This document shows, one piece after another, positions 1 through 64,000 of a stretch of 64,000 nucleotides of DNA (position 1 is the stretch's first letter; the number at the start of each line of letters is the position of its first letter). The position numbers and the translations under genes were made by a program. This stretch comes from Candidatus Aenigmatarchaeota archaeon (GTDB taxonomy: Archaea > Aenigmatarchaeota > Aenigmatarchaeia > CG10238-14 > SpSt-28), in NCBI GenBank assembly GCA_038733315.1, contig JAVYPJ010000001.1, positions 146,770 through 210,769 on the forward strand, written 5' to 3'. The notes below the pieces were generated by a model. It saw only the letters and a program-made list of their open reading frames with translations. It was not told where the DNA came from and did not search any database.

Positions 1-806
1 TCTGTAGGAATGTATACAAACCTTAAACCATTTCTTTCAGCAACATCCTTTAGTTCTAATAATTCATATATATTCTCTTCGTTCTTCTTAACTATATGAA
101 ACGGAATTGCCGGAGATAATTCGTTTATTATAAACTCACTGAATTCTTGAAGAGAATCTTTGTTATAGTTATTTGTTAAAATGTTTAGTATCTCTATATG
201 TAATTTTTGTTTATATAAATATAATATAGTTTTTCTAAGCGTTTCTACATCTTCTAATCCATTTTCTTTATAGAATTTTTCATCCAAAAAGTTATAAACC
301 CTTATTTGAACCGCAGAAAAATACTTTCTAAACAGTTTTGAAAGTATAGGTAAAAAATATGCGTTTGTAGAAAAAACATTCACTAATCCAGCCCTAAAAG
401 CATATTTTGCTATTTTATACATAGTCTCAAAAAAAATTATTGGCTCCTGTTTATAAAAGAATAGTATTTTATTTCCAGTTTCCTTTACCTGCTCTATAAA
501 CTCTTCTGTTTTTATTTCTTCTAAATCTTTTTCTTCTATGGAATTTTCATCTAAGTTACAGTTTGTCCCAATAGAATTTATTACAGTAACTTTACTAAAA
601 GGTTTGAAATGAAAAATATTAAGATTTTCTATATCTTCATAAAAAAAGTTTATTTTCATATAATTGGAAGCTATCAAAGTATTTCTTTTTTTCTCTCTAA
701 CTTTACAGAATCCTATTGGTTTTTTACTCGTCAATAAACATCTCCTTAAACATAATTTGCATCTTATTTTATTGCCAGCTTCAACACTCCATAAAAAAGC
801 CCTCAT
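1..806 (-). CDS. AmmeMemoRadiSam/PFL-activase-like radical SAM homolog with degenerate Fe-S motif (3' end runs off window)
   Basis: Hand translation from ATG at 806: MRAFLWSVEAGNKIRCKLCLRRC...GFCKVR...FHFKPFSKV...SIGTNCNLDEN...EPIIFFE...STNAY...PFHI...GLRFVY; N-terminal CxxCxxxC and the FHF-P motif match the family. Confidence 0.65.
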   Translation of the reverse strand, partial: MRAFLWSVEAGNKIRCKLCLRRCLLTSKKPIGFCKVREKKRNTLIASNYMKINFFYEDIENLNIFHFKPFSKVTVINSIGTNCNLDENSIEEKDLEEIKTEEFIEQVKETGNKILFFYKQEPIIFFETMYKIAKYAFRAGLVNVFSTNAYFLPILSKLFRKYFSAVQIRVYNFLDEKFYKENGLEDVETLRKTILYLYKQKLHIEILNILTNNYNKDSLQEFSEFIINELSPAIPFHIVKKNEENIYELLELKDVAERNGLRFVYIPT

Positions 807-844
807 AATTATTATTACTATTTTGAAATAAATAAAATCTCGTA

Positions 845-1570
845 TTAATATATCTTTCTGGCTATTATTATGAATCCTGTATGAACAATCCCGATTGTTC
901 TTGGTCTTAAATAATACTCAACTTGCCACTCCCTTACAAAACTTTCGATAACCTTTATATCAAAAAAATTATATTTTTTAACCTCCTCTACATTTTTTAC
1001 TAAGGTATCTACAACTGGACAAAAAATACAGAGATAGCCTCCATTCTTTAATAATTCAAATGCATGACATACAAAATCCTTAGAAGAATCTAAGTCCAAA
1101 AAAATTAAATCGAACTTCTCTTGATTTAAATATTTTTTATATTCAAAAACACTATCATTAATTAGCTCTATATATTCTTCTAAACCAGTTTTTTTTATAT
1201 TGCTCTTAGCAATATTATAAAACCTTTTGTCCTTTTCGAAAGTATAGATTTTGCAAGGTTTTAAGTACCAAGCAAATTGAATTGTTAAAAATGCGTTTCC
1301 AGTCCCAGCTTCTAAAATTATAGAGCCTTGCTTTATTCCTGTATACGCTAATATTATCATACCGTCTTTTGGTAAAATTGCTTGCGGTCCTCTCTTTAAT
1401 TTTGAAAGAATATCTAATAAATTTGGTTCACATACAGAAAATTTTATTCCTAAATGAGATTCTAAAATCTCTTTTTTATCCTCTATTTTTATTATGCCAT
1501 CCTTTGTATTTATTTCTTTTACATCATCATCTAATACATATTTAGAATTCTTAGAAATTAGAACCTTCAT
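845..1570 (-). CDS. trmI: tRNA (adenine57/58-N1)-methyltransferase TrmI/Trm61 family
   Basis: KRGPQAILPKD, ILEAGTGNA SAM motif, FLDL, RP...HTGF C-terminal motif. Confidence 0.9.
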   Translation of the reverse strand: MKVLISKNSKYVLDDDVKEINTKDGIIKIEDKKEILESHLGIKFSVCEPNLLDILSKLKRGPQAILPKDGMIILAYTGIKQGSIILEAGTGNAFLTIQFAWYLKPCKIYTFEKDKRFYNIAKSNIKKTGLEEYIELINDSVFEYKKYLNQEKFDLIFLDLDSSKDFVCHAFELLKNGGYLCIFCPVVDTLVKNVEEVKKYNFFDIKVIESFVREWQVEYYLRPRTIGIVHTGFIIIARKIY

Positions 1571-1577
1571 AAATAAA

Positions 1578-1970
1578 TTAAACTCTTCTTCCTCTTCTAG
1601 AGCATCTTCTCATATAACCATGGGGTATTGGTGTTACATCTTCTATCATTCCTATTTTTAATCCTGATTTAATTAGAGCTCTTAATGCAGCTTGTGCACC
1701 CATACCTAATATTTTAGATTTTATACCACCTGGCGCTCTTAATCTTACATGCACATATGTAACACCTTTTGAAATCGCCTCTTCTGCAGCCTTTTTTGCA
1801 GCTAACATAGCTGGATATGGCTTTCCACCTTCTCTATCTTTATCTGTCATTTGGCCGCTAGAATATCTAGCAAAGGTATAAGTTCCTGTCAAATCTGTAA
1901 TGTGAACTATAGTTGAGTTTTTGCTACTAAATATATGCGCAATTCCCATTATTCCCTTTTTTTCCGCCAT
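1578..1970 (-). CDS. rps11: 30S ribosomal protein uS11
   Basis: [25 protein letters not shown]. Confidence 0.97.
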
Positions 1971-2008
1971 AATATAGTTGAAAAATTATTATAAATTATT
2001 TAATTAGA

Positions 2009-2491
2009 TTATTTTACTTCTTTTAAACCTATTTTTTGTGGTTCTAAGAGTAATGTTATTTTATCCTCTTCGTTTTTTGGTACTAAATACGATGGAAAAT
2101 TTACTTTTCTGCCGTTAATAGCTATGTGGCCATGAACTATTAGCTGCCTTGCCTGCTTAATAGTATTTGCTAATCCTTTTTTATATACAATAGTCTGTAA
2201 TCTTCTTTCTAAAATGTTTTCGGCTGTTAAATTTAGTAAATCGTCTAATTTTGTTGCGTCTATAAATCCATATTTTTTTATCTTTTCAAGAATTTTTCTC
2301 TCTTCTTCTCTATCTGGATTTGCTGTTAGTCTTCTCGCAATTCTTCTGTATTTTCTGGCTATACTTTCTGCCCTCCAAACTTCCTTTTTTCTCCTTAGAC
2401 CATATTTTTTCATAAGCTCTTTTTCCTTCTCTATCCTTTCCTTATCCCATCTTTTTAATGGCTTTTCGTATTTAGTTTTTAACTTTCTCAT
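2009..2491 (-). CDS. rps4: 30S ribosomal protein uS4
   Basis: [32 protein letters not shown]. Confidence 0.97.
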
Positions 2492-3084
2492 TTCTTTTCT
2501 TTCTGGGCTTGTTGAGCTCTAGCCTCTTTACTCCTAACAACCCCAACAGTAGTACCTTTTCTAAAGTGGCTTCTTGTTCTTTGCCCTCTTACCGGTTGGC
2601 CTAACCTATGTCTCCAACCTCTATAAGTTCCGAGCTCTATTTCTCTTTTTACATCAAATTGTGTTTTCACCTTTATTTCGTCTCCAACTATATGATGATC
2701 TTTTCCATCGAAAATATCCTTTCTCCTATTATATAACCAATTTGGTATTTCATATTTCTGTGGATTTCTAATTATATCTTCAAGAATTTGTAGATTTTCG
2801 TCGCTCAAATTTCCTATTGGAAAATTCTTACTTATGTTAGTAACGCTTTCAAAAACCTTACATACAGCATTGCCATAAGAAAAGCTTATTCCCTTAATTT
2901 TCCATATAGCCCTTCTTATAGGTAAAGTACCGTCTATGTCCGAATCTATTAATCTTACAACAGGTTTATCCACCTTTATTTCTTTAAGTTTTTTCTTTTT
3001 AGTTTTAACCTCTTCTATTTCCTTTTTTTCCTCTTCTCTGCTAATGGATTCCTTTTCCTTTAATTTTATAGTCCTCGTTCCCAT
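2488..3084 (-). CDS. rps13: 30S ribosomal protein uS13 with charged N-terminal extension
   Basis: [25 protein letters not shown] at 3084 preferred over the upstream TTG. Confidence 0.95.
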
Positions 3085-3127
3085 AATATTTTTCAAAAAT
3101 TTATATAAATTACGTTAACTTTTTATA

Positions 3128-3793
3128 ATGAAGCATGGAGATGTTGTGTATATAGATTATGTTGCTAGAATAAAAGATACAAACGAGATTTTTGATTTAA
3201 CAATAGAGGAAATTGCAAAAAAAGAGGGAATATATAATCCTGACTATATATACAAACCCATTCCAGTAGTTGTTGGTTTTGGTTTTGTTATAAAAGGATT
3301 AGATGAAGAACTTGAAAGAATGAATGAAGGAGAAGAAAAAGAATTTGAAGTACAACCAGAAAAAGCCTTTGGGAAAAGGGATGAAAATTTAGTAAAAACT
3401 TTTAATATTTCAGATTTTAAGAGACAAGATGTAGAACCAAGAGTTGGTGAATATATAACTATTAATGGTGTGTTAGGAAAAGTTTTAAGTGTTAGTGGAG
3501 GAAGGGTAACCATAGATTTTAATCATCCGCTAGCTGGAAAAACCTTAGTTTATAGAGTGAAAGTTGTTAAAAAAGCTGAAAATGAATTAGAAAAAGTTAA
3601 AGCTGTTTTGGAGTTTTTTACTAAAAAATCTGAAGATTATGAGGTTAAAGAGGATAAAGATAGCGATGCTATAATAATAGTTGATAAAAATATTGCTTTA
3701 ACTCCTGAACAAAAAAAGAGTTTATTTGATGTAATTTCTAAAATAATCGAGAAAAAAAGAATAATTTTTATGAATATTTTAGAGAAAAAATAA
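3128..3793 (+). CDS. slyD: FKBP-type peptidyl-prolyl isomerase (archaeal long-type SlyD)
   Basis: PEKAFGKRD, IDFNHPLAGKTL. Confidence 0.93.
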   Translation: MKHGDVVYIDYVARIKDTNEIFDLTIEEIAKKEGIYNPDYIYKPIPVVVGFGFVIKGLDEELERMNEGEEKEFEVQPEKAFGKRDENLVKTFNISDFKRQDVEPRVGEYITINGVLGKVLSVSGGRVTIDFNHPLAGKTLVYRVKVVKKAENELEKVKAVLEFFTKKSEDYEVKEDKDSDAIIIVDKNIALTPEQKKSLFDVISKIIEKKRIIFMNILEKK

Positions 3794-3860
3794 AAAAGTA
3801 TTTTTACTGACCGCCAGTGCTACTGGTGATTGTTATTTTCTTTACTTTTGGGAAATTTGT

Positions 3861-4268
3861 TTAACATTTGTCTAACGGTAGTACTGTTACTCTTTTAACT
3901 GCGCTAGAAATGCTGGAAATATCTATCTTTACCTGCGCAGTCTCACCCGGAGCTAGTGATTGTTCTAACGTTGCATTTTCATGAATAACACTTCCTTCTG
4001 TAAACTCTACTTTAATTAAGAAATTTTTTCCCAAATCTACACTTCCTATATTTGTGAAAATTACATTTAGCTCAGTATTATTTTTATAATAATCAACATC
4101 TAACCTAGCTCCAATACATTCAAATAACTTTTCTTGCTCTCTTTCTGTACCACCAGTTAAACCGCCAAGGTATCCTGAGAGATATAAATATATTGCCACT
4201 CCCATTCCTATGGTTACTACCACTAAGATTATTGTTGCTATATACGCTGATATAGCTCTTATTTTCAT
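3861..4268 (-). CDS. archaeal type IV pilin-like protein (class III signal peptide)
   Basis: MKIRA/ISAYIATIILVVVTIG basic-small-hydrophobic prepilin N-terminus; NIGSVDL and LAPGE beta-sandwich motifs. Confidence 0.8.
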   Translation of the reverse strand: MKIRAISAYIATIILVVVTIGMGVAIYLYLSGYLGGLTGGTEREQEKLFECIGARLDVDYYKNNTELNVIFTNIGSVDLGKNFLIKVEFTEGSVIHENATLEQSLAPGETAQVKIDISSISSAVKRVTVLPLDKC

Positions 4269-4279
4269 AAAATTATATA

Positions 4280-4633
4280 CTATCCAATTAAACTTTTAAT
4301 AGTTCCACTTACCTTTAACAGCTTTATAATACATTTTTTGTTATTAATTTCATTTATTCTTCCTAATGCAAAATAAACGAAATGCTTAGATAAATGATTG
4401 CACTTGATTATTATAGTTTTTTCTTTTTCATTAAAAGTATCTTTAATTATTTTAAAAGAAAGTAAAAAACTTAATTTACCAAAAGTTTTCAAAATAGAAT
4501 TCCAAAATTCTTTTTCAATTTCGATATAATCTAACTTTTCTTCACAAATTATTTTAATTAATAAATATCTCTTTCTTTCTCTTAAAGTTGGTAATAACGT
4601 TTTTAACCTTTTAATTTTTCTATAGCTTGTCAT
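4280..4633 (-). CDS. rnp2: RNase P protein component Pop5/Rpp14
   Basis: LPTLRERKRYL, KVSGTIK; start at MTSYRK overlaps the Rpp30 stop. Confidence 0.9.
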   Translation of the reverse strand: MTSYRKIKRLKTLLPTLRERKRYLLIKIICEEKLDYIEIEKEFWNSILKTFGKLSFLLSFKIIKDTFNEKEKTIIIKCNHLSKHFVYFALGRINEINNKKCIIKLLKVSGTIKSLIG

Positions 4634-5319
4634 ATTAATTCGACACCAGGCATTATCCACTTTTCACTTCTCTTTTTTCTATTTTCTTCTAATATATTTT
4701 CTATTCTTTTCCAGTTTTCTTTTATTTCTTTTTCCTCGAAGTCAAAAACATATTCTATGCTTTCAAAAAACTTAAAATCTTTAACATCAAACTTCTCTTT
4801 TGAAAAGCTAGCAATAAAAAAAGGTACTTTATATTTTCTACATAATTTACTTATTTCTAAAATTTTTTGGTACTCTTTGTTTTCTTCATATAGATTTTTA
4901 AATTTTAAAGAAGAAAAATCGATAACTATTCCTATGTTATTCAAAGCCGCTTTTTTTGCAAATATGTGATTAATTCCAATATCCTCTCTATTCTCGAATG
5001 GATTAATTAAAAAATCTGAAAAAACATTTTGAACCGCTTCTCTATTTAATTTCAAATTTCCACCTCTAACTAAAAGAATATCAAAATTTTTTCTTTTTTT
5101 TACATTCATACACTTTAAATCTTTATAATTATTTTCTGTAAAAATTGCGCCACTAAAAATTTCTAAATTGGTATTTATTTTTTTTATTTCATTATCGAAT
5201 TCTTCAAAGTTTTTTATTTTACTTAATTCTTCGGCTATAATAACTTTCTTATAATCTAATATCTCTAGAAATTCTAATATTTCGATTGTTTTATTTGAAT
5301 AATAAACTATGTCTATCAT
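4630..5319 (-). CDS. rnp3: RNase P protein component Rpp30
   Basis: LVRGGNLKLNREAV, INHIFAKKAA, RKYKVPF, PGVEL; adjacent to Pop5 and eL15. Confidence 0.85.
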   Translation of the reverse strand: MIDIVYYSNKTIEILEFLEILDYKKVIIAEELSKIKNFEEFDNEIKKINTNLEIFSGAIFTENNYKDLKCMNVKKRKNFDILLVRGGNLKLNREAVQNVFSDFLINPFENREDIGINHIFAKKAALNNIGIVIDFSSLKFKNLYEENKEYQKILEISKLCRKYKVPFFIASFSKEKFDVKDFKFFESIEYVFDFEEKEIKENWKRIENILEENRKKRSEKWIMPGVELI

Positions 5320-5320
5320 T

Positions 5321-6223
5321 TTAACAAAATACTTGAGTAATATAAATTTTGCCATCGCTAGTTATAAAAACTCCTATTCCTTCATCTCTCCAATGCTCAA
5401 ATAAAATATTTTTTCTATGTCCCTCACTATTATACCAACCATTAGTAACTTCCTTAGCAAATTCTTCTAAGCTATAGAATTCGTATGAAATTATTTTTCC
5501 CGAAAATTTATCATAACTATAGCTTTTATAAATATATCCTAAAAACAAGTTTTCAGCTCCTTCATAAACATAGTTTCCAGCTAAAATTTTACACTCATAA
5601 CTAAACTTCTCAAACCTATCTGCTAAATTTTCTCCATCAATACTAATATGGTCAAAATAATTCCTTTCTGCCATATCTTTACTATGATATCTAGCTATTT
5701 CTCTCAGTTTTTCATTAAACTTTAAAATGCTTAAGTTATGCTCTGCTCTTATTTTATTTACATATTCATGAATTTTTAATTCTAAGAATTCGACACTTTG
5801 ATTAAATTCTTTCAATTTCTCATAAAAAATTTCTTCGGTTGTCTCATACCTTTGGTAAACTAACGGATTAGATAATAAATTTTTAATTTTAATTTCTCCC
5901 TTAGAAACCTTTTCAGAAAAACCATCTATACCCAAAACAAAATCTAATTTTTTAAAATTTTCGTAAGAGGAAAAAAAATAAGTAAAAAGTATTATAAAGA
6001 CTAAAAATAGAAAGTTTTTTATAGGTAAAAACTCTTTTAACCTTTCTTCAAAAAAAATCCAAGATATATAAATTATAGAAAAAATAGTAGATCTTAAAAA
6101 TATTTTAAAATAATCAATAGAATCTATAAAAAAACTTAAAATCAATAAAAATGAGAAAACTATAAAGAAAATTTTAAAAAAACTATAGATTATTTTTTTA
6201 CTTGCCTCTATGTTTTTTTCCAT
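5321..6223 (-). CDS. membrane-anchored CAP/SCP domain protein
   Basis: N-terminal TM helices; VNKIRAEH, HSKDMAERNYFDH, GAENL, WYNSEGHRKNIL. Confidence 0.88.
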   Translation of the reverse strand: MEKNIEASKKIIYSFFKIFFIVFSFLLILSFFIDSIDYFKIFLRSTIFSIIYISWIFFEERLKEFLPIKNFLFLVFIILFTYFFSSYENFKKLDFVLGIDGFSEKVSKGEIKIKNLLSNPLVYQRYETTEEIFYEKLKEFNQSVEFLELKIHEYVNKIRAEHNLSILKFNEKLREIARYHSKDMAERNYFDHISIDGENLADRFEKFSYECKILAGNYVYEGAENLFLGYIYKSYSYDKFSGKIISYEFYSLEEFAKEVTNGWYNSEGHRKNILFEHWRDEGIGVFITSDGKIYITQVFC

Positions 6224-6231
6224 AAAATTAT

Positions 6232-6759
6232 TTACGCTCTTAAACCTCTTGCTTTTTTACCTGCGCTAGTTAACCCCCTAAATACTCTTCTTCTATGCTG
6301 CTTTTCACAAATCCAATTAATGTTTTTATCCGATTTTATAACAGGATGATTTTTATCAACCATTATTACTTCATACCATTTATACATACCATCTTCAGCA
6401 ACATAATAACTATTTAATACCTCTAAATTTGGAAATTTTCTTTGAGCTCTTTCTTCTGCAATCCATCTTAATGATTTCCTTGGAGTAAAACGTCTTATTC
6501 CAGTGCTACCCGGTTTTTTACCGAGCATTCTTAGATAGGCCCTTCTACTTCTTCCGCCCTTTCTAACTCTTACCCTAACAATTATAAACCCTTGCTTAGC
6601 TTTATATCCAAGAGCTCTTGCTCTATCTAATCTTGTTGGCCTTTCTACCCTTACAATTGCTTCCTCTTTTCTCCATTGTTTTAACCTTTCCTTAAATAAT
6701 TCCTTCCTTAAATCTTTTTTCTTCCAATACTCCCTTAAAGATTTATATAAATTTAGCAT
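6232..6759 (-). CDS. rpl15e: 50S ribosomal protein eL15
   Basis: [33 protein letters not shown]. Confidence 0.97.
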
Positions 6760-6804
6760 AAGATTATATCTAAAAACTTTAAATATTTATCTTTCTTTTA
6801 TTTT

Positions 6805-7887
6805 ATGGCAATAAAACAGCTTAGTGGAGAGGTAAAATTCACAGAAGTTGATGAGGAGCTAAGAAAATTTGTAGAAAAAAGAAAAACTCAAATAAAGGTT
6901 ATTGGATGTGGAGGTGCTGGAAATAATACTATTTCTAGATTAATGCAAGTTGGAATTGTTGGTGCACAAACTATAGCGATAAATACTGATGCTATGGATT
7001 TATTATACACAGATGCTGATATAAAAATACTTATCGGAAAAGAATTAACTGGCGGCCTAGGAGCTGGTGCTGATCCAAAGATAGGAATGGAAGCTGCAAA
7101 AGAAAGTAAAGAGGAAATAAAAGCTGCATTAAAGGGTGCTGATATGGTATTTATTACTGGTGGCTTAGGCGGTGGTACTGGAAGTGGAAGTGCGCCAATA
7201 ATTGCAGAAATAGCTAAAAAATTAGATGCTCTAGTTATCGGAATATTTACATTACCTTTCAAAATGGAGGGTAAGCAAAGGTGGGATAATGCCATGTGGG
7301 CTGTAGATTTACTTAAAGATTCTGTAGATACATTAATATTAATTCCTAACGATAAGTTACTTGAATTATATCCAGATGTTTCTATAGCCACTGCTTTTAA
7401 AATCGCTGACGAGCTTCTAGTAAATGGCGTAAAGGGTATTACAGAAATGATTACTAAGCCTGGATTAGTAAATAGAGATTTTGCAGACATAAGATCTATA
7501 ATGAAGGATGGTGGCTTAGCTTTAATTGGTATGGGTGAGAGTGATAGCGAAAATAGGGCAATAGAAAGCGTTCAGAGAGCTATTAATAATCCACTATTAA
7601 GTGTGGATGTTTCTAACGCAAAAGGGGCTTTAGTATCAATATTTAGTGGTCCAGATATAGCGCTTAAAGAAGTTAATCAAATACTAGAAGTTATTAAAGG
7701 AAAGATGGATGAAAGTGCAAAAATATTATGGGGAGTTCAGTTAGATAAAAACCTTGGAGATACTGTAAGAACAATGATAATAGTTACTGGCGTTTCTTCT
7801 CCCTTTATTTTAGGTCCTACACCAAAAGAGGATAAGAAAAAGTATAAAAAACCGATAGAAAAAGATTTAGGAATAGAATTTGTTTAG
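6805..7887 (+). CDS. ftsZ: cell division protein FtsZ
   Basis: GCGGAGNN, GGLGGGTGSG tubulin signature, NRDFAD; followed by secE-spt5-rpl11 as in ftsZ1 loci. Confidence 0.97.
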   Translation: MAIKQLSGEVKFTEVDEELRKFVEKRKTQIKVIGCGGAGNNTISRLMQVGIVGAQTIAINTDAMDLLYTDADIKILIGKELTGGLGAGADPKIGMEAAKESKEEIKAALKGADMVFITGGLGGGTGSGSAPIIAEIAKKLDALVIGIFTLPFKMEGKQRWDNAMWAVDLLKDSVDTLILIPNDKLLELYPDVSIATAFKIADELLVNGVKGITEMITKPGLVNRDFADIRSIMKDGGLALIGMGESDSENRAIESVQRAINNPLLSVDVSNAKGALVSIFSGPDIALKEVNQILEVIKGKMDESAKILWGVQLDKNLGDTVRTMIIVTGVSSPFILGPTPKEDKKKYKKPIEKDLGIEFV

Positions 7888-7892
7888 TTTTT

Positions 7893-8066
7893 ATGTTTAA
7901 AAAAATTATTGAATTTTTTAAAAGAATGTTTTATATAATAAAAATAGCTAAGAAACCTACTCAATCTGAAATAAAAAAACTCCTAAAATTCATTTTATTT
8001 TTGATCTTTTCCATAGGGATTTTGGGGTTTATTTTTTATTCTATAGAGTTATTATTAAATCTTTAA
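7893..8066 (+). CDS. secE: protein translocase subunit SecE/Sec61-gamma (not in ORF track)
   Basis: 57 aa MFKKIIEFFKRMFYIIKIAKKPTQSEIKKLLKFILFLIFSIGILGFIFYSIELLLNL; KKP motif plus TM, between ftsZ and spt5. Confidence 0.88.
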   Translation: MFKKIIEFFKRMFYIIKIAKKPTQSEIKKLLKFILFLIFSIGILGFIFYSIELLLNL

Positions 8067-8076
8067 CGATAATATT

Positions 8077-8523
8077 ATGCAAATATTTGTTATAAGAACA
8101 ATAGGTGGGAAGGAAGAAAGTATTATAGAAATGATAGCTAATAAAGCAATCTCTCAAAATCTGCAAATATATTCAGCGCTTAAAATAGAGGAGCTTAAGG
8201 GGTATGTGTTTATAGAAGGTGAAGAAGATGATGTTATGAAAGTTATAAAAGAAATTCCGCATATAAGAAGTGTTTTAGAAAAAAGAATTACCTTAGATGA
8301 GTTAAAAAAATACATAAAAGTAGAGGAGAAAAAAGAAATTATTCCTGAAATTAATGATATAGTTGAGATTATAGGGGGGCCATTTAAAGGATTAAGAGGA
8401 AGAATTACAAAAGTTGACGAGATTAAGGGAGAGGTTACGATAGAATTGCTGGATGTTGCTGTAAGTTTGCCCGTAACGATTAATCTAGAATTGATAAAAG
8501 TTATAGAGAAGAAAAATAAATAG
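8077..8523 (+). CDS. spt5: transcription elongation factor Spt5/NusG
   Basis: LKGYVFIE NGN domain; DIVEIIGGPFKG KOW motif. Confidence 0.95.
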   Translation: MQIFVIRTIGGKEESIIEMIANKAISQNLQIYSALKIEELKGYVFIEGEEDDVMKVIKEIPHIRSVLEKRITLDELKKYIKVEEKKEIIPEINDIVEIIGGPFKGLRGRITKVDEIKGEVTIELLDVAVSLPVTINLELIKVIEKKNK

Positions 8524-8558
8524 TTTATAAATTCTTTGCCTTAGATATATTTAAACTT

Positions 8559-9077
8559 ATGAACGATGAAAAAGATATAATAGAATTTTTAGTAGAGGGC
8601 GGAAAAGCGTCGCCTGGACCAACAACAGCTCCTAAGTTATCCACATATAAACTAAATGTTGGAGAAGTTTTTTCTAAAATAAACCAGTTAACAAAAGAAT
8701 TTGTAGGTATGGAAGTTCCAGTAAGAATAATTATAGATAAACAAACTAAAAAGTATGAAATCGAAATTGGTTTACCATCTACTTCTAGCTTGCTAAAAAA
8801 AGAAGCTAAAATAGATGTAGCAAAAATAACCAAAGAAGAGGCCGAAAAGGGAAAAAAATATGTAGCAAATATACCTTTTGAAAGTGTTTTAAAAGTTACT
8901 AAAATAAAGGAAAAGGAGTTAGAGGGAAATTCTATAAAAAGTAAGATAAAACAAGTCTTAGGAACTTGTGTTTCTCTACATTTTACTGTAGATAATAAAG
9001 ATCCTAGGGAAATTATAAAATACGTAGATGAAGGAAAATATGATGAATTGATTAGTAAATATTTTTCAAAAGCATAA
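8559..9077 (+). CDS. rpl11: 50S ribosomal protein uL11
   Basis: VEGGKASPGP, GMEVPV, PSTSSLLKKEA, GTCVSL. Confidence 0.93.
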   Translation: MNDEKDIIEFLVEGGKASPGPTTAPKLSTYKLNVGEVFSKINQLTKEFVGMEVPVRIIIDKQTKKYEIEIGLPSTSSLLKKEAKIDVAKITKEEAEKGKKYVANIPFESVLKVTKIKEKELEGNSIKSKIKQVLGTCVSLHFTVDNKDPREIIKYVDEGKYDELISKYFSKA

Positions 9078-9260
9078 ATGAAGGAATTTTGGTTTATATT
9101 TGGATTGGGTTTATTAATATACCTCTATTTAATTTTTGTCGGCGAAAAACACGAACTTTTATCTATATTACCTACATACTCTTTAATAGGGGTTTTTGCA
9201 TACTCTTTCGAGAAAAAATACCTTAGAAAAAAATATCGTGTTGTAGAAATTGAAGAATAA
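9078..9260 (+). CDS. small hypothetical membrane protein
   Basis: 60 aa, two hydrophobic segments; ATG abuts the uL11 stop. Confidence 0.6.
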   Translation: MKEFWFIFGLGLLIYLYLIFVGEKHELLSILPTYSLIGVFAYSFEKKYLRKKYRVVEIEE

Positions 9261-9280
9261 ACAATTTATAATTTTATTTA

Positions 9281-9907
9281 ATGGTAATTATGGATTTCGA
9301 AGTCTTAAAAACAAAAATAGAGGAAGCCATTAAAAATAAGGAAAGAAGGAATTTTAAACAAAGTGTAGAGTTGATTGTGGTTTTGAAAAATGTTGAAATA
9401 AAGGAGCTTAAAAACAAAATACAAAATGTTATGTTATCGCACTATAATAATTCTAGAGTTGTTCTTTTTAGCGAAATAAGAAGGGATGATATTAAGGATG
9501 TAAAAAATATTACTCTTAAAGACATTGAAAATATTTCGAAAAGTAAAAGAGAAAGTAAAAAATTTGCAAGAAGTTTTGATTTTGCACTAGCCGAAACTAA
9601 ACTACTTACAACCATAGGTAAAGTTTTAGGAAAATTTCTTGCGCCATTAGGTAAAATGCCTATGCCTATAACAGATGAAAAAAGACTAAACGATACTATA
9701 GAAAAGCTTAGAAAATGTATTAGAGTGAATTTAAAGCAGAATCAAATTCAGCTAAAAATAGGAAAAGAAGATATGAAAATAGACGAAATATTTGAAAATG
9801 CTAAGGAAGCTTTAAATCAAATTATGTCTGTTCTTCCAGAAGGCGATAGGAATATTAAGAAAATATACGTAAAACTTACTATGAGCAAGCCGATTAGAGT
9901 ACTATAA
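9281..9907 (+). CDS. rpl1: 50S ribosomal protein uL1
   Basis: RNFKQSVEL, LGKFLAPLGKMP, YVKLTMS. Confidence 0.93.
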   Translation: MVIMDFEVLKTKIEEAIKNKERRNFKQSVELIVVLKNVEIKELKNKIQNVMLSHYNNSRVVLFSEIRRDDIKDVKNITLKDIENISKSKRESKKFARSFDFALAETKLLTTIGKVLGKFLAPLGKMPMPITDEKRLNDTIEKLRKCIRVNLKQNQIQLKIGKEDMKIDEIFENAKEALNQIMSVLPEGDRNIKKIYVKLTMSKPIRVL

Positions 9908-9909
9908 GC

Positions 9910-10743
9910 ATGTTAACAAAAACTGAAAAATCAAAAATAATTGAGGAAATATCTGGAATTTTTAATAACTATAAAACTATTGGTTTTGTTGATTTTTATA
10001 TGCTTCCGAGTAAAGAATATAAAGAGATGAAAAAGAGATTAAAAGAAAAAGATATAAATATAAAATATTTCAAAAAAAGCTTAGTTATTAAAGCTTTGGA
10101 AAAAATGGGAAAAACAGAATTAATTAAAGTGCTGCCAAATCAAGTTGGTGTATTACACTCTAATAAAAATCCTTTTGAGATTGTTAAGGAAGTTAAGCAG
10201 TTAGTTTCATATAGATATGCTAAAGATGGAGATATTGCAGAAGAAGATATAATAATAAAACCAATGGTTACAAACATACCTGCTGGCCCGTCTATTTCTG
10301 AATTTCAGAAATTAAAGTTTGAAGTTGGTGTAGAAGCTGGCAAAATTGCTATTAAAAAAGAGAAAAAAATAGTTTCAAAGGGTGAAAAGATAAATAGTCA
10401 AATAGCTAGTTTATTGCAAAAACTGGGAATAAAACCGATAAAAATAGTATTAAAATTAACATCTCTATACGACGGAAAAATATTATATACTAAGGATGTT
10501 TTGGATTTAGACGAGAAATATTATATAGAGAATATTTTAAAAGCATTTTCTGGAGCTAATGAATTAACTAAAAAAATTGGGTATTATACTAAGTATAATA
10601 TCAGAGAGTTCTTAACATTAGCTAAAATAAGAGCAATAGCTATTGGAAAAAAAGCAAAAATCTACGAAAAAGAGGTAATAAAAGAGTTAGTAAAAGATTC
10701 TTATATAAGTGCTAAGATAATTTCTGAAAGAGTTAAAGTTTAA
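9910..10743 (+). CDS. rpl10: 50S ribosomal protein uL10 (P0)
   Basis: AKDGDIA, TNIPAGP, LLQKLGIKP; L1-L10-L12 order. Confidence 0.92.
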   Translation: MLTKTEKSKIIEEISGIFNNYKTIGFVDFYMLPSKEYKEMKKRLKEKDINIKYFKKSLVIKALEKMGKTELIKVLPNQVGVLHSNKNPFEIVKEVKQLVSYRYAKDGDIAEEDIIIKPMVTNIPAGPSISEFQKLKFEVGVEAGKIAIKKEKKIVSKGEKINSQIASLLQKLGIKPIKIVLKLTSLYDGKILYTKDVLDLDEKYYIENILKAFSGANELTKKIGYYTKYNIREFLTLAKIRAIAIGKKAKIYEKEVIKELVKDSYISAKIISERVKV

Positions 10744-10764
10744 ATACTTTTCTTTTAATAATTT

Positions 10765-11073
10765 ATGGAATACATATATGCAGCATTGCTATTACACTCA
10801 GCAAAAAAAGAAATAACTGAAGAAAACTTAAAGAAAGTTTTAAGTGCTGCTGGTGTTGAAATAAATGAAGCTAAGGTAAAGAGTTTGGTTGAAAGTATTA
10901 AGGGTATAAATATAGATGAAGTATTAAGCTCTGCTAGCATTCAAACTGCACCAATATCTTTACAGACAACAACACAGCAACCAAAGCAAGAAGAAGAAAA
11001 AGAGGAGAAAAAAGAAGAGAAAGCTTCTGATGAGCAGGCCGTAGCGGGATTAGCAGCCTTATTCGGAGTATAA
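10765..11073 (+). CDS. rpl12: 50S ribosomal stalk protein P1/L12
   Basis: [11 protein letters not shown], acidic hinge, GLAALFG. Confidence 0.96.
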
Positions 11074-11145
11074 TCCCTTTATTTTTTTATTGCGCGCGAT
11101 AGTAGTGTATCTAGGTATGTATACCGTAAACACTTCTTATTTTGT

Positions 11146-11334
11146 ATGAAATGTATAAGGTGTGGATCGAGAAGATTAATAGAGTTTGTGGATAGTTTTG
11201 GAAAAGAAAGAGTATTTTGTAGGGATTGTTTAATAAGTCTTGAAAAAGGTGTTTTTGTAAAGTCTCTTTTACAAAGAAAAGTTCCAGAGTTTTACTTCAA
11301 AAACCAGATTAAATCATGGAATGTAAAGCCATAA
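11146..11334 (+). CDS. small zinc-ribbon protein
   Basis: CIRCGS...CRDC, 62 aa. Confidence 0.65.
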   Translation: MKCIRCGSRRLIEFVDSFGKERVFCRDCLISLEKGVFVKSLLQRKVPEFYFKNQIKSWNVKP

Positions 11335-11432
11335 TAAGCAGGATAAAAAGAGGAAAAAATACTGTAATAATGGTAACTGTTAAGAGAGGTAATAAGATTT
11401 TTGGCTTTACTAGACCTGTTAATATAAACTAA
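11316..11432 (+). CDS. putative 38-aa basic microprotein (not in ORF track)
   Basis: MECKAIISRIKRGKNTVIMVTVKRGNKIFGFTRPVNIN; ATG overlaps the end of the zinc-ribbon ORF. Confidence 0.35.
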   Translation: MECKAIISRIKRGKNTVIMVTVKRGNKIFGFTRPVNIN

Positions 11433-11485
11433 TGTATACACATAATAATAAATACAGTTTAGAAATCACTTAACTTATTATGGGC

Positions 11486-11573
11486 AAGAAAAAGAAAGAG
11501 GGTGAAGAGAAAAAATAGTAATGTTGAATAAAAGCAATCGATAGTAAGGGCCTTCACCCTCTTTCTTTTTCTT
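11486..11573. repeat. perfect 22-bp inverted repeat with 44-bp spacer
   Basis: AAGAAAAAGAAAGAGGGTGAAG (11486-11507) and its reverse complement (11552-11573), which overlaps the pgk stop. Confidence 0.9.
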
Positions 11574-12858
11574 TTTTGGTTGTTAGATATCGATAGTTTA
11601 TCTTTAAAGCCTCTAATCCCAGCATTGGTTTCCCGCTAAGATAAGTTATTAGCGCGCCGCCACCAGTGCTTACATATGTAAAGTCATTTTTATCTATTCC
11701 TAATTTTTCCATAGCTACAGAAGTATCTCCGCCGCCAACTAAGGATTTAATCTTTCCTGCCTTTGTTAACTCAGCTATGTATGAAAGTATTTCCTTAGTA
11801 CCATTTTCAAACCCCTTTTCTTCAAATTTTCCCATTGGCCCTTTTATAAGAATCCATCCGTTGTTATATAATTCTTTTATCATATTTTTATAATATTTTA
11901 TCGTTTCGAATCCAATATCTAAAATCGTTGCGTTTTTTGGAACTTCTCCAATTTTACATTCAATTTTATCACCATTAATTTTTACTAAAAAATCTTTTGG
12001 TAATATGATTTTTTCTTTATATTTCTCATAAATCCATTTTGCAGCACTTTCTAATTCTTTTAATTTCTCCTCATTGTTTTTTACTATTTTTCTTAAAATT
12101 TCCTCGCTACCACTTCCTATTTCATATCTACTAACCTTTAGAAAAAGGTTTGCAACAACACCACCACAAATAACATACTTAACTCTTTCTGAAGATTTTT
12201 CAAAAATGTATTTTAAAACGCTTATAACATCATCTACTTTTGCACCACCCACTAAAAAAACTATTTCTTTACTTGAAAGAAAGTTTTCCAAATTTCTTAT
12301 TTCATCTTCTAAAACTCTACCAGCTATAAGCGGAATCCCTTTTCCTCCACCATACGCAAATCCTACAACACTTGCATGAGCCCTATGAGCAACTGAAAAA
12401 GCATCTAAAACATAATAGTCAATAAATTTTGACAAAAATTCTACTAAGGAAGATTTTGCGTGTTCTTCAAAACTTTTCTCTACATCTTCGTCTTCTAAAA
12501 ATCTTACATTATCTAACAATAATACTTCTCCAGGTTTTAATTTTTTTATTTCGTTTTCAGCTCTTTCTCCTATTATATCGTTAACAAATTTTATTTCAAT
12601 ACCTACGTACTCACTAAGAATTTTTGCATGTTGCTCTAGGGAAATAAAATCTGGTTCTCCTTTTCTAGACTGATGCGCTAATAAAATTATTTTTGCTTTC
12701 TTTTCAGCAAGCTCTTTAATTGTTTTAGAATGTCTTTCAAACCTTTCATTAGGAATCAACTTTCCATCAACTATATCTGAATTCAAATCAATTCTTACAG
12801 CAACGTATTTATCCTCTAAATTATTTTTAAAATCGTCAAGAGTAAAATATTCCTTCAT
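11554..12858 (-). CDS. pgk: phosphoglycerate kinase
   Basis: RIDLNS, LAHQSR, DAFSVAHRAHAS, GGAKV, GGGDT, YVSTGGGA; start at MKEYFTLDD. Confidence 0.96.
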   Translation of the reverse strand: MKEYFTLDDFKNNLEDKYVAVRIDLNSDIVDGKLIPNERFERHSKTIKELAEKKAKIILLAHQSRKGEPDFISLEQHAKILSEYVGIEIKFVNDIIGERAENEIKKLKPGEVLLLDNVRFLEDEDVEKSFEEHAKSSLVEFLSKFIDYYVLDAFSVAHRAHASVVGFAYGGGKGIPLIAGRVLEDEIRNLENFLSSKEIVFLVGGAKVDDVISVLKYIFEKSSERVKYVICGGVVANLFLKVSRYEIGSGSEEILRKIVKNNEEKLKELESAAKWIYEKYKEKIILPKDFLVKINGDKIECKIGEVPKNATILDIGFETIKYYKNMIKELYNNGWILIKGPMGKFEEKGFENGTKEILSYIAELTKAGKIKSLVGGGDTSVAMEKLGIDKNDFTYVSTGGGALITYLSGKPMLGLEALKINYRYLTTKKEKERG

Positions 12859-12878
12859 AAAAAATAAAGAATTTTTAA

Positions 12879-13922
12879 CTATTTTAGAATTCCCAGATTT
12901 TTGTTTGTTTTTTCTATCGATTTCCACTTATCTTTCTCTATTCCTGAAATTGCCCTTATCGCATCTATATTTTCTGGAATAACAACCGCTTCTTGATGAA
13001 CCGCTTGCACATATCTTACTTTATTATTTTCAGCGTGTAGCAAATCCTTTAATACTATAACTTCCCAAATATCATTTCTAGGTCTTAAATAATCTCTAAA
13101 CTTTTCAATTATAACGCTTGTAGCTGGATACTCTTTTCCTTCTAAAAATATTATTCTAGTTTGTTTTTCAAATGCATCAATAATCTCTTCGTAGCTAACA
13201 TTTCTTTTTAAGATTACATCTAGCATATGTATGTGCATTTTTGTGGTTGGAACTTTAACTGCTAAAGAAAAAATATTTAAATGTTTTAATACTGTTTTAA
13301 CATCTAGAGAATGGTGAGATGGTACGTGTAAATCATACTCTATAGCATCTATTGGCCCTTTTTTATATTCATGAGGATCGTTAGCTCTTCTTGCTAAAGC
13401 GACAAAAGCATATTCTATTCCGAATCTTTGATCTAAAGTATGTAAAGTTCTTATTAGACTTGTAGTATTGCAACTAGGGACTCTAACATAAGTTTTATCA
13501 AACGCTTCTTCGTAATTTACAAAAGAATTGAATGTCATTTCTGCAACATCTGCTTTTTCTCCACCCTGAAATATTACTTTTACTCCATATTTTTCGTACA
13601 AAATTTTTTTATTTTGAGCACCAATTCCTTCTGGAGTACAATCAATTATAACATCTACAGCGCCATTTCTTAACAAATCTTCTAAAGTTCCATTAACCCA
13701 CATTCCTGATTTTTTAAATTCGTTATATGCCTCTAAATCGCTTGCATACAAATCCGTGCCATAAAGAAATCCATTAGGTTCTAAAACAGTTTTTATTACA
13801 TAGTTTGGGTTTTTAGTCGATATTGCTACTAGATCTATATCATCTTGCAATTTTATTGCATGCGCAACTCTTTTTCCTATCGTTCCTATACCATTTACAA
13901 CAACCTTTGGTTTTACTCTCAT
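12879..13922 (-). CDS. gap: archaeal type II glyceraldehyde-3-phosphate dehydrogenase
   Basis: NGIGTIGKRVA, SCNTT active site, PSHH, HQEAVVIPENIDA. Confidence 0.96.
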   Translation of the reverse strand: MRVKPKVVVNGIGTIGKRVAHAIKLQDDIDLVAISTKNPNYVIKTVLEPNGFLYGTDLYASDLEAYNEFKKSGMWVNGTLEDLLRNGAVDVIIDCTPEGIGAQNKKILYEKYGVKVIFQGGEKADVAEMTFNSFVNYEEAFDKTYVRVPSCNTTSLIRTLHTLDQRFGIEYAFVALARRANDPHEYKKGPIDAIEYDLHVPSHHSLDVKTVLKHLNIFSLAVKVPTTKMHIHMLDVILKRNVSYEEIIDAFEKQTRIIFLEGKEYPATSVIIEKFRDYLRPRNDIWEVIVLKDLLHAENNKVRYVQAVHQEAVVIPENIDAIRAISGIEKDKWKSIEKTNKNLGILK

Positions 13923-13943
13923 AAATATTTTTTAATCTCAATA

Positions 13944-14642
13944 CTATATTTTTTTACCAGATATTATTAAGTTCCTTTCAGTTAACATTTTATTATCGAC
14001 TTTAAAGTTTATACGAAAATTTTTTGATTTAGCATATTCTGCTAAATAAAAACACCACTTATAGTATTCGTTATTTATAGCATTAAAGAATTTATTCAAA
14101 ATTTCATTATCTCTCTTCCATTTTTCATAATTTTCGCTTCCTATACAGCAAGGAACTAATATAAAAAAATTGCTAAATTCAGATGCTTTATCTATAACAA
14201 TTTCGCTTAAATTATTACAAGCATGAATTGAAACGATAAAATCTACATTCTCTAAATCTTTAATTTCTAAGATATTTTCTTCTATAAAAAATATATTATC
14301 AAAAAATTTGCTTTTGTTATTAGATTTATAATCTTCACTAAACTTTAAATCGATAGCTACTATTTTTGAATTTGGAAAGTTTTTTGCTACAAAATGAGAA
14401 AATAAGGCATCCCCACTCATTAGTTCGCATAAAACGAACTTATCCATTTTATTTTTTTCTACTAAATTTTTCAAAACATTAAACACACTAACAACTTCAG
14501 TTATTTCTTTTAAGATGTATTCGTATCTTTCTTTTTCTAAATGAGGCTTCATTAAAATATTAAGAATATCGAATGGAAACCTCTTAATGAAAAATCTTAC
14601 ATATTCATGCTTAGAATTTAAAATTTCCTTAGGATAAACCAT
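13944..14642 (-). CDS. SAM-dependent methyltransferase (Methyltransf_32/Trm13-like)
   Basis: ELMSGDA, AIDL, SIHACNNLS, VPCC, TERN. Confidence 0.75.
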   Translation of the reverse strand: MVYPKEILNSKHEYVRFFIKRFPFDILNILMKPHLEKERYEYILKEITEVVSVFNVLKNLVEKNKMDKFVLCELMSGDALFSHFVAKNFPNSKIVAIDLKFSEDYKSNNKSKFFDNIFFIEENILEIKDLENVDFIVSIHACNNLSEIVIDKASEFSNFFILVPCCIGSENYEKWKRDNEILNKFFNAINNEYYKWCFYLAEYAKSKNFRINFKVDNKMLTERNLIISGKKI

Positions 14643-15059
14643 TTATAAATTAATTTTTTCGGAAATTTTACTAACCAATTCTTCTATATTTTTTTCCAAT
14701 TTAATTAATTCATCGGCATTTTTATTGATTTCTTCCACATTTTCATCTAATAAAGAGAAAAAAAGTTTATAAAGCCTTATATCATATAAAGATTTTATTT
14801 TTCTTACTTCATCATATAATTCTCTACCAATTTGAAAGGCTAAAGGAGATAGGGTATCGAAAAGAATTGAAATATAAATATATTTCCTTTCAACATCAAT
14901 TATTTTTTCTAAGTTTTTAACTATATCAACCTTATTTTCTTCGATTAATTTTATTAGAATTTCCCTAAACATATCTATTTTTCCAAACATTAATGCTATA
15001 TCTAGCCTTAAATTCTTTTCTCTTACTAGACTTATTAGTTTTTGAAACCTATCCTCCAT
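14643..15059 (-). CDS. hypothetical helical protein
   Basis: 138-aa ORF abutting the methyltransferase. Confidence 0.6.
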   Translation of the reverse strand: MEDRFQKLISLVREKNLRLDIALMFGKIDMFREILIKLIEENKVDIVKNLEKIIDVERKYIYISILFDTLSPLAFQIGRELYDEVRKIKSLYDIRLYKLFFSLLDENVEEINKNADELIKLEKNIEELVSKISEKINL

Positions 15060-15068
15060 AAATTTATT

Positions 15069-15902
15069 ATGGAAATTGTTAAAAGAAGTATATTGAAAAA
15101 AATTTATAAAAAAAGGGATTCTTGGTGCTATAAAGGAAATTTTGGAAAATTGGGAATAGTTTCTGGAAGTTATTATTATTCTGGTTCTCCAATATTTGTT
15201 GGATTGGCCGCATTAAGAGCTGGAGTTGATTTAGTAAGAATTTTTGCTCCTGAATGTATTTCAAATGCAATTAGAAGCTATTCACCGGATTTAATTGTTT
15301 TTCCTTATGAATCTAAATTTCTTAACATAAAAACTTTAAATTTTATTTTTGAAAATTCGAATGATTTAGATGCTTTTGTTATAGGTAATGGATTAAGTAG
15401 AAAAATAGAAGTATTAAATGCTATAAAGGAGTTTGTTAAGAAAGTTAAAATTCCATGCGTAATAGATGCAGATGCTATATATGCAATAAAAGGCATTAAG
15501 CTGAACAAAAATTTTATTATTACTCCTCATAGCTATGAATTCTTTGTTTTAAGCGGATATAAAGTTAAAAATAATTTAAAAGATCGAATTGAAAAAGTTA
15601 AGGAAGTAGCAAAAAAATATAATTGCATTATACTATTAAAAGGGCATATAGATGTTATTAGTAACGGAAAAAAAGTTGTGATTAATAAAACTGGTAGCGA
15701 ATATATGACTAAAGGCGGTTTTGGAGATACATTAGCTGGAATTTGTGGAGCGTTATTAGCTAGGAAAATCGATCCTTTTATATCAGCTCAAGCAGCTTCA
15801 TACATTAATGGAAGAGCTGGTGAATTTGCTGCAAAGATTTATAAAGAATCAGTAATTGCAAGCGATATTTTCGATTTCATTCCAAAAATTCTAAAAATAT
15901 AA
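15069..15902 (+). CDS. nnrD: ADP/ATP-dependent NAD(P)H-hydrate dehydratase (YjeF C-terminal domain)
   Basis: KGNFG, ALRAGVDLV, VIDADA, ITPHSYEF, GGFGDTLAG; start at MEIVKR. Confidence 0.9.
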   Translation: MEIVKRSILKKIYKKRDSWCYKGNFGKLGIVSGSYYYSGSPIFVGLAALRAGVDLVRIFAPECISNAIRSYSPDLIVFPYESKFLNIKTLNFIFENSNDLDAFVIGNGLSRKIEVLNAIKEFVKKVKIPCVIDADAIYAIKGIKLNKNFIITPHSYEFFVLSGYKVKNNLKDRIEKVKEVAKKYNCIILLKGHIDVISNGKKVVINKTGSEYMTKGGFGDTLAGICGALLARKIDPFISAQAASYINGRAGEFAAKIYKESVIASDIFDFIPKILKI

Positions 15903-15909
15903 ATACTTT

Positions 15910-16650
15910 ATGAATGCTATACCCTATTCTGATTCTTTTGTACAAAATAAAAAGTTAGGATGGAAAGAGGACAAAAATTTAGGGTATAGATTTAAAACTT
16001 ATAAAGATATTTATCAAGATTTATTACCTCAACTTTTTGAGAAGAGAAAAAGTTTTTCTGTTGTAGTTGCTGGTCCTTCTAACGAGGAGGTTGAAATTAT
16101 TAAAAATCTTCTTGAAAAACACAAAAATGTCAATGTTAACATTTTTGAACCCGTTAAAGATAGGTCAGAAGAGTTAAGAGAAATGTTAGGATATTTAGGA
16201 GAAAGGGTTAATGTAATAGAAGATTACATATTTAATATAGAAAAATATCTTCCCAAAAAATCGATTGATGCTGCAATATTCTTCAATGTTGTTAATTGGA
16301 TTCCGATGAATATAATAAAATTGTTAGAAGGTTTAAATAAAACTCTTCTCTCTGATGGAATAGCTATCGTTTCTTTTTACACCAAGTTACGAGCCGATAG
16401 AAAAGATAAAAATTATATTATCGAAACCCCGAAATGGTTTATACGCTCTGTAGAGAGAAATTCTATAAAAAGTTTAAATGAGCTTAATCTTAGTAATCTT
16501 TATTATACAGATGGAAATGGAGCATTAAAGGTTTATGTATTGGGAAAAAGCGGTCTAGAAGAAATATTAAAGAATGTGAAAGAAAAGTATAAAGAAGCCC
16601 GTAAGATTTTAGACTTCATAGATTCGACCAATAAATATAAACTAAATTAA
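15910..16650 (+). CDS. hypothetical protein, possible class I methyltransferase fold
   Basis: VVVAGP, IFEP, SIDAAIFFNVVNW, LLSDG resemble degenerate Rossmann MTase motifs. Confidence 0.45.
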   Translation: MNAIPYSDSFVQNKKLGWKEDKNLGYRFKTYKDIYQDLLPQLFEKRKSFSVVVAGPSNEEVEIIKNLLEKHKNVNVNIFEPVKDRSEELREMLGYLGERVNVIEDYIFNIEKYLPKKSIDAAIFFNVVNWIPMNIIKLLEGLNKTLLSDGIAIVSFYTKLRADRKDKNYIIETPKWFIRSVERNSIKSLNELNLSNLYYTDGNGALKVYVLGKSGLEEILKNVKEKYKEARKILDFIDSTNKYKLN

Positions 16651-17091
16651 TTTCTCTAATATAGATATTAATTCTCTAATTTTACTTTTTTTAATCGCTA
16701 CAGAACCTACTGACCTATACTTATTTTTACTCCTTATTAAAATATCTTTTTTTGTTTGATTTATTCTAACAAATTCTTCCTCTCCTTCATATATTGGCCT
16801 AAATAAATCTATCCACAAAATATTATCTTTTCCTTGTTCTATCTTACCAATGAATTGAGATTTCCCAACATAATAAAAAACCTTTGCAGGACCTCTTTCA
16901 TCAAAATCAACTCTTTTCTCTATCAATAACCTTTCCAATATTTTAGTTACAGTATGTCTATTTAAGTTTAATGCGTTTGCGATTTCAGTTATAGTCATTC
17001 CTCTAGGGTTTTTTTCCAATAATTTTATAATTTTCTTAACATTTTCAGTTTCGTATTCTACCTCCTTACTTTCTAATGTATCTACGCTCAT
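16642..17091 (-). CDS. winged-helix protein with C-terminal PC4/PUR-like domain
   Basis: GMTITEIANALNLNRHTVTKIL HTH; C-terminal LWIDLF...FVRINQ...VAIKKSKIRELISIL. Confidence 0.7.
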   Translation of the reverse strand: MSVDTLESKEVEYETENVKKIIKLLEKNPRGMTITEIANALNLNRHTVTKILERLLIEKRVDFDERGPAKVFYYVGKSQFIGKIEQGKDNILWIDLFRPIYEGEEEFVRINQTKKDILIRSKNKYRSVGSVAIKKSKIRELISILEKLI

Positions 17092-17163
17092 AATTAAAGA
17101 TTTGCTTCATATATAGATATATTTAAATTTATATACTAAAATATAGAAAAATATAAATACATT

Positions 17164-17181
17164 TTAATGTATATACATTAA
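17164..17181. promoter_or_regulatory. 18-bp perfect palindrome, candidate operator
   Basis: TTAATGTATATACATTAA ending 2 nt before the ATG at 17183, in a divergent promoter region. Confidence 0.5.
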
Positions 17182-17182
17182 T

Positions 17183-17866
17183 ATGACAACAATAACATTA
17201 CTACATTTTAAAACGTCAAAAAATATAAACGAAATTGAAATGGAACTAAATAAAGTTTCAAGCGAAAAATACTGGATTGCGGCAACAAAGGAAGATAATA
17301 ACACAATAAAAATAATTTTTAATTATAAAACAAGCATTGAAGAAGAAGTAAGAAAAGTTTTAAACATTTCAGAAATTAAAAGAGTTTTTAATGGTAACTC
17401 TGGTATGTATCTAACAAGGAATGTTATAGCGTACATGCATTTTGATAAAGAAATTTTAGAAGTAAGAAGAGGTATAGATCATGTTTTTCGCTTCTTTATT
17501 AATGTCTTAGAAAAATCTCTTAGAATTAAATTTATAAACGTCTATATACCATCAAAAACCCTAGCAAAAATAATAGAAAAACACACTATCTCCTTAAATC
17601 AAATATATTTTAAATTTGTTAACGGTTTTTTATTCGAAATGTATAAAGGAAAATATTTACAATACTCTGAATTTATTAGAAAGAAAATTGAAGAGCTAAA
17701 CAAAAACATAAGAATAATAACAACGATACCAAAAATTAAATTTGATGGGTTTCAAAAAAGCTTTACGATAAATGGAGATAAAGGTACTATAAAATTTTGG
17801 TATAATAATGTATCAAAAAGCGAAATTTCGCAAATTTTAAATATAATTTTTGAAAATATGAAATAA
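17183..17866 (+). CDS. hypothetical protein
   Basis: 227-aa ORF with no recognised motif. Confidence 0.7.
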   Translation: MTTITLLHFKTSKNINEIEMELNKVSSEKYWIAATKEDNNTIKIIFNYKTSIEEEVRKVLNISEIKRVFNGNSGMYLTRNVIAYMHFDKEILEVRRGIDHVFRFFINVLEKSLRIKFINVYIPSKTLAKIIEKHTISLNQIYFKFVNGFLFEMYKGKYLQYSEFIRKKIEELNKNIRIITTIPKIKFDGFQKSFTINGDKGTIKFWYNNVSKSEISQILNIIFENMK

Positions 17867-17907
17867 TAAAGTTTTCTAGTATTTAAATAGAGTGCCGAAA
17901 AAATATT

Positions 17908-18291
17908 ATGGATGAAGAAAAAAATATTTTAGAATTGCAGGCGGCAAAAGATGAATTAAACAAGCTTATTTCGTATAGAGAAAACCTAATGATGATTTAT
18001 AGAGAATTGAAACAATCGCTCGAAAGTTTAAGTATATTAAGTACTGAAGATCCAGTACTTCTTCCGATTGGTAGCGGTATTTTTTTAGAAAGTAAAATAA
18101 ACAATAAAAATTTTGTTTTAGTTGGGGTTGGTTCAAATATATTTTTAGAAATGGAAACAGAAAAAGCAAAAGAATTTTTGAAAAAAAGAATTAAAAAAGT
18201 TGAAGAAGAAATTGTAGAAGTGCAAACATATATCCAAAACTTTCAATATTATATTTTAAATGTTTTAGAACATATAAAACGAAAAAAATAA
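17908..18291 (+). CDS. pfdA: prefoldin subunit alpha
   Basis: Coiled coils flanking VLLPIGSGIF and VLVGVGSNIFLE hairpins. Confidence 0.9.
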   Translation: MDEEKNILELQAAKDELNKLISYRENLMMIYRELKQSLESLSILSTEDPVLLPIGSGIFLESKINNKNFVLVGVGSNIFLEMETEKAKEFLKKRIKKVEEEIVEVQTYIQNFQYYILNVLEHIKRKK

Positions 18292-18315
18292 ATTTTTTGT
18301 TACTAAATATTTCCT

Positions 18316-19128
18316 ATGAAGGATCAGGCAATCTTAGATGCCTTTAAAACAATAGGTTTGAACCTTTATGAAAGAAAACTATATCTTGCACTTTTATATA
18401 AAGGAAGCGCGACCGCTGGAGAACTAGCAGATCTTACACAAGTACCTAGATCAAGGATTTATGACACCTTAGAAAGACTTTCTGAAAAGGGATTTGTCAT
18501 TATTCAACAAACAAGACCAGTAAGATTTATAGCTATAGATCCTGAAGAGGCTTTAGAGAGGTATAAGAAGGCTTTTGAAGAAAAAATTGCTGAAATGCAG
18601 AGAAGAATAGAGGAAATTAAAAAAAGTGAAATATTGAAAGAAATGAAGCAAATATTTTCACAGAAAATTAAAACAATTAATCCAGAAGAATTAACTGGAA
18701 CATTAAGAGGTTTAAAGGCATTTTTGGATGAGTTTGCAAACTCTGTAAAAAATGCTAAAAAATCTATAGATATAATTGCTGGTAGCGAGGTAATGAACCT
18801 TATCTATGAAAGATTTGCAGATTTATTAAATAAAGCAAAAGATTCTGGAATTAATTTAAGATTTTTAATAACAGATACCAAGGCTATAGAAACATTAAAT
18901 GTTTTGAAATTATTGGGCGAAGTTAAAACCATTGAAAAAGAAAAATTGCCAATAGATGGTAATGTTATAGTGGTAGATGGGGAAAATGTTATAATGAGTT
19001 TAACCAACTTAAGAGAAGTACCATCAAATCAAGCTTTAGCATTATGGACTAAAAGTGAAGTTGTAGCAAAAAACTTAATTATACCTATAATAGAAATTGC
19101 TTGGAGAGAGTATTCAAAGAGTATTTAA
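18316..19128 (+). CDS. TrmB-family transcriptional regulator
   Basis: GLNLYERKLYLALL, VPRSRIYDTL, KGFV, C-terminal IVVDG. Confidence 0.9.
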   Translation: MKDQAILDAFKTIGLNLYERKLYLALLYKGSATAGELADLTQVPRSRIYDTLERLSEKGFVIIQQTRPVRFIAIDPEEALERYKKAFEEKIAEMQRRIEEIKKSEILKEMKQIFSQKIKTINPEELTGTLRGLKAFLDEFANSVKNAKKSIDIIAGSEVMNLIYERFADLLNKAKDSGINLRFLITDTKAIETLNVLKLLGEVKTIEKEKLPIDGNVIVVDGENVIMSLTNLREVPSNQALALWTKSEVVAKNLIIPIIEIAWREYSKSI

Positions 19129-19137
19129 TCCTTCTTT

Positions 19138-20079
19138 ATGTTTTCTTTTTTTAAAAAGAAAATTAATGATATTGTAAAAAGTTTTACAAAAAAAGTTAAA
19201 GAAGTTAGTAAAAAAATAAAATATATTGAGATAAAAGAGGGTGACATTAATCCCTTATTAGAAGAGCTTGAAAACAATTTGATAGAGAATGATTGTAGCT
19301 ATAGCGTAACTCAGAAAATTATAAATGATATTAGAAAGAATTTAATAGGTAAAAAAGTTGAAAGAAAAAAAATTAGAACAGAGATTAAAAATTCTATAAG
19401 AAAAAGTATTGAAGAGATATTGAGTTTTGGTGAAGCAAAAGATTTTGAAAAAGAAATTGAGAAAAGAGAAAAGCCTTTATCAATAATATTTTTTGGATTT
19501 AACGGTAGTGGAAAAACTACAACCATAGCGAAAATAGCAAAGAAACTATCAAGAAAATATAAAGTTTTGCTTGTAGCAGCAGATACTTTTAGAGCAGCCG
19601 CGATAGAGCAGCTAGAAGAATGGGGTAAAAAATTGAAAATAGAGGTTTTTAAAAAATCCTATAATTATGATCCGGCAGCTGTTATATACGAAGCTAAGAA
19701 CTATGCAATAAAAAATGGTTTTGAAATTCTATTGATAGATACTGCTGGAAGAAGTCATACAAATAAAAATTTGATGGATGAACTTTCTAAAATAATTAGA
19801 GTTAATAATCCAGAAATAAAAATATTAGTATTAGATTCCTTAACTGGCAGTGATATAATAAATCAGTATAATTTCTTTAGCCAGATTTCAAAAATCGATT
19901 TCATTATTTTTACTAAGGTTGATGTTAACGAAAAGGGTGGTAATATTTTATCTATACTATACGAATTCAAAACACCAATAGCATATATTGGTATAGGACA
20001 AAACGAAAACGATTTAGAAGAATTTAAAAAGGAAAGGTTTATAGATAATTTTTTAGGAACCAATTCCGAATCTTCTTAA
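19138..20079 (+). CDS. ftsY: signal recognition particle receptor FtsY
   Basis: GFNGSGKTTTIAK, DTFRAAAIEQL, DTAGR, TKVD; no M domain. Confidence 0.95.
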   Translation: MFSFFKKKINDIVKSFTKKVKEVSKKIKYIEIKEGDINPLLEELENNLIENDCSYSVTQKIINDIRKNLIGKKVERKKIRTEIKNSIRKSIEEILSFGEAKDFEKEIEKREKPLSIIFFGFNGSGKTTTIAKIAKKLSRKYKVLLVAADTFRAAAIEQLEEWGKKLKIEVFKKSYNYDPAAVIYEAKNYAIKNGFEILLIDTAGRSHTNKNLMDELSKIIRVNNPEIKILVLDSLTGSDIINQYNFFSQISKIDFIIFTKVDVNEKGGNILSILYEFKTPIAYIGIGQNENDLEEFKKERFIDNFLGTNSESS

Positions 20080-21342
20080 TATATTTGCAAATTGTTTATT
20101 TTGCATTAACTTTCCATAATTTTTCATTAACTTCTGAATTTTTTTGTACATAGAAATTAATTCTCTAACATCCTGCTCACTAGTTCCACTCCCCATAGCA
20201 ATTCTTTTTATTCTACTTTCATTAATAATTTCTGGATTTCTTCTTTCGTCCTTTGTCATGCTCTGAATTATATATTTCCATTTTCTCATTTTTTCTTCTT
20301 GCATCTCGAAAAGGTCTTCTGGGACAGAAATTCCTAGAAATGGTATATACTTGGCTATCGAAGCTAAGGATCCTAAACTTTGAATTGTTTGAATTTGTTT
20401 CAAAAATTCTTCAAAATTAAATTCTTCTATTTCAATTTTATCTTTAAGTTCTGATTTTATTTTTTGGAGAAGGGAATTCAAATCACCTAAGCCTAACATT
20501 CTTGAGACAAAAGATTTTGGATCATATTCTTCTATCGCATCTATTTTTTCTCCATAAGTTATGAATTTAACTTTTGCCTTGGTTACACTACATGCGTTAA
20601 GCGCACCACCAGCTTTCGCTGTACTATCTACTTTTGTAACTATTATTCCAGTAATTCCTACCAAATTATTAAATTCTTCTGCTTGTTTTTTTGCCACTTT
20701 TCCAATTTCAGCCGGTATTACTAAAAAAACTTCGTTTGGCTTAATAATTTCACCAAGAGTTTTTAATTCCTTTGCTAAATCTTTATCTAATGCATCTCTA
20801 CCAGCTGTATCGTAAATTATTATATCATATTTTTTAAATTCTAAACTTTTTTTTGCTGTATCATACAAATTTTTTTCAACAAAAAAATCTACGTGTATAT
20901 TTTCTGCTAATTGTTTTAGTTGATCTATCGCAGCTGGCCTATGAAAATCTAAAGAGACTAATAAAACCCTTAAACCCTTTTTCTGATAGTATCTAGCCAG
21001 TTTAGCAGCTGTCGTAGTTTTTCCACTACCATATAAACCAACTAACATTATCTTCCCCTTGTTTATAGTTATAGCTTTTTCTTTACCTAGAATTTCAACA
21101 AGCTTATCATAAAGAATTTTTATTATAAACTCTCTGTATGATAAATTTGCCGGTATTTCTCCTTTTTTTATTTCGTTTTTTATCTCAGATAAAATCTTAT
21201 TTACAATAGAAATGTCTACATCGCTTTCCAATAAAATAACCTTAAACTCGTTCAAAATTTCATTTATTGTTCTTTCATCAAGTTTTGATGAATAAATTTT
21301 TCTAACTATATTTTCGATTTTCTTAGCTAAGGATCCGAACAT
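20053..21342 (-). CDS. srp54: signal recognition particle protein SRP54
   Basis: GLYGSGKTTT, DTAGR, TKVDSTAKAGG, M domain IIQSMT...SRIKRIAMGSG. Confidence 0.96.
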   Translation of the reverse strand: MFGSLAKKIENIVRKIYSSKLDERTINEILNEFKVILLESDVDISIVNKILSEIKNEIKKGEIPANLSYREFIIKILYDKLVEILGKEKAITINKGKIMLVGLYGSGKTTTAAKLARYYQKKGLRVLLVSLDFHRPAAIDQLKQLAENIHVDFFVEKNLYDTAKKSLEFKKYDIIIYDTAGRDALDKDLAKELKTLGEIIKPNEVFLVIPAEIGKVAKKQAEEFNNLVGITGIIVTKVDSTAKAGGALNACSVTKAKVKFITYGEKIDAIEEYDPKSFVSRMLGLGDLNSLLQKIKSELKDKIEIEEFNFEEFLKQIQTIQSLGSLASIAKYIPFLGISVPEDLFEMQEEKMRKWKYIIQSMTKDERRNPEIINESRIKRIAMGSGTSEQDVRELISMYKKIQKLMKNYGKLMQNKQFANILRRFGIGS

Positions 21343-21369
21343 AAATATTTATCTTTTTCTAAATTATTT

Positions 21370-21493
21370 GTGGGTGGCGACCAAAGCGACCAGGAACCAC
21401 CCGTTCCCATACCGAACACGGAAGTGAAACTGGTCAGCGTACTCTTGAGTACTGCTGCGTGAGCAGCGGGAAAGAGAGTGCGTCGCCGCCCAC
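21370..21493 (+). rRNA. rrf: 5S rRNA (stand-alone)
   Basis: GC-rich ~124 nt; terminal helix GTGGGTGGCGAC/GTCGCCGCCCAC; CCCGTTCCCATACCGAACACGGAAGTGAA loop C; GAGTACT/GGGAA loop E. Confidence 0.95.
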
Positions 21494-21495
21494 TA

Positions 21496-21894
21496 TTATA
21501 TAAATTTAATTATCTTCTCTTTTGGATTTGAAAAATGAAAAAATAAATGAGATTCGCAATTGCAATCACTACAACCAAAATTTGGAATTAAATCGCTACT
21601 TATCTTTTCAATAATTCTAGCTAACTCACACTCTTCTTTTTTTGTTTTGACGACATCTATTATTTTAACATTATTATTAACTAGCAAATAATCGATATGC
21701 CATCTTAAATTACCCTTTTTTTCCTTATTTAGTTTGAAGTATCTTTTCAACCTCTCATCTATTCCTAAATTTTTTCCATTGGCACTACCAACATAAGAAT
21801 AAAACCCCCTTCTAAACTCTATTTCTCCAATCTTTCCTATTTTTAAAACTTGATTGCTCTCCATTTTTAATATTAAAACATAAGAACCTTTCAT
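21496..21894 (-). CDS. DUF123 / GIY-YIG (Uri) family endonuclease
   Basis: KGSYVL, YSYVGSA, RWHIDYLL, FGCSDCNCESHL. Confidence 0.88.
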   Translation of the reverse strand: MKGSYVLILKMESNQVLKIGKIGEIEFRRGFYSYVGSANGKNLGIDERLKRYFKLNKEKKGNLRWHIDYLLVNNNVKIIDVVKTKKEECELARIIEKISSDLIPNFGCSDCNCESHLFFHFSNPKEKIIKFI

Positions 21895-21934
21895 ATTATT
21901 AATAATCTTAAATTTTTTATACTTATATTTATAA

Positions 21935-22007
21935 GCCTCGGTCGTCTAGTGGACTAGGATGCGGGCCTGTCACGCCCGAGACCCGGGTTCGAATCCCGGC
22001 CGAGGCG
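21935..22007 (+). tRNA. tRNA-Asp(GTC)
   Basis: Acceptor GCCTCGG/CCGAGGC, anticodon arm CGGGC-CT-GTC-AC-GCCCG, GGTTCGAATCC. Confidence 0.97.
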
Positions 22008-22053
22008 CGATTTTTAAATTAACCTAAATAAATATTTTTACAGAACTAAAATT

Positions 22054-22290
22054 ATGACAAAAAAAGGAAAAATTAAATTGAATTTGGATACGCTAGAAAA
22101 CGTTATGACTTATACCATAATCTTTTCTGCAATTTTAATAATGATTGGTGTTTTAATCTCTATAGTTAATAAATCTATCGCATTTTGGATTACTTCGTTT
22201 GGCTCTATAATAATTTTCTTTTCTATATTTGGTTTAGTTATAGTAATTTTTTTAAAAGAATTTAGAAAAGACAACAAACAAAATAAATAG
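22054..22290 (+). CDS. small two-TM hypothetical protein
   Basis: 78 aa, two hydrophobic helices. Confidence 0.65.
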   Translation: MTKKGKIKLNLDTLENVMTYTIIFSAILIMIGVLISIVNKSIAFWITSFGSIIIFFSIFGLVIVIFLKEFRKDNKQNK

Positions 22291-22307
22291 TTTATTATTG
22301 AAATATT

Positions 22308-22712
22308 ATGAAATTTAAACCCAAATATTCAAAAGAAGAAATAGAAAAATTAGTTGTAAAGCTAGCGAAAGAAGGTTATAAACCTTCGATGATTGGACTA
22401 ATTTTAAGGGATTCCTTTGGAATATTTAGTGTTAAAGAGATTACTGGTAAAAACATCTTAAAGATTTTAGAAGAAAATGAAATAAAATTAGAAATACCAG
22501 AAGATTTGTTAAATTTAATGAAAAAAGCTGTAAAGCTAAGAGAGCATTTATCAATACATAAAAAAGATGAACACTCCAGAAGAGGGTTAATTTTAATAGA
22601 ATCTAAAATAAAAAGGTTAGAAGAGTATTATAAAAGGGTTGGTAAACTTCCTTTTGACTGGAAGTACAATCCAGAAAGTGCTAAGATAATAGTTCAAAAG
22701 TATTCAGTTTAA
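22308..22712 (+). CDS. rps15: 30S ribosomal protein uS15
   Basis: [28 protein letters not shown]. Confidence 0.96.
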
Positions 22713-22714
22713 AA

Positions 22715-23275
22715 ATGAAGGAGAAAAAACAGCTATTTAAAGTTAAACTATTAGCAAGCGAAGAATTCGGAAATAAAGAAATTACTGAAACCCTTTGTAG
22801 CGAATATTCGTACTTAATAAACAGAAGGTTTTATCTAAACTTATCAGAATTGTTAGATACAAATAGATATCAATATAAAATTTGGTTTAGAATTTTTAAA
22901 ATTGAAAACGGAATTGCATATTCTAGATTTGATGGAGTAGAAACTCTAAGAGAGCATATATACAATGCAATATATCCGGGAGTAAAAACTATAAGAATTT
23001 ATACAAACGTTACCACAAAAGATGGTTGTCTATTGAGAGTTAAATACATTCTTACTTTTAGAAAACTAAACTCTAAGAAAGAGTCGAGTATTAGAAAAAT
23101 TGTTGAAGAAAATACAAAAAAAATTCTTTCAGAAATGACTATAAAAGATATTATAAATAATTTAATTTTAAAAAACACTGTAATAAAGAAAATTGAAAAG
23201 GAAGTAAAAAAAATTAATATACCTTTATTTTTAGAAATTATAAAGATAGAAAGAAAAGATAAAATACCATCTTAA
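22715..23275 (+). CDS. rps3ae: 30S ribosomal protein eS1 (S3Ae), divergent
   Basis: LINRR...LSEL, KIWFRI, VTTKDG..LRV; follows uS15. Confidence 0.8.
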   Translation: MKEKKQLFKVKLLASEEFGNKEITETLCSEYSYLINRRFYLNLSELLDTNRYQYKIWFRIFKIENGIAYSRFDGVETLREHIYNAIYPGVKTIRIYTNVTTKDGCLLRVKYILTFRKLNSKKESSIRKIVEENTKKILSEMTIKDIINNLILKNTVIKKIEKEVKKINIPLFLEIIKIERKDKIPS

Positions 23276-24381
23276 AATTTAAATATACTTTTTAAGATTA
23301 AAAGAAGTAAGAGAAGTATTGTAAATGTGGATAAGAACTTAAAAACTACTTCTCCTTTTTTCCCAAATTTTTCCTCTAATAAATCATAGAAAAATAGTCC
23401 GCCATCTAATGGTTTAATGGGTAATAAGTTAAACATTCCTATACCTATATTTAAAAAGAATAGCCAAAATAAAAATTCTCTTAAGGTTAATAAAACAGGT
23501 AAAAAAACTTCTCTATTTGCTTGAGTAAATTCATTCTTAGGATAGTATGCATTTTTGATAAATCTAATTTTAATACTTTCATTTATAGTTATGTCAAACG
23601 AACTGTTTATAGTTTGAATAGTAACATTCTGTGTTTTATTTTCTCTTATTCTTTTCATGACAATAGCAAGCTCAGTTATATCATCTACTTTTTCATTATT
23701 TATTTTTAATATTGTAAGTGTTGTATTTTTTCCGCTAGATTCATCTAAAATTTCAACCTCTACTCCACCAAAGTTTAAAAATATTATATTAGCTATTATA
23801 ATGAGTAAAAGTAATGCTAAAATGCCTACAATAAAATTTGCAAAAGAGCCAGCTGCATATATTTTTAATCTTTTGATTAATTCTATTTTCTTTAATTTTT
23901 TTTCATCTAATTCAACAAAAAAAGCAGGTAAAACTAATAAAAAAGCATATCCCATAGATTTTATCCTCAGATTACTTATCCTAGCTAAAAACGCATGAGC
24001 TAATTCGTGAGAAATCGCTATAATAGGTATTATAATAAACCAAAAACAAGCAGGAACACAAAGAACAAAAGAAGAATTGCATAACATCGGAAGCGATGGT
24101 AATACTACCTGTACTGGAGCTATCTTAGGCGGTTTAAATAATTCTATCAAAGAAAAATAAAAAAACAGAGCAAAAGAAACGTATACAGAAATTATTGCGA
24201 GAACTCCAAAAATGTTAAAAAACTTTGAAAATCTTAAAGAAATCCCTTCGATTTTTTTATTAAAATTTTTTGTTTTTCTTAAAAGTAGAGGGCCATGAAT
24301 TTCAATGTTTTTTCTATCTAAAAATAAAAATATTCCTATACTAAATATTATAACAAGCCCTATTATACTATCTAAATCCAT
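23272..24381 (-). CDS. site-2 protease (M50 family)
   Basis: HELAH zinc motif, AAGSFAN, FNLLPIKPLDGG. Confidence 0.93.
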   Translation of the reverse strand: MDLDSIIGLVIIFSIGIFLFLDRKNIEIHGPLLLRKTKNFNKKIEGISLRFSKFFNIFGVLAIISVYVSFALFFYFSLIELFKPPKIAPVQVVLPSLPMLCNSSFVLCVPACFWFIIIPIIAISHELAHAFLARISNLRIKSMGYAFLLVLPAFFVELDEKKLKKIELIKRLKIYAAGSFANFIVGILALLLLIIIANIIFLNFGGVEVEILDESSGKNTTLTILKINNEKVDDITELAIVMKRIRENKTQNVTIQTINSSFDITINESIKIRFIKNAYYPKNEFTQANREVFLPVLLTLREFLFWLFFLNIGIGMFNLLPIKPLDGGLFFYDLLEEKFGKKGEVVFKFLSTFTILLLLLLILKSIFKF

Positions 24382-24413
24382 AAAGTTTCATTAACTAATA
24401 TTTTTATTTATAT

Positions 24414-24531
24414 GCGGGGGTCGCCTAGCCTGGTCAATGGCGGCGGGCTCAAGAGAAATTGAGCTTTGATAGCTAATGATAAGAAACCCGCTGGCTTAGT
24501 GCCGTCGTGGGTTCAAATCCCACCCCCCGCA
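24414..24531 (+). tRNA. tRNA-Leu(CAA) with 32-nt intron at 37/38 (24454-24485)
   Basis: Acceptor GCGGGGG/CCCCCGC, anticodon stem GCGGG/CCCGC, long variable arm, GGTTCAAATCC. Confidence 0.92.
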
Positions 24532-24582
24532 ATATTTTTGCTGCAGTAAAAATATATTCTTTTTTCTTATTTATAATATTCC

Positions 24583-25323
24583 ATGAAAATGAACATAGCT
24601 AAAAATATGATAGTTTTAATTGTTATAATAACTCTTCTTTCGATAGCAAAATTTTTGCTTAATTTATATTCCCTAGAAGTTTTTGAGTTCCAATCTGCCA
24701 TAATGGCAATAATTTCTGGATCCATTTTTCTAATAGGTATAATATATGCTGCTGTTTTCTCTGATTATAAAGAGAGTGAAAGGATATTAGTAGATTTGTC
24801 CATATCTATTAAAAACATCATAAGAGAAGGGAACTTTATCAAAAGATATGATGAAAAGCTATCTAAAAATATTAAGAAAATAATGAAAACTCTCTATACG
24901 CATATAATGGATTACTTAAACGGACAAAAAAACTATAACAAAATTATTGAAGATATTAACCAAATTAATGAAAAAATTAATGAGTCCGATATAGATAAAA
25001 TACCAAACGCTTATATAACTAGATTAAAGAATGAATTATCAAACATTGAAAAATATATAGATAGAATTAAAATGATAGCAGAAACTGAATTTGTTCCAAT
25101 AGTTTTATATCTTTCTTTATCTTTGATTACAATATCTACAATAACTATTGTTCTATCTGATTTAAAAAATATTTATGTTGAGATTTTTTTCGTTATAGCA
25201 TATTCATCGATTTGTTATGGTATGGTTTTTGTGACTAGAGATATGGAAAATCCATTTAAAGGAGTTGTAAAAATTTCCCTAGAACATATAAAGGATTTGA
25301 AAAATTTTATTGACTCTTCTTAA
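24583..25323 (+). CDS. multi-TM membrane protein (DUF4239/bestrophin-like layout)
   Basis: 2 TM + soluble helical region + 2 TM ending DMENPF. Confidence 0.6.
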   Translation: MKMNIAKNMIVLIVIITLLSIAKFLLNLYSLEVFEFQSAIMAIISGSIFLIGIIYAAVFSDYKESERILVDLSISIKNIIREGNFIKRYDEKLSKNIKKIMKTLYTHIMDYLNGQKNYNKIIEDINQINEKINESDIDKIPNAYITRLKNELSNIEKYIDRIKMIAETEFVPIVLYLSLSLITISTITIVLSDLKNIYVEIFFVIAYSSICYGMVFVTRDMENPFKGVVKISLEHIKDLKNFIDSS

Positions 25324-26338
25324 ACATTTCCGTTTTTATCGTTTTTCTTATTTCCTCTATAAAATCACAAACCTCCTTTACATGACAGTATGGACAAACA
25401 ACCTTTCTAAAATTTGGAAGATTACTCATTTGTGGAATTCTACCATAAGCTAAAACTTTCTTAACGCTTCTTAACAAATTTTGGACCATTCTTTTATCTT
25501 CTTCGCCTATTCTAATTCTATACATTTTTCTATTATTCAAGCTTAATAAAATAACTTCATTTATTTCTCTTCTAAAGAAACTCTCCACTACAAAAACCTC
25601 TCCAGCAAGTTGTATTTTCAATCCTTTTTTTATCTTTTTTACATTTGTTTTAATTTCGATGGGTAATATTTTTCCATCCTTAGTTATTACTATCATATCT
25701 GGAGTGCCCACCACACCATGTTTTATTGAAATTAAAAATGGTTCTGAAAATACATATCTCAAATTCAATTTTTTAAGTAAGTTATTTAAAGAAAATAAAA
25801 CCTTGGTTATTTCATCTTTGTTCATCTTTGTTTTACCTCTATATTCTTTCAGAACATCTTCACTTACAAGAGATATTAAAGTTTCTAAATTATCTATATA
25901 CCTATTATAATTTTTTATAAAATTACATATAGATTTATGTAGAACTTCCCCTTCAAAACTTTTTTCTGATTTCTTTTGTTTAGAATGTGTAACCTTTTCT
26001 AGGAAAAATCTTCTTTGACATTGAAAAAATTTTGAAATTTCTAGAGGAGTTAAAAATACTTTTCTTGAAAGATTTTCAACTCTTTTTTTTAAATATTCTA
26101 GCAATTCGTTTATATATTCCTTAGAGAATTTTTCTGATTTATGAATTTCGTTGTTTATTGAAGATATTTTTTCGTCCTTAGACAATTTTTGTAGTAAAAG
26201 AAAGAGTATATCTGTTATATAAATTTCGTTATTCAAAAAATTTAAAATTATATCGTCTATTGTTTTTTTACCGACAAAATCGATTTGTTCTATAGATTTT
26301 AACAAAACCTCGTCACTTATATCTATTTTTAATTTCAT
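25307..26338 (-). CDS. solo Cas4/Dna2-like PD-(D/E)xK nuclease with Fe-S cysteines
   Basis: FFQCQRR, GEVLH, GTPD...PIEIKT, QLAGE, CPYCHVKEVC; no CRISPR or other cas genes in the window. Confidence 0.82.
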   Translation of the reverse strand: MKLKIDISDEVLLKSIEQIDFVGKKTIDDIILNFLNNEIYITDILFLLLQKLSKDEKISSINNEIHKSEKFSKEYINELLEYLKKRVENLSRKVFLTPLEISKFFQCQRRFFLEKVTHSKQKKSEKSFEGEVLHKSICNFIKNYNRYIDNLETLISLVSEDVLKEYRGKTKMNKDEITKVLFSLNNLLKKLNLRYVFSEPFLISIKHGVVGTPDMIVITKDGKILPIEIKTNVKKIKKGLKIQLAGEVFVVESFFRREINEVILLSLNNRKMYRIRIGEEDKRMVQNLLRSVKKVLAYGRIPQMSNLPNFRKVVCPYCHVKEVCDFIEEIRKTIKTEMFKKSQ

Positions 26339-26489
26339 GTCTCAACCACTTATTTTTCTTTAATGATCTATTCATCATAAAATATTTTTCACATTTTGAA
26401 GAACAAAAAAAATAAATTTTTCCTGAAGACGTTACGTATAGTTTTCCAGTACCTTTTTTTAATTCAATGTTACAAAAACTACACTTCAT
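26313..26489 (-). CDS. rpl24e: 50S ribosomal protein eL24 (not in ORF track)
   Basis: MKCSFCNIELKKGTGKLYVTSSGKIYFFCSSKCEK; L7Ae-S28e-L24e order. Confidence 0.93.
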   Translation of the reverse strand: MKCSFCNIELKKGTGKLYVTSSGKIYFFCSSKCEKYFMMNRSLKKNKWLRHEIKNRYK

Positions 26490-26692
26490 CTTTCTTCTAT
26501 TTTCTCTTCAGATTCCATTTCAACTTCTTTCAATAATATAATGTCACCAATTCTTATTGGTCCACTAACATTTCTAACAATTATAGAACCCTTTTCTTTA
26601 CCTTCTAAAACCTTACATTTTACTTGAGTTACCCCTTTAGAGCTTGCTCTTCCAATAATTTCAATAACCTCCGCTGCATATACTTCAACCAT
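26486..26692 (-). CDS. rps28e: 30S ribosomal protein eS28
   Basis: AEVIEIIGR, VTQVKCKVL, RNVSGPIRIGD. Confidence 0.95.
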   Translation of the reverse strand: MVEVYAAEVIEIIGRASSKGVTQVKCKVLEGKEKGSIIVRNVSGPIRIGDIILLKEVEMESEEKIEER

Positions 26693-26700
26693 TTAAATAA

Positions 26701-27078
26701 CTAAACGTTTTGAGTTGTATTAGATTTAATCCAAGAAATTATTTCATCTAATAGCTTCTTTCCTTCTCCAACATCAATTACACATACACTCGCCGCAGAA
26801 ACTTGAATACCGCTTACTCTTCCGAGATCTTCCTTACTTTTAACATATATATATGGCGTTTTTTTCTCCTCACATAATAATGGTAAATGAGCTACAATTT
26901 CTTCTGGATCCACATTCATAGCAATCAGAACTAATTTTGCTTGACCCCTCTCTACTGATTTAGTCACTTCATTTGTCCCTTTCTTAATCTTTCCGGAAGT
27001 TCTTGCAATCTCTACTAATTTTAGTGCTTTTTCTTGAATTTCTTCCGGTACTTCGAATTTTACGTATTTTGGAGCCAT
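26701..27078 (-). CDS. rpl7ae: ribosomal / K-turn-binding protein L7Ae
   Basis: [27 protein letters not shown]; start at MAPKYVKF. Confidence 0.96.
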
Positions 27079-27115
27079 AGAAAATATAAAATACAAAAAA
27101 TATTTATATTAATTT

Positions 27116-27676
27116 CTATCTATTAGAATTAAAACAAGAGGATGTTGAGAGTATATTATCAATTATATTAGATAATGTTGTTTGATTCATTAAATTCCTA
27201 CATTTCCAACTATCGCTATTCAATCTTTGAACAATTCCATTGGCATTTTCGCTAACAGAGCCATTAATAATACTGTATTCATAGAAACCGTTCTTACTTC
27301 TAACTCTAAATATTGAGTTATCTAAGCTGTCTATTTTTTCACAAGACACTTCACTTGTTTCTATATAACTTCTTGTTGTACTTTCCTTAGTTTCGAATAA
27401 GTATGTTATGTTAGGTAGCTTGTATAAAATCTTTACATAATTTGAGGATACAATTAACTCTATTTCAGACCCTGGATTCAATATCTTTTCAACACAATGA
27501 GTAGAATTTAATATTTTAAAATAGTTGCCTGGCTCTGTATAACTAGAATTTGTAAAAGTAGGTAATAGTTGCGAATTTAAGAAGTTTCCAAAATTATCCC
27601 TGGCAGAAAAATAAATACTAGAGAATGTTAAACCCCCAAAGATTAAATAAAAGATTATGTCCTTTAATGATAGCAT
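27116..27676 (-). CDS. hypothetical exported protein
   Basis: N-terminal hydrophobic segment, several NxS/T sequons. Confidence 0.6.
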   Translation of the reverse strand: MLSLKDIIFYLIFGGLTFSSIYFSARDNFGNFLNSQLLPTFTNSSYTEPGNYFKILNSTHCVEKILNPGSEIELIVSSNYVKILYKLPNITYLFETKESTTRSYIETSEVSCEKIDSLDNSIFRVRSKNGFYEYSIINGSVSENANGIVQRLNSDSWKCRNLMNQTTLSNIIDNILSTSSCFNSNR

Positions 27677-27735
27677 ACTTTATGATTCATATAATTTATG
27701 AATATTTATAAATTTCTACAAAAAACTATACATTT

Positions 27736-27951
27736 ATGAAAAAAATTTTTAGTGATAATTATTTTAAAAGAGTTGCAAAAGAATTAAAAATAGAAAGAAT
27801 TTCGAAAGAAGCTGTAGAGACTATTAGAGAAATTTTACAAGAAGAAGTTTCCGAAATATTAAGAGTTTCTAACGAAATTGCAAAACATTCTAAAAGAAAT
27901 ACTATATTCAAAGATGATATAAAAATCGCTATTAAAAAACTTAATTTCTGA
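27736..27951 (+). CDS. archaeal histone (HMf-like fold)
   Basis: ERISKEA, AKHSKRNTIFKDDI histone-fold motif, 71 aa. Confidence 0.88.
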   Translation: MKKIFSDNYFKRVAKELKIERISKEAVETIREILQEEVSEILRVSNEIAKHSKRNTIFKDDIKIAIKKLNF

Positions 27952-27957
27952 TATTTT

Positions 27958-29007
27958 ATGAAAATTTTATTAGTATCGCCAGAATTTTTAATAAAAGAAA
28001 CTAAGGGTTTAGCGAGATATGGCTATGAAATATATTCGAGAATTAATAAAATTTACGATGTAGAGGTTGTATTTAGAAAAAAATTTCATATGGGTTTTTT
28101 AGGGTTTGTTTTTTCCCTTTTATATTCAAATATTTTAGTTTTAATAAAAGGAAGGAAATTTAATGTAATACATGCACTATCTCCTGAATTGGCTATATTA
28201 GCAGCAATATTTTATAGAAAGAAGCTTGTTGTTACTTTCCATGACCTCTTTCCTATAATATATTGGAAAAAATTAAGATATAAGATTGGTATTTTAACGT
28301 CTTTTCTTTCATTTATAGTTTGGAAAATTGCGTCAAGAGCTAAAATAATAGTAGCTGTTTCTTCATTAACCAAGCAGCAAATCGAAAAAAAACTGAAAAG
28401 AACGAATGTAAGAATAATATTAGAGGGTATAGATGAAAAAATAAAGCAGAAAAAACCTAAAAATAAATATTTGACACTATGTTTTGTAGGAGGGTATTCC
28501 TATAGAAAAAGAGTTGATATAGCAATAAAATTATTTGAAATTATTAGAAAAAAAGAAAAGGATTGCAAACTAATAATCGTTGGTGGAAGAAAAAAATCTA
28601 TATATGAATCAAACTTTTCTGTACCGAAGGATTTAAATAAAGATATAATTTTTTTAGAGAAAGCAAGCGATGAAAAATTAATAGATGTTTATAGTGAATC
28701 TCACTTTATAATAATATCTTCTGTAGTAGAAGGTTTTTGCTTACCTATTATAGAAGCTTTAAAGTGTAACACTATACCTATTACCTTTGAATTTTCTGAA
28801 ATACCGAAAGAAACTAAAGAATTATGTATAGTATGTAAAGATGTTAGAGATGCTTGTGAAAAAATCATAGACTTTTGGAAAAATAATTATAAAATGTGGC
28901 AATTTTTAAAGAAAGTTAATAAAAAAATTAAAAAATTTGATTGGAATAAAACCGTTAAAGAGTATATTAAGTTATATAAAGAAATTGCCAATTATGGGGA
29001 AAGTTGA
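27958..29007 (+). CDS. GT4 family glycosyltransferase
   Basis: TFHDL, SSVVEGFCLPIIEA (EX7E), FDWNKT. Confidence 0.9.
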   Translation: MKILLVSPEFLIKETKGLARYGYEIYSRINKIYDVEVVFRKKFHMGFLGFVFSLLYSNILVLIKGRKFNVIHALSPELAILAAIFYRKKLVVTFHDLFPIIYWKKLRYKIGILTSFLSFIVWKIASRAKIIVAVSSLTKQQIEKKLKRTNVRIILEGIDEKIKQKKPKNKYLTLCFVGGYSYRKRVDIAIKLFEIIRKKEKDCKLIIVGGRKKSIYESNFSVPKDLNKDIIFLEKASDEKLIDVYSESHFIIISSVVEGFCLPIIEALKCNTIPITFEFSEIPKETKELCIVCKDVRDACEKIIDFWKNNYKMWQFLKKVNKKIKKFDWNKTVKEYIKLYKEIANYGES

Positions 29008-29995
29008 AGATATTATAAGAGTTATAAAGGAAAAATTTAAAGTTAGTGAAGAAAAAGTAAAAGAAGAAATTAAACAAAAACTTTATGAATTTAGCGGATT
29101 AATTAGTGAAGAGGGTGCAGCAATTTTGGTTGCAAGAGAATATGGAATAGATATAAAAGAGTTAAAATTCTTTACACCATTAAACGAATTGATTGGTGGG
29201 ATGAAAAATGTAAATGTTAGAGTAAAAGTTATTAAAATTTTTCCATTGAAAGAATTTGATAGAAGAGACGGTACAAAAGGTGTCATAAAGATTTTATTGG
29301 TTAGCGACGGTACAGATTTTGCTAGATTAGTTTTTTGGGATGAATTTGCAAAAGAAGCTGAAGAAATGAAAATAAAAATTGGAGATGTGTTAAAAGTTTA
29401 TAACATTAAAACAAGTGAAAATATTTTTGGTGAAATAGATATAGTTATAGATAAAAACAGTAATATAGAATTTGATAGCCAAGATAATTTACCGAGCTTA
29501 GATGAATTGAATGAAAAATTTGTAAAAAATAAGTATAAAAGATTAGATGGAAATTTAGATTCAATAGGTTTTTTTGAAGTGATTGGAATTATTACATATT
29601 TATTTGGTAATAACTTTTTCTTTAAAGTATGTCCAATATGTAATAGCAAGGTTGGAAAGAAAGATGAAAAATATTTTTGTGATATACATGGTGAAATTGA
29701 ACCAAAAAATGCGCTTTTCTTAAGATTTGAATTAAACAATTTTTCTGGAAATTTAAGAGTTGTTTCGTTTAAGGAAACTGCAGAAAAACTTATTGAAATA
29801 GATAAAAGAGATTTAGAAAAAATTGAAAACTTAAAGGAATTTTTATCAAAAATGTTAATAGGTAAAATGATTAAAGTAAGGGGAAGAGCTAGAAAGAATA
29901 AAATATTAAATATAATAGAATTGATTGCTAACGAAATAGATGTTGTTGATTTAAAAGATGAAACTATGTTATTAATTAAAAACTTTGAAAGTTAA
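28994..29995 (+). CDS. rpa: replication protein A (OB folds plus zinc finger)
   Basis: [25 protein letters not shown] fold, CPIC...CDIHG; start at MGKVED. Confidence 0.85.
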
Positions 29996-29997
29996 TT

Positions 29998-30954
29998 ATG
30001 GAAGAAGAAAAAATTTCTCTAAAAGATATTAAAGGAATTGGTCCTAAAACTCTCAAGAAATTAGAAGAGTTAAAAATAAATGATCCTATGATAATTGCTA
30101 CAAGTAATCCAAAAGAATTATCTATGATATTAGAAATAAGTGAAGAAAAAGCGTTAGAAATTATAAATAATGTGAGAGAAGCCTTGGGTTTTAAAGTTGA
30201 AACTGCTGATAAGGTTTTAGAGAGAAGGATGAAAATGAAAAAAATAACTACATCTTCTAAAAAATTAGATGAACTCTTAGGTGGCGGAATTCCAACGCAA
30301 GCTATAACAGAAGCTTTCGGTATGTATGGTAGTGGTAAGACTCAATTAGCTTTCCAGTTAGCTATTAATGTACAATTACCTGAAAGTGATGGTGGGTTAG
30401 AAAAAACCTGTTTGTTTATAGATAGTGAGGGTACTTTTAGTCCGGAAAGAATTCTCGAAATAGCAAAAAACAGAGGATTAGATGCTGAAAAAGTATTAAA
30501 AAATATTTATGTTGCAAGAGCTTATAGCAGCGATCATCAAGTTTTATTAATAGAAAAATCTGTTGATTTAATCAAAGAAAAAAACATTGGACTTATTGTA
30601 ATTGATTCTATAACATCTCATTTTAGAGTTGATTATATGGGTAGAGGGGAATTAGCTGAGAGACAACAAAAATTAAATAAACACTTACACCAACTACAAA
30701 GATTAGCAGATGCATTCAATTTAGCAGTATATATAACTAATCAGGTAATGGCAAGGCCAGATATAATTTTTGGTGATCCAACTCAACCTGTTGGTGGCCA
30801 TGTTTTAGCACACATTTCTTTTTATCGACTATATCTTAGAAAATCTAAGCAAAACCTAAGAATTGCCAGATTAGTAGATGCTCCTAATTTACCTGAAAGA
30901 GAAGTTGTATTCCAAATAACAGAAAGAGGTTTGGAAGATTATGAAGAAAAATGA
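29998..30954 (+). CDS. radA: DNA repair and recombination protein RadA
   Basis: HhH N-domain, GMYGSGKTQ Walker [17 protein letters not shown]. Confidence 0.97.
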
Positions 30955-31559
30955 TTATATATAGGGGAGCGGAAGCAGTTATTAGGAAAATTAATGAAAA
31001 TGAAATAATAAAAGAGAGAATAGAAAAAAAGTATAGAATAAAAGAACTTGATATTAAAATAAGAAAAGAAAGAAATAAAAGAGAAGCTAAAATATTAATA
31101 GAATGTAAAAGAATTGGTATAAATGTTCCTAGAGTTTTAGAAATAAATGACTTTTCTATGAAAATGGAATACATCAATGGAAAAAGATTAAAAGATGTTA
31201 TAAACAACAAAAATTATAAAGAATTTGCTACTGAAATAGGGAAAATTGTTTCAATACTACATTCGAATAATATAGTTCATAATGATTTAACTCTATCAAA
31301 TCTCCTACTCTATGATAATAAAATTTATCTAATCGATTTTGGTTTGTCATATAACACAAATAAGATAGAAAAAAAAGCTGAAGATATTTTAACTCTTTAT
31401 TATTCAGCAAAATTCATAATAGGAGAAAAATTTGAAGAATTTTTTAAAATGTTTGTTGATGTCTATACTAAAAACTATTCTGAAGGTGGTAAAGTTATAG
31501 AAAGGATGAAAAAAATACTATCAAGAGGTAGGTATTCTTTGAAAAACAATGGCAACTAA
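30951..31559 (+). CDS. bud32: KEOPS kinase Bud32
   Basis: [32 protein letters not shown]. Confidence 0.92.
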
Positions 31560-31821
31560 AAAAGATTTATTAAATTTTTTATTCAAAGAAAAACCTTTAA
31601 AAGTTCTTTTAGTACTATCAGATGGTCTTCCTAAAAATATAACACAAATCTACAAAAAAGTTAGAACAACATACTCACATACACTAAACATATTAAGTGT
31701 TATGTATGATTTGAACATAATAGAGTTTGAAAAAAGAGGTAGAGATAAAGTTGTGAGATTAACAAAAAAAGGTGAAAAGATTGTTGAAGCATTAAAATCC
31801 ATATTATCAGATTTTCTATGA
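31549..31821 (+). CDS. small winged-helix DNA-binding protein
   Basis: KPLKVLL...NITQI...TYSHT...KRGRDKVVRLTKKG. Confidence 0.85.
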   Translation: MATKKDLLNFLFKEKPLKVLLVLSDGLPKNITQIYKKVRTTYSHTLNILSVMYDLNIIEFEKRGRDKVVRLTKKGEKIVEALKSILSDFL

Positions 31822-31915
31822 ATTTTTAGATATTTTTTATGAATATTCTTACATTTTTTATGAATATTCGCAAAATTTTTATGAATTTTCAGAATTTTTT
31901 TATGAAAAATCAGAG
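31811..31915 (+). repeat. five tandem 21-bp iteron-like direct repeats
   Basis: Core TTTTTATGAA with ATGAA at 31818, 31839, 31860, 31881, 31902; consensus ATTTTTTATGAATWTTC. Confidence 0.9.
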
Positions 31916-32203
31916 AATTTTTGAAAAGTTTCGGAAGTTATTTTGTATAAATGTTTTATAAAATCGTAACTTTCTTATTTAAAACATTGAGATAAGAAAG
32001 TTAGAGTTTGTGTTTTATTGTTATGTGTCTATTTCATAAACATATAGTAACAACTCTTTTATAACATTGTTATAATAAAAATTAATAAAAATGTTTTTAT
32101 TATTAATGTGTTTATATAAAGAGTGTAAAAAATAATAAATATTACTCTTCATATAATTAAACGAACTTAAATAAGAATCTTCATAAAAAATATAATTTAT
32201 GAA
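31811..32203. other. candidate replication origin or regulatory region
   Basis: Longest non-coding gap seen in the window; iterons, inverted copies, palindromes and an AT-rich stretch, surrounded by replication genes. Confidence 0.5.
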
Positions 32204-32471
32204 AAGAGGAAGACCATCTAAAAGGTTTGAAATATATGAATTGATTAATGAGTATTTTAAAGAGAATCCTTATCCATCGAATGTTAATAAAATAGCTGAA
32301 TTTATATTTCAGAAAAGTAATAAAAAAATCAGTTGGAATACATTAAAAAAATATTTGGAAGAATTAGTAAAGATAGATAGAATTAAAAGAATAATACCAC
32401 CTCATTCGAAAGATAGTTCCAAAACCGGTATAACCCTATATTATTTAGAAGTAAAAAAAGAAAATGAATAG
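32199..32471 (+). CDS. small winged-helix protein with N-terminal KRGRP motif
   Basis: MKRGRPS, NVNKIAEFI...ISWNTLKKYLEEL, wing ending GITLYY. Confidence 0.8.
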   Translation: MKRGRPSKRFEIYELINEYFKENPYPSNVNKIAEFIFQKSNKKISWNTLKKYLEELVKIDRIKRIIPPHSKDSSKTGITLYYLEVKKENE

Positions 32472-33441
32472 ATCCTTAGAATTGATTAAAAAGGGATATT
32501 TAATTCAAGATAAAAATCTTTCAGATTTGTTATCAAAAATTAGTGACGAAGATTTTAAAAAAATATTAGATGTTTTACCAAAAACAACAGAACCAAAAGT
32601 TTTGAAAAAAGAAGATATTTTAAGATTGATGGGTAAGAATTATAACATAAAAATACTAACTCCAAAAGGTAAAGAAAAAATAACAATTACCGATGTTATT
32701 AACATAATGAAATCGAGATTCGACTTTTTTTTACCTATTTTAAAGAAAAAATTATCTTTCTTTAATTTATTATCAATTAATAAGATTTCAAAAAAATATA
32801 GAGTTTTTTCGATAATAGGAATTGTTTATAAAATTTACGATAATAAAATAACGTTAGAAGATATGACAGGAAAAGTAGAAGTTGTTGTTGAGGATAAAAA
32901 TCTACTAAAATACATCGAAGAAGACTGTGTAATTGGAGCTAAATGTTATTGGAATAATAATGTAATAATAGCTAATGAAATTATTTTCCCAGAATATGAG
33001 AATAACCAAGAAAAGGAGATAAACTTAGAGAAAATAAATATATTTTTCGAAAGTAGTAATTTTAAACTCGATGAAATTTTTGACATATCTATAGTTTTTT
33101 GTAATGAAGAGAATAAAATTTTAAATAATGTAGTCTATTTAAATAATAGAACTCCAATACATAGAATTCTTGTTAATGAATGTCTAATTCTTTTTATAAA
33201 CGAAAATTTTATAAAATTTGATTTTGAAAAGTTTTATAAACTCAGATTAATAAAGTCTAGTATTAATCAAACAATAAAATTTGGAGCGGATTTATTTCTA
33301 ATCCAAGAAAAACCTAACATTATATTTTTATATAACTCTAACTTAAATAAGATAGAAGAAAGAAATAAAATCGTTTTAATTAATATAAAGAACAACCAAT
33401 CAAAAATTTGTATTGATTTAAAAAATAGAGAGTTTTGTTGA
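32464..33441 (+). CDS. inactivated PolD small subunit (DP1) / polymerase B-subunit homolog
   Basis: SRFDFFLPILK, OB fold IIGIV...LEDMTG...DCVIG...IIFPE, C-terminal DLFLIQEKPNII; phosphoesterase SDxH/GD/GNH/HxH motifs absent. Confidence 0.75.
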   Translation: MNRSLELIKKGYLIQDKNLSDLLSKISDEDFKKILDVLPKTTEPKVLKKEDILRLMGKNYNIKILTPKGKEKITITDVINIMKSRFDFFLPILKKKLSFFNLLSINKISKKYRVFSIIGIVYKIYDNKITLEDMTGKVEVVVEDKNLLKYIEEDCVIGAKCYWNNNVIIANEIIFPEYENNQEKEINLEKINIFFESSNFKLDEIFDISIVFCNEENKILNNVVYLNNRTPIHRILVNECLILFINENFIKFDFEKFYKLRLIKSSINQTIKFGADLFLIQEKPNIIFLYNSNLNKIEERNKIVLINIKNNQSKICIDLKNREFC

Positions 33442-33508
33442 GTGTACCTATATTTATATCCTCATTTATAGAAAAACATATAACTATACTAAAATTAAAA
33501 TAAAATTC

Positions 33509-36226
33509 ATGAGCACTGAAAGATTTTTTTTAATAGACGTTGATTATGATGTTATCGACGATAAACCATTAATAAGGATTTATGGAAAAACAAAAGATAA
33601 TAAATCAATAACAGTTTTTTATAGAGATTTTTTTCCATATTTTTATGTTAAAACGAAAGATTTAGAAAAAACAATTGATTTTATAGATAAAAATTTTAAA
33701 AATTTAATTGTTAAAGTGGAAATAGTTAATAAATATTTACCTATAGGTTTTAAAAACAAAAAAGACGAACTTTTAAAAATATATTTAAAGCATCCGGCTA
33801 AGGTACCTATCGTTAGAGATCAGCTAATGAGCTTAGAATTTATAGAGGGAATTTTTGAAGCTGATATACTTTTTAAGTATAGGTTTATGGCAGATTTTGG
33901 TCTTTATGGTTGTAAGTGGTATGAAGCTGAAGGAGTTTATGTTAATAATACATCTACTGTTTTCACAGATTTAAAGTTCGAGGCGAAAATTTTTAAAGAA
34001 GTAGAAGATATAACTAATCCAAAATTTAAGATATTATCAATAGATATTGAAGTGGCTAATGACATCGGCATGCCAAACCCGAAAAACCATCCAATATCTA
34101 TAATTTCTTTAAGTTTTTTCCCAGAGTTTAAAGATAAGAAAAGTCTTGTTTTACTTTCCAAAAAAATTATAAATAAAGAAAATTTAGATATTTTGTGTTT
34201 CGAAAATGAAGAAGAAATGCTAAAAAAATTTGTGGATATTGTTAAGGAATATAATCCAGATTTTATTATAGGTTATAACATCAACAATTTTGATATACCT
34301 TATATAATCGAAAGATTAAAAATAAACAACATCAAACCATATCTTGGTAGAGTTAAAAAGAGTTGTAAAAGTATAAAACTTAATGAGGGAAAATATAAAA
34401 ACACAATTACTGGAAGAGTAATAGTAGATTTTTATGAGATATTTAAGGAATTTTCAAAAAAAGGAATGTTTAAAACAAAAAGATTGGGTTTAGGTGATGT
34501 CGCAAGTGCTTTAATTGGAAAAACGAAAGAGGATGTTGATCATAGTGAAATTAAAAAGCTTTGGGATGGGGATATTGATGATATTTTAAGATTAGTTAAG
34601 TATGCGAAAAAAGATGCTGAGCTTGTTTTAGAAATTATGTTAAGTAGAGATTTCCTCTCTCAATACATAGAAATTTCTAGATTGAGTGGTTTATTACTTC
34701 AAGATTCCTTAGCTGGCTCAGAATCTTCAAGAATAGAACAGTTTCTATTAATAGAATTTAATAAAAACGATTTTGTAATTCCGAATAAACCAACTAAAAA
34801 AGAGCTCAAAGAGAGGGAAAAAGAAAGGGTTAAGGGTGCTATTGTTTTAGAGCCAAAAACTGGCTTGCATGAATATGTTATTTATTTGGATTTTAAATCG
34901 CTATACCCAAGTTTAATAATTCAGTATAATATATGTCCAACAACATACGTTAGGAAAAAAGAGGAATTAGATGAAGAAATAGAATTAATTCAATCGCCAA
35001 TAAACACCTTTTTTGTTTCAAAAAATGTAAGGGAAGGAATTTTTCCAAGAGTTTTAAAAAGATTAATAGATGAAAGAGATATGATTAAAAAATTAATGAA
35101 AAACGAAAAGGATGAGGTTAGAAAAAAACTTTTAGATGCAAAACAATTAGCTCTAAAAAGTCTAGCAAATTCTTTTTATGGATATACAGGATATCTTAGG
35201 GCAAGATTTTTTATTGCTGATATTGCTAATACAATAACTGCTTATGGTAGATATTGGATAACTAATGTTAAAAAACTTATAGAAAGCGTTGGTTATGAGG
35301 TTGTTTATGGCGATACAGATTCAGTTATGATTAAGGTTAATGTGAATTCGATGGAAGAGGCATTTAAAAAAGGATTGGAAATAGAAAAATTTATCAATTC
35401 TAACACTCCTGAAAATATAAAAATGAAGTTAGAAGGTATAATGAAAAAGATATTATTAATAACAAAAAAGAAATATTTCGGATATTTGTTTGAGAGTAAT
35501 AATGACAGCGGAAAAATCCTTATGAAAGGTGTAGAAACAGTAAGAAGGGATTGGTGTGATTTGGTTTCTGAGACTTTGAGTAAAGTAATTGAAATACTTT
35601 TAATTACAGGTGATGAAAGGAAAGCTTTTGATTATGTTAGGGAAATATTTAGAAAGTTAAAAAATAATGAAATAGATCCACAAAAACTAGCTATAGTAAA
35701 ATCAATCTCAAGACCTATTGAAAAATATAAAGGGCAACAACCACACATAGAATTAATAAAGAAAATGAGAAAAAGAAATGAGCCTAATATACCTGGTGTT
35801 GGTGATAGGGTAAGTTATGTAATAGTTTCCGGGCCACAAAAAATTGTTGAAAGAGCAGAGAGTGTTGATTATGTTAAAAAACATAAAATACCAATAGATG
35901 CAGAATACTATATACATCATCAATTATTACCACCCTTAGAAAGAATTTTTGAAGTGATAGGTATATCTTCTTCACAGTTTATTACTGGAAGTAAACAGAT
36001 ATCTATTCTATCCATTATACAGAATGGAAATGGTAATGGAAAGAAAGATTATAGTGAAAAGATTCCAAATAATGAAATAAGAATCGAAGAGCTTGAAGGT
36101 TTTATATGTAACAGTTGTTCAACTATATACAGAAGAGTACCATTAAATGGTTTTTGTGAAATATGTAATGGTGAAATAGTATTTTATTCACAAACATTAA
36201 AAACAAAAATATTATCTATAACATAG
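33509..36226 (+). CDS. polB: family B DNA polymerase with C-terminal DP2-like zinc finger
   Basis: ExoI DIE, ExoII YNINNFD, DFKSLYPS, KSLANSFYG, YGDTDS; tail CNSCSTIYRRVPLNGFCEICNG. Confidence 0.96.
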   Translation: MSTERFFLIDVDYDVIDDKPLIRIYGKTKDNKSITVFYRDFFPYFYVKTKDLEKTIDFIDKNFKNLIVKVEIVNKYLPIGFKNKKDELLKIYLKHPAKVPIVRDQLMSLEFIEGIFEADILFKYRFMADFGLYGCKWYEAEGVYVNNTSTVFTDLKFEAKIFKEVEDITNPKFKILSIDIEVANDIGMPNPKNHPISIISLSFFPEFKDKKSLVLLSKKIINKENLDILCFENEEEMLKKFVDIVKEYNPDFIIGYNINNFDIPYIIERLKINNIKPYLGRVKKSCKSIKLNEGKYKNTITGRVIVDFYEIFKEFSKKGMFKTKRLGLGDVASALIGKTKEDVDHSEIKKLWDGDIDDILRLVKYAKKDAELVLEIMLSRDFLSQYIEISRLSGLLLQDSLAGSESSRIEQFLLIEFNKNDFVIPNKPTKKELKEREKERVKGAIVLEPKTGLHEYVIYLDFKSLYPSLIIQYNICPTTYVRKKEELDEEIELIQSPINTFFVSKNVREGIFPRVLKRLIDERDMIKKLMKNEKDEVRKKLLDAKQLALKSLANSFYGYTGYLRARFFIADIANTITAYGRYWITNVKKLIESVGYEVVYGDTDSVMIKVNVNSMEEAFKKGLEIEKFINSNTPENIKMKLEGIMKKILLITKKKYFGYLFESNNDSGKILMKGVETVRRDWCDLVSETLSKVIEILLITGDERKAFDYVREIFRKLKNNEIDPQKLAIVKSISRPIEKYKGQQPHIELIKKMRKRNEPNIPGVGDRVSYVIVSGPQKIVERAESVDYVKKHKIPIDAEYYIHHQLLPPLERIFEVIGISSSQFITGSKQISILSIIQNGNGNGKKDYSEKIPNNEIRIEELEGFICNSCSTIYRRVPLNGFCEICNGEIVFYSQTLKTKILSIT

Positions 36227-36236
36227 AATTTTTGTT

Positions 36237-36788
36237 ATGAATATATCAAGTATAGTAAACATTTTGGATAAATCTGTGTTTACTTTTTTGTCTATTATAG
36301 ACTTTTCTCAAATTTACCTAATTTCTTTTTTTACTTACTATTTTTTTTACCTCTTTTTTTTATTGTTTTTTATATACCTATATTTTTTTGAGAGAAATAA
36401 CAAAATAGTAAAAACCTTAGTTATTTTATCTTTGATTGGTTTTTGTTTTGTTTATGGTTTCAAATATTTTTTTAAAAAAGAGAGGCCTGTTGGAATTGTT
36501 GAAAAGTTAGATTATTCCTTTCCGTCTTCTCATGCTTATTTTGCAACCCTGGTTTTAATAGTTTCATATCTCTATGTTAGAAACTATTTTCTAAAATCTT
36601 TTTTTATAGTTCTTTCATTGTTCTTATTCTTTTCTATTTTAGTTTTAAAAATTCATTATTTTTCTGATGTAATATTTTCTACATTTCTTGCTTGTTTATT
36701 CTTTTATATATTTAATAATAAGAGAGATATTTTACAAAAAATCGTAGAAAAAGTGAGAAGAGTATCGAAAAAGATATTAGAACATTAA
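36237..36788 (+). CDS. PAP2 family lipid-pyrophosphate phosphatase
   Basis: KxxxxxxRP, SFPSSHA, HYFSDV; multi-TM. Confidence 0.85.
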   Translation: MNISSIVNILDKSVFTFLSIIDFSQIYLISFFTYYFFYLFFLLFFIYLYFFERNNKIVKTLVILSLIGFCFVYGFKYFFKKERPVGIVEKLDYSFPSSHAYFATLVLIVSYLYVRNYFLKSFFIVLSLFLFFSILVLKIHYFSDVIFSTFLACLFFYIFNNKRDILQKIVEKVRRVSKKILEH

Positions 36789-38142
36789 AGAAAAAGAATG
36801 AAAGTGAAAACAAAACAAATATAGATAATATTAAGAAATTATATTTTTTAAATTCTCTACTAAAAACTTCTATTAACATTAAACTTATAAGAGTTAGTGA
36901 AAATGTAAAAATGGATATAAAAACTTTACCATAAAATAAATAAGTCAGAAATATTGTAGAAAAAATAAATAAAAATAACAATTCATAATTCATTTTTTTA
37001 AACTTTATAGAATGAATCGTAAAAAGTACAAAAACAAGAAAAGAAAAAAATGGTATGAAAATTAACGAAGAAATTATTAAGGGTATGTATAATAGAATTT
37101 CAAGATTTTTTATTCTAAATATTAGATAAATTGTTAGAAGAGTAAGTATAGCTAATAAAATTTTTTCTGGTGTAAATATGTTGAAGTTTTCTTCTATGCT
37201 AAAATCTTCCTTATCTATCAAATTGGAAACTATGACATTTTTTATATTTTCACCATGCTTATTATCTTCAAAAAATATTGAGATATAATGAGTATAATTT
37301 TTATATGGTAGAAAAGACTCAAAAATTTTCATGTTTTTATATTCTATAACAAGTTTAGCGTCGTAGTACTTTTCTAATTGAATTAATTTTAGCGGAATAT
37401 TTTCAATGTTTTTAATTAAGTTTTTGTATGCGGAATCATCTATTTTTATAGTTAGATTTACAAAATAATTTCCTGATTTTTGAATACTTATATCTTTAAT
37501 ATTACTCTGATTAAATAAATAGATTTTAACTGTTACATTGTTTTCAGAAATATAAACTTTATCATATAACTCATATAATTTTTCTATAGGAACTTCTTCG
37601 TTTAATATCTTAACTGTATTATTCTCTTCTATTTTAAATTCTCTTTCTATATAAAAATGCAAATTTTTTTCTGAAGATAATATATTCAAAAGATTATAAT
37701 CTTTTGGTAATATGATTTTGTTGTTATCTAATATAAAATTTTTATAGCCTAACATCTCAATTAATTTTTTATTCTTTTCTGCATTCTTTATAACTATTCT
37801 CTCTAAGTTCGTTGGTTTGAAAAATAGTTTATACTCTTTTTCTTCAACCTCAAAAACATAGTTTTCAAGAGCCTTACATCTAACTATCTTATTATTTGAT
37901 AATATAAAAATAGTTTGATTTGGAGTTATTTGTTTTTTTATTTCTTCAAAGTTTTCTATCGATTTTATATCTCTATCATTAATTCCATTAAGCTCATCAC
38001 CAATTCTTATAAATTCTTCACACTCAAAATTTTCAAAGTTTTTTATTACTATACTTTTTTTGTCAGGTATTAGAAAAAGTATTAGTAGAAGTATTAATGG
38101 CAATACTATTAAAACTATTTTTGGTAAAATATTTTCTTTCAT
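36712..38142 (-). CDS. membrane protein, possibly a degenerate SecD-like protein with PDZ-like N-terminus
   Basis: N-terminal TM, IRIGDELNGIND PDZ-like segment, large soluble domain, about 5 C-terminal TMs; identity uncertain. Confidence 0.4.
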   Translation of the reverse strand: MKENILPKIVLIVLPLILLLILFLIPDKKSIVIKNFENFECEEFIRIGDELNGINDRDIKSIENFEEIKKQITPNQTIFILSNNKIVRCKALENYVFEVEEKEYKLFFKPTNLERIVIKNAEKNKKLIEMLGYKNFILDNNKIILPKDYNLLNILSSEKNLHFYIEREFKIEENNTVKILNEEVPIEKLYELYDKVYISENNVTVKIYLFNQSNIKDISIQKSGNYFVNLTIKIDDSAYKNLIKNIENIPLKLIQLEKYYDAKLVIEYKNMKIFESFLPYKNYTHYISIFFEDNKHGENIKNVIVSNLIDKEDFSIEENFNIFTPEKILLAILTLLTIYLIFRIKNLEILLYIPLIISSLIFIPFFSFLVFVLFTIHSIKFKKMNYELLFLFIFSTIFLTYLFYGKVFISIFTFSLTLISLMLIEVFSREFKKYNFLILSIFVLFSLSFFFFNVLISFSILFSLFLRFFVKYLSYY

Positions 38143-38145
38143 AAT

Positions 38146-40512
38146 TTATGAGAACAAAACTTCATAAATCTTAACTTCGTAGTTGCTAAAAACTAACTTA
38201 AACTTTTCTAAACCTAAGCCATTTAAGAAATACATTTTTGTAAATAGAGAATCTTTTATTTCATCATCAGCAATATAAAGATATCGTAGTGTGGGATCTA
38301 TTATTACCATATAATTTCTATCCCATTTTCTTCCAAAAGCTTCTTGATCTATTATTATTGGTTGATCTTGAGAGTAATATACAAGATACCTTATTCTCTC
38401 TTTATTCATGAGATAGGCGGTAAGAATAGATTGATTATTAAACGTTTCCGGCCTTATAGTAACATCTATATCTTTTATTTCCTCACCTATCATTACTTTA
38501 GATGTATAAACTAAATAATTTTTTTCTATATCAGATTTCCTAGTGTTTAAAATAAATATTGAGTACATTTTACCTTCTGCATAGTTGTTTTTGTAGAAAA
38601 AGTTTTCAATACCACTTTTTGTATAGCATACAGAATTATCTGGATAATATTTTCTTAGGCAAGAAGAAAAATAATATGGCCAATAGAATTTAAATATAAG
38701 ATCGTTACTAGCTATAAAATATATTTTTTTAATAGTTATGTTACATATTTCTTCTCTAAACAAGGTCGGATAAACTTCTTTAACTTTTTTACAATCCTCT
38801 TCAGATAACTTAGTATATTTCTTAAGAATTTCATACGCTTCAGTTTCGTTTTGAGTTGTCAATATTCTACCCATATCTTGAATTCTAATGTTATGGTCGA
38901 ATGGAATACAACCAAAATTTTCTGTTTTACCACAATGCATACCATCTGCATGAACTCTTACACCAGCATATCCTGCTAATATTACTCCAGGATCCCACCA
39001 GGTAGCTACTAAGGTATACTTATCGGAATTTTCTTTTAAGAAGTTTAGTGCATCTAACCAATCTTTACTTACTTCATAACTTCCTTTTAATCTACTTGCA
39101 GTGAATGTTGCGACATCTAAATATAAAAACAAAAATACAAGGATTAAAGAAAAGAAAAATATTTTAAATAAATTTTTCGCTTCATCACTTCTTATTCTCT
39201 CTATTAGAAAATTGTATGAGAATATCAAGACATATGACGAAACTACTACAAGACATGATGTGAATTGCAATATAAATCTTACTCCCTGGGAAATATAGAA
39301 GAGGCAAATTAAAAACCAAGATAATAAAAACAAATCAATCCAATTTATATTCTTTTTGAAAAATTTATATAATAAAATAGGGAAGTACATTATCGATAAA
39401 GCAAATAGTATAGCACCAACCGGCCAGCCACCTATTCTTGATGTAATTGTTTCTATACCTTCTTTACTGAATAGATTAAATTTCTGCAATTCCGCTACTG
39501 ATTTATTTACTAACATAGCACTTTCTAAACCTTTTTGAAATAGTAAAGATAACATCCAAATAGACATGTCTATTGGTTTTGGAAATAGGTTATTAGCGTT
39601 AAATATTTTTTCTAAGAGAATTAAAGAAAGTTGCGTAACTATTATTAGTAGAAAAACTAGAATAAAGATGTTTAAAGAGCTTAGTAACGAAGAGAAAAAG
39701 GAGTTGAGATATTTTTCTGAGTTGGCTCTTTCATAAGAAAAAACTTTTGTTACAAAGTTTGTAATGAAATGAATCAATATAAACAAGAAAATGAATGGTA
39801 AAAAATAGAAAGCTGCTATCCAATTCCATGCAAATAGTATATAAACAATTGTTGTAACGATAAAATATGGTAATATTTTTATGATTTTGTTAAGATTTTT
39901 AAGAAATATAAAATTTATTTCATAATCAAAGAACTTTTTAAACAAAACTATTGTTGATAGAATTGTTAGGTGTGTAAAAAGTACATAAACAACATCCAAA
40001 TCTACATATCCAGCCATAGAAGTTGTAATAAAAGCTGGAGATAGCACAAGTAGGAAAGAGCCGAAGAGCGCAGCTATATTACTTTTAGTTATATATCTTA
40101 TTAAAAAGAAACAAGGAATGGCTGTTATTGCTGCATATACAGCTACAAAATAAACACTAAATTTTTCTAAGGATAATTTCACAAAATCTCTGAGTAAAAT
40201 ATAACTAATTGCTAAAGTGTAGCTATATCCCCAATAAAAAGCTGGTCTCCCTGGTGGAAAATGGCTGAGTTCATCCCAATCCGCTAAAACGAACCTTTTT
40301 TCTTTATCCCATCTTTCTACTATTTCCTTAGCATATCTGAACCACCACCATGGGTCATAATCGGAAGGCATTTCTAGATAAGATGTAAACGACCTTACAA
40401 CATAGGCAAAAATCATTATTAAAATCAATGAGATTAATACGAGAATGTTTTGTATATTAATTTTTTTTGTTACAACTTCTCTTAATTTTTCCGTTTTTTT
40501 AGATTTCTTCAT
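38146..40512 (-). CDS. aglB: oligosaccharyltransferase AglB (STT3)
   Basis: DYDPWW, GYVDLD, SVAEL, WWDPG (WWDYG variant), many TMs. Confidence 0.92.
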   Translation of the reverse strand: MKKSKKTEKLREVVTKKINIQNILVLISLILIMIFAYVVRSFTSYLEMPSDYDPWWWFRYAKEIVERWDKEKRFVLADWDELSHFPPGRPAFYWGYSYTLAISYILLRDFVKLSLEKFSVYFVAVYAAITAIPCFFLIRYITKSNIAALFGSFLLVLSPAFITTSMAGYVDLDVVYVLFTHLTILSTIVLFKKFFDYEINFIFLKNLNKIIKILPYFIVTTIVYILFAWNWIAAFYFLPFIFLFILIHFITNFVTKVFSYERANSEKYLNSFFSSLLSSLNIFILVFLLIIVTQLSLILLEKIFNANNLFPKPIDMSIWMLSLLFQKGLESAMLVNKSVAELQKFNLFSKEGIETITSRIGGWPVGAILFALSIMYFPILLYKFFKKNINWIDLFLLSWFLICLFYISQGVRFILQFTSCLVVVSSYVLIFSYNFLIERIRSDEAKNLFKIFFFSLILVFLFLYLDVATFTASRLKGSYEVSKDWLDALNFLKENSDKYTLVATWWDPGVILAGYAGVRVHADGMHCGKTENFGCIPFDHNIRIQDMGRILTTQNETEAYEILKKYTKLSEEDCKKVKEVYPTLFREEICNITIKKIYFIASNDLIFKFYWPYYFSSCLRKYYPDNSVCYTKSGIENFFYKNNYAEGKMYSIFILNTRKSDIEKNYLVYTSKVMIGEEIKDIDVTIRPETFNNQSILTAYLMNKERIRYLVYYSQDQPIIIDQEAFGRKWDRNYMVIIDPTLRYLYIADDEIKDSLFTKMYFLNGLGLEKFKLVFSNYEVKIYEVLFS

Positions 40513-40548
40513 AAATTCTTTTTAATTCTTTTTTAAACTTATTAATTA

Positions 40549-42258
40549 ATGGAAATAGAGATTAAAGTAGATAAGGAGACAGTTAAAAGGATGTATAAAC
40601 CATTTATAGTAACGATTTTTTTGATTTTTTCTCTTATAATTTTTTATAATAATTTGAGAGTAGTTCTTAATTATCCTATAGTTTTTGGAGATGAGGGCTT
40701 CCATATGAAAATAGCTAAGGAAATGACATTAAGGAAAGAATTTATACACTTTTATTATTTTTTTGGACCTAATCATCAGGCTTCTGGATATCTTACAACT
40801 TTTCATTTCATAGAGGCTTTTGGTTTTTTGATTTCAGAGTATTTTGCAAGGTTTTTGTTACCCTTTTCAATTTTTTTAATAGCTTTTTCGGTTTTTGCTC
40901 TGTTTTGGAAGCTATTTGATGAAAAAATAGCTTTATTATCAGCAATTCTAGTACAAGTTTTTCAATCTACAGTTATATACTCTACAACTTTTTATGTAGA
41001 TAATCTTTTCTTGCTATATAATTTTTTGGCTTTTTCTTTTCTTTTTATTTTTGCTAGGGAAAAAAATTTAAGATATTTGTTACTATCGTCTGTGTTTTTT
41101 TCATTACTCTTTTTTTCGAAGCCTATGTTAAATGTTGTGGCAGCTTTTAGTATATTTTTCTTAGTTCTATACTACTTATATTTGAAAGTTATAAACTATA
41201 AACAGTTAGTATTATATTTTGTTTTTCCTTTAATGTTTTTTTCATCGATAATTTTGATGAATGTTAGTATATATAACAAAATATGTTATAATTATTGGTA
41301 TATTTCTGAAATAATTAACAAAATTTTAAAGTTAAGTGGCGAGTGTATAATAAGAACAACTGATTATGTTGAGAAGTATTCATATAAAGATTTTAGTGAT
41401 GTGACAGAAAGAGTTGGAAGCGAGCAGACACTTTTTGATTTTGGATTACTTAATTATATTTCTTTTGCATATGGAAACAGCTTATTTATAGTGTTTACCC
41501 TTTTTACATCTATTTGTTATATTTTGTTTAAAATGAGAAGATATGATATATTATTTCCATCTATTCCAATAATTTTGCTAACTATTGTATGGCTTTCAAC
41601 ATTTTACATATTTTTTGGTGATTTAGGTATTTTTGGTAGAACAGAAGACGCAGCTAGATATACTTATATTTTCAATCCATTTCTTGCTCTTTACATCTCT
41701 CTTTTCATATATTTCATAAGAGATGTATGTAGTATTTTTTCAAGAAAAATAGATTTCACACTTTTATTTAATTTATCCTTTTTTGTTTTGGTGTTTTTTG
41801 TAATACTAATATTCTATCCGTTATATTCAGAAAAACTTGAAATAATGAAAAGAGTAAAATCGTTTTCTAGCAAGTTTTTCGAAGCATGCGATTGGGTAAA
41901 GAATAACATTAATTCTACAGAAACTTTATATTCTCTTTGGGGACAAAGAGTTTCGTATAACTGTGAAAGAAAGATGGTGGGTGTTTTGGATTTGAGATTT
42001 AGTAGAAACGCAACCGAAATATATGAAATTTCTAAAAAAATTGGTTTAAACTACTTTTTCATAGAAAAGTTTAGCATAGATCCATTAAACAGAAATTTTG
42101 CAGAGATGTATGATTTAGACTGGGTTAAAATTCTTTTAGAAAACCCACAATACTTTGAGAAGGTTTATGAAAACGGTGTTGAAATAAATTCTTGTATAAA
42201 TAATTACTTACCGAGAGGTTTAGTGTGCGATGGTGTAATAATTTTAAGAGTAGTTTAG
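40549..42258 (+). CDS. GT-C (ArnT/PMT-like) glycosyltransferase
   Basis: GDEGFH after TM1, many TMs, ARY, ACDWVKNN C-terminal domain. Confidence 0.8.
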   Translation: MEIEIKVDKETVKRMYKPFIVTIFLIFSLIIFYNNLRVVLNYPIVFGDEGFHMKIAKEMTLRKEFIHFYYFFGPNHQASGYLTTFHFIEAFGFLISEYFARFLLPFSIFLIAFSVFALFWKLFDEKIALLSAILVQVFQSTVIYSTTFYVDNLFLLYNFLAFSFLFIFAREKNLRYLLLSSVFFSLLFFSKPMLNVVAAFSIFFLVLYYLYLKVINYKQLVLYFVFPLMFFSSIILMNVSIYNKICYNYWYISEIINKILKLSGECIIRTTDYVEKYSYKDFSDVTERVGSEQTLFDFGLLNYISFAYGNSLFIVFTLFTSICYILFKMRRYDILFPSIPIILLTIVWLSTFYIFFGDLGIFGRTEDAARYTYIFNPFLALYISLFIYFIRDVCSIFSRKIDFTLLFNLSFFVLVFFVILIFYPLYSEKLEIMKRVKSFSSKFFEACDWVKNNINSTETLYSLWGQRVSYNCERKMVGVLDLRFSRNATEIYEISKKIGLNYFFIEKFSIDPLNRNFAEMYDLDWVKILLENPQYFEKVYENGVEINSCINNYLPRGLVCDGVIILRVV

Positions 42259-43269
42259 AAAACCAAATTTATGATTTACTAATTTTTTAAAATTTTCAAA
42301 TCCGTTATTACCAAAACCAATTTTTTTAGATAATTCTATTATCTTTTCACTTTTTACTAAATCTAGACTTTCATAGAAATCATTATTGTAGAATTTAAGC
42401 CAAATAATATAATACTTGTTAAAGTTTGGTAATATAGAGGCGATAAGACTTAAAGAATTTCTTAACCATTTTGGGTTAATAAGTTTTTTATATCCCAGCA
42501 GAACAGCTCTTATCATTTCTTGAAGCAAAATAAAAAGAATTAAAAGATAAAAGAACCCGATTTTTCCAAATTTCTTTAAAATAAAGTTTCTTAACTTTTC
42601 TGATAGTTTTATGTATCTATTTGAAGTTAGTCTAAATTCATCTCTAAACCAAAAATTAATTTTACTATCTGTGTAACATAACATTCTAAAACCTATTACA
42701 AGTTTTTCTATTGTAAAATATTTTGTTGACCTCTTCAGCTTTTCTGATAAACTCAAAGAAAAATCGCTTCTAGTGTGTACTATTTTATATTTTTTTGGAA
42801 GTTTACATACATTTTCTGTTAATACGCTAAATCTAACAAAGGTAAGTCCAGTAGGATATGCAACACTTTTTTTAAAAAACATGAACATATAGATAAAAGT
42901 CTGGATATCTTCCTGTCTAAAAATTTTATAGGCATCATATTTGCCTTTAGACAATTTCCTTAAGTTTTTAAGTAAAAATAAATTTGGAAGTTCATCTGAA
43001 TCTAAAAATAAAATCCAATCATATTTACATTCGTTAATTCCAACCTTATAATAAAAATCAGCGATTCCTATTGGTGGGAGCCATACAACTCTTACTTTTC
43101 TATAACTTTTCTCTAAGTCTTTCATTAATTTCTTTTGATTTTCTTTAATGGAACTATCAATTATAACAATTTCATCAACATACGGATAAATAACTCTTAT
43201 CTGTTTACTAATAAGTTCATATTCATCTATCGAAAAAATTAGCGCGGAAATACCATATCTCATAATCAA
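42244..43269 (-). CDS. GT2 family glycosyltransferase
   Basis: VDEIVIIDSS, DWILFLDSDE (DxD). Confidence 0.85.
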   Translation of the reverse strand: MIMRYGISALIFSIDEYELISKQIRVIYPYVDEIVIIDSSIKENQKKLMKDLEKSYRKVRVVWLPPIGIADFYYKVGINECKYDWILFLDSDELPNLFLLKNLRKLSKGKYDAYKIFRQEDIQTFIYMFMFFKKSVAYPTGLTFVRFSVLTENVCKLPKKYKIVHTRSDFSLSLSEKLKRSTKYFTIEKLVIGFRMLCYTDSKINFWFRDEFRLTSNRYIKLSEKLRNFILKKFGKIGFFYLLILFILLQEMIRAVLLGYKKLINPKWLRNSLSLIASILPNFNKYYIIWLKFYNNDFYESLDLVKSEKIIELSKKIGFGNNGFENFKKLVNHKFGFLNYS

Positions 43270-43295
43270 AAATTTAAACCTAATAATTTTTTATA

Positions 43296-44060
43296 TTATA
43301 GGAAAGCCCCGTCGTCTAGCGGCCAAGGATGCCGGGCTTTGGTCAGCACCAAAGCTTTGAATAGAAATGAAAGAAACCCGGAGACCCCGGTTCGAATCCG
43401 GGCGGGGCTATTTTTTATCAATTTTTTAATTATTAAATAATAGTTATATTTATCTTCGATTATTTTAAATTCTTTGACTTTTAAAATCTCTAAATCTCTT
43501 TTAATTTCTCTTTTTGAATAGGTGTGGTAAAATCTTTTTAAGGTTTTTCCTCTGTACTTCCATTCCAAGAGTATATCCCCAAAACAAAAAAATCTTAAAA
43601 AACCAGGAATTAATCTAAATATAGTTAGTGATGAAACTCTCTTTAATACTGAAATAAGGCAGATGTTTTTAGATATCCTAATCATTTCATTCAACGCTTT
43701 GATTCTTTCTGCTCTTTTTTTAATATGATGAATAGTTGCAATACTAAATACGAAATCAAACGAGTGGTTTTTGAAAGGCAAATTCCTTGCGTCTGCTATA
43801 ATTAAGCATGCATTTAATTTCTTTCTTTTTAAATACTCTTTTGCATTTTTTATCATATTTTTTGAAAAATCTACACCAACTAAAAAGTTGTTGTTTTTAA
43901 ATTCAGACAATTGTGTTGCCGTTCCGCAACCTATCTCTATTATTTTTTTGTTTCTTAAACTTCTAAACTTTTCTATAATTTTAAACTTTTGCCTTATATT
44001 TACCCAACTATCCGCAACTTTTTCATAGAATTCCTTTACATATAATCTTTCGACTTCCAT
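43296..44060 (-). CDS. Trm9/ALKBH8-like class I methyltransferase
   Basis: ERLYVKEFYEKVA, EIGCG, FDFVFSIATIHHI, RFYHTYSKREI resemble yeast Trm9 motifs; 3' end runs antisense through tRNA-Gln. Confidence 0.75.
   Translation of the reverse strand: MEVERLYVKEFYEKVADSWVNIRQKFKIIEKFRSLRNKKIIEIGCGTATQLSEFKNNNFLVGVDFSKNMIKNAKEYLKRKKLNACLIIADARNLPFKNHSFDFVFSIATIHHIKKRAERIKALNEMIRISKNICLISVLKRVSSLTIFRLIPGFLRFFCFGDILLEWKYRGKTLKRFYHTYSKREIKRDLEILKVKEFKIIEDKYNYYLIIKKLIKNSPARIRTGVSGFLSFLFKALVLTKARHPWPLDDGAFL
43305..43410 (+). tRNA. tRNA-Gln(TTG) with 33-nt intron at 37/38 (43343-43375)
   Basis: A1-U72 acceptor AGCCCCG/CGGGGCT, anticodon stem CCGGG/CCCGG, central helix CTTT/AAAG, GGTTCGAATCC. Confidence 0.93.
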
Positions 44061-44153
44061 GGATATAAACATCAGTAACTCTTATTTTTTAACCTTATTG
44101 TTTATTACCGTTGAATAGTAAAAAATATATAACTCTTTTAACATAATAAATTT

Positions 44154-44333
44154 ATGGTAATGGAAAAAAATATAAGCGTAACTAAAGTTAAGAATGTTAG
44201 GAAGATGTATTTGAAGGAAATAGAAAAGGCAAAAATAGCTTTATTATCATCTAAAACACCAAGAGAAATTAGGGCTTTGCAGGCTAGGATTAAATATCTA
44301 GAAGATTTATTAAGAAAAACTTCAGAAGAATAA
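44154..44333 (+). CDS. small basic helical protein (not in ORF track)
   Basis: 59 aa MVMEKNISVTKVKNVRKMYLKEIEKAKIALLSSKTPREIRALQARIKYLEDLLRKTSEE, 11 nt upstream of elp3. Confidence 0.6.
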   Translation: MVMEKNISVTKVKNVRKMYLKEIEKAKIALLSSKTPREIRALQARIKYLEDLLRKTSEE

Positions 44334-44344
44334 AGGATTATTTT

Positions 44345-45919
44345 ATGAAGAGTTCTATAGATATAGAATTTCCTATGGAATATTTGTTAGATTTGGTAAA
44401 AACAAAAAATAAAGATGAATTTGAAAAGAAAAAAATTTCCTTAGCAAAAAAGTATAATGTCCCAGTTTTAAAAACAACTGAATTATGTAAGATAATCAAA
44501 AACAAGCTCGGTATAGATATTTCGGAAAAAGTAAAGAGCAAAATTATAAGAGCAAGTAGTGGGGTTTTAATAATAACTTTAGCAACGAAACAGGATAATT
44601 GTGGTGGTAGATGTATTTACTGCCCAAAATTTAGAGATATTCCTAAAAGTTATACACCAAATGAACCAGCGATACAAAGAGCAAAAAATAATAATTTTGA
44701 TCCATATCTTCAGATAAAGAATAGATTAACACACTACTCACTAATGGGTTTATTAGATAAAAACTCAAAAATAGAGATTATAATTCTTGGAACTTTCCTT
44801 AGCTTAGAAGATGAATATAAAAAATGGTTTATAAAAAGAATTTTTGATGCTTTAAATGAGGAAGATAGCGAATCTATAGAAGAGGCTCATAGGAAAAACG
44901 AAAAAGCAAATTATAGATGCGTAGCTTTAACAATTGAAACTAGACCTAATATGTGTTTAGAGAAGCATGTAGATGAAATGTTATCTTATGGTGTTACGAG
45001 AGTTGAGATTGGAGTTCAAAGTGTTTATAACGATGTCTTAAGTTTTGTGAAAAGAGATCATACAATAGAGGATGTTAAAAAAGCAACAAAAATTGCGAGA
45101 AATGCGGCGTTAAAGATTACATATCATATAATGCCAAACTTACCAAAAAGCGATTTTGATAGGGATTTAGAAATGTTTAAAATATTGTTTGAAGATAAAG
45201 ATTTAAGGCCAGATTATTTAAAGATATATCCTTTACAACTTTTTAAGAATACAGAGCTTTGGAAAATGTATGAGAATGGAGAATTTAGATTATACGAATT
45301 TAGCGAATTGGTAGAGTTGCTGGCTATAGCGTTAAAATTCATTCCAAAATATGTAAGAATTCAAAGAATTGGAAGAGATTTACCAAAGAATGATATAGAT
45401 GCAGGGTATTCTTTAACAAATCTAAGAGAATATGTTGAGAAAAGAGCGAAAGAGTTGGGAATTTATTGTAAGTGTATAAGATGTAGGGAGGTCGGAATTA
45501 AAATTAAAAATAATTTAGAAATAGATTTTGATAGCATAGAATTAAAAAGAATAGATTATGAAGCTAATGATGGAAATGAAATCTTTCTATTTTTTGAGGA
45601 TAAATACGAGACTCTTTACGCATATCTAAGGTTAAGAATACCAGATAGCTCTCATAGAAAAGAAATAAATTCTAAATCTGCAGTAATAAGAGAATTAAAA
45701 GTTTTAGGATTGCATTTGCCTGTAGAATCTATACCAAAGGAATTTAATTTTCAGCATAGGGGTTTAGGAAAAAAATTAATGAAAGCAGCAGAAGAGGTGG
45801 CTTTAAACGAGTTTGATAGAAATAAAATGGTTGTAATAAGTGCTGTTGGTACTAGAGAATACTATAGAAAACTTGGTTATACTATTGATGGACCATATAT
45901 GAGTAAGTTATTGGTTTAA
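44345..45919 (+). CDS. elp3: Elp3 tRNA wobble-uridine carboxymethyltransferase (radical SAM + KAT)
   Basis: CGGRCIYC, PKSY..NEPA, IETRP, RVEIGVQS, YLKIYP, QHRGLG. Confidence 0.95.
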   Translation: MKSSIDIEFPMEYLLDLVKTKNKDEFEKKKISLAKKYNVPVLKTTELCKIIKNKLGIDISEKVKSKIIRASSGVLIITLATKQDNCGGRCIYCPKFRDIPKSYTPNEPAIQRAKNNNFDPYLQIKNRLTHYSLMGLLDKNSKIEIIILGTFLSLEDEYKKWFIKRIFDALNEEDSESIEEAHRKNEKANYRCVALTIETRPNMCLEKHVDEMLSYGVTRVEIGVQSVYNDVLSFVKRDHTIEDVKKATKIARNAALKITYHIMPNLPKSDFDRDLEMFKILFEDKDLRPDYLKIYPLQLFKNTELWKMYENGEFRLYEFSELVELLAIALKFIPKYVRIQRIGRDLPKNDIDAGYSLTNLREYVEKRAKELGIYCKCIRCREVGIKIKNNLEIDFDSIELKRIDYEANDGNEIFLFFEDKYETLYAYLRLRIPDSSHRKEINSKSAVIRELKVLGLHLPVESIPKEFNFQHRGLGKKLMKAAEEVALNEFDRNKMVVISAVGTREYYRKLGYTIDGPYMSKLLV

Positions 45920-45951
45920 TTAGTTATATTTCTTAATAAGGAATACTTTTA

Positions 45952-46551
45952 ATGGGTAAATACATAGTAATAGAGGGTATAGATGGTGCTGGTAAAACCA
46001 CTATTTGTAATTTATTATCGAAGGATTTAGAAAACTCTTTTCTTATTAAAGAACCTTCTGACAGAGAAATAGGTAAGTTTATTAGATTTTTGTTAGAGAG
46101 TCAAAACGAAAATATGAGGAATCCGTTTATTTCTATGCTAATGTTTTTTTCAGATAGAATATCCATAAGAGAAAAAATAATTGAGCTAAGAAATTCTTAT
46201 AACTATATAATTTCAGACAGAAGTTTCTTATCAACTTATGCTTATCAGATTTCATTGATAGAAGATGAAAAGGAGAAAAAAATATTCTTGAACATATTTA
46301 GGGAACTTTTGAAATTAATAGAAATTCCGGATGTCATAGTAATTTTAGATGTTGATATTGATGTTGCGTTAGAAAGAATACGTAAAGATAACAGAACAAA
46401 ATCTCTGTATGAAAATAGAGAATTTTTAAAAAAAGTTTCTGAAAACTATAGGAATTTAAAATTGGATTTAGATAATGTTTATTTAGTGGATGCAAATAGA
46501 GATATTAATGATGTTGAGAGAGATGTATTAAGTATTATTAAACAACTTTAA
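45952..46551 (+). CDS. tmk: thymidylate kinase
   Basis: IEGIDGAGKTT, KEPS, SDRSFLSTYAYQ. Confidence 0.95.
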   Translation: MGKYIVIEGIDGAGKTTICNLLSKDLENSFLIKEPSDREIGKFIRFLLESQNENMRNPFISMLMFFSDRISIREKIIELRNSYNYIISDRSFLSTYAYQISLIEDEKEKKIFLNIFRELLKLIEIPDVIVILDVDIDVALERIRKDNRTKSLYENREFLKKVSENYRNLKLDLDNVYLVDANRDINDVERDVLSIIKQL

Positions 46552-47632
46552 CTTCCACACCAAGCAATTCTTTTAAGCATACTTCAAAAAACCTTATGTT
46601 AATACCTTTATTTCCTAATACTATTGGTCTCTGCTCTTTTGTTGTATGAATATATAAATATGGACCTTTAAGTTCTATCTCTTTTAATTCTTTTGCTAAT
46701 TTACCAGCTGGGTGAAAAACTCTAAAATACTCTCTTAAATCTAAGGTTAGTTCTAAAATTCTTATAGTTAAATTTAATTTATTCTCTAGTGATTGAATTG
46801 TTTGACCGTGCTTTCCAATAATTTTTCCGGCTTGGTTTTCTTTAACTACTATAACTACATCTGGTGCAGATTTTAATTTTTGTGAATCAAAAAGTTTCTT
46901 AATTTTTCTTAGGTCTAAAACAGTTATTATATCTATATTATCAACCTCTTCTAAGATTAAGTCTAAAATTTCCTTTTCTTCTTTTTCCATTTCTCTTTTT
47001 CTTAATTTTGTTTCTAATAACAACTTTACTCCAATTTTAGCACCATTTCTAATTATATCATTTAAACCTAACTCAACTATTTGAGAATCTTTTTGGTTAG
47101 ATAAAATTTCTCTCAAAATTTTTATCGTTTGATAATTTTCTGCTTGTAATAAAGCATCTCCAGCAATTATTAATCTTGAATTAGAGCCAACTCTCATTAA
47201 TATTTCAACTATTCTTTCTGGTTTAACTAATTGAACATCATCTATAAATATTATCGAATCATCAAAACTTCTTCCTATAAGAGATGAAAAATCTGCGAAA
47301 ACGATTCTTTTTTGTTTTATGAACTCTTCTATTTCGTCCCACTCTATTTTTAAGTTATCGGCAATATCTTTAAGGTATTGTTTTATATTTTCAAAATATA
47401 ATTCTCCTAGTTCAGCAAGCGTAAACTCCTTTTTTGTTGATGGGTCTATAAAAGGCTTAACTATTATTAGTTTTTTTGTTTTTGTTTGCTTCAAAACTCT
47501 TAGAGCATAGTCTATAACAAAAAAAGTTTTGCCGCTTCCTGTAGGACCAAATATTGCTAAATAGATAATTCTTTCATTATTCAGAGCGTTATACAACTCT
47601 TTTTGGTTTTCTGTTAATGGTTTAATTGTCAT
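46538..47632 (-). CDS. PhoH-like ATPase with C-terminal KH domains
   Basis: IKPLTENQ, GPTGSGKT, GRSFDD, IDDVQ, AGD; IIGKHG and VLGNKG GxxG motifs. Confidence 0.88.
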   Translation of the reverse strand: MTIKPLTENQKELYNALNNERIIYLAIFGPTGSGKTFFVIDYALRVLKQTKTKKLIIVKPFIDPSTKKEFTLAELGELYFENIKQYLKDIADNLKIEWDEIEEFIKQKRIVFADFSSLIGRSFDDSIIFIDDVQLVKPERIVEILMRVGSNSRLIIAGDALLQAENYQTIKILREILSNQKDSQIVELGLNDIIRNGAKIGVKLLLETKLRKREMEKEEKEILDLILEEVDNIDIITVLDLRKIKKLFDSQKLKSAPDVVIVVKENQAGKIIGKHGQTIQSLENKLNLTIRILELTLDLREYFRVFHPAGKLAKELKEIELKGPYLYIHTTKEQRPIVLGNKGINIRFFEVCLKELLGVEVKVV

Positions 47633-47702
47633 AATATATTTTTAATTAAAGTAATTTCATAGTAGATAGTAGAATATATAGGAGAAGTGCGTATTATTAT
47701 TA

Positions 47703-47731
47703 TTGCAAATCTGAATAGTGATGATTTGCAA
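47703..47731 (+). promoter_or_regulatory. C/D-type K-loop hairpin in the TRAM gene leader
   Basis: TTGCAAAT-CTGA-ATA-GTGATG-ATTTGCAA: box D CTGA and box C GTGATGA closed by an 8-bp stem. Confidence 0.7.
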
Positions 47732-47739
47732 GTATTAAG

Positions 47740-47928
47740 ATGGGTAAGCCAGTAAAAGAAGGTCAAATAATAGATTTAGAAATAAAAGAAATTAGTAGAA
47801 GAGGTGATGGAATAGCGAGGGTCGATAATTTTGTTATTTTTGTTAAGGGAGCACAAACTGGAGAAAAAGTTAAAACAAAGATAGTTAAGGTTATGAATAG
47901 TTTTGCTATAGGGGTGGCTATTAGATAA
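47740..47928 (+). CDS. single TRAM-domain RNA chaperone
   Basis: KPVKEG, GDGIARVDNFVIFVKG, FAIG. Confidence 0.92.
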   Translation: MGKPVKEGQIIDLEIKEISRRGDGIARVDNFVIFVKGAQTGEKVKTKIVKVMNSFAIGVAIR

Positions 47929-47948
47929 GCCACCTATTTTTGTTTTTT
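47913..47948 (+). terminator. hairpin plus T-tract after the TRAM gene
   Basis: GGTGGCT/AGCCACC stem followed by TATTTTTGTTTTTT. Confidence 0.5.
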
Positions 47949-47989
47949 TAAATAAAAAAGATTTAAATACTTTTTTAATAATAAACTTT

Positions 47990-49267
47990 ATGCCACAAAA
48001 ACCACACTTAAATATAGTGATTGTAGGACATGTAGATCAAGGAAAATCAACACTAGCTGGTAGGTTATTCTATGAAACAGGAGCAATAAGAGACGATGAG
48101 CTAAGAAAACTAAGAGAAATGGCACAAGAATTTAAAATAGAGGGTGGAGAATTTGCTTACATTTTAGATAAAGAAATAGAAGAAAGAAAAAGAGGAATGA
48201 CAATAGATATAGCTCATAGGCCGTTCGAAACACAAAAATATTATTTTACTATAATAGATGCTCCAGGTCATAGAGATTTCGTTAAGAATATGATTACAGG
48301 AGCTTCTCAAGCCGACGCAGCAATTTTAGTTGTAAGCGCTAAGCCTGGTGAAGGAGTTCAGGCACAAACAAAGGAGCATGCATACTTAATAAGAGTATTG
48401 GGAATAAGTCAATTGATAGTTGTCATAACAAAAATGGATACCGTAAACTATGATGAAAAAGTTTTTAATAAATTAAAAGATGAGATAATAAACGGATTAT
48501 TAAGACCGCTTGGATTTCCAGTAGATAAAATACCAGTGATACCTATAAGTGCGCAGCTCGGTGAAAATATAACAAAGAGAAGTGAAAAAATGCCATGGTA
48601 TAGCGGACCTTGCTTGGTTGAATTATTAGATTCATTACAAGTTCCTCCGAGACCTGTAGATAAACCATTAAGAATTCCAATACAAGATGTTTTTAGCATT
48701 ACTGGAGTAGGTACAGTTCCCGTAGGAAGAGTAGAAAGCGGAAAATTAAAGCCTGGAGATACTGTAGTTTTTGAACCATCTGGTGTTAGAGGAGAAGTTA
48801 AATCCATAGAAATGCATCATCAGCAAATTCCAGAAGCTTTACCTGGAGATAACATTGGATTTAATGTTAGGGGCGTTTCAAAAAATGATATTAGAAGAGG
48901 AGACGTTGCTGGACATCCAAACAATCCACCTACAGTAGCTAAGGAGTTCATTGCTCAGGTAATTATATTAGAGCATCCGACGTCGATTGCTATTGGTTAT
49001 ACTCCAGTATTCCATATTCACACAGCAACAATTTCAGGAAAAATAGTTGAAATAATTGCAAAGATAGATCCTAAAACTGGCCAAGAGGTTGAAAAAAATC
49101 CACAGTTTATTAAAAAGGGAGATGCAGCAAGAATTAGAGTTCAGCCATTAAAACCAGTTGTAGTTGAGAAGTTTTCAGAATATCCGGCACTAGGAAGATT
49201 TGCTATGAGAGATATGGGAATGACGGTTGGAGCAGGAATAGTTCTAGACGTTATAAAGGCCAAATAA
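47990..49267 (+). CDS. tuf: translation elongation factor EF-1alpha
   Basis: GHVDQGKST, DAPGHRDFVKNM, PVGRVE, GRFAMRDMG. Confidence 0.98.
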   Translation: MPQKPHLNIVIVGHVDQGKSTLAGRLFYETGAIRDDELRKLREMAQEFKIEGGEFAYILDKEIEERKRGMTIDIAHRPFETQKYYFTIIDAPGHRDFVKNMITGASQADAAILVVSAKPGEGVQAQTKEHAYLIRVLGISQLIVVITKMDTVNYDEKVFNKLKDEIINGLLRPLGFPVDKIPVIPISAQLGENITKRSEKMPWYSGPCLVELLDSLQVPPRPVDKPLRIPIQDVFSITGVGTVPVGRVESGKLKPGDTVVFEPSGVRGEVKSIEMHHQQIPEALPGDNIGFNVRGVSKNDIRRGDVAGHPNNPPTVAKEFIAQVIILEHPTSIAIGYTPVFHIHTATISGKIVEIIAKIDPKTGQEVEKNPQFIKKGDAARIRVQPLKPVVVEKFSEYPALGRFAMRDMGMTVGAGIVLDVIKAK

Positions 49268-49284
49268 ACCCTTTTTTATTTTTT

Positions 49285-49977
49285 ATGTGGCTTAAAAGAT
49301 TAAATGCACCAAGATTTTGGAGGCAAAAACCCAAAGAAAATAAATACTCTGTAAATCCATCTTGTGGTCCACATCCTAAGGATTATTGCATACCCATAGC
49401 TATTATATTAAGAGATATACTCAATTACGCTGAAAATTTAAAAGAAGCAAAACAGATAGTAAAACAAAGAAAAGTTCTTGTCGATCAAAGAGTTATTAAG
49501 AATTATAGATTTCCATGTGGATTATTTGATGTAATTTCTTTTCCAGATATAAACGAGTTCTATAGGATTACAGTTAATAAGAGTGGATTATGTTTAATAA
49601 AGATTGAAAAGGATGAAGCTAATTTAAAGATAGTAAAGGTTATAAGGAAGACAAAGATATCTGATAAAAAATATCAGTTAACTTTTCATGATGGAAAAAA
49701 CATTGTTGTTGAGGAAAATGAAATTAAGCCACATGATAGTCTGTTAATAGATTTAGCTTCCTTTAAAATTCTAAAATACTTAAAATTCGAAGAAAATTCC
49801 TTAGCTCTTGTTTTTCGTGGAGAAAATTGTGGTAAGGTAGGTAAAATAATTAGTATAACTAAGGGAAGTTTTAATAGAAAATGGTTGGTTGAGTTAAAAA
49901 CCGAAGGAGAAAAAATATCAACAATAAGAGACTATGTTATTGTAGTTGGGGATGATAAAAGTTTAATATCGATATAA
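49285..49977 (+). CDS. rps4e: 30S ribosomal protein eS4
   Basis: LKRLNAP, GPH, FPCGLFDVI, TFHDGKN. Confidence 0.95.
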   Translation: MWLKRLNAPRFWRQKPKENKYSVNPSCGPHPKDYCIPIAIILRDILNYAENLKEAKQIVKQRKVLVDQRVIKNYRFPCGLFDVISFPDINEFYRITVNKSGLCLIKIEKDEANLKIVKVIRKTKISDKKYQLTFHDGKNIVVEENEIKPHDSLLIDLASFKILKYLKFEENSLALVFRGENCGKVGKIISITKGSFNRKWLVELKTEGEKISTIRDYVIVVGDDKSLISI

Positions 49978-49978
49978 T

Positions 49979-50476
49979 ATGGATGAAAACTCAATGAGAA
50001 ATAAAATTTTCTTGGAAAAGGTTGTTATAAATTTTGGATGTGGTGGTGATTTAGAAAAGATTGAAAAATGTAAAAAATTATTGGAAAAGATGTTTCCGAA
50101 TAGAAAACCAGCAATAACATATTCTAAAAGAAGATCTACATTTGGAATTGCTAAGGGAAAACCCATAGGTGTTAGTATTACTTTAAGAGGGAAAGATGCT
50201 GAAGAGTTTGCAAAAAAAGTATTTAAAGTCTATGAAAATAAAATTCCTTCTAGTGTTTTCGATGATTACGGTAATTTCAGCTTAGGTGTTAAAAAATATA
50301 TAGATTTAGGGGTAAGGTACGAGCATACCATAGGATTATTAGGTATGGATTGTTGCTTTTCTTTAAGGAGGCCAGGATATAAATTAAAAAACGGAAAAAT
50401 TAGTAGAAAACAAAGAGTTACTAAGGAAGAAGCTATAAAATTTTTAAGAGAAAAATTTAAAGTCGAGGTTATATAA
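49979..50476 (+). CDS. rpl5: 50S ribosomal protein uL5
   Basis: KVVINFG, TLRG, FDDYGNFSLG, GMD, RPG. Confidence 0.95.
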   Translation: MDENSMRNKIFLEKVVINFGCGGDLEKIEKCKKLLEKMFPNRKPAITYSKRRSTFGIAKGKPIGVSITLRGKDAEEFAKKVFKVYENKIPSSVFDDYGNFSLGVKKYIDLGVRYEHTIGLLGMDCCFSLRRPGYKLKNGKISRKQRVTKEEAIKFLREKFKVEVI

Positions 50477-50507
50477 GAGATTTAAAGGTTAACTAACATT
50501 TTAAATT

Positions 50508-50708
50508 ATGTTCAGGGAAGAAGATATAATAAAAGAGGAAATAGCTGGTATAATAAACGCTTTTTTAATGGCAAAGATAAGGATAGAGGATAAAGAAGTT
50601 TTTGAAAGAATAGGTAAAAATCTAAATAGCGTAATAAGTAATGTTTTGGAAAAAGGATTTGTAGATGAAATAGATGCGCTAAGTATTTTTGGTTTTGTTG
50701 CATATTAA
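50508..50708 (+). CDS. small hypothetical protein between uL5 and uS14
   Basis: 66-aa ORF ending 2 nt before uS14. Confidence 0.55.
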   Translation: MFREEDIIKEEIAGIINAFLMAKIRIEDKEVFERIGKNLNSVISNVLEKGFVDEIDALSIFGFVAY

Positions 50709-50710
50709 TT

Positions 50711-50890
50711 ATGGACCCAGAGCTAAGAACACCATTTCCACCAAAAAAGAAGAGAGCTTGCGGAAGAGAAAGATTTAGATGTAGAAAGTGCAATTCAAAA
50801 AAAGGTATAATAAAAAAATATGGTATTTTATTGTGTAGAAAATGTTTTAGGGAAGAGGCTAAGAGAATAGGATTTATTAGGTTCAATTAA
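50711..50890 (+). CDS. rps14: 30S ribosomal protein uS14, zinc-binding (not in ORF track)
   Basis: MDPELRTPFPPKKKRACGRERFRCRKCNSKKGIIKKYGILLCRKCFREEAKRIGFIRFN. Confidence 0.93.
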   Translation: MDPELRTPFPPKKKRACGRERFRCRKCNSKKGIIKKYGILLCRKCFREEAKRIGFIRFN

Positions 50891-51144
50891 TCCTCTATTA
50901 TTACTTTTTTCATTAAAGCATAACCACTTAATCCCTCTCTAAATCTTACCAAGACTTTCCCTTTATTACCAAAAACTTTCGTTATTTTACCTATTTTTTT
51001 CTTTTTGTTTATTGTTAGTATAACTTTTTTGCCAATTAATTTTGCAGCGTCTTTTCTGTTGCTTATTCCATCTATTTCTAAAATTACTTGATTCGAATTC
51101 TTATTGTGGTTGCTTAACCTAAAATTCGTTATTACACCTTCCAT
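50887..51144 (-). CDS. rpl35ae: 50S ribosomal protein eL33 (L35Ae)
   Basis: NQVILEIDG, AAKLIGKKV, GKITKVFGNKG.VLVRF; start at MEGVITNF. Confidence 0.88.
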   Translation of the reverse strand: MEGVITNFRLSNHNKNSNQVILEIDGISNRKDAAKLIGKKVILTINKKKKIGKITKVFGNKGKVLVRFREGLSGYALMKKVIIED

Positions 51145-51166
51145 AAATTTAAAAAATATAAAATTT

Positions 51167-52396
51167 TTATTCTTTTTTGTTTTCAAAATTTTCTAAAACC
51201 TTAGCGACGTCTCTTATCATTAATCTAACGCTTTCTCTTAGCTTGTATATTTCTTCAAAATCTAATTTTTGATGCTCTCCTGATAGCAATATAGAATAAA
51301 TTTCTTCTAATCTATCTAATATTTGAGAGTAATCGCTAGAAATGTAACCTTTTTTTATGAAATTTTCTTTAAATGTTGGTATCAAATCTTTTTCGCTTAC
51401 CTCTAAATTCATAGATTTTAATGCTCTTCTCATAAGTTCCTTAGCAACATCTCTTGTTTTTAATGCTATTCCTTCTATTTTTTTAATCTCTAATATACTA
51501 AGCAACAAAATTGTTTTTTCAACAAACTTTTGAGACCTTTCAATCCATAAATCAACCTCTTCACCTTTTATTTCTCTTATTTCCTGATGTTCAATTTTTT
51601 TTCTTAATTCTACAATTTCTCTAATCCATTCCGCGTATTCTGCTTCTAAAAGCTTTTTATCTACCAATTCTTTTTTAAATTCTTCGTATAATTTAGATGG
51701 CGCTGGAGGTTGTTTACCTAGGAACATTAATAAAGCTTGTGCTGAGTTCACAATAGCATAATAACAATCTTCTGCTATTTGTAGCAATTTTACAGATTTT
51801 GCTCTTAAAACTTTTTTTGGAGCATCTTCAATATATTTTTCTATAGCCTCTCTTGTTAGTGGAATTTTTCCTGTAAGCCAAAGTTTTTTAAAACTTCTAA
51901 ACGTTCCATCATCTATTACTGCATAACCATCTTTTATAAAATTATAAACTATCGGATGTCCACTTCTTACATAGTCCCAAAATTCTGATAATCTATAACT
52001 TGGTTGTAAAGATATTAAGTTAACAACTTTTTCTTCATTAAGTATTTTATCTTTGACTTTTATTTTTGCTTCATCTACTAAATTAGATATTTTTTCTATT
52101 TCTCTATCTATTTCTTCTAAGTAGGAATCTAATAATCCATAAACTAGCTGATTTCCGCATCTTGGGCATTTTTCTATTTTGTCTTCTAAATCTATTACAT
52201 GTTCTAAATCTTTTTCACAGTGTTTTACAATCGTATCGTCGATTATTATTAAAATGTCTATATCACTCCTTTCCTTAAACTCTTCTCTTAGTGTAGAACC
52301 AAAGACTACAACACTTTTTATTAAATCTTTAAACCTATCTTTTACTAACCTTCCAAATTTTCTTGCTATTTCTATTCTTTGTTCCTTAGTTAACAT
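51167..52396 (-). CDS. minimal nucleotidyltransferase-HEPN fusion with zinc-ribbon-like insert
   Basis: VVFGS...SDIDILIIIDD; C...CPRCG insert; DCYYA HEPN helix; RKKIEH. Confidence 0.8.
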   Translation of the reverse strand: MLTKEQRIEIARKFGRLVKDRFKDLIKSVVVFGSTLREEFKERSDIDILIIIDDTIVKHCEKDLEHVIDLEDKIEKCPRCGNQLVYGLLDSYLEEIDREIEKISNLVDEAKIKVKDKILNEEKVVNLISLQPSYRLSEFWDYVRSGHPIVYNFIKDGYAVIDDGTFRSFKKLWLTGKIPLTREAIEKYIEDAPKKVLRAKSVKLLQIAEDCYYAIVNSAQALLMFLGKQPPAPSKLYEEFKKELVDKKLLEAEYAEWIREIVELRKKIEHQEIREIKGEEVDLWIERSQKFVEKTILLLSILEIKKIEGIALKTRDVAKELMRRALKSMNLEVSEKDLIPTFKENFIKKGYISSDYSQILDRLEEIYSILLSGEHQKLDFEEIYKLRESVRLMIRDVAKVLENFENKKE

Positions 52397-53196
52397 AATT
52401 TTGAAAACGTTTCTATAAAATCGTTTGTTATTTTTATTGCTTTATCTAGATAACTCCCATCAACTTCTTTTATTTCTTTATGTTCGATTTTTTTCCAAAG
52501 AGAATCTATTTCATTGTATTTTTCTAAATATTCTTTTGAAATTATTTTTTCTTCAATTAGCTTCTCTAAATATTGTGGTATGGTTTTTGGGTCTGGAATA
52601 TATTGATATTTTTTCATAATTACTGCTTGGATTATGTCTATTACGCAATACCTTAATTCAAATATAAGACTTTTTAAATCGTCTTTTATTTTTTCAAATC
52701 TTATAATCGATGACCTTTTTTTAACTTCTATAGCCTCTTCACTAGGCATTATTAAACCAAAATTTAACATTCTTTGTGTTGGTTTTAAAAAACCAGAATC
52801 GTAAATTATAAGACTATATCTTAAAAAGTTAACTAATTCCGGACTACCCTTAGATATTAAGTTCCAAAAATCAGTTATTTTTGTAGTTTGGACATGAAGC
52901 TCAAACTCCTCACCTCTAATTCTAATATTTGTTAATACAGATTCAATATCCTTAGAAGTTTTTAGAGAGGTGTCATCTACAATTATCCATACATCTATAT
53001 CGCTTGTAGGTTTCATTTTTCCCTTAGCTGCCGAACCAAAAATGCTTATCGATTTTATTAAATTTCCGTATTCTGATAGAACTCTCTTAGAGAAGCTAAT
53101 GACTTTTGGCAAAATTTTTTCTCTCAATTGATTTTTTTGTTCTTCGGTTTTTATTTCTAATTCTTCTAATTCTTTTTCTAACTCTTTCAATTCCAT
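52390..53196 (-). CDS. minimal nucleotidyltransferase-HEPN fusion (paralog)
   Basis: SIFGS...SDIDVWIIVDD, IIYDSGF, WKKIEH. Confidence 0.8.
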   Translation of the reverse strand: MELKELEKELEELEIKTEEQKNQLREKILPKVISFSKRVLSEYGNLIKSISIFGSAAKGKMKPTSDIDVWIIVDDTSLKTSKDIESVLTNIRIRGEEFELHVQTTKITDFWNLISKGSPELVNFLRYSLIIYDSGFLKPTQRMLNFGLIMPSEEAIEVKKRSSIIRFEKIKDDLKSLIFELRYCVIDIIQAVIMKKYQYIPDPKTIPQYLEKLIEEKIISKEYLEKYNEIDSLWKKIEHKEIKEVDGSYLDKAIKITNDFIETFSKLC

Positions 53197-53223
53197 AAAA
53201 TAATTAAAAAGTGATAGTAATAT

Positions 53224-53475
53224 ATGACAGTTAGTAAAGATTTGATAATAGAAAAATTAAAAGAAATTATCGATCCTGAATTAGGTTGTGATATAATATC
53301 GATGGGAATGATAAGTAAAATGAGGATTAAAGGTAATAAAGCATATATAAAAATAGTTCCTACATCCCCTTTTTGTCCTTTTATACATTTTTTTATAGAA
53401 ATGATAAAAAATAAGCTAAGAGAAATTGGAATAGAGGCAGAGGTTAAAGTTGATATAGAAAAATTTTTTGATTAG
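53224..53475 (+). CDS. DUF59/MIP18/SufT-like Fe-S assembly protein
   Basis: LKEIIDPELGCDIISMG, TSPFCP. Confidence 0.88.
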   Translation: MTVSKDLIIEKLKEIIDPELGCDIISMGMISKMRIKGNKAYIKIVPTSPFCPFIHFFIEMIKNKLREIGIEAEVKVDIEKFFD

Positions 53476-54161
53476 TTTTTTAAACAATTTGAAAGCATCT
53501 CTATAAAACTTTCCTCTGAGGGAATTTCAGATATCTCTTTTTCTATTCTACCTCTTTTTATTATTATTTTTGGATCGCTATTCATACTAATGTTAAACTT
53601 TTTAGCGAGTTCTGGGAACTGACTAACTTCTACTACAACACTTCTTAAATTTTTGTTTATAAATGCTGGTTTGTGAGATAAAAGAATTACTCGATGTGAT
53701 TTTGGACATATAGATGTTGTAAGTATTAGTATATCTATTTTTCTATTTATTTCGGATATCTTTTTGATTAAAGAATTTGGAAGTATTCTTGTATTTTCAG
53801 AAATAAATTTTAATTCTTCTATGAATGTATTGAATAGAAATCCTATCGGAAATCCTAGAAAAATTATGTTTGGATGTTTTAAGAAAGTTAGTATTGGTCC
53901 TTTTTTGATTGTTTTGGATAAAAAATTATATAACTTTAAAAAATCATTACTTTTTAATTCTTTAATATCTAAATATTTAAAACAAATGTTTTTATTTAGT
54001 TTCATCATTTCTATAGAGATGGTTTCTGCGATGTAAGAGGATTCGTAGTTTTTTTCGTAGTCCAATATCATTAGTATCTCTACTTTATTCTTTACTGTTC
54101 TTTCTAGAATTTTTTTAAATATTGTTTTTTCACTCTTTGTTAAAATGGTTGCTCTCTCCAT
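53472..54161 (-). CDS. protein disulfide oxidoreductase-like two-thioredoxin-fold protein, degenerate
   Basis: GFPIG linker, TSICPKS (CxxS), QFPELAKKFNI. Confidence 0.7.
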   Translation of the reverse strand: MERATILTKSEKTIFKKILERTVKNKVEILMILDYEKNYESSYIAETISIEMMKLNKNICFKYLDIKELKSNDFLKLYNFLSKTIKKGPILTFLKHPNIIFLGFPIGFLFNTFIEELKFISENTRILPNSLIKKISEINRKIDILILTTSICPKSHRVILLSHKPAFINKNLRSVVVEVSQFPELAKKFNISMNSDPKIIIKRGRIEKEISEIPSEESFIEMLSNCLKN

Positions 54162-54195
54162 AGAATATTTAATTATTGCTTCAACCCCTATATAT

Positions 54196-55407
54196 TTACA
54201 AATTTAGAATTGATAAAACGAAACTATAATAACCGGAATATATTAATATAGTTGGTAAAATGAGGCTACCCATTAAGTAACTTCTTTTAATGTTAGAAAA
54301 AATTGTTATTAAGGATAGAAAGAAAGAAGTCAGCAGAATTAAAACTCCTATAAGACCTGAAAAATAAAACACTATCAAAAAGATTAAAATAAATATTGAA
54401 ACATTTAGAATTTTAAAATTTATTTTTTGAAAAAACCTGAAAAGATTTTTATAAAAAAGTAAGAATAGAATGGATGAAAAGAAGGTAGAAATAGTGAAGA
54501 CAGAAAGCATTAAGATAAAAATTTCATATGTAGCTTTTCCAAACGTTTGTTCCAGATAAACGCTTAATCCACTTCTTGGATTTCCTATGGTATACGAAGA
54601 CGTCGCGGAAAAAATTTCGTTAGAAAAAGAAACTCCAGAATTTAGAAATATAAACATTCTGTCATTAAGAATTGGTTGAAAAATTAAAATTATTTGAGAT
54701 GTTCCTAAGGATGGTAACAATCCTGCAAACATTCCTAAAAACAAAGATAAGAAAATTCCTATTAATACACTCTTTTTATTTATCTTTATCTCAACATCCT
54801 CTTTTTGGATTTTCAAAAAATTCTCCTTTTGAATTAAATTTATAAATATTTGCGACATTGCAAAAAACCCGCTGAAAATAGCTAAAACAGCTTTATTGAA
54901 ATCTATTAAGTTAAACGAAATAAGACCTAAGAATCCGGATAATAAAAATATTATAAAACTTTTAGCTTTTTCCTTTTCCAAAAAGAAAATTATATATAAC
55001 ACTATTAACATTATTAGAGCTATGTAATCGCTTACTTTTAGTATTATTGATGAAATGTATTGATGTAAAAAAAGAGCGATGATTGTTGAAGTCGGAACTA
55101 CTAAAATTGCAGACAGAACATAAATCCTTAGAGCTTCTAACAATAGACCTTCTTTTGCGAGTCTTTGAGAGGGCAGTGTTGAAAGAGATAATTCTTCTGG
55201 TGGAGAAGATAAAAGATAGCTAGAAATCGCATTTCCAAAATTTTGGGAAATTGCTAGGGAAACAAGAAAAGTTATTGCTATAATTTCGTTTTGGAATAAA
55301 AATAGTAGGAAAACTGGAATTAATATGTTTTGATGTAGTGCTGGTACTAAGCCACTAAAAAATCCAATTATGCTACCTAAGAAGCAAAAGAGTATTATCT
55401 CAATCAT
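54196..55407 (-). CDS. TctA/DUF112 family membrane protein
   Basis: GLVPALH, LPSQRL, GLLPSLG, IGNPRSG; multi-TM. Confidence 0.82.
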   Translation of the reverse strand: MIEIILFCFLGSIIGFFSGLVPALHQNILIPVFLLFLFQNEIIAITFLVSLAISQNFGNAISSYLLSSPPEELSLSTLPSQRLAKEGLLLEALRIYVLSAILVVPTSTIIALFLHQYISSIILKVSDYIALIMLIVLYIIFFLEKEKAKSFIIFLLSGFLGLISFNLIDFNKAVLAIFSGFFAMSQIFINLIQKENFLKIQKEDVEIKINKKSVLIGIFLSLFLGMFAGLLPSLGTSQIILIFQPILNDRMFIFLNSGVSFSNEIFSATSSYTIGNPRSGLSVYLEQTFGKATYEIFILMLSVFTISTFFSSILFLLFYKNLFRFFQKINFKILNVSIFILIFLIVFYFSGLIGVLILLTSFFLSLITIFSNIKRSYLMGSLILPTILIYSGYYSFVLSILNL

Positions 55408-55777
55408 TTATAATCTTTATGTTTTTTGGGTTTTGTAAAATAATTTGTAGATTTTCTCTATATACACTTAAAATTCCTATAACTTCTATTTTCGCATCTT
55501 TATATATCTTATTCTCTATAAACTTGAAGACATTAGGAAAAATTGTTATTGTAAAGTTTTTAATACCATCAGAAATTATTATATAATTAACTTTTTCTTT
55601 TTTTATTATTTCGACAACACTTCCAGATACCCTAATTTTTCTACCTAAGAAATCTTCTGATATTTTACTAGGGGTTAGCTCTATAGGGATCTGTATATAA
55701 GAAAAGTATAATAGAATCGACATACCGATTATGAATGAGAGAAGTGAAAAAAATATTATTGTTTTTTCAAAATTCAT
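55400..55777 (-). CDS. membrane-anchored OB-fold protein
   Basis: N-terminal TM; GRKIRVSG, ISDG, IEVIG..SVYRENLQI. Confidence 0.75.
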   Translation of the reverse strand: MNFEKTIIFFSLLSFIIGMSILLYFSYIQIPIELTPSKISEDFLGRKIRVSGSVVEIIKKEKVNYIIISDGIKNFTITIFPNVFKFIENKIYKDAKIEVIGILSVYRENLQIILQNPKNIKIIND

Positions 55778-55810
55778 AATTTTATCTTATGATAAGAAGA
55801 ATTTTTATAT

Positions 55811-55882
55811 GGGCCGGTAGCTCAGTGGAAGAGCGCTCGCTTGGCATGCGAGAGGCCGCGGGTTCAAATCCCGCCCGGTCCA
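55811..55882 (+). tRNA. tRNA-Ala(GGC)
   Basis: GGGCCGG/CCGGTCC with G3-U70, CTCGC-TT-GGC-AT-GCGAG, GGTTCAAATCC. Confidence 0.97.
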
Positions 55883-55883
55883 A

Positions 55884-56294
55884 TTAGAATTTTATAATTT
55901 CATTAATTAAGCAGGGACAAACTCTTTTTACTCCTTTTAATGATGAAATTTTTTTGTGTAGCTCATTTATCTTATTTATATCTTCAGAGATTACTTCTAT
56001 TAATATTGTATGATCTCCGCTTGAAAGATATATAGTTACTATTTCCTTAATTTTTTTTAACTCATCTAAAACTTCAATCAGTTTTTCTGGCTCTACGTCT
56101 ATGCCAGTAATAGAAAAACACATGTTTGCTTTCTTGTAGTTTAAAATTGGTTTGTTTCCGAGTAATATGTTTTCTTCTTTTAGTTTTTGAATTTTTTTTC
56201 TCACGGCTACTTCAGAGACATTTAATCTTTTGGCAATTTCTTTTTTTGAAATTTTTTCTATAACTAGCATTTTTATTAAATCATTTTTTTCCAT
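55884..56294 (-). CDS. Lrp/AsnC family transcriptional regulator
   Basis: EIAKRLNVSEVAVRKKI HTH; SSGDH RAM domain; GVKRVCPC. Confidence 0.92.
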   Translation of the reverse strand: MEKNDLIKMLVIEKISKKEIAKRLNVSEVAVRKKIQKLKEENILLGNKPILNYKKANMCFSITGIDVEPEKLIEVLDELKKIKEIVTIYLSSGDHTILIEVISEDINKINELHKKISSLKGVKRVCPCLINEIIKF

Positions 56295-56323
56295 AAAAGA
56301 ATTTTGATTATAAATTTAAATAG

Positions 56324-56353
56324 TATTTTATCATAACGATAAAATATTTTATC
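56324..56353. promoter_or_regulatory. overlapping inverted repeats in the lrp/prx divergent promoter
   Basis: TATTTTATC-N5-GATAAAATA (56324-56346) and palindrome GATAAAATATTTTATC (56338-56353). Confidence 0.55.
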
Positions 56354-56393
56354 AAAAAGAAAAATATTTATATCTTTTTGTAATCATATATTT

Positions 56394-57056
56394 ATGCAAC
56401 AGGAAAACTGCTTAATAAGAATTGGAGAGAAGCTGCCAGAAATGAAAGTAATGACAACAGATGGTATAAAAAACTTACCAGATGACTATAAAGGAAAATG
56501 GTTAGTATTGTTTGCACATCCAGCAGATTTTACACCTGTATGCACTACAGAGTTTGTCGCTTTTCAGAAAAGGTATGAAGAATTCAAAAAATTAAATACA
56601 GAACTTTTAGGGTTAAGTATCGATCAAGTTTTTAGTCATATAAAATGGATAGAATGGATAAAAGAAAAGATAGGATTAGAAATAAAATTTCCTATAATAG
56701 CGGATGATTTGGGAGAGGTTTCAAAAAAACTAGGATTAATACATCCGGCAAAAGGGACCAATACGGTTAGAGCAGTTTTTATAATAGACCCAGAAGGTAC
56801 TGTAAGGGTAATACTATATTATCCGCAAGAGATAGGTAGAAACATCGATGAAATATTAAGGATTATCAAAGCTTTACAAACTAGCGATAAAAATAAAGTT
56901 GCTATTCCAGCAAATTGGCCAAACAATGAATTAATAGGGAGTAAAGTAATAATACCACCTCAAAAAACATTAGAAAATGCTAATTCAATGTTAGAAAAGA
57001 TAAAGAAGAAAGAAATAGAAGGTTTTGATTGGTGGTTTGCGTTTAAAGAAGTTTAA
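56394..57056 (+). CDS. peroxiredoxin (Prx6/archaeal type)
   Basis: [35 protein letters not shown]. Confidence 0.95.
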
Positions 57057-57064
57057 CTCTTTTT

Positions 57065-59914
57065 TTATTTTTTTATTTCTACAAAAATTTCTTCAAACTC
57101 AACACTTAATTTATCTTTATTCACATTTCCAAATTCTATTTTTGAATTTGTCTCCTTTTCAATGAATTCCATATTTTTTTCTATTAATTTCTTAGTCTCT
57201 TCATTTTTTACATTCAACACCAAACATATTTTTTCATCCACTTTTAGATTCTCTTTTTTTCTCAATTCTTGAATAGCTCTGGTAATTTCTCTTAGCAATC
57301 CAATCTCTTTTAGTTTTCTATCAATTTCTTTATTTAGATAAATAATATACTCATCAGCTTCAACCTTTTCATATATCTCTTTTTCTTCTATTCTCTCAGA
57401 AAAAACAATTTTTTGAACGTTGGTCAAAAGTAATATAATTCTTTTTACTTTCTTTACTTTTTTTATTTCTTCTTTCTTTGGAATTATTATAACTTCTTTC
57501 AGTGGCTGTCTAATTTTTATTTTTGCTTTGTTTCTAGCCTCTAAAATATCTTGTGAAATCTTTTTAGCGATTTCTACTAAGTTTTCTAGTTCATTATTAA
57601 TTAGAGATTTTTTTGGTTTTGGAAAGTCTTCTAGATGAATACTTTCTGAATTCTTTATTAAGCCTATTTCTTGGTAGAAATGTTCAGATAAAAACGGAGT
57701 TATAGGAGCTAGAAGTTTTAGCGATTTTTCAGCGGTTTCTAATAAAGTATACATAGCACCTTCTTTATCTTTACCTTCGTAATTAATCCAAACCCTATCT
57801 CTTATTAATTTAATGTAAAATCTAGATACTTCTTCAACTAGAAAATCAATTAGTTTTTTATTTAGTGTAAAGAGTTTATCTAATTTATAGTTTTTTAAAG
57901 CTTCGTTATATTGAAGAATTAGATTATTTAGTTTTGAGAGAATATACTTATCTTCTATTTTTAAGTGTTTTTTCTCTGCCTTTTTGTTTACATACATTTT
58001 TACAAAACTAAGAACATTTCTTATTATGTTAATTTTTCTATTGAGCTCTTCAATTTCTTTCCAATCAAAATAATAATCTTCCCATGGAAAACCAATAAGG
58101 AAAAATGCTCTTAATACATCTCTTCCATATTTTTCAATAACCTCTTCTGGAGCTACTATATTTCCCAAACTTTTACTCATTTTTCTTCCATGTGCGTCTA
58201 AAACAAAACCATGCATTATAATTCTTTTATATGGTGCTTGATCGAAAGTCATATAGCTAGTAATGATTTGTGAATTCCACCAACCTCTAATTTGATCTGG
58301 ACCTTCTATTTCTAATTGTACTGGCCAGAATTTTTTAAAGAGTTTTTTATTTTTATGTAAACCTATAGATGCCCAAGGGGCAACTCCGCTATCGAACCAA
58401 ACATCTAATACATCTTTAATTCTTTCCATCTCGCTTTTACATTTTTCACATTTTAGTTTTATTTGATCAATATATGGTCTATGTAAATCTTCTATTTTTA
58501 CTCCTAATTCTTCCATGCTACCAATTACTTTAATGTTTTTACAATTTTTACATTCCCAGATTGGTAATGGAATGCCCCAGTATCTTTGTCTAGAAATAGG
58601 CCAATCGGATAAGTTTTGTAGCCAATCTTTCATTCTATACTTTACAGCTTCTGGAAACCAATTAACTTTTTCATTTTCTTCTAATAGTTTATCTCTAAAC
58701 TCTGTAACTTTGAAAAACCATTGTTCTATGGTTATCATATATAGCTGGCTTTTGCATCTCCAGCATATAGGATAATCGTGTCTTATTTTTCCTTCTTTTA
58801 ATAAAGCATTTCTATCTTTTAGTAATTGTATTACCATTTGATTAACCTCTTTTATTTGTTTTCCTTTGAAAATACCAAAATTAAATGTTGCATCAATATT
58901 TACAGAGTTAATTATAGGTAAATTATATTCTTTACATACGCTATAATCTTCTTTTCCGTGTGCTGGTGCTGCATGAACTAAGCCGGTACCCTCTGTTAAA
59001 CTTACAAACCTTTCACTAAGAATCACTCTATATATCTTAGACTTATCGAACTCTAATAAATCGCTAAATGGATGCTCGTATTCATGTAACTCTAATTCTT
59101 TTCCTTCAAACTCTCTTATTACTTCATATTTCTCCCAATTTAATTCGTTTGCAACTTTTTCTAATAAATCCTTAGCAATTATATAGATTTTATCGTTAAC
59201 TTTAACTTCTGCATATATTGCGCTAGGTTTAATCATTATAGCTTCATTATCTATTAATGTCCATGGTGTAGTAGTCCATATTACTAAGAATTTATCTTGG
59301 TTTTTTAGCTTAAATGCTACATATATAGAGGGGTCTTCAACTTCTTCGTATTCTATTTCGTTATATGCCAAAACAGTTTCGCATCGAGGACAAACATGAA
59401 CAGGATAAAACCCTTTAAATAAATAACCCTTTTCAAAAGCTTTTTTGAATGTATACCATGCACCCTCTATATATTCGTTTGTTAAAGTTAAATATGGGTT
59501 TTCGAAGTTCATCCAAACACCTAGATTTTCGAATTGAGAGCTCATTATTCCTATAAACTGTGTTGCGAAGTTTTTAGCTTCTTTTATAAAGTTTTCTACT
59601 CCAAAAATTTCGATATCCTTTTTTGTTTTAAATCCTAATTTTTTTTCTACCTGATATTCTATTGGCAATCCATGAGTATCGTAGCCAGCTTGATCCCAAA
59701 CATTAAATCCAAACATTTTGTATATTCTAATGAAATAATCCTTTAAAATTTTATTTAGTGCAGTGCCCATATGGATATATCCAGTAGCATATGGAGGCCC
59801 ATCCAAAAAATAAAATATTTTTTTGTTTTTGAGCTTTTCTTTTTGTTTTAAATATATCTTGTTTTCTTTCCAAAAATTAAGGACTTTCTCTTCTAAGTTT
59901 TTAAATTGTGACAT
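57065..59914 (-). CDS. ileS: isoleucyl-tRNA synthetase
   Basis: DGPPYATG.HMGT, WTTTPWTL, GTGLVH, ISRQRYWGIP, DQIRGW, KMSKS. Confidence 0.96.
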   Translation of the reverse strand: MSQFKNLEEKVLNFWKENKIYLKQKEKLKNKKIFYFLDGPPYATGYIHMGTALNKILKDYFIRIYKMFGFNVWDQAGYDTHGLPIEYQVEKKLGFKTKKDIEIFGVENFIKEAKNFATQFIGIMSSQFENLGVWMNFENPYLTLTNEYIEGAWYTFKKAFEKGYLFKGFYPVHVCPRCETVLAYNEIEYEEVEDPSIYVAFKLKNQDKFLVIWTTTPWTLIDNEAIMIKPSAIYAEVKVNDKIYIIAKDLLEKVANELNWEKYEVIREFEGKELELHEYEHPFSDLLEFDKSKIYRVILSERFVSLTEGTGLVHAAPAHGKEDYSVCKEYNLPIINSVNIDATFNFGIFKGKQIKEVNQMVIQLLKDRNALLKEGKIRHDYPICWRCKSQLYMITIEQWFFKVTEFRDKLLEENEKVNWFPEAVKYRMKDWLQNLSDWPISRQRYWGIPLPIWECKNCKNIKVIGSMEELGVKIEDLHRPYIDQIKLKCEKCKSEMERIKDVLDVWFDSGVAPWASIGLHKNKKLFKKFWPVQLEIEGPDQIRGWWNSQIITSYMTFDQAPYKRIIMHGFVLDAHGRKMSKSLGNIVAPEEVIEKYGRDVLRAFFLIGFPWEDYYFDWKEIEELNRKINIIRNVLSFVKMYVNKKAEKKHLKIEDKYILSKLNNLILQYNEALKNYKLDKLFTLNKKLIDFLVEEVSRFYIKLIRDRVWINYEGKDKEGAMYTLLETAEKSLKLLAPITPFLSEHFYQEIGLIKNSESIHLEDFPKPKKSLINNELENLVEIAKKISQDILEARNKAKIKIRQPLKEVIIIPKKEEIKKVKKVKRIILLLTNVQKIVFSERIEEKEIYEKVEADEYIIYLNKEIDRKLKEIGLLREITRAIQELRKKENLKVDEKICLVLNVKNEETKKLIEKNMEFIEKETNSKIEFGNVNKDKLSVEFEEIFVEIKK

Positions 59915-59973
59915 ATTTAATTTTTTTGCTGTTAAAAAATAAAAAGCATATTTTTAGAGCAAAAATAATATTT

Positions 59974-60246
59974 ATGGGGATGTTTGATATGTTTAAAAAG
60001 AAAGAGAAAAAAGAAGAATTTATTCTTGAGGGAATAGAAAAGCAAAGTTTTTTACCAAAACCTTCTCTTGAAGTACCTTTACCAGAAAACGTTCAAGCTA
60101 AGCAAACAACAGAAGCACCTTCTCAACAAATTGATAAAATTTCTTTAATAGAATCTAAGTTAGAAAATTTGAGAATATATTTAGAAATGATAAATTCAAA
60201 GTTAGATAGATTAGAGGCTTTATTAAAGTCAAAAGGATTTATTTAG
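59974..60246 (+). CDS. small hypothetical protein with C-terminal coiled coil
   Basis: MGMFDMFKKKEKK start; LIESKLENLRIYLEMINSKLDRLE heptads. Confidence 0.7.
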   Translation: MGMFDMFKKKEKKEEFILEGIEKQSFLPKPSLEVPLPENVQAKQTTEAPSQQIDKISLIESKLENLRIYLEMINSKLDRLEALLKSKGFI

Positions 60247-60821
60247 GTTGCAATCCATTGGCATCTATTATCTACGCACAAACACTTATAATTTTTAAGA
60301 TTTTCATAGCATTGTTTCCATATGCATATCGATATTTTTTCGTCCGATACGTTTCCGCAGATTTCTCCAGAGCAGCCACCGATTTTGCAATCAAAGTTTG
60401 AGTTACAATATGAATAAGTAGATATTCCACAGAATTCTTTTTCCAAAACTATTTCTTCCTTGCTATAGCTTATAAATAATATTTTTTTGTTCTTTTCGGC
60501 ATTAAAAATTTTTATTATTTTATTGCATACGCATCTACAAATTTTTCCATCCTTTTCTATTTCGAGGATTTTGTAATAATCCTTTTCTTCACTAATTATT
60601 ATTTCGTCGCTACAGCAATTAACTACTATATTAGCTATTATAGTGTTGTTTTTTTCGTCAAAATAATAGTAGTTTAAATATTTCCCAAAATCTTCACATT
60701 CCGAAACTTCGTATTTAATATTCTTTTTTTCTCCTATTAGCTTATCGATGGTATAAATGGAAAAAATATAAGCTAATACTAAAATTAATATTATTAAGTA
60801 CTTTAGATTTTGACTATTCAT
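60243..60821 (-). CDS. membrane-anchored eight-cysteine-cluster domain protein
   Basis: FCGISTYSYCNSNFDCKIGGCSGEIC...CIWKQCY...CLCVDNRCQW. Confidence 0.82.
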   Translation of the reverse strand: MNSQNLKYLIILILVLAYIFSIYTIDKLIGEKKNIKYEVSECEDFGKYLNYYYFDEKNNTIIANIVVNCCSDEIIISEEKDYYKILEIEKDGKICRCVCNKIIKIFNAEKNKKILFISYSKEEIVLEKEFCGISTYSYCNSNFDCKIGGCSGEICGNVSDEKISICIWKQCYENLKNYKCLCVDNRCQWIAT

Positions 60822-60882
60822 AAAAAGTGTAGTATTGGTAGATTTATAAATTTTGAAATTTTTAAATATTTATTGATAAAGT

Positions 60883-62127
60883 ATGGGTTTTGCTAAAATA
60901 ATAATAGGAGATAGTAGAAGGATGGTAGAATTAGAGGACAGTTCTATAGATTTAGTTGTTACTTCCCCACCATATTGGCATATTAAAGATTATGGTGTAG
61001 AAGGACAAATAGGTTATGGTCAGTCTTTGCACGAGTACCTTAAGAGTTTATATTTAGTTTGGAAAGAATGTTTCAGAGTTTTGAAGCCCGGATCTAGGTT
61101 ATGTATAAATATAGGAGACCAATTTTTGAGAAGTATAGTCTATGGAAAATATAAAGTAGTACCGCTTCATTCTGAGTTTATAGTACAGTGTGAAAAAATA
61201 GGGTTTGATTATATGGGTTCTATAATTTGGCAAAAGAAGACAACCATGAATACTACAGGTGGGGCTAACGTTATGGGATCTTATCCTTATCCGCCGAATG
61301 GTCTTATAGAGATAGATTACGAGTTTATTCTTATTTTTAAAAAACCTGGAAAAAAGATAGCTCCTTCTGAGGAGATAAAAGAGAAATCGAAACTTAGTAA
61401 AGAGGAGTGGAAAGAGTATTTTTCTGGACATTGGTATTTTCCTGGAGAAAGACAAATAGGCCATGAAGCTATGTTTCCGGAAGAACTGCCTAAGCGTTTA
61501 ATTAAGATGTTTACCTTTATTGGCGATATAGTTTTAGATCCGTTCCTCGGAAGCGGAACCACGATTAGGGCAGCTTTAAACTTGAATAGAAACGGCATAG
61601 GTTATGAAATAAACGAAAACTTTTTACCGATAATAAAGAAAAAAATAGGTCTAGGGGAAAGTTTACTTACCATAGATAAAAAGATAGAAATAATTAAAAG
61701 AGAGAGGCCAATTGAAATAGAAGAGAGTATAGAATACGTTCCGAATATAAAAGACGCTAAACCTAAGGTCAATCCAAAACTATTTAGATTTGAAAATGAT
61801 AGATTGTACAAGGTCACAAAAATTTTAAGTGAAGATACAATAGAGTTAGATACCGGATTAATAGTGAAACTATTAGGTTTAAAAATATTAAGGAAGGAAG
61901 AGGCTAGAAGCTATCTTGAGAATTTTGTAAAAGGAAAGTATGTTTTTCTCAAGTTCGATCCTTTATATAAACCAGATGATAAAACTGTACAGGCATATGT
62001 TTTTCTGAAAAATAAAATTTTTATAAATAAAGAAATGATTAAAAAAGGGTTAGCTAAGGTGGAAGACCGTAATTTTTTATATAAGGAAAAGTTTTTGAGT
62101 ATAATTCAAAATAGTAAAAATGGGTAA
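60883..62127 (+). CDS. beta-class N4C/N6A DNA methyltransferase with C-terminal SNase-like domain
   Basis: VTSPPY catalytic motif, HEAMFP, VLDPFLGSGTT; C-terminal KVTKILSEDTI...LLG...AYVF...INKEMIKKGLA. Confidence 0.9.
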   Translation: MGFAKIIIGDSRRMVELEDSSIDLVVTSPPYWHIKDYGVEGQIGYGQSLHEYLKSLYLVWKECFRVLKPGSRLCINIGDQFLRSIVYGKYKVVPLHSEFIVQCEKIGFDYMGSIIWQKKTTMNTTGGANVMGSYPYPPNGLIEIDYEFILIFKKPGKKIAPSEEIKEKSKLSKEEWKEYFSGHWYFPGERQIGHEAMFPEELPKRLIKMFTFIGDIVLDPFLGSGTTIRAALNLNRNGIGYEINENFLPIIKKKIGLGESLLTIDKKIEIIKRERPIEIEESIEYVPNIKDAKPKVNPKLFRFENDRLYKVTKILSEDTIELDTGLIVKLLGLKILRKEEARSYLENFVKGKYVFLKFDPLYKPDDKTVQAYVFLKNKIFINKEMIKKGLAKVEDRNFLYKEKFLSIIQNSKNG

Positions 62128-62791
62128 AGAATGGATATTGAATATAGCGAATAGTAGGTGGGGATTAACTAAGAAAAATAAGGTAGGTCCTGTTGCTGCT
62201 TGGATAAGAGAGTGCAGCCCAAAAGACATTTCTGAGTGGGAAAGATTCTATTTAGAAAAGTTAGAACAGTTTTTAAAAAATAAAGGCATTAGTTTAAAGC
62301 CAGAAGAATATTTACAAACCCTGGGGAAAACACTCTATACAAAGATAAGCGAAGTAATGATGGTAGAAATATCTAATGTTAGTGAAGATGATTGTATTGA
62401 TTATATAAGAAACCTAGTAATTAACAGGACATACGAGGGTTATTTAACTGAAAAAGAAACAGTATATGAACAGCTCAAGGAAAAATTGGGAGTAGAAATT
62501 GTACCAGCTTCTGACGAAATAGATAGGTTGTATAATGTTGATTTTTTGATAAAAGTTAAAGAAAAGTTGATAGGACTACAAATAAAACCAGTTACGTTTG
62601 AGCATGCGCCGGAGTATGCTATTAAATGGAGAGAAGTATATAAAAGTTCACACGAGAAATTTACTAAGAGGTTTGGTGGAAGAGTTTTTATGATATTATC
62701 AGTTAAGAAGGGTAATAGAAAGGTTATCTATAATCAGGATGTAATAGAGGAGATAAGGAAAGAAATTAAGAGACTAAGTTCAAGCGGATAA
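62120..62791 (+). CDS. type II restriction endonuclease, MjaI-like family
   Basis: EWERFY, INRTYEG, ASDEIDRLYNVDF, GLQIKP; overlaps the MTase stop. Confidence 0.75.
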   Translation: MGKEWILNIANSRWGLTKKNKVGPVAAWIRECSPKDISEWERFYLEKLEQFLKNKGISLKPEEYLQTLGKTLYTKISEVMMVEISNVSEDDCIDYIRNLVINRTYEGYLTEKETVYEQLKEKLGVEIVPASDEIDRLYNVDFLIKVKEKLIGLQIKPVTFEHAPEYAIKWREVYKSSHEKFTKRFGGRVFMILSVKKGNRKVIYNQDVIEEIRKEIKRLSSSG

Positions 62792-62838
62792 ATAATTTTT
62801 AAGACTTAATGATAGGACGGTTTTTTATTGAATTCGAA

Positions 62839-62911
62839 TGGGGTCGCTGGGATTTGAACCCAGGTTACTGGCGCCCGAGGCCAGCGTCCTGCCAAGCTAG
62901 ACTACGACCCC
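62839..62911 (-). tRNA. tRNA-Pro(CGG)
   Basis: Reverse complement GGGGTCG...CTGGC-CT-CGG-GC-GCCAG...GGTTCAAATCC...CGACCCCA. Confidence 0.95.
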
Positions 62912-62936
62912 ATTTTTAATTTTCTCCATAAAAAGT

Positions 62937-62998
62937 AAAATTATGATGAAGCCGGTATTATCTGATTAATGATGAAGAAGGTTTCGCCTGATAGTTTT
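62937..62998 (+). ncRNA. box C/D 2'-O-methylation guide sRNA (dual guide, 16S targets)
   Basis: C ATGATGA 62943-49, D' CTGA 62962-65, C' ATGATGA 62969-75, D CTGA 62988-91, two 12-nt guides, short terminal stem. Confidence 0.9.
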
Positions 62999-63009
62999 TT
63001 GTCACATCT

Positions 63010-64000
63010 TTATTCTTTAATTTCCTTAGAATAGTCTATTTTTAAATCCTTTAAAATTTTTTGGTTTAGTAAGTTTTCGTCTCCTACAATTTCTTTAACT
63101 CTCTCTGCTATCTTTGGGCCTAAAATTAATGATAAAGTTGCTAATGGAATTTTCCTTAATTGCTCTACGGTTTTAATTCCATGTCTATATAGCTTTCTTG
63201 CCCTTACTTTTCCTATGCCTTCTATTCTTATCAAAGGTATTAATTCCTCTTTTATTCCGTATTTTGTTCTTATTCTTAGTTTTTTTATTTTTTTGAGAAT
63301 GTTTAGTTTTCCAGTTAGAAGTGATAATTCTTGTAAGCTATATAATATCCAATCAGCGATTTCTAATATTCCTCTTAATTCTCCAGGAGCAACTTTAAAC
63401 TCTTCTAATATTTCATTTTCACTTTTTTCATTAATCCAGGAATCTAAAATCATAGATAGCTTAAAAGTTGGTAAATAAAATTCAAAATCTAAATCAAATT
63501 CGTTTGGAATTTCTATTAAGAAATTTCCTAGGTTAGAATAATAAAAACTTAATAGTTTTTCATATTCTTTTTCTCTTACGTTAACTAAAAATTTCATTTC
63601 TGTTGTAGATGATATTAGCTGAAATATTAAAATTTCTTTTGTTTTTTCGTCTATTTTTTCTAACCCTTCTAATAATATTTTTGCGCTCAATGGATCTATA
63701 TACAACTCACTAACTCTTTTTCCAATTCTTGTTGCTTTTAATTCATCATTTTTATTTTCTATAAATTTCCATTTTTCTAAGAGATTAATTATTTCTTCTG
63801 TTTTTGATTCTAAAAATTTTTTATTTTTAGTTTGGAAATAGAAGAAAGAGGTCTTAAGAAATTTTATTAAATCTTTTTTACTCTTAACAAATCCAGAAGA
63901 GATTAATGAAAGGATTTGGGATCTTAGGATTACTTCATTTCCGATTTTTGAAATTATTTCTTCTAATTCTCCAAAAACATATTTTTCTAATAACAGCTTT
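63010..64000 (-). CDS. hel308: Hel308/Ski2-like DNA helicase (5' part outside window)
   Basis: ATRIGKRVSELYIDP, WINE, V.PGEL, YGIKEELIPL, GIGKVRARKLY; frame extends to the window edge. Confidence 0.9.
   Translation of the reverse strand, partial: KLLLEKYVFGELEEIISKIGNEVILRSQILSLISSGFVKSKKDLIKFLKTSFFYFQTKNKKFLESKTEEIINLLEKWKFIENKNDELKATRIGKRVSELYIDPLSAKILLEGLEKIDEKTKEILIFQLISSTTEMKFLVNVREKEYEKLLSFYYSNLGNFLIEIPNEFDLDFEFYLPTFKLSMILDSWINEKSENEILEEFKVAPGELRGILEIADWILYSLQELSLLTGKLNILKKIKKLRIRTKYGIKEELIPLIRIEGIGKVRARKLYRHGIKTVEQLRKIPLATLSLILGPKIAERVKEIVGDENLLNQKILKDLKIDYSKEIKE

Follow-up and report, generated by a model that had tools for sequence, protein, structure and literature searches.

The window, a 64,000-nt stretch of DNA from a 733-kb Candidatus Aenigmatarchaeota genome (G000), lies on the 397-kb contig C1 and holds a 377-bp gap (31822-32198) between two plus-strand genes, each for a 90-aa protein: wHTH1 (31549-31821) upstream and wHTH2 (32199-32471) downstream. 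A sequence-only reading of the window had placed an iteron-type chromosomal origin here, between two winged-helix genes, and both ORFs do match winged-helix families, weakly. wHTH1 is weakly Sso10a/ArsR/HTH_45-like (Pfam HTH_45, 2.2e-5; NCBIfam Sso10a_fam, 8e-5), and the sole Pfam match of wHTH2 is TBPIP at 0.0022. The wHTH2 family has 337 members, unnamed or 'hypothetical' and labelled Aenigmatarchaeota. Its alignment opens with an invariant M-K/R-R-G-R-P, which we take to be AT-hook-like, followed by a winged helix in which SWNT..KY..EL and PHSK are invariant; the AlphaFold2 model (mean pLDDT 84) is a generic single winged helix whose top fold matches are PadR/MarR-like. Sequence search against solved structures gave nothing below E = 0.25, no homology to plasmid Rep proteins was detectable in Pfam or by fold search, and Cdt1-type families went unmatched in Pfam, NCBIfam and the fold search. 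wHTH2 is the candidate iteron-binding protein. It is followed on the same strand by a gene for a DP1-like B-subunit (32464-33441), whose start overlaps the wHTH2 stop codon and in which the OB-fold region alone was detected (NCBIfam PolD small subunit, 1.3e-8, residues 74-191; Pfam OB-fold), and by a family-B DNA polymerase gene (PolB, 33509-36226) whose product ends in a Cys-rich tail resembling the DP2 C-terminus. Family-B polymerases with a DP2-like Cys-rich tail are described for Aenigmatarchaeota in two papers (PMC7544198, PMC12680538). Family matches also bear out the replication setting claimed for the gap, with histone, RPA, Bud32, DP1-like, Rad51/RadA and PolB genes as neighbours.

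The five direct repeats previously described at 21-bp spacing are exactly so arranged, with start-to-start distances of 21, 21, 21 and 21 within 31801-31926. Tandem Repeats Finder reported a period of 21 and 5.3 copies with a score of 117 (C1:178580-178691, window 31811-31922), and a position-weight matrix trained on the array's own sites placed units at 31812, 31833, 31854, 31875 and 31896 and a weak sixth at 31917. The plus-strand array (31812-31935) thus consists of five strong units and one degenerate sixth, the first of them overlapping the wHTH1 stop codon. The five share the core TTTTTATGAAnnTTC, and the whole unit reads TTTTTTATGAA-N-TTTC-ARA, a T-tract followed by the dyad TGAAnnTTCA. 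With at most one mismatch, TTTTTATGAANNTTC has 11 matches in the window (five of them inside the gap) against 2.1 expected, and none of 100 shuffles gave as many as 11. Six of the eight best motif sites genome-wide fall in this gap, as scored by a matrix trained on the same sites; the remaining two lie within ORFs, so that the 21-bp unit defines no regulon. Apart from the CRISPR locus, this is the top-scoring short-period array with at least four copies in the genome, and the repeat module occurs once in the 733 kb. Reversed copies of the core had also been proposed. One of them is a clear minus-strand unit (32172-32190; 20.2 bits, the genome's second best site) that ends 8 nt 5' of the wHTH2 start codon, with 32172-32193 being 95% complementary to 31830-31851 over 22 nt, but the other, at 32031-32040, is weak (72% in the pairing search, below 10 bits in the motif scan). 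The gap is therefore laid out as a plus-strand array, a 236-bp spacer and one minus-strand unit. The inverted unit forms the second arm of the origin-like layout and is the likely autoregulatory operator; so close to the wHTH2 ATG, it would overlap the gene's own promoter.

The AT-rich spacer (31936-32171) is the candidate unwinding region. At 16.7% G+C the whole gap ranks lowest of the genome's 67 gaps that lack ORFs and measure 250 bp or more, and the equivalent gap ranks first of 132 in G039, first of 38 in the G053 piece and second of 44 in G012. A 150-bp window in the spacer is the fifth least stable genome-wide, so the spacer is not unique in that respect. The inverted repeat seen earlier in the spacer is present but larger than the 12 bp assigned to it: its 17-nt arms (31967-31983 and 31987-32003) are 88% complementary across a 3-nt loop. 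Folded as single-stranded DNA, this hairpin (31967-32003) has an energy of -9.3 kcal/mol (z = -4.2); it was seen in this genome only and not in the relatives' spacers inspected. The 17-bp palindrome TTATAACATTGTTATAA is exact at 32059-32075. Its core, TATAAC-N3-GTTATA, has three copies in the genome, whereas about 0.4 would be expected by chance in the two large contigs combined, and the remaining two precede isc/suf genes (Fe-S assembly operons). The palindrome is also common to the origin spacer of family f5, where it reads ATATAAYAYTGTTATAT. Rather than the origin element it had been taken for, it probably serves an Fe-S regulon as its operator and is not origin-specific. As a marker it therefore points to a shared promoter region no less than to a shared origin, and the gap that carries it is certainly a promoter or control region. 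An Rfam scan of 31400-32400 returned nothing at E up to 1.

Relatives of the locus and its counterpart in family f5

We compared 61 related genomes in families f1 to f7 (18 in f5, one in f7 and 42 in f1, f2, f3, f4 and f6 together). The array module is kept across an order of Aenigmatarchaeota and always heads an operon of wHTH2, DP1-like and PolB, the DP1-like gene keeping its position throughout. The motif and its 21-bp phase were found in all six other genomes of the genus, one of which has the array inverted and on the other side of the spacer, and in other families too. At 14 of 19 wHTH2 loci the distance between the ATG and an inverted copy is 60 nt or less. A promoter-proximal inverted copy at the head of an operon is exactly what a plain autoregulated operator would be expected to show. 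Of the synteny proposed for the locus, the repeats, wHTH2, DP1-like and PolB hold order-wide, but wHTH1 is adjacent in this genus only. wHTH1 is present in 57 of the 61 relatives and outside the genus lies 30-43 kb from wHTH2 when both are on one contig; from family to family the array goes with wHTH2 and not with wHTH1. The idea that one of the flanking small winged-helix proteins reads the repeats thus fits wHTH2, which adjoins and travels with them across loci and is a candidate binder on that pattern, but not wHTH1, which is probably a bystander.

In family f5 all five loci analyzed have the order metallophosphoesterase, gap, Orc1/Cdc6 (402-404 aa), DP1-like, PolB, and this Orc1 has both Cdc6_lid (4e-29) and Cdc6_C (3e-26) domains. 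By eye, the f5 gaps have ORB-like TYCxAxxxGAAA-N3-5-GGGG boxes on both sides of an AT-rich spacer, in inverted orientation; a regular expression found both arms in one of five loci and the right-hand arm in all five. The same phosphoesterase (53% identity) and DP1-like/PolB flank the array and wHTH2 in f2 and in genus g2 of f1. The gap is the positional counterpart of the canonical ORB/Orc1 origin of the sister family. Because f5 has Orc1 and no wHTH2 at that position, we dropped the idea that wHTH2 is a Pol32/p66N-like polymerase subunit. This Orc1-A type, with 63% identity or more to the query from f5, occurs in 16 of 18 f5 genomes, in the single f7 genome and in none of the 42 genomes of f1, f2, f3, f4 and f6, 38 of which have wHTH2. 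Family f5 has only two weak matches to wHTH2 (E = 0.0046), one of them riddled with stop codons, and f7 has none. The distributions of Orc1-A (17 genomes) and wHTH2 (40 of 61) are mutually exclusive. We detected no homology between wHTH2 and the winged helix of Orc1-A (hhalign, 0.3%). In a PolB tree rooted on a paralog, with three open forks, f5 does not fall outside the wHTH2 lineages.

Consistent with the earlier statement that no G-string ORB lies near the array, the gap contains no TTCC...GAA core and no G-string match. A search of seven contigs for pairs of ORB-like boxes within 600 bp, by the regular expression that detects boxes in all five f5 loci, found none in any contig of this genome and none in five f1/f2 contigs. 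The window likewise has no Cdc6_C domain and no Orc1 gene, as had been noted, but the genome as a whole does not lack Orc1/Cdc6: a genome-wide search identified a divergent one at C2:91456-92481. It is the sole Orc1/Cdc6 in the genome and is not on the array's contig, no gene-free DNA adjoins its gene, and Cdc6_C is unmatched genome-wide. At the genome's second TIGR02928 match, no GTGAAG array next to a divergent Orc1-like ATPase was detected.

Strand asymmetry around the gap

Raw cumulative GC skew tracks gene orientation, and we therefore measured strand asymmetry as the GC3 skew of plus-strand against minus-strand genes, which removes the coding-strand effect. In the four contigs with usable skew, a switch maps onto the locus in every case, as expected from the earlier proposal, but its polarity is inverted in one family. 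On C1 the asymmetry is strong to the right of the array (GC3 skew 0.311 vs -0.047, p = 8e-23) and missing to the left (0.218 vs 0.190, p = 0.53), with a change point at 173.1-184.9 kb and the array at 178.6 kb. A left arm without asymmetry is not predicted by a simple bidirectional origin. The best change point of G004 is 2 kb off its array. In G012, from another genus, a V-shaped minimum has its change point at 213.4-218.9 kb and the locus at 213.9-214.2 kb, and in G039, from another family, the corresponding values are 299.8-311.3 kb and 301.2-301.5 kb. The three narrow change-point intervals span 3.2%, 1.6% and 1.6% of the scanned lengths. In G012 and G039 no switch falls on the gene of the surviving Orc1. 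The G053 piece and the G035 contig have no significant skew asymmetry.

The usual rule is that the leading strand is rich in G and T. The locus lies at the cumulative minimum in the three f1 contigs (G000, G004 and G012) and at the maximum in G039, where it would read as a terminus under that rule. The opposite polarity in the G039 family counts against an origin; inverted skew polarity is documented in haloarchaea (PMC1868953). Gene orientation gave no net signal for origin position, as the SSU rRNA gene is directed away from the locus in three of the four genomes in which it shares a contig with the locus, and the L3 ribosomal-protein gene in one of four such genomes. Candidate second origins were considered and rejected. 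The gap at C2:143410-143894 looks ordinary, and at G039:756946 a high-scoring unit stands alone, flanked by convergent genes. Around the second skew switch in G039 there are genes for MCM, TBP and an OB-fold protein, and no AT-rich gap there bears repeats; in the 20-kb cumulative table this switch seems the broader of the two, although the fitted change-point intervals are similar in width.

A candidate origin and its alternatives

The positional counterpart in f5, the skew switch in four of four contigs and the exceptionally low G+C of the gap together support the proposal of a chromosomal origin at this locus, with caveats from the skew polarity and from the palindrome. On this comparison of sequences, we consider it fairly probable that the gap is the chromosomal origin, and that iterons and an AT-hook winged-helix protein, which in addition controls its own operon, have taken over there from ORB boxes and Orc1. 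The gap would then be the positional descendant or counterpart of the classical archaeal oriC, with the 21-bp iteron-like units taking the place of ORB boxes in this lineage and wHTH2, with its AT-hook-like N-terminus and one winged helix, superseding the origin-adjacent orc1/cdc6 gene. wHTH2 may bind each unit by setting its winged helix on the TGAAnnTTCA dyad and its RGRP hook into the minor groove of the T-tract that precedes the dyad. The AT-rich spacer would be bracketed by five or six copies phased on one helix face and by one opposed copy, an arrangement that would mirror the inverted ORBs around the unwinding element of the sister family. Through the promoter-proximal inverted copy wHTH2 would autoregulate the wHTH2/DP1-like/PolB operon, and MCM helicase may be recruited by wHTH2 itself or together with the remaining divergent Orc1/Cdc6, whose gene is separated from the gap by roughly half the genome. 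DNA binding, unwinding, helicase loading and autoregulation by wHTH2 at the gap are roles that we infer. A further-reaching suggestion, which we advance only tentatively and regard as less than probable, is that the lineage swapped its Orc1/Cdc6-ORB module for a plasmid-style one in which a free 90-residue protein reads the iterons and recruits MCM without an origin-bound AAA+ initiator.

The main alternative, though in our judgement unlikely, is that the repeats are an operator array and nothing more. wHTH2 would then be a transcription factor that binds cooperatively to the phased repeats and the proximal copy, perhaps looping the spacer, and controls the wHTH2/DP1-like/PolB operon, while replication starts at another locus, at this one in some different way, or from no fixed origin. 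Such an arrangement is consistent with an inverted copy ending 8-60 nt 5' of the start codon at 14 of 19 loci, with the generic PadR/MarR-like winged helix of wHTH2 and with the operator-like Fe-S regulon palindrome in the spacer. A precedent for replication of an archaeal chromosome without Cdc6 or its origin is reported for Thermococcus kodakarensis (PMC5663688). However, an operator would leave unaccounted for the coincidence with a skew switch in four contigs, the positional match to an ORB/Orc1 origin with repeats laid out like ORBs, and the mutual exclusion of wHTH2 and the origin-adjacent Orc1. Simple autoregulation would also hardly call for as many as five to seven phased sites at 250-400 bp upstream, and searches by gap G+C, repeat array and ORB pair, together with the C2 gap, found no other origin-like locus.

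Another possibility is that the gap is the origin but that the surviving divergent Orc1/Cdc6 is what recognises its repeats, with wHTH2 being accessory or regulatory, like nucleoid proteins at other archaeal origins. We think this improbable. Retention of an Orc1/Cdc6-type AAA+ protein of the divergent kind in 57 of 61 relatives is in its favor, as is a precedent from Sulfolobus, where a small non-initiator protein is essential for origin function (UBP, described with the ucm motif in PMC12141716). Yet in f5 the surviving type occurs alongside canonical ORBs and Orc1-A, and therefore needs no iterons there. It has no recognisable Cdc6_C and occurs in families both with and without the repeats, whereas the repeats track wHTH2.

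A replication terminus or fork barrier, at which oriented winged-helix sites arrest forks, is very improbable. The model for such fork arrest is Bacillus subtilis RTP at Ter sites adjoining its own gene, and the locus resembles it in having opposed sites beside the gene for a small winged-helix protein; a skew switch marks an origin or a terminus alike, and the G039 locus is at a cumulative maximum. On the other side, three f1 contigs place the locus at a minimum, a terminus does not require an extreme AT-rich spacer, the orthologous f5 site has ORBs and Orc1, and in G039 it is the other switch that looks broader in the 20-kb table, like a fork-fusion zone, with fitted intervals of similar width. 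We give almost no credence to a partition site of centromere type to which a small winged-helix adaptor binds, on the models of parC/ParR and pNOB8 AspA. Phased direct repeats 5' of a gene for a small DNA-binding protein and the PadR-like fold matches of that protein would fit such a site. Against it, the genes that follow are DP1-like and PolB, and no ParA/SegA-type ATPase is found among the genes adjoining the module in the loci examined.

Read as a chromosomal origin with a replaced recognition module, the locus can be compared with known systems. The Thermococcales arrangement oriC - cdc6 - dp1 - dp2 (PMC1904270) likewise has an AT-rich region between opposed initiator sites, 5' of the head of a replicase operon and at a skew switch. 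Family f5 has exactly this canonical oriC layout with true ORBs and Orc1, whereas the present locus has no ORB core or G-string, its adjacent gene encodes a 90-aa winged helix and not an AAA+ Orc1/Cdc6, and its sites are phased 21-bp direct repeats. Sulfolobus oriC3 is a chromosomal origin dependent on the adjacent winged-helix protein WhiP, not on Orc1/Cdc6 (PMC3607249). The likeness lies in a winged-helix gene beside a known or candidate origin with repeats; WhiP binds AT-rich repeats in the vicinity of its own gene or within it, as wHTH2 may do. WhiP has tandem winged helices, is related to Cdt1, belongs to Crenarchaeota and serves one of three origins (PMC3607249). Unlike WhiP, wHTH2 has a single winged helix and an AT-hook-like N-terminus and stands at what is apparently the main or only origin.

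Iteron plasmid origins (pPS10, F, R6K, P1 and RK2) have direct repeats of about 20 bp, two helical turns apart, beside an AT-rich region, and an inverted copy in the promoter of the adjacent gene. The gap resembles them in its phased direct repeats of the 17-22 bp class, its AT-rich region and the inverted copy near the adjacent gene, by which that gene could be autoregulated. Plasmid Rep proteins have two winged-helix domains (Rep_3), whereas wHTH2 has one and no Rep_3 match in Pfam; moreover, this locus is chromosomal, among core replication genes on a 397-kb contig, with synteny kept across families. Fission-yeast ORC locates AT-rich origins through the AT-hooks on Orc4, and here an RGRP-type hook would similarly read the T-tract of each unit at an extremely AT-rich origin. 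The yeast hooks are within an AAA+ ORC subunit, whereas the putative hook here is on a free 90-aa protein.

Few features common to archaea and eukaryotes are as well conserved as the recognition of origins by Orc1/Cdc6, and we know of no well-documented cellular exception other than Sulfolobus oriC3 with WhiP. A full-text literature search found no paper on an origin in Aenigmatarchaeota. Sister families with the same flanking genes, one with ORBs and Orc1 and the other with iterons and a tiny winged-helix protein, would provide a natural experiment on initiator replacement, and origin prediction based on ORBs beside cdc6 would misplace or miss the origin in these genomes. wHTH2 is a minimal candidate origin-binding protein that could be expressed and footprinted without culturing the organism. 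One genome encodes an extra wHTH2 paralog (hhalign, 93%) in which the helix is changed to SWHT, and this paralog has its own repeats, three copies of AAATGTTTGCA at 20 bp plus inverted copies.

The repeat gap and its conservation

The window corresponds to C1:146770-210769 of the genome under study (G000; 733 kb in 7 contigs, 27% G+C, 94% complete), whose proteins have close homologs labelled Candidatus Aenigmatarchaeota. The gap between the two 90-aa winged-helix ORFs, wHTH1 upstream and wHTH2 downstream, measures 377 bp (31822-32198). The repeats noticed in the sequence-only reading are real: repeat searches of the window confirmed that the gap opens with five direct 21-bp units spaced at exactly 21 bp, the first overlapping the upstream gene's stop codon, and a sixth, weak unit follows the five strong ones. 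Each unit has the form TTTTTTATGAA-N-TTTC-ARA, in which the dyad TGAAnnTTCA comes after a T-tract. After the array comes a 236-bp AT-rich spacer carrying a hairpin-forming inverted repeat (31967-32003; fold z = -4.2) and a 17-bp palindrome (32059-32075), which is exact, as had been described. One unit is reversed (32172-32190) and stops 8 nt short of the wHTH2 start codon; it corresponds to the reversed copy previously placed at 32175-32191. The other reversed core copy, at 32031-32040, was not convincing. Allowing at most one mismatch, the motif occurs 11 times in the window versus 2.1 expected, a count reached by none of 100 shuffles. An Rfam scan of the repeat region gave no match.

At 16.7% G+C the gap ranks lowest of this genome's 67 gaps that are free of ORFs and measure 250 bp or more, and the array is the top-scoring short-period tandem array of at least four copies genome-wide, the CRISPR locus excluded. 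With a matrix trained on these very sites and those of genus relatives, six of the best eight motif sites genome-wide are in the gap and the remaining two sit within ORFs, so the motif has no regulon. The spacer is not unique, being only the fifth least stable 150-bp window in the genome by plain sliding windows. The CRISPR-like array lies outside the window (C1:254569-257106) and has a repeat of about 30 nt with a period of 66-67 bp.

The order wHTH1, array, wHTH2 recurs in each of the genus's six other genomes. Their arrays keep the 21-bp phase over four to seven units that can be recognised (those of G006 are degenerate), and the gaps also have the proximal inverted unit and an exact or near copy of the palindrome. 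In one of these genomes the array is inverted and lies on the wHTH2 side with a lone direct unit opposite, indicating that conservation applies to the arrangement, an AT-rich spacer between opposed sites. Beyond the genus the array remains with wHTH2, DP1-like and PolB, and wHTH1 lies 30-43 kb from wHTH2. The proposed synteny of two winged-helix genes, repeats, DP1 and polB therefore holds without wHTH1; similarly, of the two flanking proteins put forward as recognisers of the array, wHTH2 stays with it across families but wHTH1 is adjacent in this genus only. Of 19 wHTH2 loci, 14 have an inverted unit no more than 60 nt from the gene's start, and 10 carry the palindrome with one mismatch at most. 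The left flank is rearranged in this genus: the left neighbours of the array are RPA, RadA, Bud32 and wHTH1, and a metallophosphoesterase gene with its 125-aa neighbour, which border the gap on that side in other families, is now at C2:33994-37542. At 25307-26338 on the minus strand, a few kb away from the cluster of histone, RPA and RadA genes, is a gene for a nuclease of the Cas4/PD-(D/E)XK type that has a weak Dna2-like match.

Orc1/Cdc6 and the counterpart gap in family f5

The gap had been said to have no Orc1/Cdc6 or origin recognition boxes (ORBs) nearby. The ORB part stands, no ORB pair being found in any contig scanned from families f1 and f2 of this order, but the genome search revealed one Orc1/Cdc6 at C2:91456-92481 (TIGR02928 match of 2.6e-51, narrowly below the cut-off). 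This protein has no recognisable Cdc6_C domain, and its gene is hemmed in by others with zero free DNA alongside. Divergent Orc1 of this type was found in 57 of 61 relatives and adjoins wHTH2 in none.

A second Orc1/Cdc6 is usual in family f5, and in the five f5 genomes examined it occupies the exact position of wHTH2. The operon there consists of an Orc1 of 402-404 aa (Cdc6_lid 4e-29, Cdc6_C 3e-26), a DP1-like gene with overlapping stop and start, and PolB. Judged from its sequence, the gap upstream of this Orc1 is a textbook origin: by eye, inverted ORB-like boxes with G-strings flank an AT-rich spacer and mini-ORB-like boxes lie at the promoter. In mid-spacer is the palindrome ATATAAYAYTGTTATAT, identical to that of the array gap. 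The metallophosphoesterase on the far side is also common to both (53% identity, f5 versus f2) and adjoins the array in four relatives (G039, G053, G035 and G012). Since flanking genes and palindrome are shared, the f1/f2 repeat gap and the f5 ORB gap are positional counterparts. The origin-adjacent Orc1 type is present in 16 of 18 f5 genomes and the single f7 genome, and in none of 42 from f1, f2, f3, f4 and f6; the distribution of wHTH2 across families is the reverse. Homology between wHTH2 and the Orc1 winged helix was not detectable, so displacement seems a better description of the exchange than truncation.

Copies of the palindrome, TATAAC-N3-GTTATA, are rare: each large contig has 1-2, versus about 0.2 expected. 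Its copies outside the gap lie 3-54 nt ahead of the starts of isc/suf Fe-S assembly genes (IscS/IscU, SufC/SufS-like) and a small XRE-type HTH gene, at C1:285271 and C2:138551 in G000, L118 (G039:739411), G004 C1:532616 and G012 C1:302131. Given these neighbours, it is most likely an Fe-S regulon operator that may also touch the replicase operon with its Cys-rich-tailed polymerase, and here it serves chiefly to identify the f5 and f1/f2 gaps as one region.

Strand composition around the locus

Because raw GC skew in these genomes mainly follows gene orientation, we compared third-codon-position GC skew between plus- and minus-strand genes. In G000 there was no asymmetry left of the array (0.218 versus 0.190, p = 0.53) and strong asymmetry to its right (0.311 versus -0.047, p = 8e-23); a two-segment fit places the change at 173.1-184.9 kb, with the array at 178.6 kb. 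The best change point in G004 (same genus, 549-kb contig) is 2 kb off the array, with a wide interval. G012, from another f1 genus, has a V-shaped minimum with its change point at 213.4-218.9 kb and the locus at 213.9-214.2 kb, and G039, from another family (786-kb contig), gives a clean two-armed curve changing at 299.8-311.3 kb, with the locus at 301.2-301.5 kb. The three narrow intervals represent 3.2%, 1.6% and 1.6% of the scanned spans, fractions whose product overstates significance as the contigs are related. A skew inflection at the array, as proposed, is seen in all four contigs with usable skew. In two further contigs the skew is too weak to use. The surviving Orc1 gene coincides with no skew switch in G012 or G039, and the orientation of rRNA and ribosomal-protein genes gave no net signal.

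The G039 curve does not fit: its cumulative maximum, rather than its minimum, falls at the locus. With G and T enrichment coupled in all genomes, this suggests either an inversion of mutational polarity in that lineage or a terminus at the locus there; inverted polarity relative to other archaea is reported for haloarchaea (PMC1868953). The left arm in G000 is flat. Roughly half of this genome (C1:1-178000 and C2:1-148000) lacks third-codon-position asymmetry and the other half has it strongly (r = 0.17 and -0.11), which a simple bidirectional replicon does not predict. A second skew switch occurs about 4-12 kb from the MCM gene in three genomes (G000 C2:159805-162439; G039 C2:707333-713187; G004 C1:517459-519501). 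Its distance from the origin-like locus is about 295 kb in G004 and about 410 kb in G039, which puts it roughly opposite; in G000 it is on a separate contig. TBP adjoins MCM in G000 and G039. Outside the window, one ORF of some 8,700 codons occupies C1:699-26732; relatives have comparable giant genes, which distort skew curves.

wHTH2, the replicase operon and the reading of the repeats

Profile searches indicated a weak resemblance of wHTH1 to Sso10a/ArsR and assigned no family to wHTH2. Across 18 aligned wHTH2 orthologs the N-terminal M-K/R-R-G-R-P, which we take to be an AT-hook core, is invariant, as are an SWNT..KY..EL helix and a PHSK wing. AlphaFold2 models the protein as a generic winged helix (pLDDT 84) with PadR/MarR-type regulators as top matches, and the family has 337 members among 5.8 billion proteins, every one unnamed or 'hypothetical'. 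The wHTH2 gene overlaps the start of DP1-like, and next comes a family-B polymerase whose tail is Cys-rich (DP1-like and polymerase together at 32464-36226). Only an OB fold is recognisable in DP1-like, the C-terminal Cys motif of PolB is DP2-like, and no PolD large subunit was found in the genome. Pairing of PolB with an inactive DP1 in Aenigmatarchaeota is already published (PMC7544198, PMC12680538).

Synteny, mutual exclusion, layout, AT-richness and skew make an origin with a replaced recognition system the most economical account. We consider it probable that the gap is the chromosomal origin; in these families, iterons and the small AT-hook/winged-helix wHTH2 would have taken over recognition from ORBs and Orc1, and wHTH2 would in addition autoregulate the replicase operon. 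The proposed working would resemble that of iteron origins and of Sulfolobus oriC3/WhiP (PMC3607249), although by sequence and domain structure the gap belongs to neither. A full-text literature search turned up no account of an Aenigmatarchaeota origin. The main rival, that the repeats are a pure operator array, appears unlikely.

In one relative, G051, an additional 77-aa wHTH2 paralog with a changed helix (L026:1006-1477; hhalign 93%) sits directly upstream of the regular wHTH2 gene. Directly upstream of the paralog is its own repeat, AAATGTTTGCA, which occurs three times, spaced at 20 bp, and also in inverted copies, so that the layout is of the same kind. A paralog with a different repeat fits the view that wHTH2-family proteins may read repeats beside their own genes.

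Follow-up and report, generated by a model that had tools for sequence, protein, structure and literature searches.

PolD is an essential replicase in many archaea. In the P. abyssi enzyme (6HMS/6T8H), the small subunit DP1 has the domain order N-terminal domain, OB fold and phosphoesterase (PDE) domain, and the catalytic subunit is the two-barrel DP2. A loop of the DP2 zinc module Zn-III places R1131 and R1132 in the acidic OB/PDE groove of DP1 (Raia 2019, PMC6355029), and a 20-aa Zn-III peptide is cited there as binding DP1 with nanomolar affinity in P. horikoshii. The eukaryotic polymerases Pol delta, alpha and epsilon combine a PolB and its C-terminal metal module (CTD) with a dead, DP1-derived B subunit (p50/Pol31, p70 and p59/Dpb2, respectively). 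Among Aenigmatarchaeota, Kazlauskas 2020 (NAR, PMC7544198) described the PolB group 'B6-aenigma1', with one C-terminal Cys4 closest to the DP2 zinc motif, an inactivated DP1 and a missing DP2, and proposed that PolB had replaced DP2. According to PMC12680538 (Nat Ecol Evol 2025), Aenigmatarchaeota DP1 interacts by yeast two-hybrid with a PolB fused to a DP2 CTD (PolB-DP2CTD), not with canonical PolBs, and the CTD is called 'degenerate', with a different predicted structure. For Baldrarchaeia, the same paper describes a PolB3-DP2CTD, likewise a PolB with a DP2-derived CTD in the absence of DP2 and with DP1 kept. In both groups, DP1 is reported to interact with this type of PolB by yeast two-hybrid; the CTD is eukaryote-like and of full length in Baldrarchaeia, and shorter in Aenigmatarchaeota.

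We analysed a window of 64,000 nt from Candidatus Aenigmatarchaeota archaeon (contig JAVYPJ010000001.1, GCA_038733315.1), to which all positions refer. A DP1-like gene is followed, after a gap of 67 nt, by a PolB gene on the same strand (Table 1), both at the positions given in the first-pass annotation. By its features, the locus is an instance of B6-aenigma1: the source names place its homologues in the same phylum, the single Cys4 (PolB residues 867–886) is closest to DP2, and DP2 was not found in the host genome, which is 94% complete. The eukaryote-like pairing is real but already described for Aenigmatarchaeota and not new. The first-pass annotation had suspected as much without naming the published group, and its statement that biochemical characterisation was lacking has been overtaken by the yeast two-hybrid result for Aenigmatarchaeota DP1 and the CTD-bearing PolB (PMC12680538).

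Table 1. Features of the DP1-like/PolB locus, with positions in the 64,000-nt window.
Feature	Positions	Strand	Basis
Small winged-helix protein gene, 90 aa	32199..32471	+	ORF; weak Pfam TBPIP/Hop2 wH match (E 0.0022, below cut-off)
DP1-like gene, catalytically dead B subunit, 325 aa (N-terminal domain, OB fold, shrunken PDE fold)	32464..33441	+	NF003120, alignment, AF2 model, fold matches
OB fold of DP1-like protein, ~residues 98–177	32755..32994	+	Pfam tRNA_anti-codon OB; OB-only structures
PDE-domain remnant of DP1-like protein, ~residues 186–325	33019..33438	+	DP1 alignment; model strands 190–318
Family-B DNA polymerase gene, 905 aa, exonuclease and polymerase motifs intact	33509..36226	+	Pfam, NCBIfam, motifs, PDB sequence matches
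Degenerate PIP-like motif QISILSII, PolB residues 830–837	35996..36019	+	Sequence; position
Low-complexity linker, PolB residues 838–857	36020..36079	+	Predicted disordered
Zinc-ribbon module derived from DP2 Zn-III, PolB residues 858–905	36080..36223	+	Profile, PDB and model matches

Judged by its sequence, the larger protein is a family-B DNA polymerase with all the motifs of an active, proofreading enzyme; the catalytic subunit here is PolB, unlike the two-barrel DP2 of PolD. It matched the Pfam models DNA_pol_B (PF00136, E 1.9e-118) and exo1 (PF03104, E 2e-37). As the first-pass annotation had stated, the exonuclease and polymerase motifs are intact. All six were located by regular expression or read off the translation, motif B by the latter: ExoI (IDIE, 178–181), ExoII (NINNFD, 257–262), ExoIII (YAKKDA, 365–370), A (DFKSLYPS, 461–468), B (KSLANSFYG, 550–558) and C (YGDTDS, 600–605). 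The catalytic residues were invariant in 38 PolB homologues, as were K550, N554, Y557 and G558 of motif B. Searched against PDB sequences, the protein matched PolB of Thermococcales (1.8e-116) and, at a similar distance, human Pol delta (6.9e-108), which speaks neither for nor against placement in B6 (Delta-like clade).

Past the thumb, QISILSII occupies the place where ordinary archaeal PolBs carry their C-terminal PIP box. The first-pass annotation had called this stretch (as KQISILSII) PIP-like, which is correct for its position only: relative to the canonical Q-x-x-[LIM]-x-x-[FYW]-[FYW], it retains Q830 and I833 and has Ile-Ile for the aromatic pair. The aromatics are likewise absent from this site in the homologues, and Q830 is invariant in all 38. 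A short helix was predicted at residues 833–838 with low confidence (block pLDDT ~53). The linker that follows, also foreseen in the annotation, differs in length and sequence between homologues, and its pLDDT fell below 50 at residues 31–33 and 37–45 of the tail model (PolB 838–840 and 844–852).

The tail ends in a finger, CNSCSTIYRRVPLNGFCEIC (PolB residues 867–886, window 36107–36166), whose pattern C-x2-C-x3-[YF]RR-x-PL-x-G-x-C-x2-C is common to the PolB tail and the docking finger of PolD. Its cysteines C867, C870, C883 and C886 are invariant in the 38 homologues, and R875, R876 and P878 align with R1131, R1132 and P1134 of P. abyssi DP2. When the tail alone was searched with phmmer against 177,635 distinct PDB sequences, the three matches at E<=10 were all DP2 (6hms_B residues 1114–1148, E 6.7e-4). 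A profile of 20 tails retrieved DP2 at E 8.4e-8, followed by the zinc lids of adenylate kinases at 8.5e-5. The homologous PolBs matched the DP2 models NF011302 (31/38) and NF003103 (29/38). Within the phylum, hhalign of 39 tails against five DP2 C-termini of one family (f11) gave a probability of 98.4% (E 4.1e-15, 42 columns, 43% identity), and the tail search found DP2 open frames in all seven f11 genomes (45–48% identity). Because the four cysteines are invariant and the tail alone matches only DP2 in the PDB, the likeness of the finger to DP2 is more than chance, in agreement with the annotation's assignment of the finger to the DP2 C-terminus. In the tail model, the zinc ribbon was predicted well (block pLDDT 86–93), with only strands beyond residue 858. 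DP2 chains ranked top in Foldseek, although weakly (best E 5.7e-3; none <=0.001).

The annotation's broader wording, a DP2 CTD, held for the Zn-III module and not for the rest of the domain. The hhalign match covers columns 47–89 of the last 130 DP2 residues, and the flanking DP2 sequence, including the PDE-contacting helices, therefore has no counterpart in the tail. The clamp-1 helical bundle of PolD is thus absent, as is the DP2 C-terminal PIP box: the PolB stops 19 residues past the last cysteine, and the f11 DP2s run ~41 residues further, ending in QFSLSSF. Eukaryotic CTDs carry CysA plus CysB; here, one C-x2-C...C-x2-C was found in the whole PolB protein, giving a single Cys4 module with no CysA-like second metal site and no helical bundle. 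A zinc finger as the only CTD element agrees with the shorter CTD reported for Aenigmatarchaeota (PMC12680538). The RR pair is replaced by SH, ST, QR, TR or KR in some homologues. Since Zn-III of PolD also touches the DNA minor groove (PMC6355029), the finger might bind DNA as well.

The DP1-like ORF matched the NCBIfam DP1 model NF003120 over the OB region only (E 1.3e-8), and the Pfam model DNA_pol_E_B (PF04042) gave no match to it. A profile of five short Aenigmatarchaeota sequences retrieved only DP1 chains from the PDB (best E 1.4e-8); by profile, the ORF also matches DP1 and eukaryotic B subunits. Its AF2 model (pLDDT 94.2) contained both an OB fold and a calcineurin-like phosphoesterase fold and, with VIA, aligned to P. 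abyssi DP1 (6hmf_A) at Z 17.6 and 4.1 Å rmsd over 265 residues; the alignment extends to residue 325 of the model and, in the DP1 chains, as far as residues 611–613. The B subunits of Pol delta, zeta, alpha and epsilon followed at Z 15–17 (16.5–17 for p50/Pol31, ~15 for Pol alpha and epsilon). The top 42 VIA entries and Foldseek ranks 1–48 were all DP1 or B subunits; the next VIA tier consisted of OB-only structures (Z ~10.8), aligned to residues 98–177. Pfam placed the OB fold (tRNA_anti-codon) at residues 117–192 (E 1.8e-4); within it, D133 never varies among 125 sequences, and E132, T135 and G136 hardly do. These matches uphold the annotation's view that the OB fold and the C-terminal scaffold of DP1 are kept.

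The loss of all phosphoesterase metal ligands was also borne out. In an alignment with canonical DP1s, the motifs DxH, GD, GNH[D/E], H and GHxH were not found, the regions of motifs I–IV are deleted or absent, and YNSN stands at the GHTH position; H233 is the only histidine in the 325 residues. The PDE remnant spans ~140 aa, compared with ~290 aa in canonical DP1, and is also much smaller than the PDE of eukaryotic B subunits, whose aligned targets have 410–573 residues. Unlike its PolD counterpart, the small subunit thus has no nuclease site, and the protein reads as an inactive, B-subunit-like member of the DP1 family. Its N-terminal domain is retained; in DP1 this domain binds Gins51C, and in Thermococcus it binds GINS (PMC9023282).

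The annotation had also called for a check of the host genome for canonical DP1 and DP2. No PF03833 or PF04042 match was found in it, and at 94% completeness this means not found. Of its two NF011302 matches, one is the PolB tail and the other an intein in EF-2. Among 151 genomes of the phylum, the DP2 N-terminal domain occurred in eight, namely all seven f11 genomes and one other (G091). The short-DP1 profile matched 139/151 genomes and the tail 144/151, seven of the latter through f11 DP2s. In most of the genomes other than these eight, a short DP1 and a finger-bearing PolB are encoded, generally next to each other. The f11 genomes lack this pair and have a canonical DP1 (472–494 aa, with Metallophos matches) and a tail-less PolB of ~770 aa. 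Among 128 relatives with both matches listed, the two genes lie within 6 kb in 116, either co-directional with DP1-like first (89) or convergent (27); in nine they are on different contigs, and three are otherwise arranged. In 10 of 11 relatives' loci PolB directly follows the DP1-like gene, the eleventh being ended by a contig end, and in 7/11 Orc1/Cdc6 is directly upstream of the pair. What the present analysis adds to the literature is the linkage across the phylum, the Orc1/Cdc6 gene preceding the pair in relatives and, also upstream, a conserved array of 21-bp repeats. In the main text of PMC7544198 we found neither the gene linkage nor the halved PDE, nor f11 with its canonical PolD and 43–48% identical Zn-III.

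We consider it probable that the products of the two genes together form a replicase that is typical of Aenigmatarchaeota and takes the place of PolD, each being one of its two subunits. PolB would perform DNA synthesis and proofreading, and the flexible linker would tether the ~45-residue zinc ribbon, a copy of DP2 Zn-III, to its C-terminus. In a docking modelled on Zn-III in PolD and on CysB/Zn-2 in eukaryotic Pol alpha and epsilon, the basic loop Y-R875-R876-V-P-L would plug into the acidic OB/PDE groove of the DP1 homologue. The latter has lost its nuclease, made redundant by the PolB exonuclease, together with about half of the PDE domain, and would now act only as an adaptor (B subunit) linking the polymerase to other replisome parts. 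While a heterodimer is supported, we infer its docking geometry and the adaptor role. We know of no third or fourth subunit for the Aenigmatarchaeota pair.

The canonical interface is incomplete, as the DP2 helices are absent and the PDE domain is roughly halved, and this speaks against such a complex, as do the RR pair that is not strictly kept, the weak fold match of the tail, the 'degenerate' CTD with its different predicted structure (PMC12680538) and the DNA contact of Zn-III in PolD. The two proteins might instead work separately, the ribbon as a DNA-binding or clamp element and the DP1-like protein as a free OB adaptor or ssDNA binder, with adjacency reflecting co-regulation; the convergent arrangement in 27/128 relatives, which is not one operon, would fit this. 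Separate working is nevertheless quite improbable. The yeast two-hybrid interaction of Aenigmatarchaeota DP1 with the CTD-bearing PolB was accompanied by negative results for CTD-less PolBs (PMC12680538), and in P. horikoshii the Zn-III peptide alone suffices for nanomolar binding of DP1 (cited in PMC6355029). Moreover, the short DP1 and the finger-bearing PolB co-occur in most sampled genomes and f11 has neither, and the genes are close together in most relatives.

A heterodimer could also form and serve an accessory or repair function, leaving replication to a second PolB of the host genome. In this 818-aa, tail-less protein (C1:118862-121324, minus strand), no exonuclease or polymerase motif is missing, and the place equivalent to QISILSII holds a canonical C-terminal QKSLSHFF, whereas the PIP-like motif of the finger-bearing PolB lacks the aromatic pair; it could thus be the main replicase. 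Such a division of labour seems unlikely, since the pair is found in sampled genomes lacking DP2 and f11 keeps PolD with only a tail-less PolB, a distribution that fits the pair filling the role of PolD. The position of Orc1/Cdc6 in relatives and the retained N-terminal domain, which binds GINS in Thermococcus, point the same way, and the finger-bearing PolB, rather than the second one, would then be the main replicase. With a host genome at 94% completeness, the absence of DP2 is not proven, which counts against the PolD-replacing replicase. That the pair is foreign DNA, through bin contamination, mis-assembly or recent insertion of a mobile element, is very hard to credit. B6-aenigma2 PolBs in Aenigmatarchaeota bins have been attributed to Baldrarchaeia contamination (PMC12680538), and a viral provenance was suggested for the B4/B6 groups (Kazlauskas 2020, PMC7544198). 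The present pair, however, is far from the ends of its contig (397 kb), near the middle, has genes for RPA, RadA, ribosomal proteins and other housekeeping functions on its flanks, and has a G+C content (22–28%) like the rest of the window; homologous pairs in conserved order occur in most of the 151 genomes.

The small winged-helix gene shares 8 nt with the start of the DP1-like gene, and the operon may begin with it. Homologues occupied the same position in 4/12 loci (L007, L008, which is the locus studied here, L009 and L017). At L012, a winged-helix match immediately before the DP1-like gene reaches the start of the locus, where it is cut by the contig end.

The DP1-like gene and the gene of finger-PolB, a PolB with a tail of the DP2 Zn-III type, are surrounded by ordinary archaeal housekeeping genes in a genome of 733 kb (7 contigs, rated 94% complete). 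They are preceded by a small winged-helix (wH) gene, and the immediate upstream neighbours of this cluster encode an RPA-like protein, RadA, a Bud32/RIO-type kinase and a small wHTH protein. Together, the RPA-like, RadA and kinase genes and the polymerase genes form a replication/recombination neighbourhood. The ORFs of the DP1-like protein and finger-PolB lie precisely at the coordinates given by the first-pass annotation. Positions of these and of other features are compiled in the table.

Coordinates of the gene cluster and of other features in the window and the source genome (C1, contig that holds the window; C2, another contig)
Feature	Sequence	Position	Strand	Remarks
DP1-like ORF	Window	32464–33441	+	325 aa
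Finger-PolB ORF	Window	33509–36226	+	905 aa; 67 nt after DP1-like ORF
Winged-helix ORF	Window	32199–32471		90 aa; 8-nt overlap with start of DP1-like ORF
RPA-like (Rep_fac-A_C, OB), RadA (Rad51, E 7e-91) and Bud32/RIO-type kinase genes	Window	28937–31559		Head to tail, just 5' of cluster
21-bp tandem repeat	Window	31811–31922		5.3 copies; consensus ATTTTTTATGAATATTCAGAA; TRF score 117
Hairpin	Window	31967–32003		17-nt arms
Inverted copy of 21-bp repeat	Window	32172–32193		22 nt, 95% complementary; just before wH start
CAP / cysteine-rich secretory protein family domain protein	Window	5324–6223	−	300 aa; E 5e-14
Type II restriction-modification pair	Window	60883–62788		DNA methylase (N6_N4_Mtase, 1.4e-49), then MjaI-family restriction endonuclease (8e-43)
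Second PolB	C1	118862–121324	−	818 aa; ~25 kb before window start
Divergent Orc1/Cdc6-like frame	C2	91513–92454		345 aa; 28% identity
Elongation factor 2 (EF-2) gene with intein	C2	150017–153688	−	1223-aa open frame; outside window

The first-pass annotation had read the gene upstream of the polymerase as a homologue of DP1, the small subunit of the usual archaeal replicase PolD, and several comparisons bore this out. Pfam detected the OB fold only, under its cut-off, and the NCBIfam DP1 model matched residues 74–191 (E 1.3e-8). A word-indexed search with the protein returned 16 homologues: five short proteins (324–348 aa), one of which (P0001) represents the window's own cluster, followed by canonical DP1s with E-values of 1e-14 or higher. 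An exhaustive search returned 179 representatives at E ≤ 0.001, mostly of 290–400 aa. The AF2 model, built with 125 sequences, had a pLDDT of 94.2, and Foldseek ranks 1–48 were all DP1 or eukaryotic B subunits. In VIA-align the model superimposed on P. abyssi DP1 with a Z-score of 17.6 (265 residues, 4.1 Å) and on the B subunits of Pol delta, zeta, alpha and epsilon with Z-scores of 15–17; the earliest matches outside the family were confined to the OB fold (Z 10.8). Since five canonical DP1s among its 125 rows inflated the E-value of the stronger profile (9e-44), a profile of the five short sequences only was used as the control. Its PDB matches were all DP1 (best E 1.4e-8), mainly in the OB region.

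The same gene had been described as lacking every phosphoesterase metal ligand, and the alignment with canonical DP1s agrees. The protein still has its N-terminal domain, its OB fold and the final portion of its phosphoesterase domain (PDE), the stretch with phosphoesterase motifs I–IV is missing, and motif V, GHTH, has become YNSN. With a single histidine in the whole protein, a binuclear metal site is impossible. A crude regular-expression search of a wider set, made up of P0002, P0005 and 139 representatives, detected none of three PDE motifs in 113 of these 141 short (<450 aa) proteins.

The exonuclease and polymerase motifs of finger-PolB, reported as intact from the sequence alone, were all found and are invariant among 38 homologues. 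Of the PIP-like motif proposed for the same protein, only the placement stood. QISILSII (residues 830–837) is the first element after the thumb, at the position of the canonical terminal PIP box QKSLSHFF in the second PolB of the genome, and Q830 is invariant in the 38 homologues; because the aromatic pair is missing in finger-PolB and its homologues, the motif is PIP-like by position only. It is followed by a variable, low-complexity linker that is predicted to be disordered and by a confidently modelled zinc ribbon (residues 858–905, block pLDDT 86–93) with four cysteines invariant in the same homologues.

The tail had been identified as the C-terminal zinc finger of DP2, the large PolD subunit, and sequence profiles gave the same answer. 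The DP2 models NF011302 and NF003103 matched 31 and 29 of the 38 family members, respectively. The tail alone matched only DP2 in the PDB (three matches at E ≤ 10), and a profile of 20 tails found DP2 at 8.4e-8, with generic zinc lids worse by a factor of a thousand. Aligned by hhalign with five DP2 C-termini of the same phylum, the tails reached a probability of 98.4% (E 4.1e-15, 43% identity), and R875/R876 aligned with R1131/R1132 of P. abyssi DP2. The match is limited to the finger and the strand that follows. The tail is Zn-III without the DP2 helical bundle, which was absent in the comparison with the five C-termini, as was the terminal PIP of DP2 (QFSLSSF in the DP2s of f11, a family of the phylum that keeps PolD). 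With the tail model, Foldseek placed DP2 at ranks 1–3 and 5, but weakly (E 5.7e-3 over 36 columns for the top match), generic zinc ribbons followed closely, and no match reached E ≤ 0.001. Fold alone does not discriminate DP2 from generic zinc ribbons; sequence profiles do.

Whether canonical DP1 and DP2 also occur in the genome had been raised as a check. Neither the DP2 N-domain nor PF04042 was matched in the assembly, at 94% completeness. A seemingly divergent DP2 on contig C2 was rejected, as the match to the DP2 model is an intein inside EF-2. The genome encodes two PolBs; the second has intact motifs and no finger.

Across a sample of 151 genomes of the phylum, the short-DP1 profile matched 139 genomes and the tail 144, and the DP2 N-domain matched eight, namely all seven of f11 and G091, a genome outside this family. 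In the seven f11 genomes the tail match sits inside DP2 itself (45–48% identity). Their canonical DP1 (472–494 aa) has Metallophos matches, and their PolB is exclusively tail-less (~770 aa, 31–33% identity). The two states, DP2 with an active-type DP1 and finger-PolB with a dead short DP1, are therefore essentially complementary in this sample. The sole exception is G091, in which one small contig (C64) carries a 622-aa frame with the DP2 N-domain as well as a second DP1-like match, with the usual short DP1 on C11 and the tail match on C30. This double set could reflect bin contamination or a genome with both systems.

The two genes are strongly linked. Counted over 128 relatives outside f11 with matches to both genes listed, the DP1-like gene is followed by finger-PolB on the same strand within 6 kb in 89, the two are convergent within 6 kb in 27, on different contigs in nine and otherwise arranged in three. 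Finger-PolB lies directly 3' of the DP1-like gene in ten of the best 11 relatives' loci, and the 11th runs into the end of its contig. An ORF of 402–421 aa is found directly 5' of the DP1-like gene in seven of these 11 loci (L010, L011, L013–L016 and L018); the two such ORFs scanned were confirmed by Pfam as Orc1/Cdc6 (Cdc6_C ~1e-29). The source genus and one other genome carry the small wH gene in its place. The Orc1/Cdc6–DP1-like–PolB order recalls the cdc6–DP1–DP2 order of Pyrococcus. No detectable similarity supported the idea that the 90-aa wH protein is what remains of an Orc1/Cdc6 winged helix (no BLASTP alignment; hhalign probability 0.4%), and an apparent Orc1/Cdc6 just past the window end, a weak Cdc6_C match, is a MarR/TrmB-like wH protein. 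Replacement of DP2 in situ by a PolB 3' of DP1 gains no support from the present gene order in f11, because DP1 adjoins neither DP2, PolB nor Orc1/Cdc6 in the two loci examined there.

Although the features and their reading in the first-pass annotation were correct, novelty cannot be claimed, since the architecture has been published and first interaction data exist. Kazlauskas et al. (2020, PMC7544198) noted that most Aenigmarchaeota have no DP2 and described the PolB group 'B6-aenigma1' of these archaea, along with an Aenigma group whose DP1 is inactive. They proposed that this PolB took the place of DP2, a replacement that mirrors how eukaryotic replicases arose. A study of 2025 (Nat Ecol Evol, PMC12680538) named Aenigmatarchaeota and Baldrarchaeia as the only archaeal lineages without DP2 yet with DP1, and termed the former's C-terminal domain (CTD) degenerate. 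As the first study described the module with its evolutionary reading and the second gave yeast two-hybrid evidence, the window adds no new kind of system, and the locus is a typical member of the described one. Adjacency of the two genes is not mentioned in the main texts of these papers, supplements aside; PMC12680538 refers to a FigShare file of gene neighbourhoods. A full-text literature search, covering part of the journals and supplements aside, found no enzymology of the Aenigmatarchaeota enzyme.

What the present analysis adds is incremental: a PDE fold reduced to roughly half, a CTD that consists of the finger only, a clean split within the phylum, and strong linkage of the two genes, in many cases behind Orc1/Cdc6. 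The finger, kept without its helical bundle alongside a PDE-halved B subunit, points to a minimal interface. The split between f11 and the rest, with fingers 43–48% identical, offers a good natural setting in which the swap could be dated and dissected. Both points, and the tight linkage, which in many relatives places the pair behind Orc1/Cdc6, could be useful to specialists. The module follows the subunit logic of eukaryotic replicases, with a PolB, a finger for docking and a dead B subunit that derives from DP1, and as an archaeal example of this logic it features in current discussions of how Pol alpha, delta and epsilon arose.

The two proteins probably form a heterodimer in which the DP1-like protein acts as an adaptor. 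In PolD, the basic Zn-III loop of DP2 (R1131/R1132) sits in an acidic groove between the OB fold and PDE of DP1 (Raia et al., 2019, PMC6355029), and a 20-aa Zn-III peptide binds DP1 with nanomolar affinity, as cited there. The tethered Zn-III copy of finger-PolB would hold the DP1-derived subunit in place, with the polymerase supplying both synthesis and proofreading. The small subunit, freed of its nuclease role, would have shrunk to a docking scaffold and N-domain and would serve as an adaptor to the replisome; in Thermococcus, the DP1 N-domain binds GINS (PMC9023282). Contact with PCNA may persist through the degenerate PIP-like motif. It is quite unlikely that the two proteins function independently, with the finger as a DNA-binding element; AlphaFold3 and yeast two-hybrid evidence is reported for binding of DP1 to the CTD-bearing PolB, and not to CTD-less PolBs, in both Aenigmatarchaeota and Baldrarchaeia (PMC12680538).

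A true heterodimer with an accessory role is rather unlikely, and we lean towards finger-PolB, rather than the second PolB, as the main fork polymerase. Origin of the pair from contamination or a mobile element is extremely improbable: contig position (the window is the mid-part of a 397-kb contig), base composition (A+T-rich, 22–33% G+C in 2-kb bins) and phylum-wide conservation all argue against it. The homologues of both genes carry Aenigmatarchaeota names in the public sources.

The 21-bp repeat array lies directly 5' of the wH/DP1-like/PolB cluster, in the 377 nt that separate two small wHTH genes. Arrays with a 21-bp period and a TTTTTATGAA core occupy the same place in two congeners (L009, 6.8 copies; L007, 7.0 copies), and in the 733-kb assembly clusters of at least three core copies were confined to this upstream array. 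The repeats may serve as operators or as origin iterons, which makes the array a candidate origin or operator. The cumulative GC skew of C1 has a broad flat trough at ~150–175 kb with no sharp turn at the array (178.6 kb), and supports an origin there weakly. Given that relatives of the same order have Orc1/Cdc6 directly 5' of the DP1-like gene, and that the conserved, iteron-like array is unique in the genome, the locus might be read as an Aenigmatarchaeal equivalent of the oriC-cdc6-DP1-DP2 cluster of Pyrococcus that has stayed linked to a replication origin. The array would then be origin or initiator-binding DNA, and the wH protein either a factor, specific to this lineage, that binds the origin or a third subunit of the polymerase; this reading is unlikely.

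Elsewhere in the window, the CAP-domain protein is encoded amid ribosomal and RNase P genes and seems unusual for a small DPANN-type genome.
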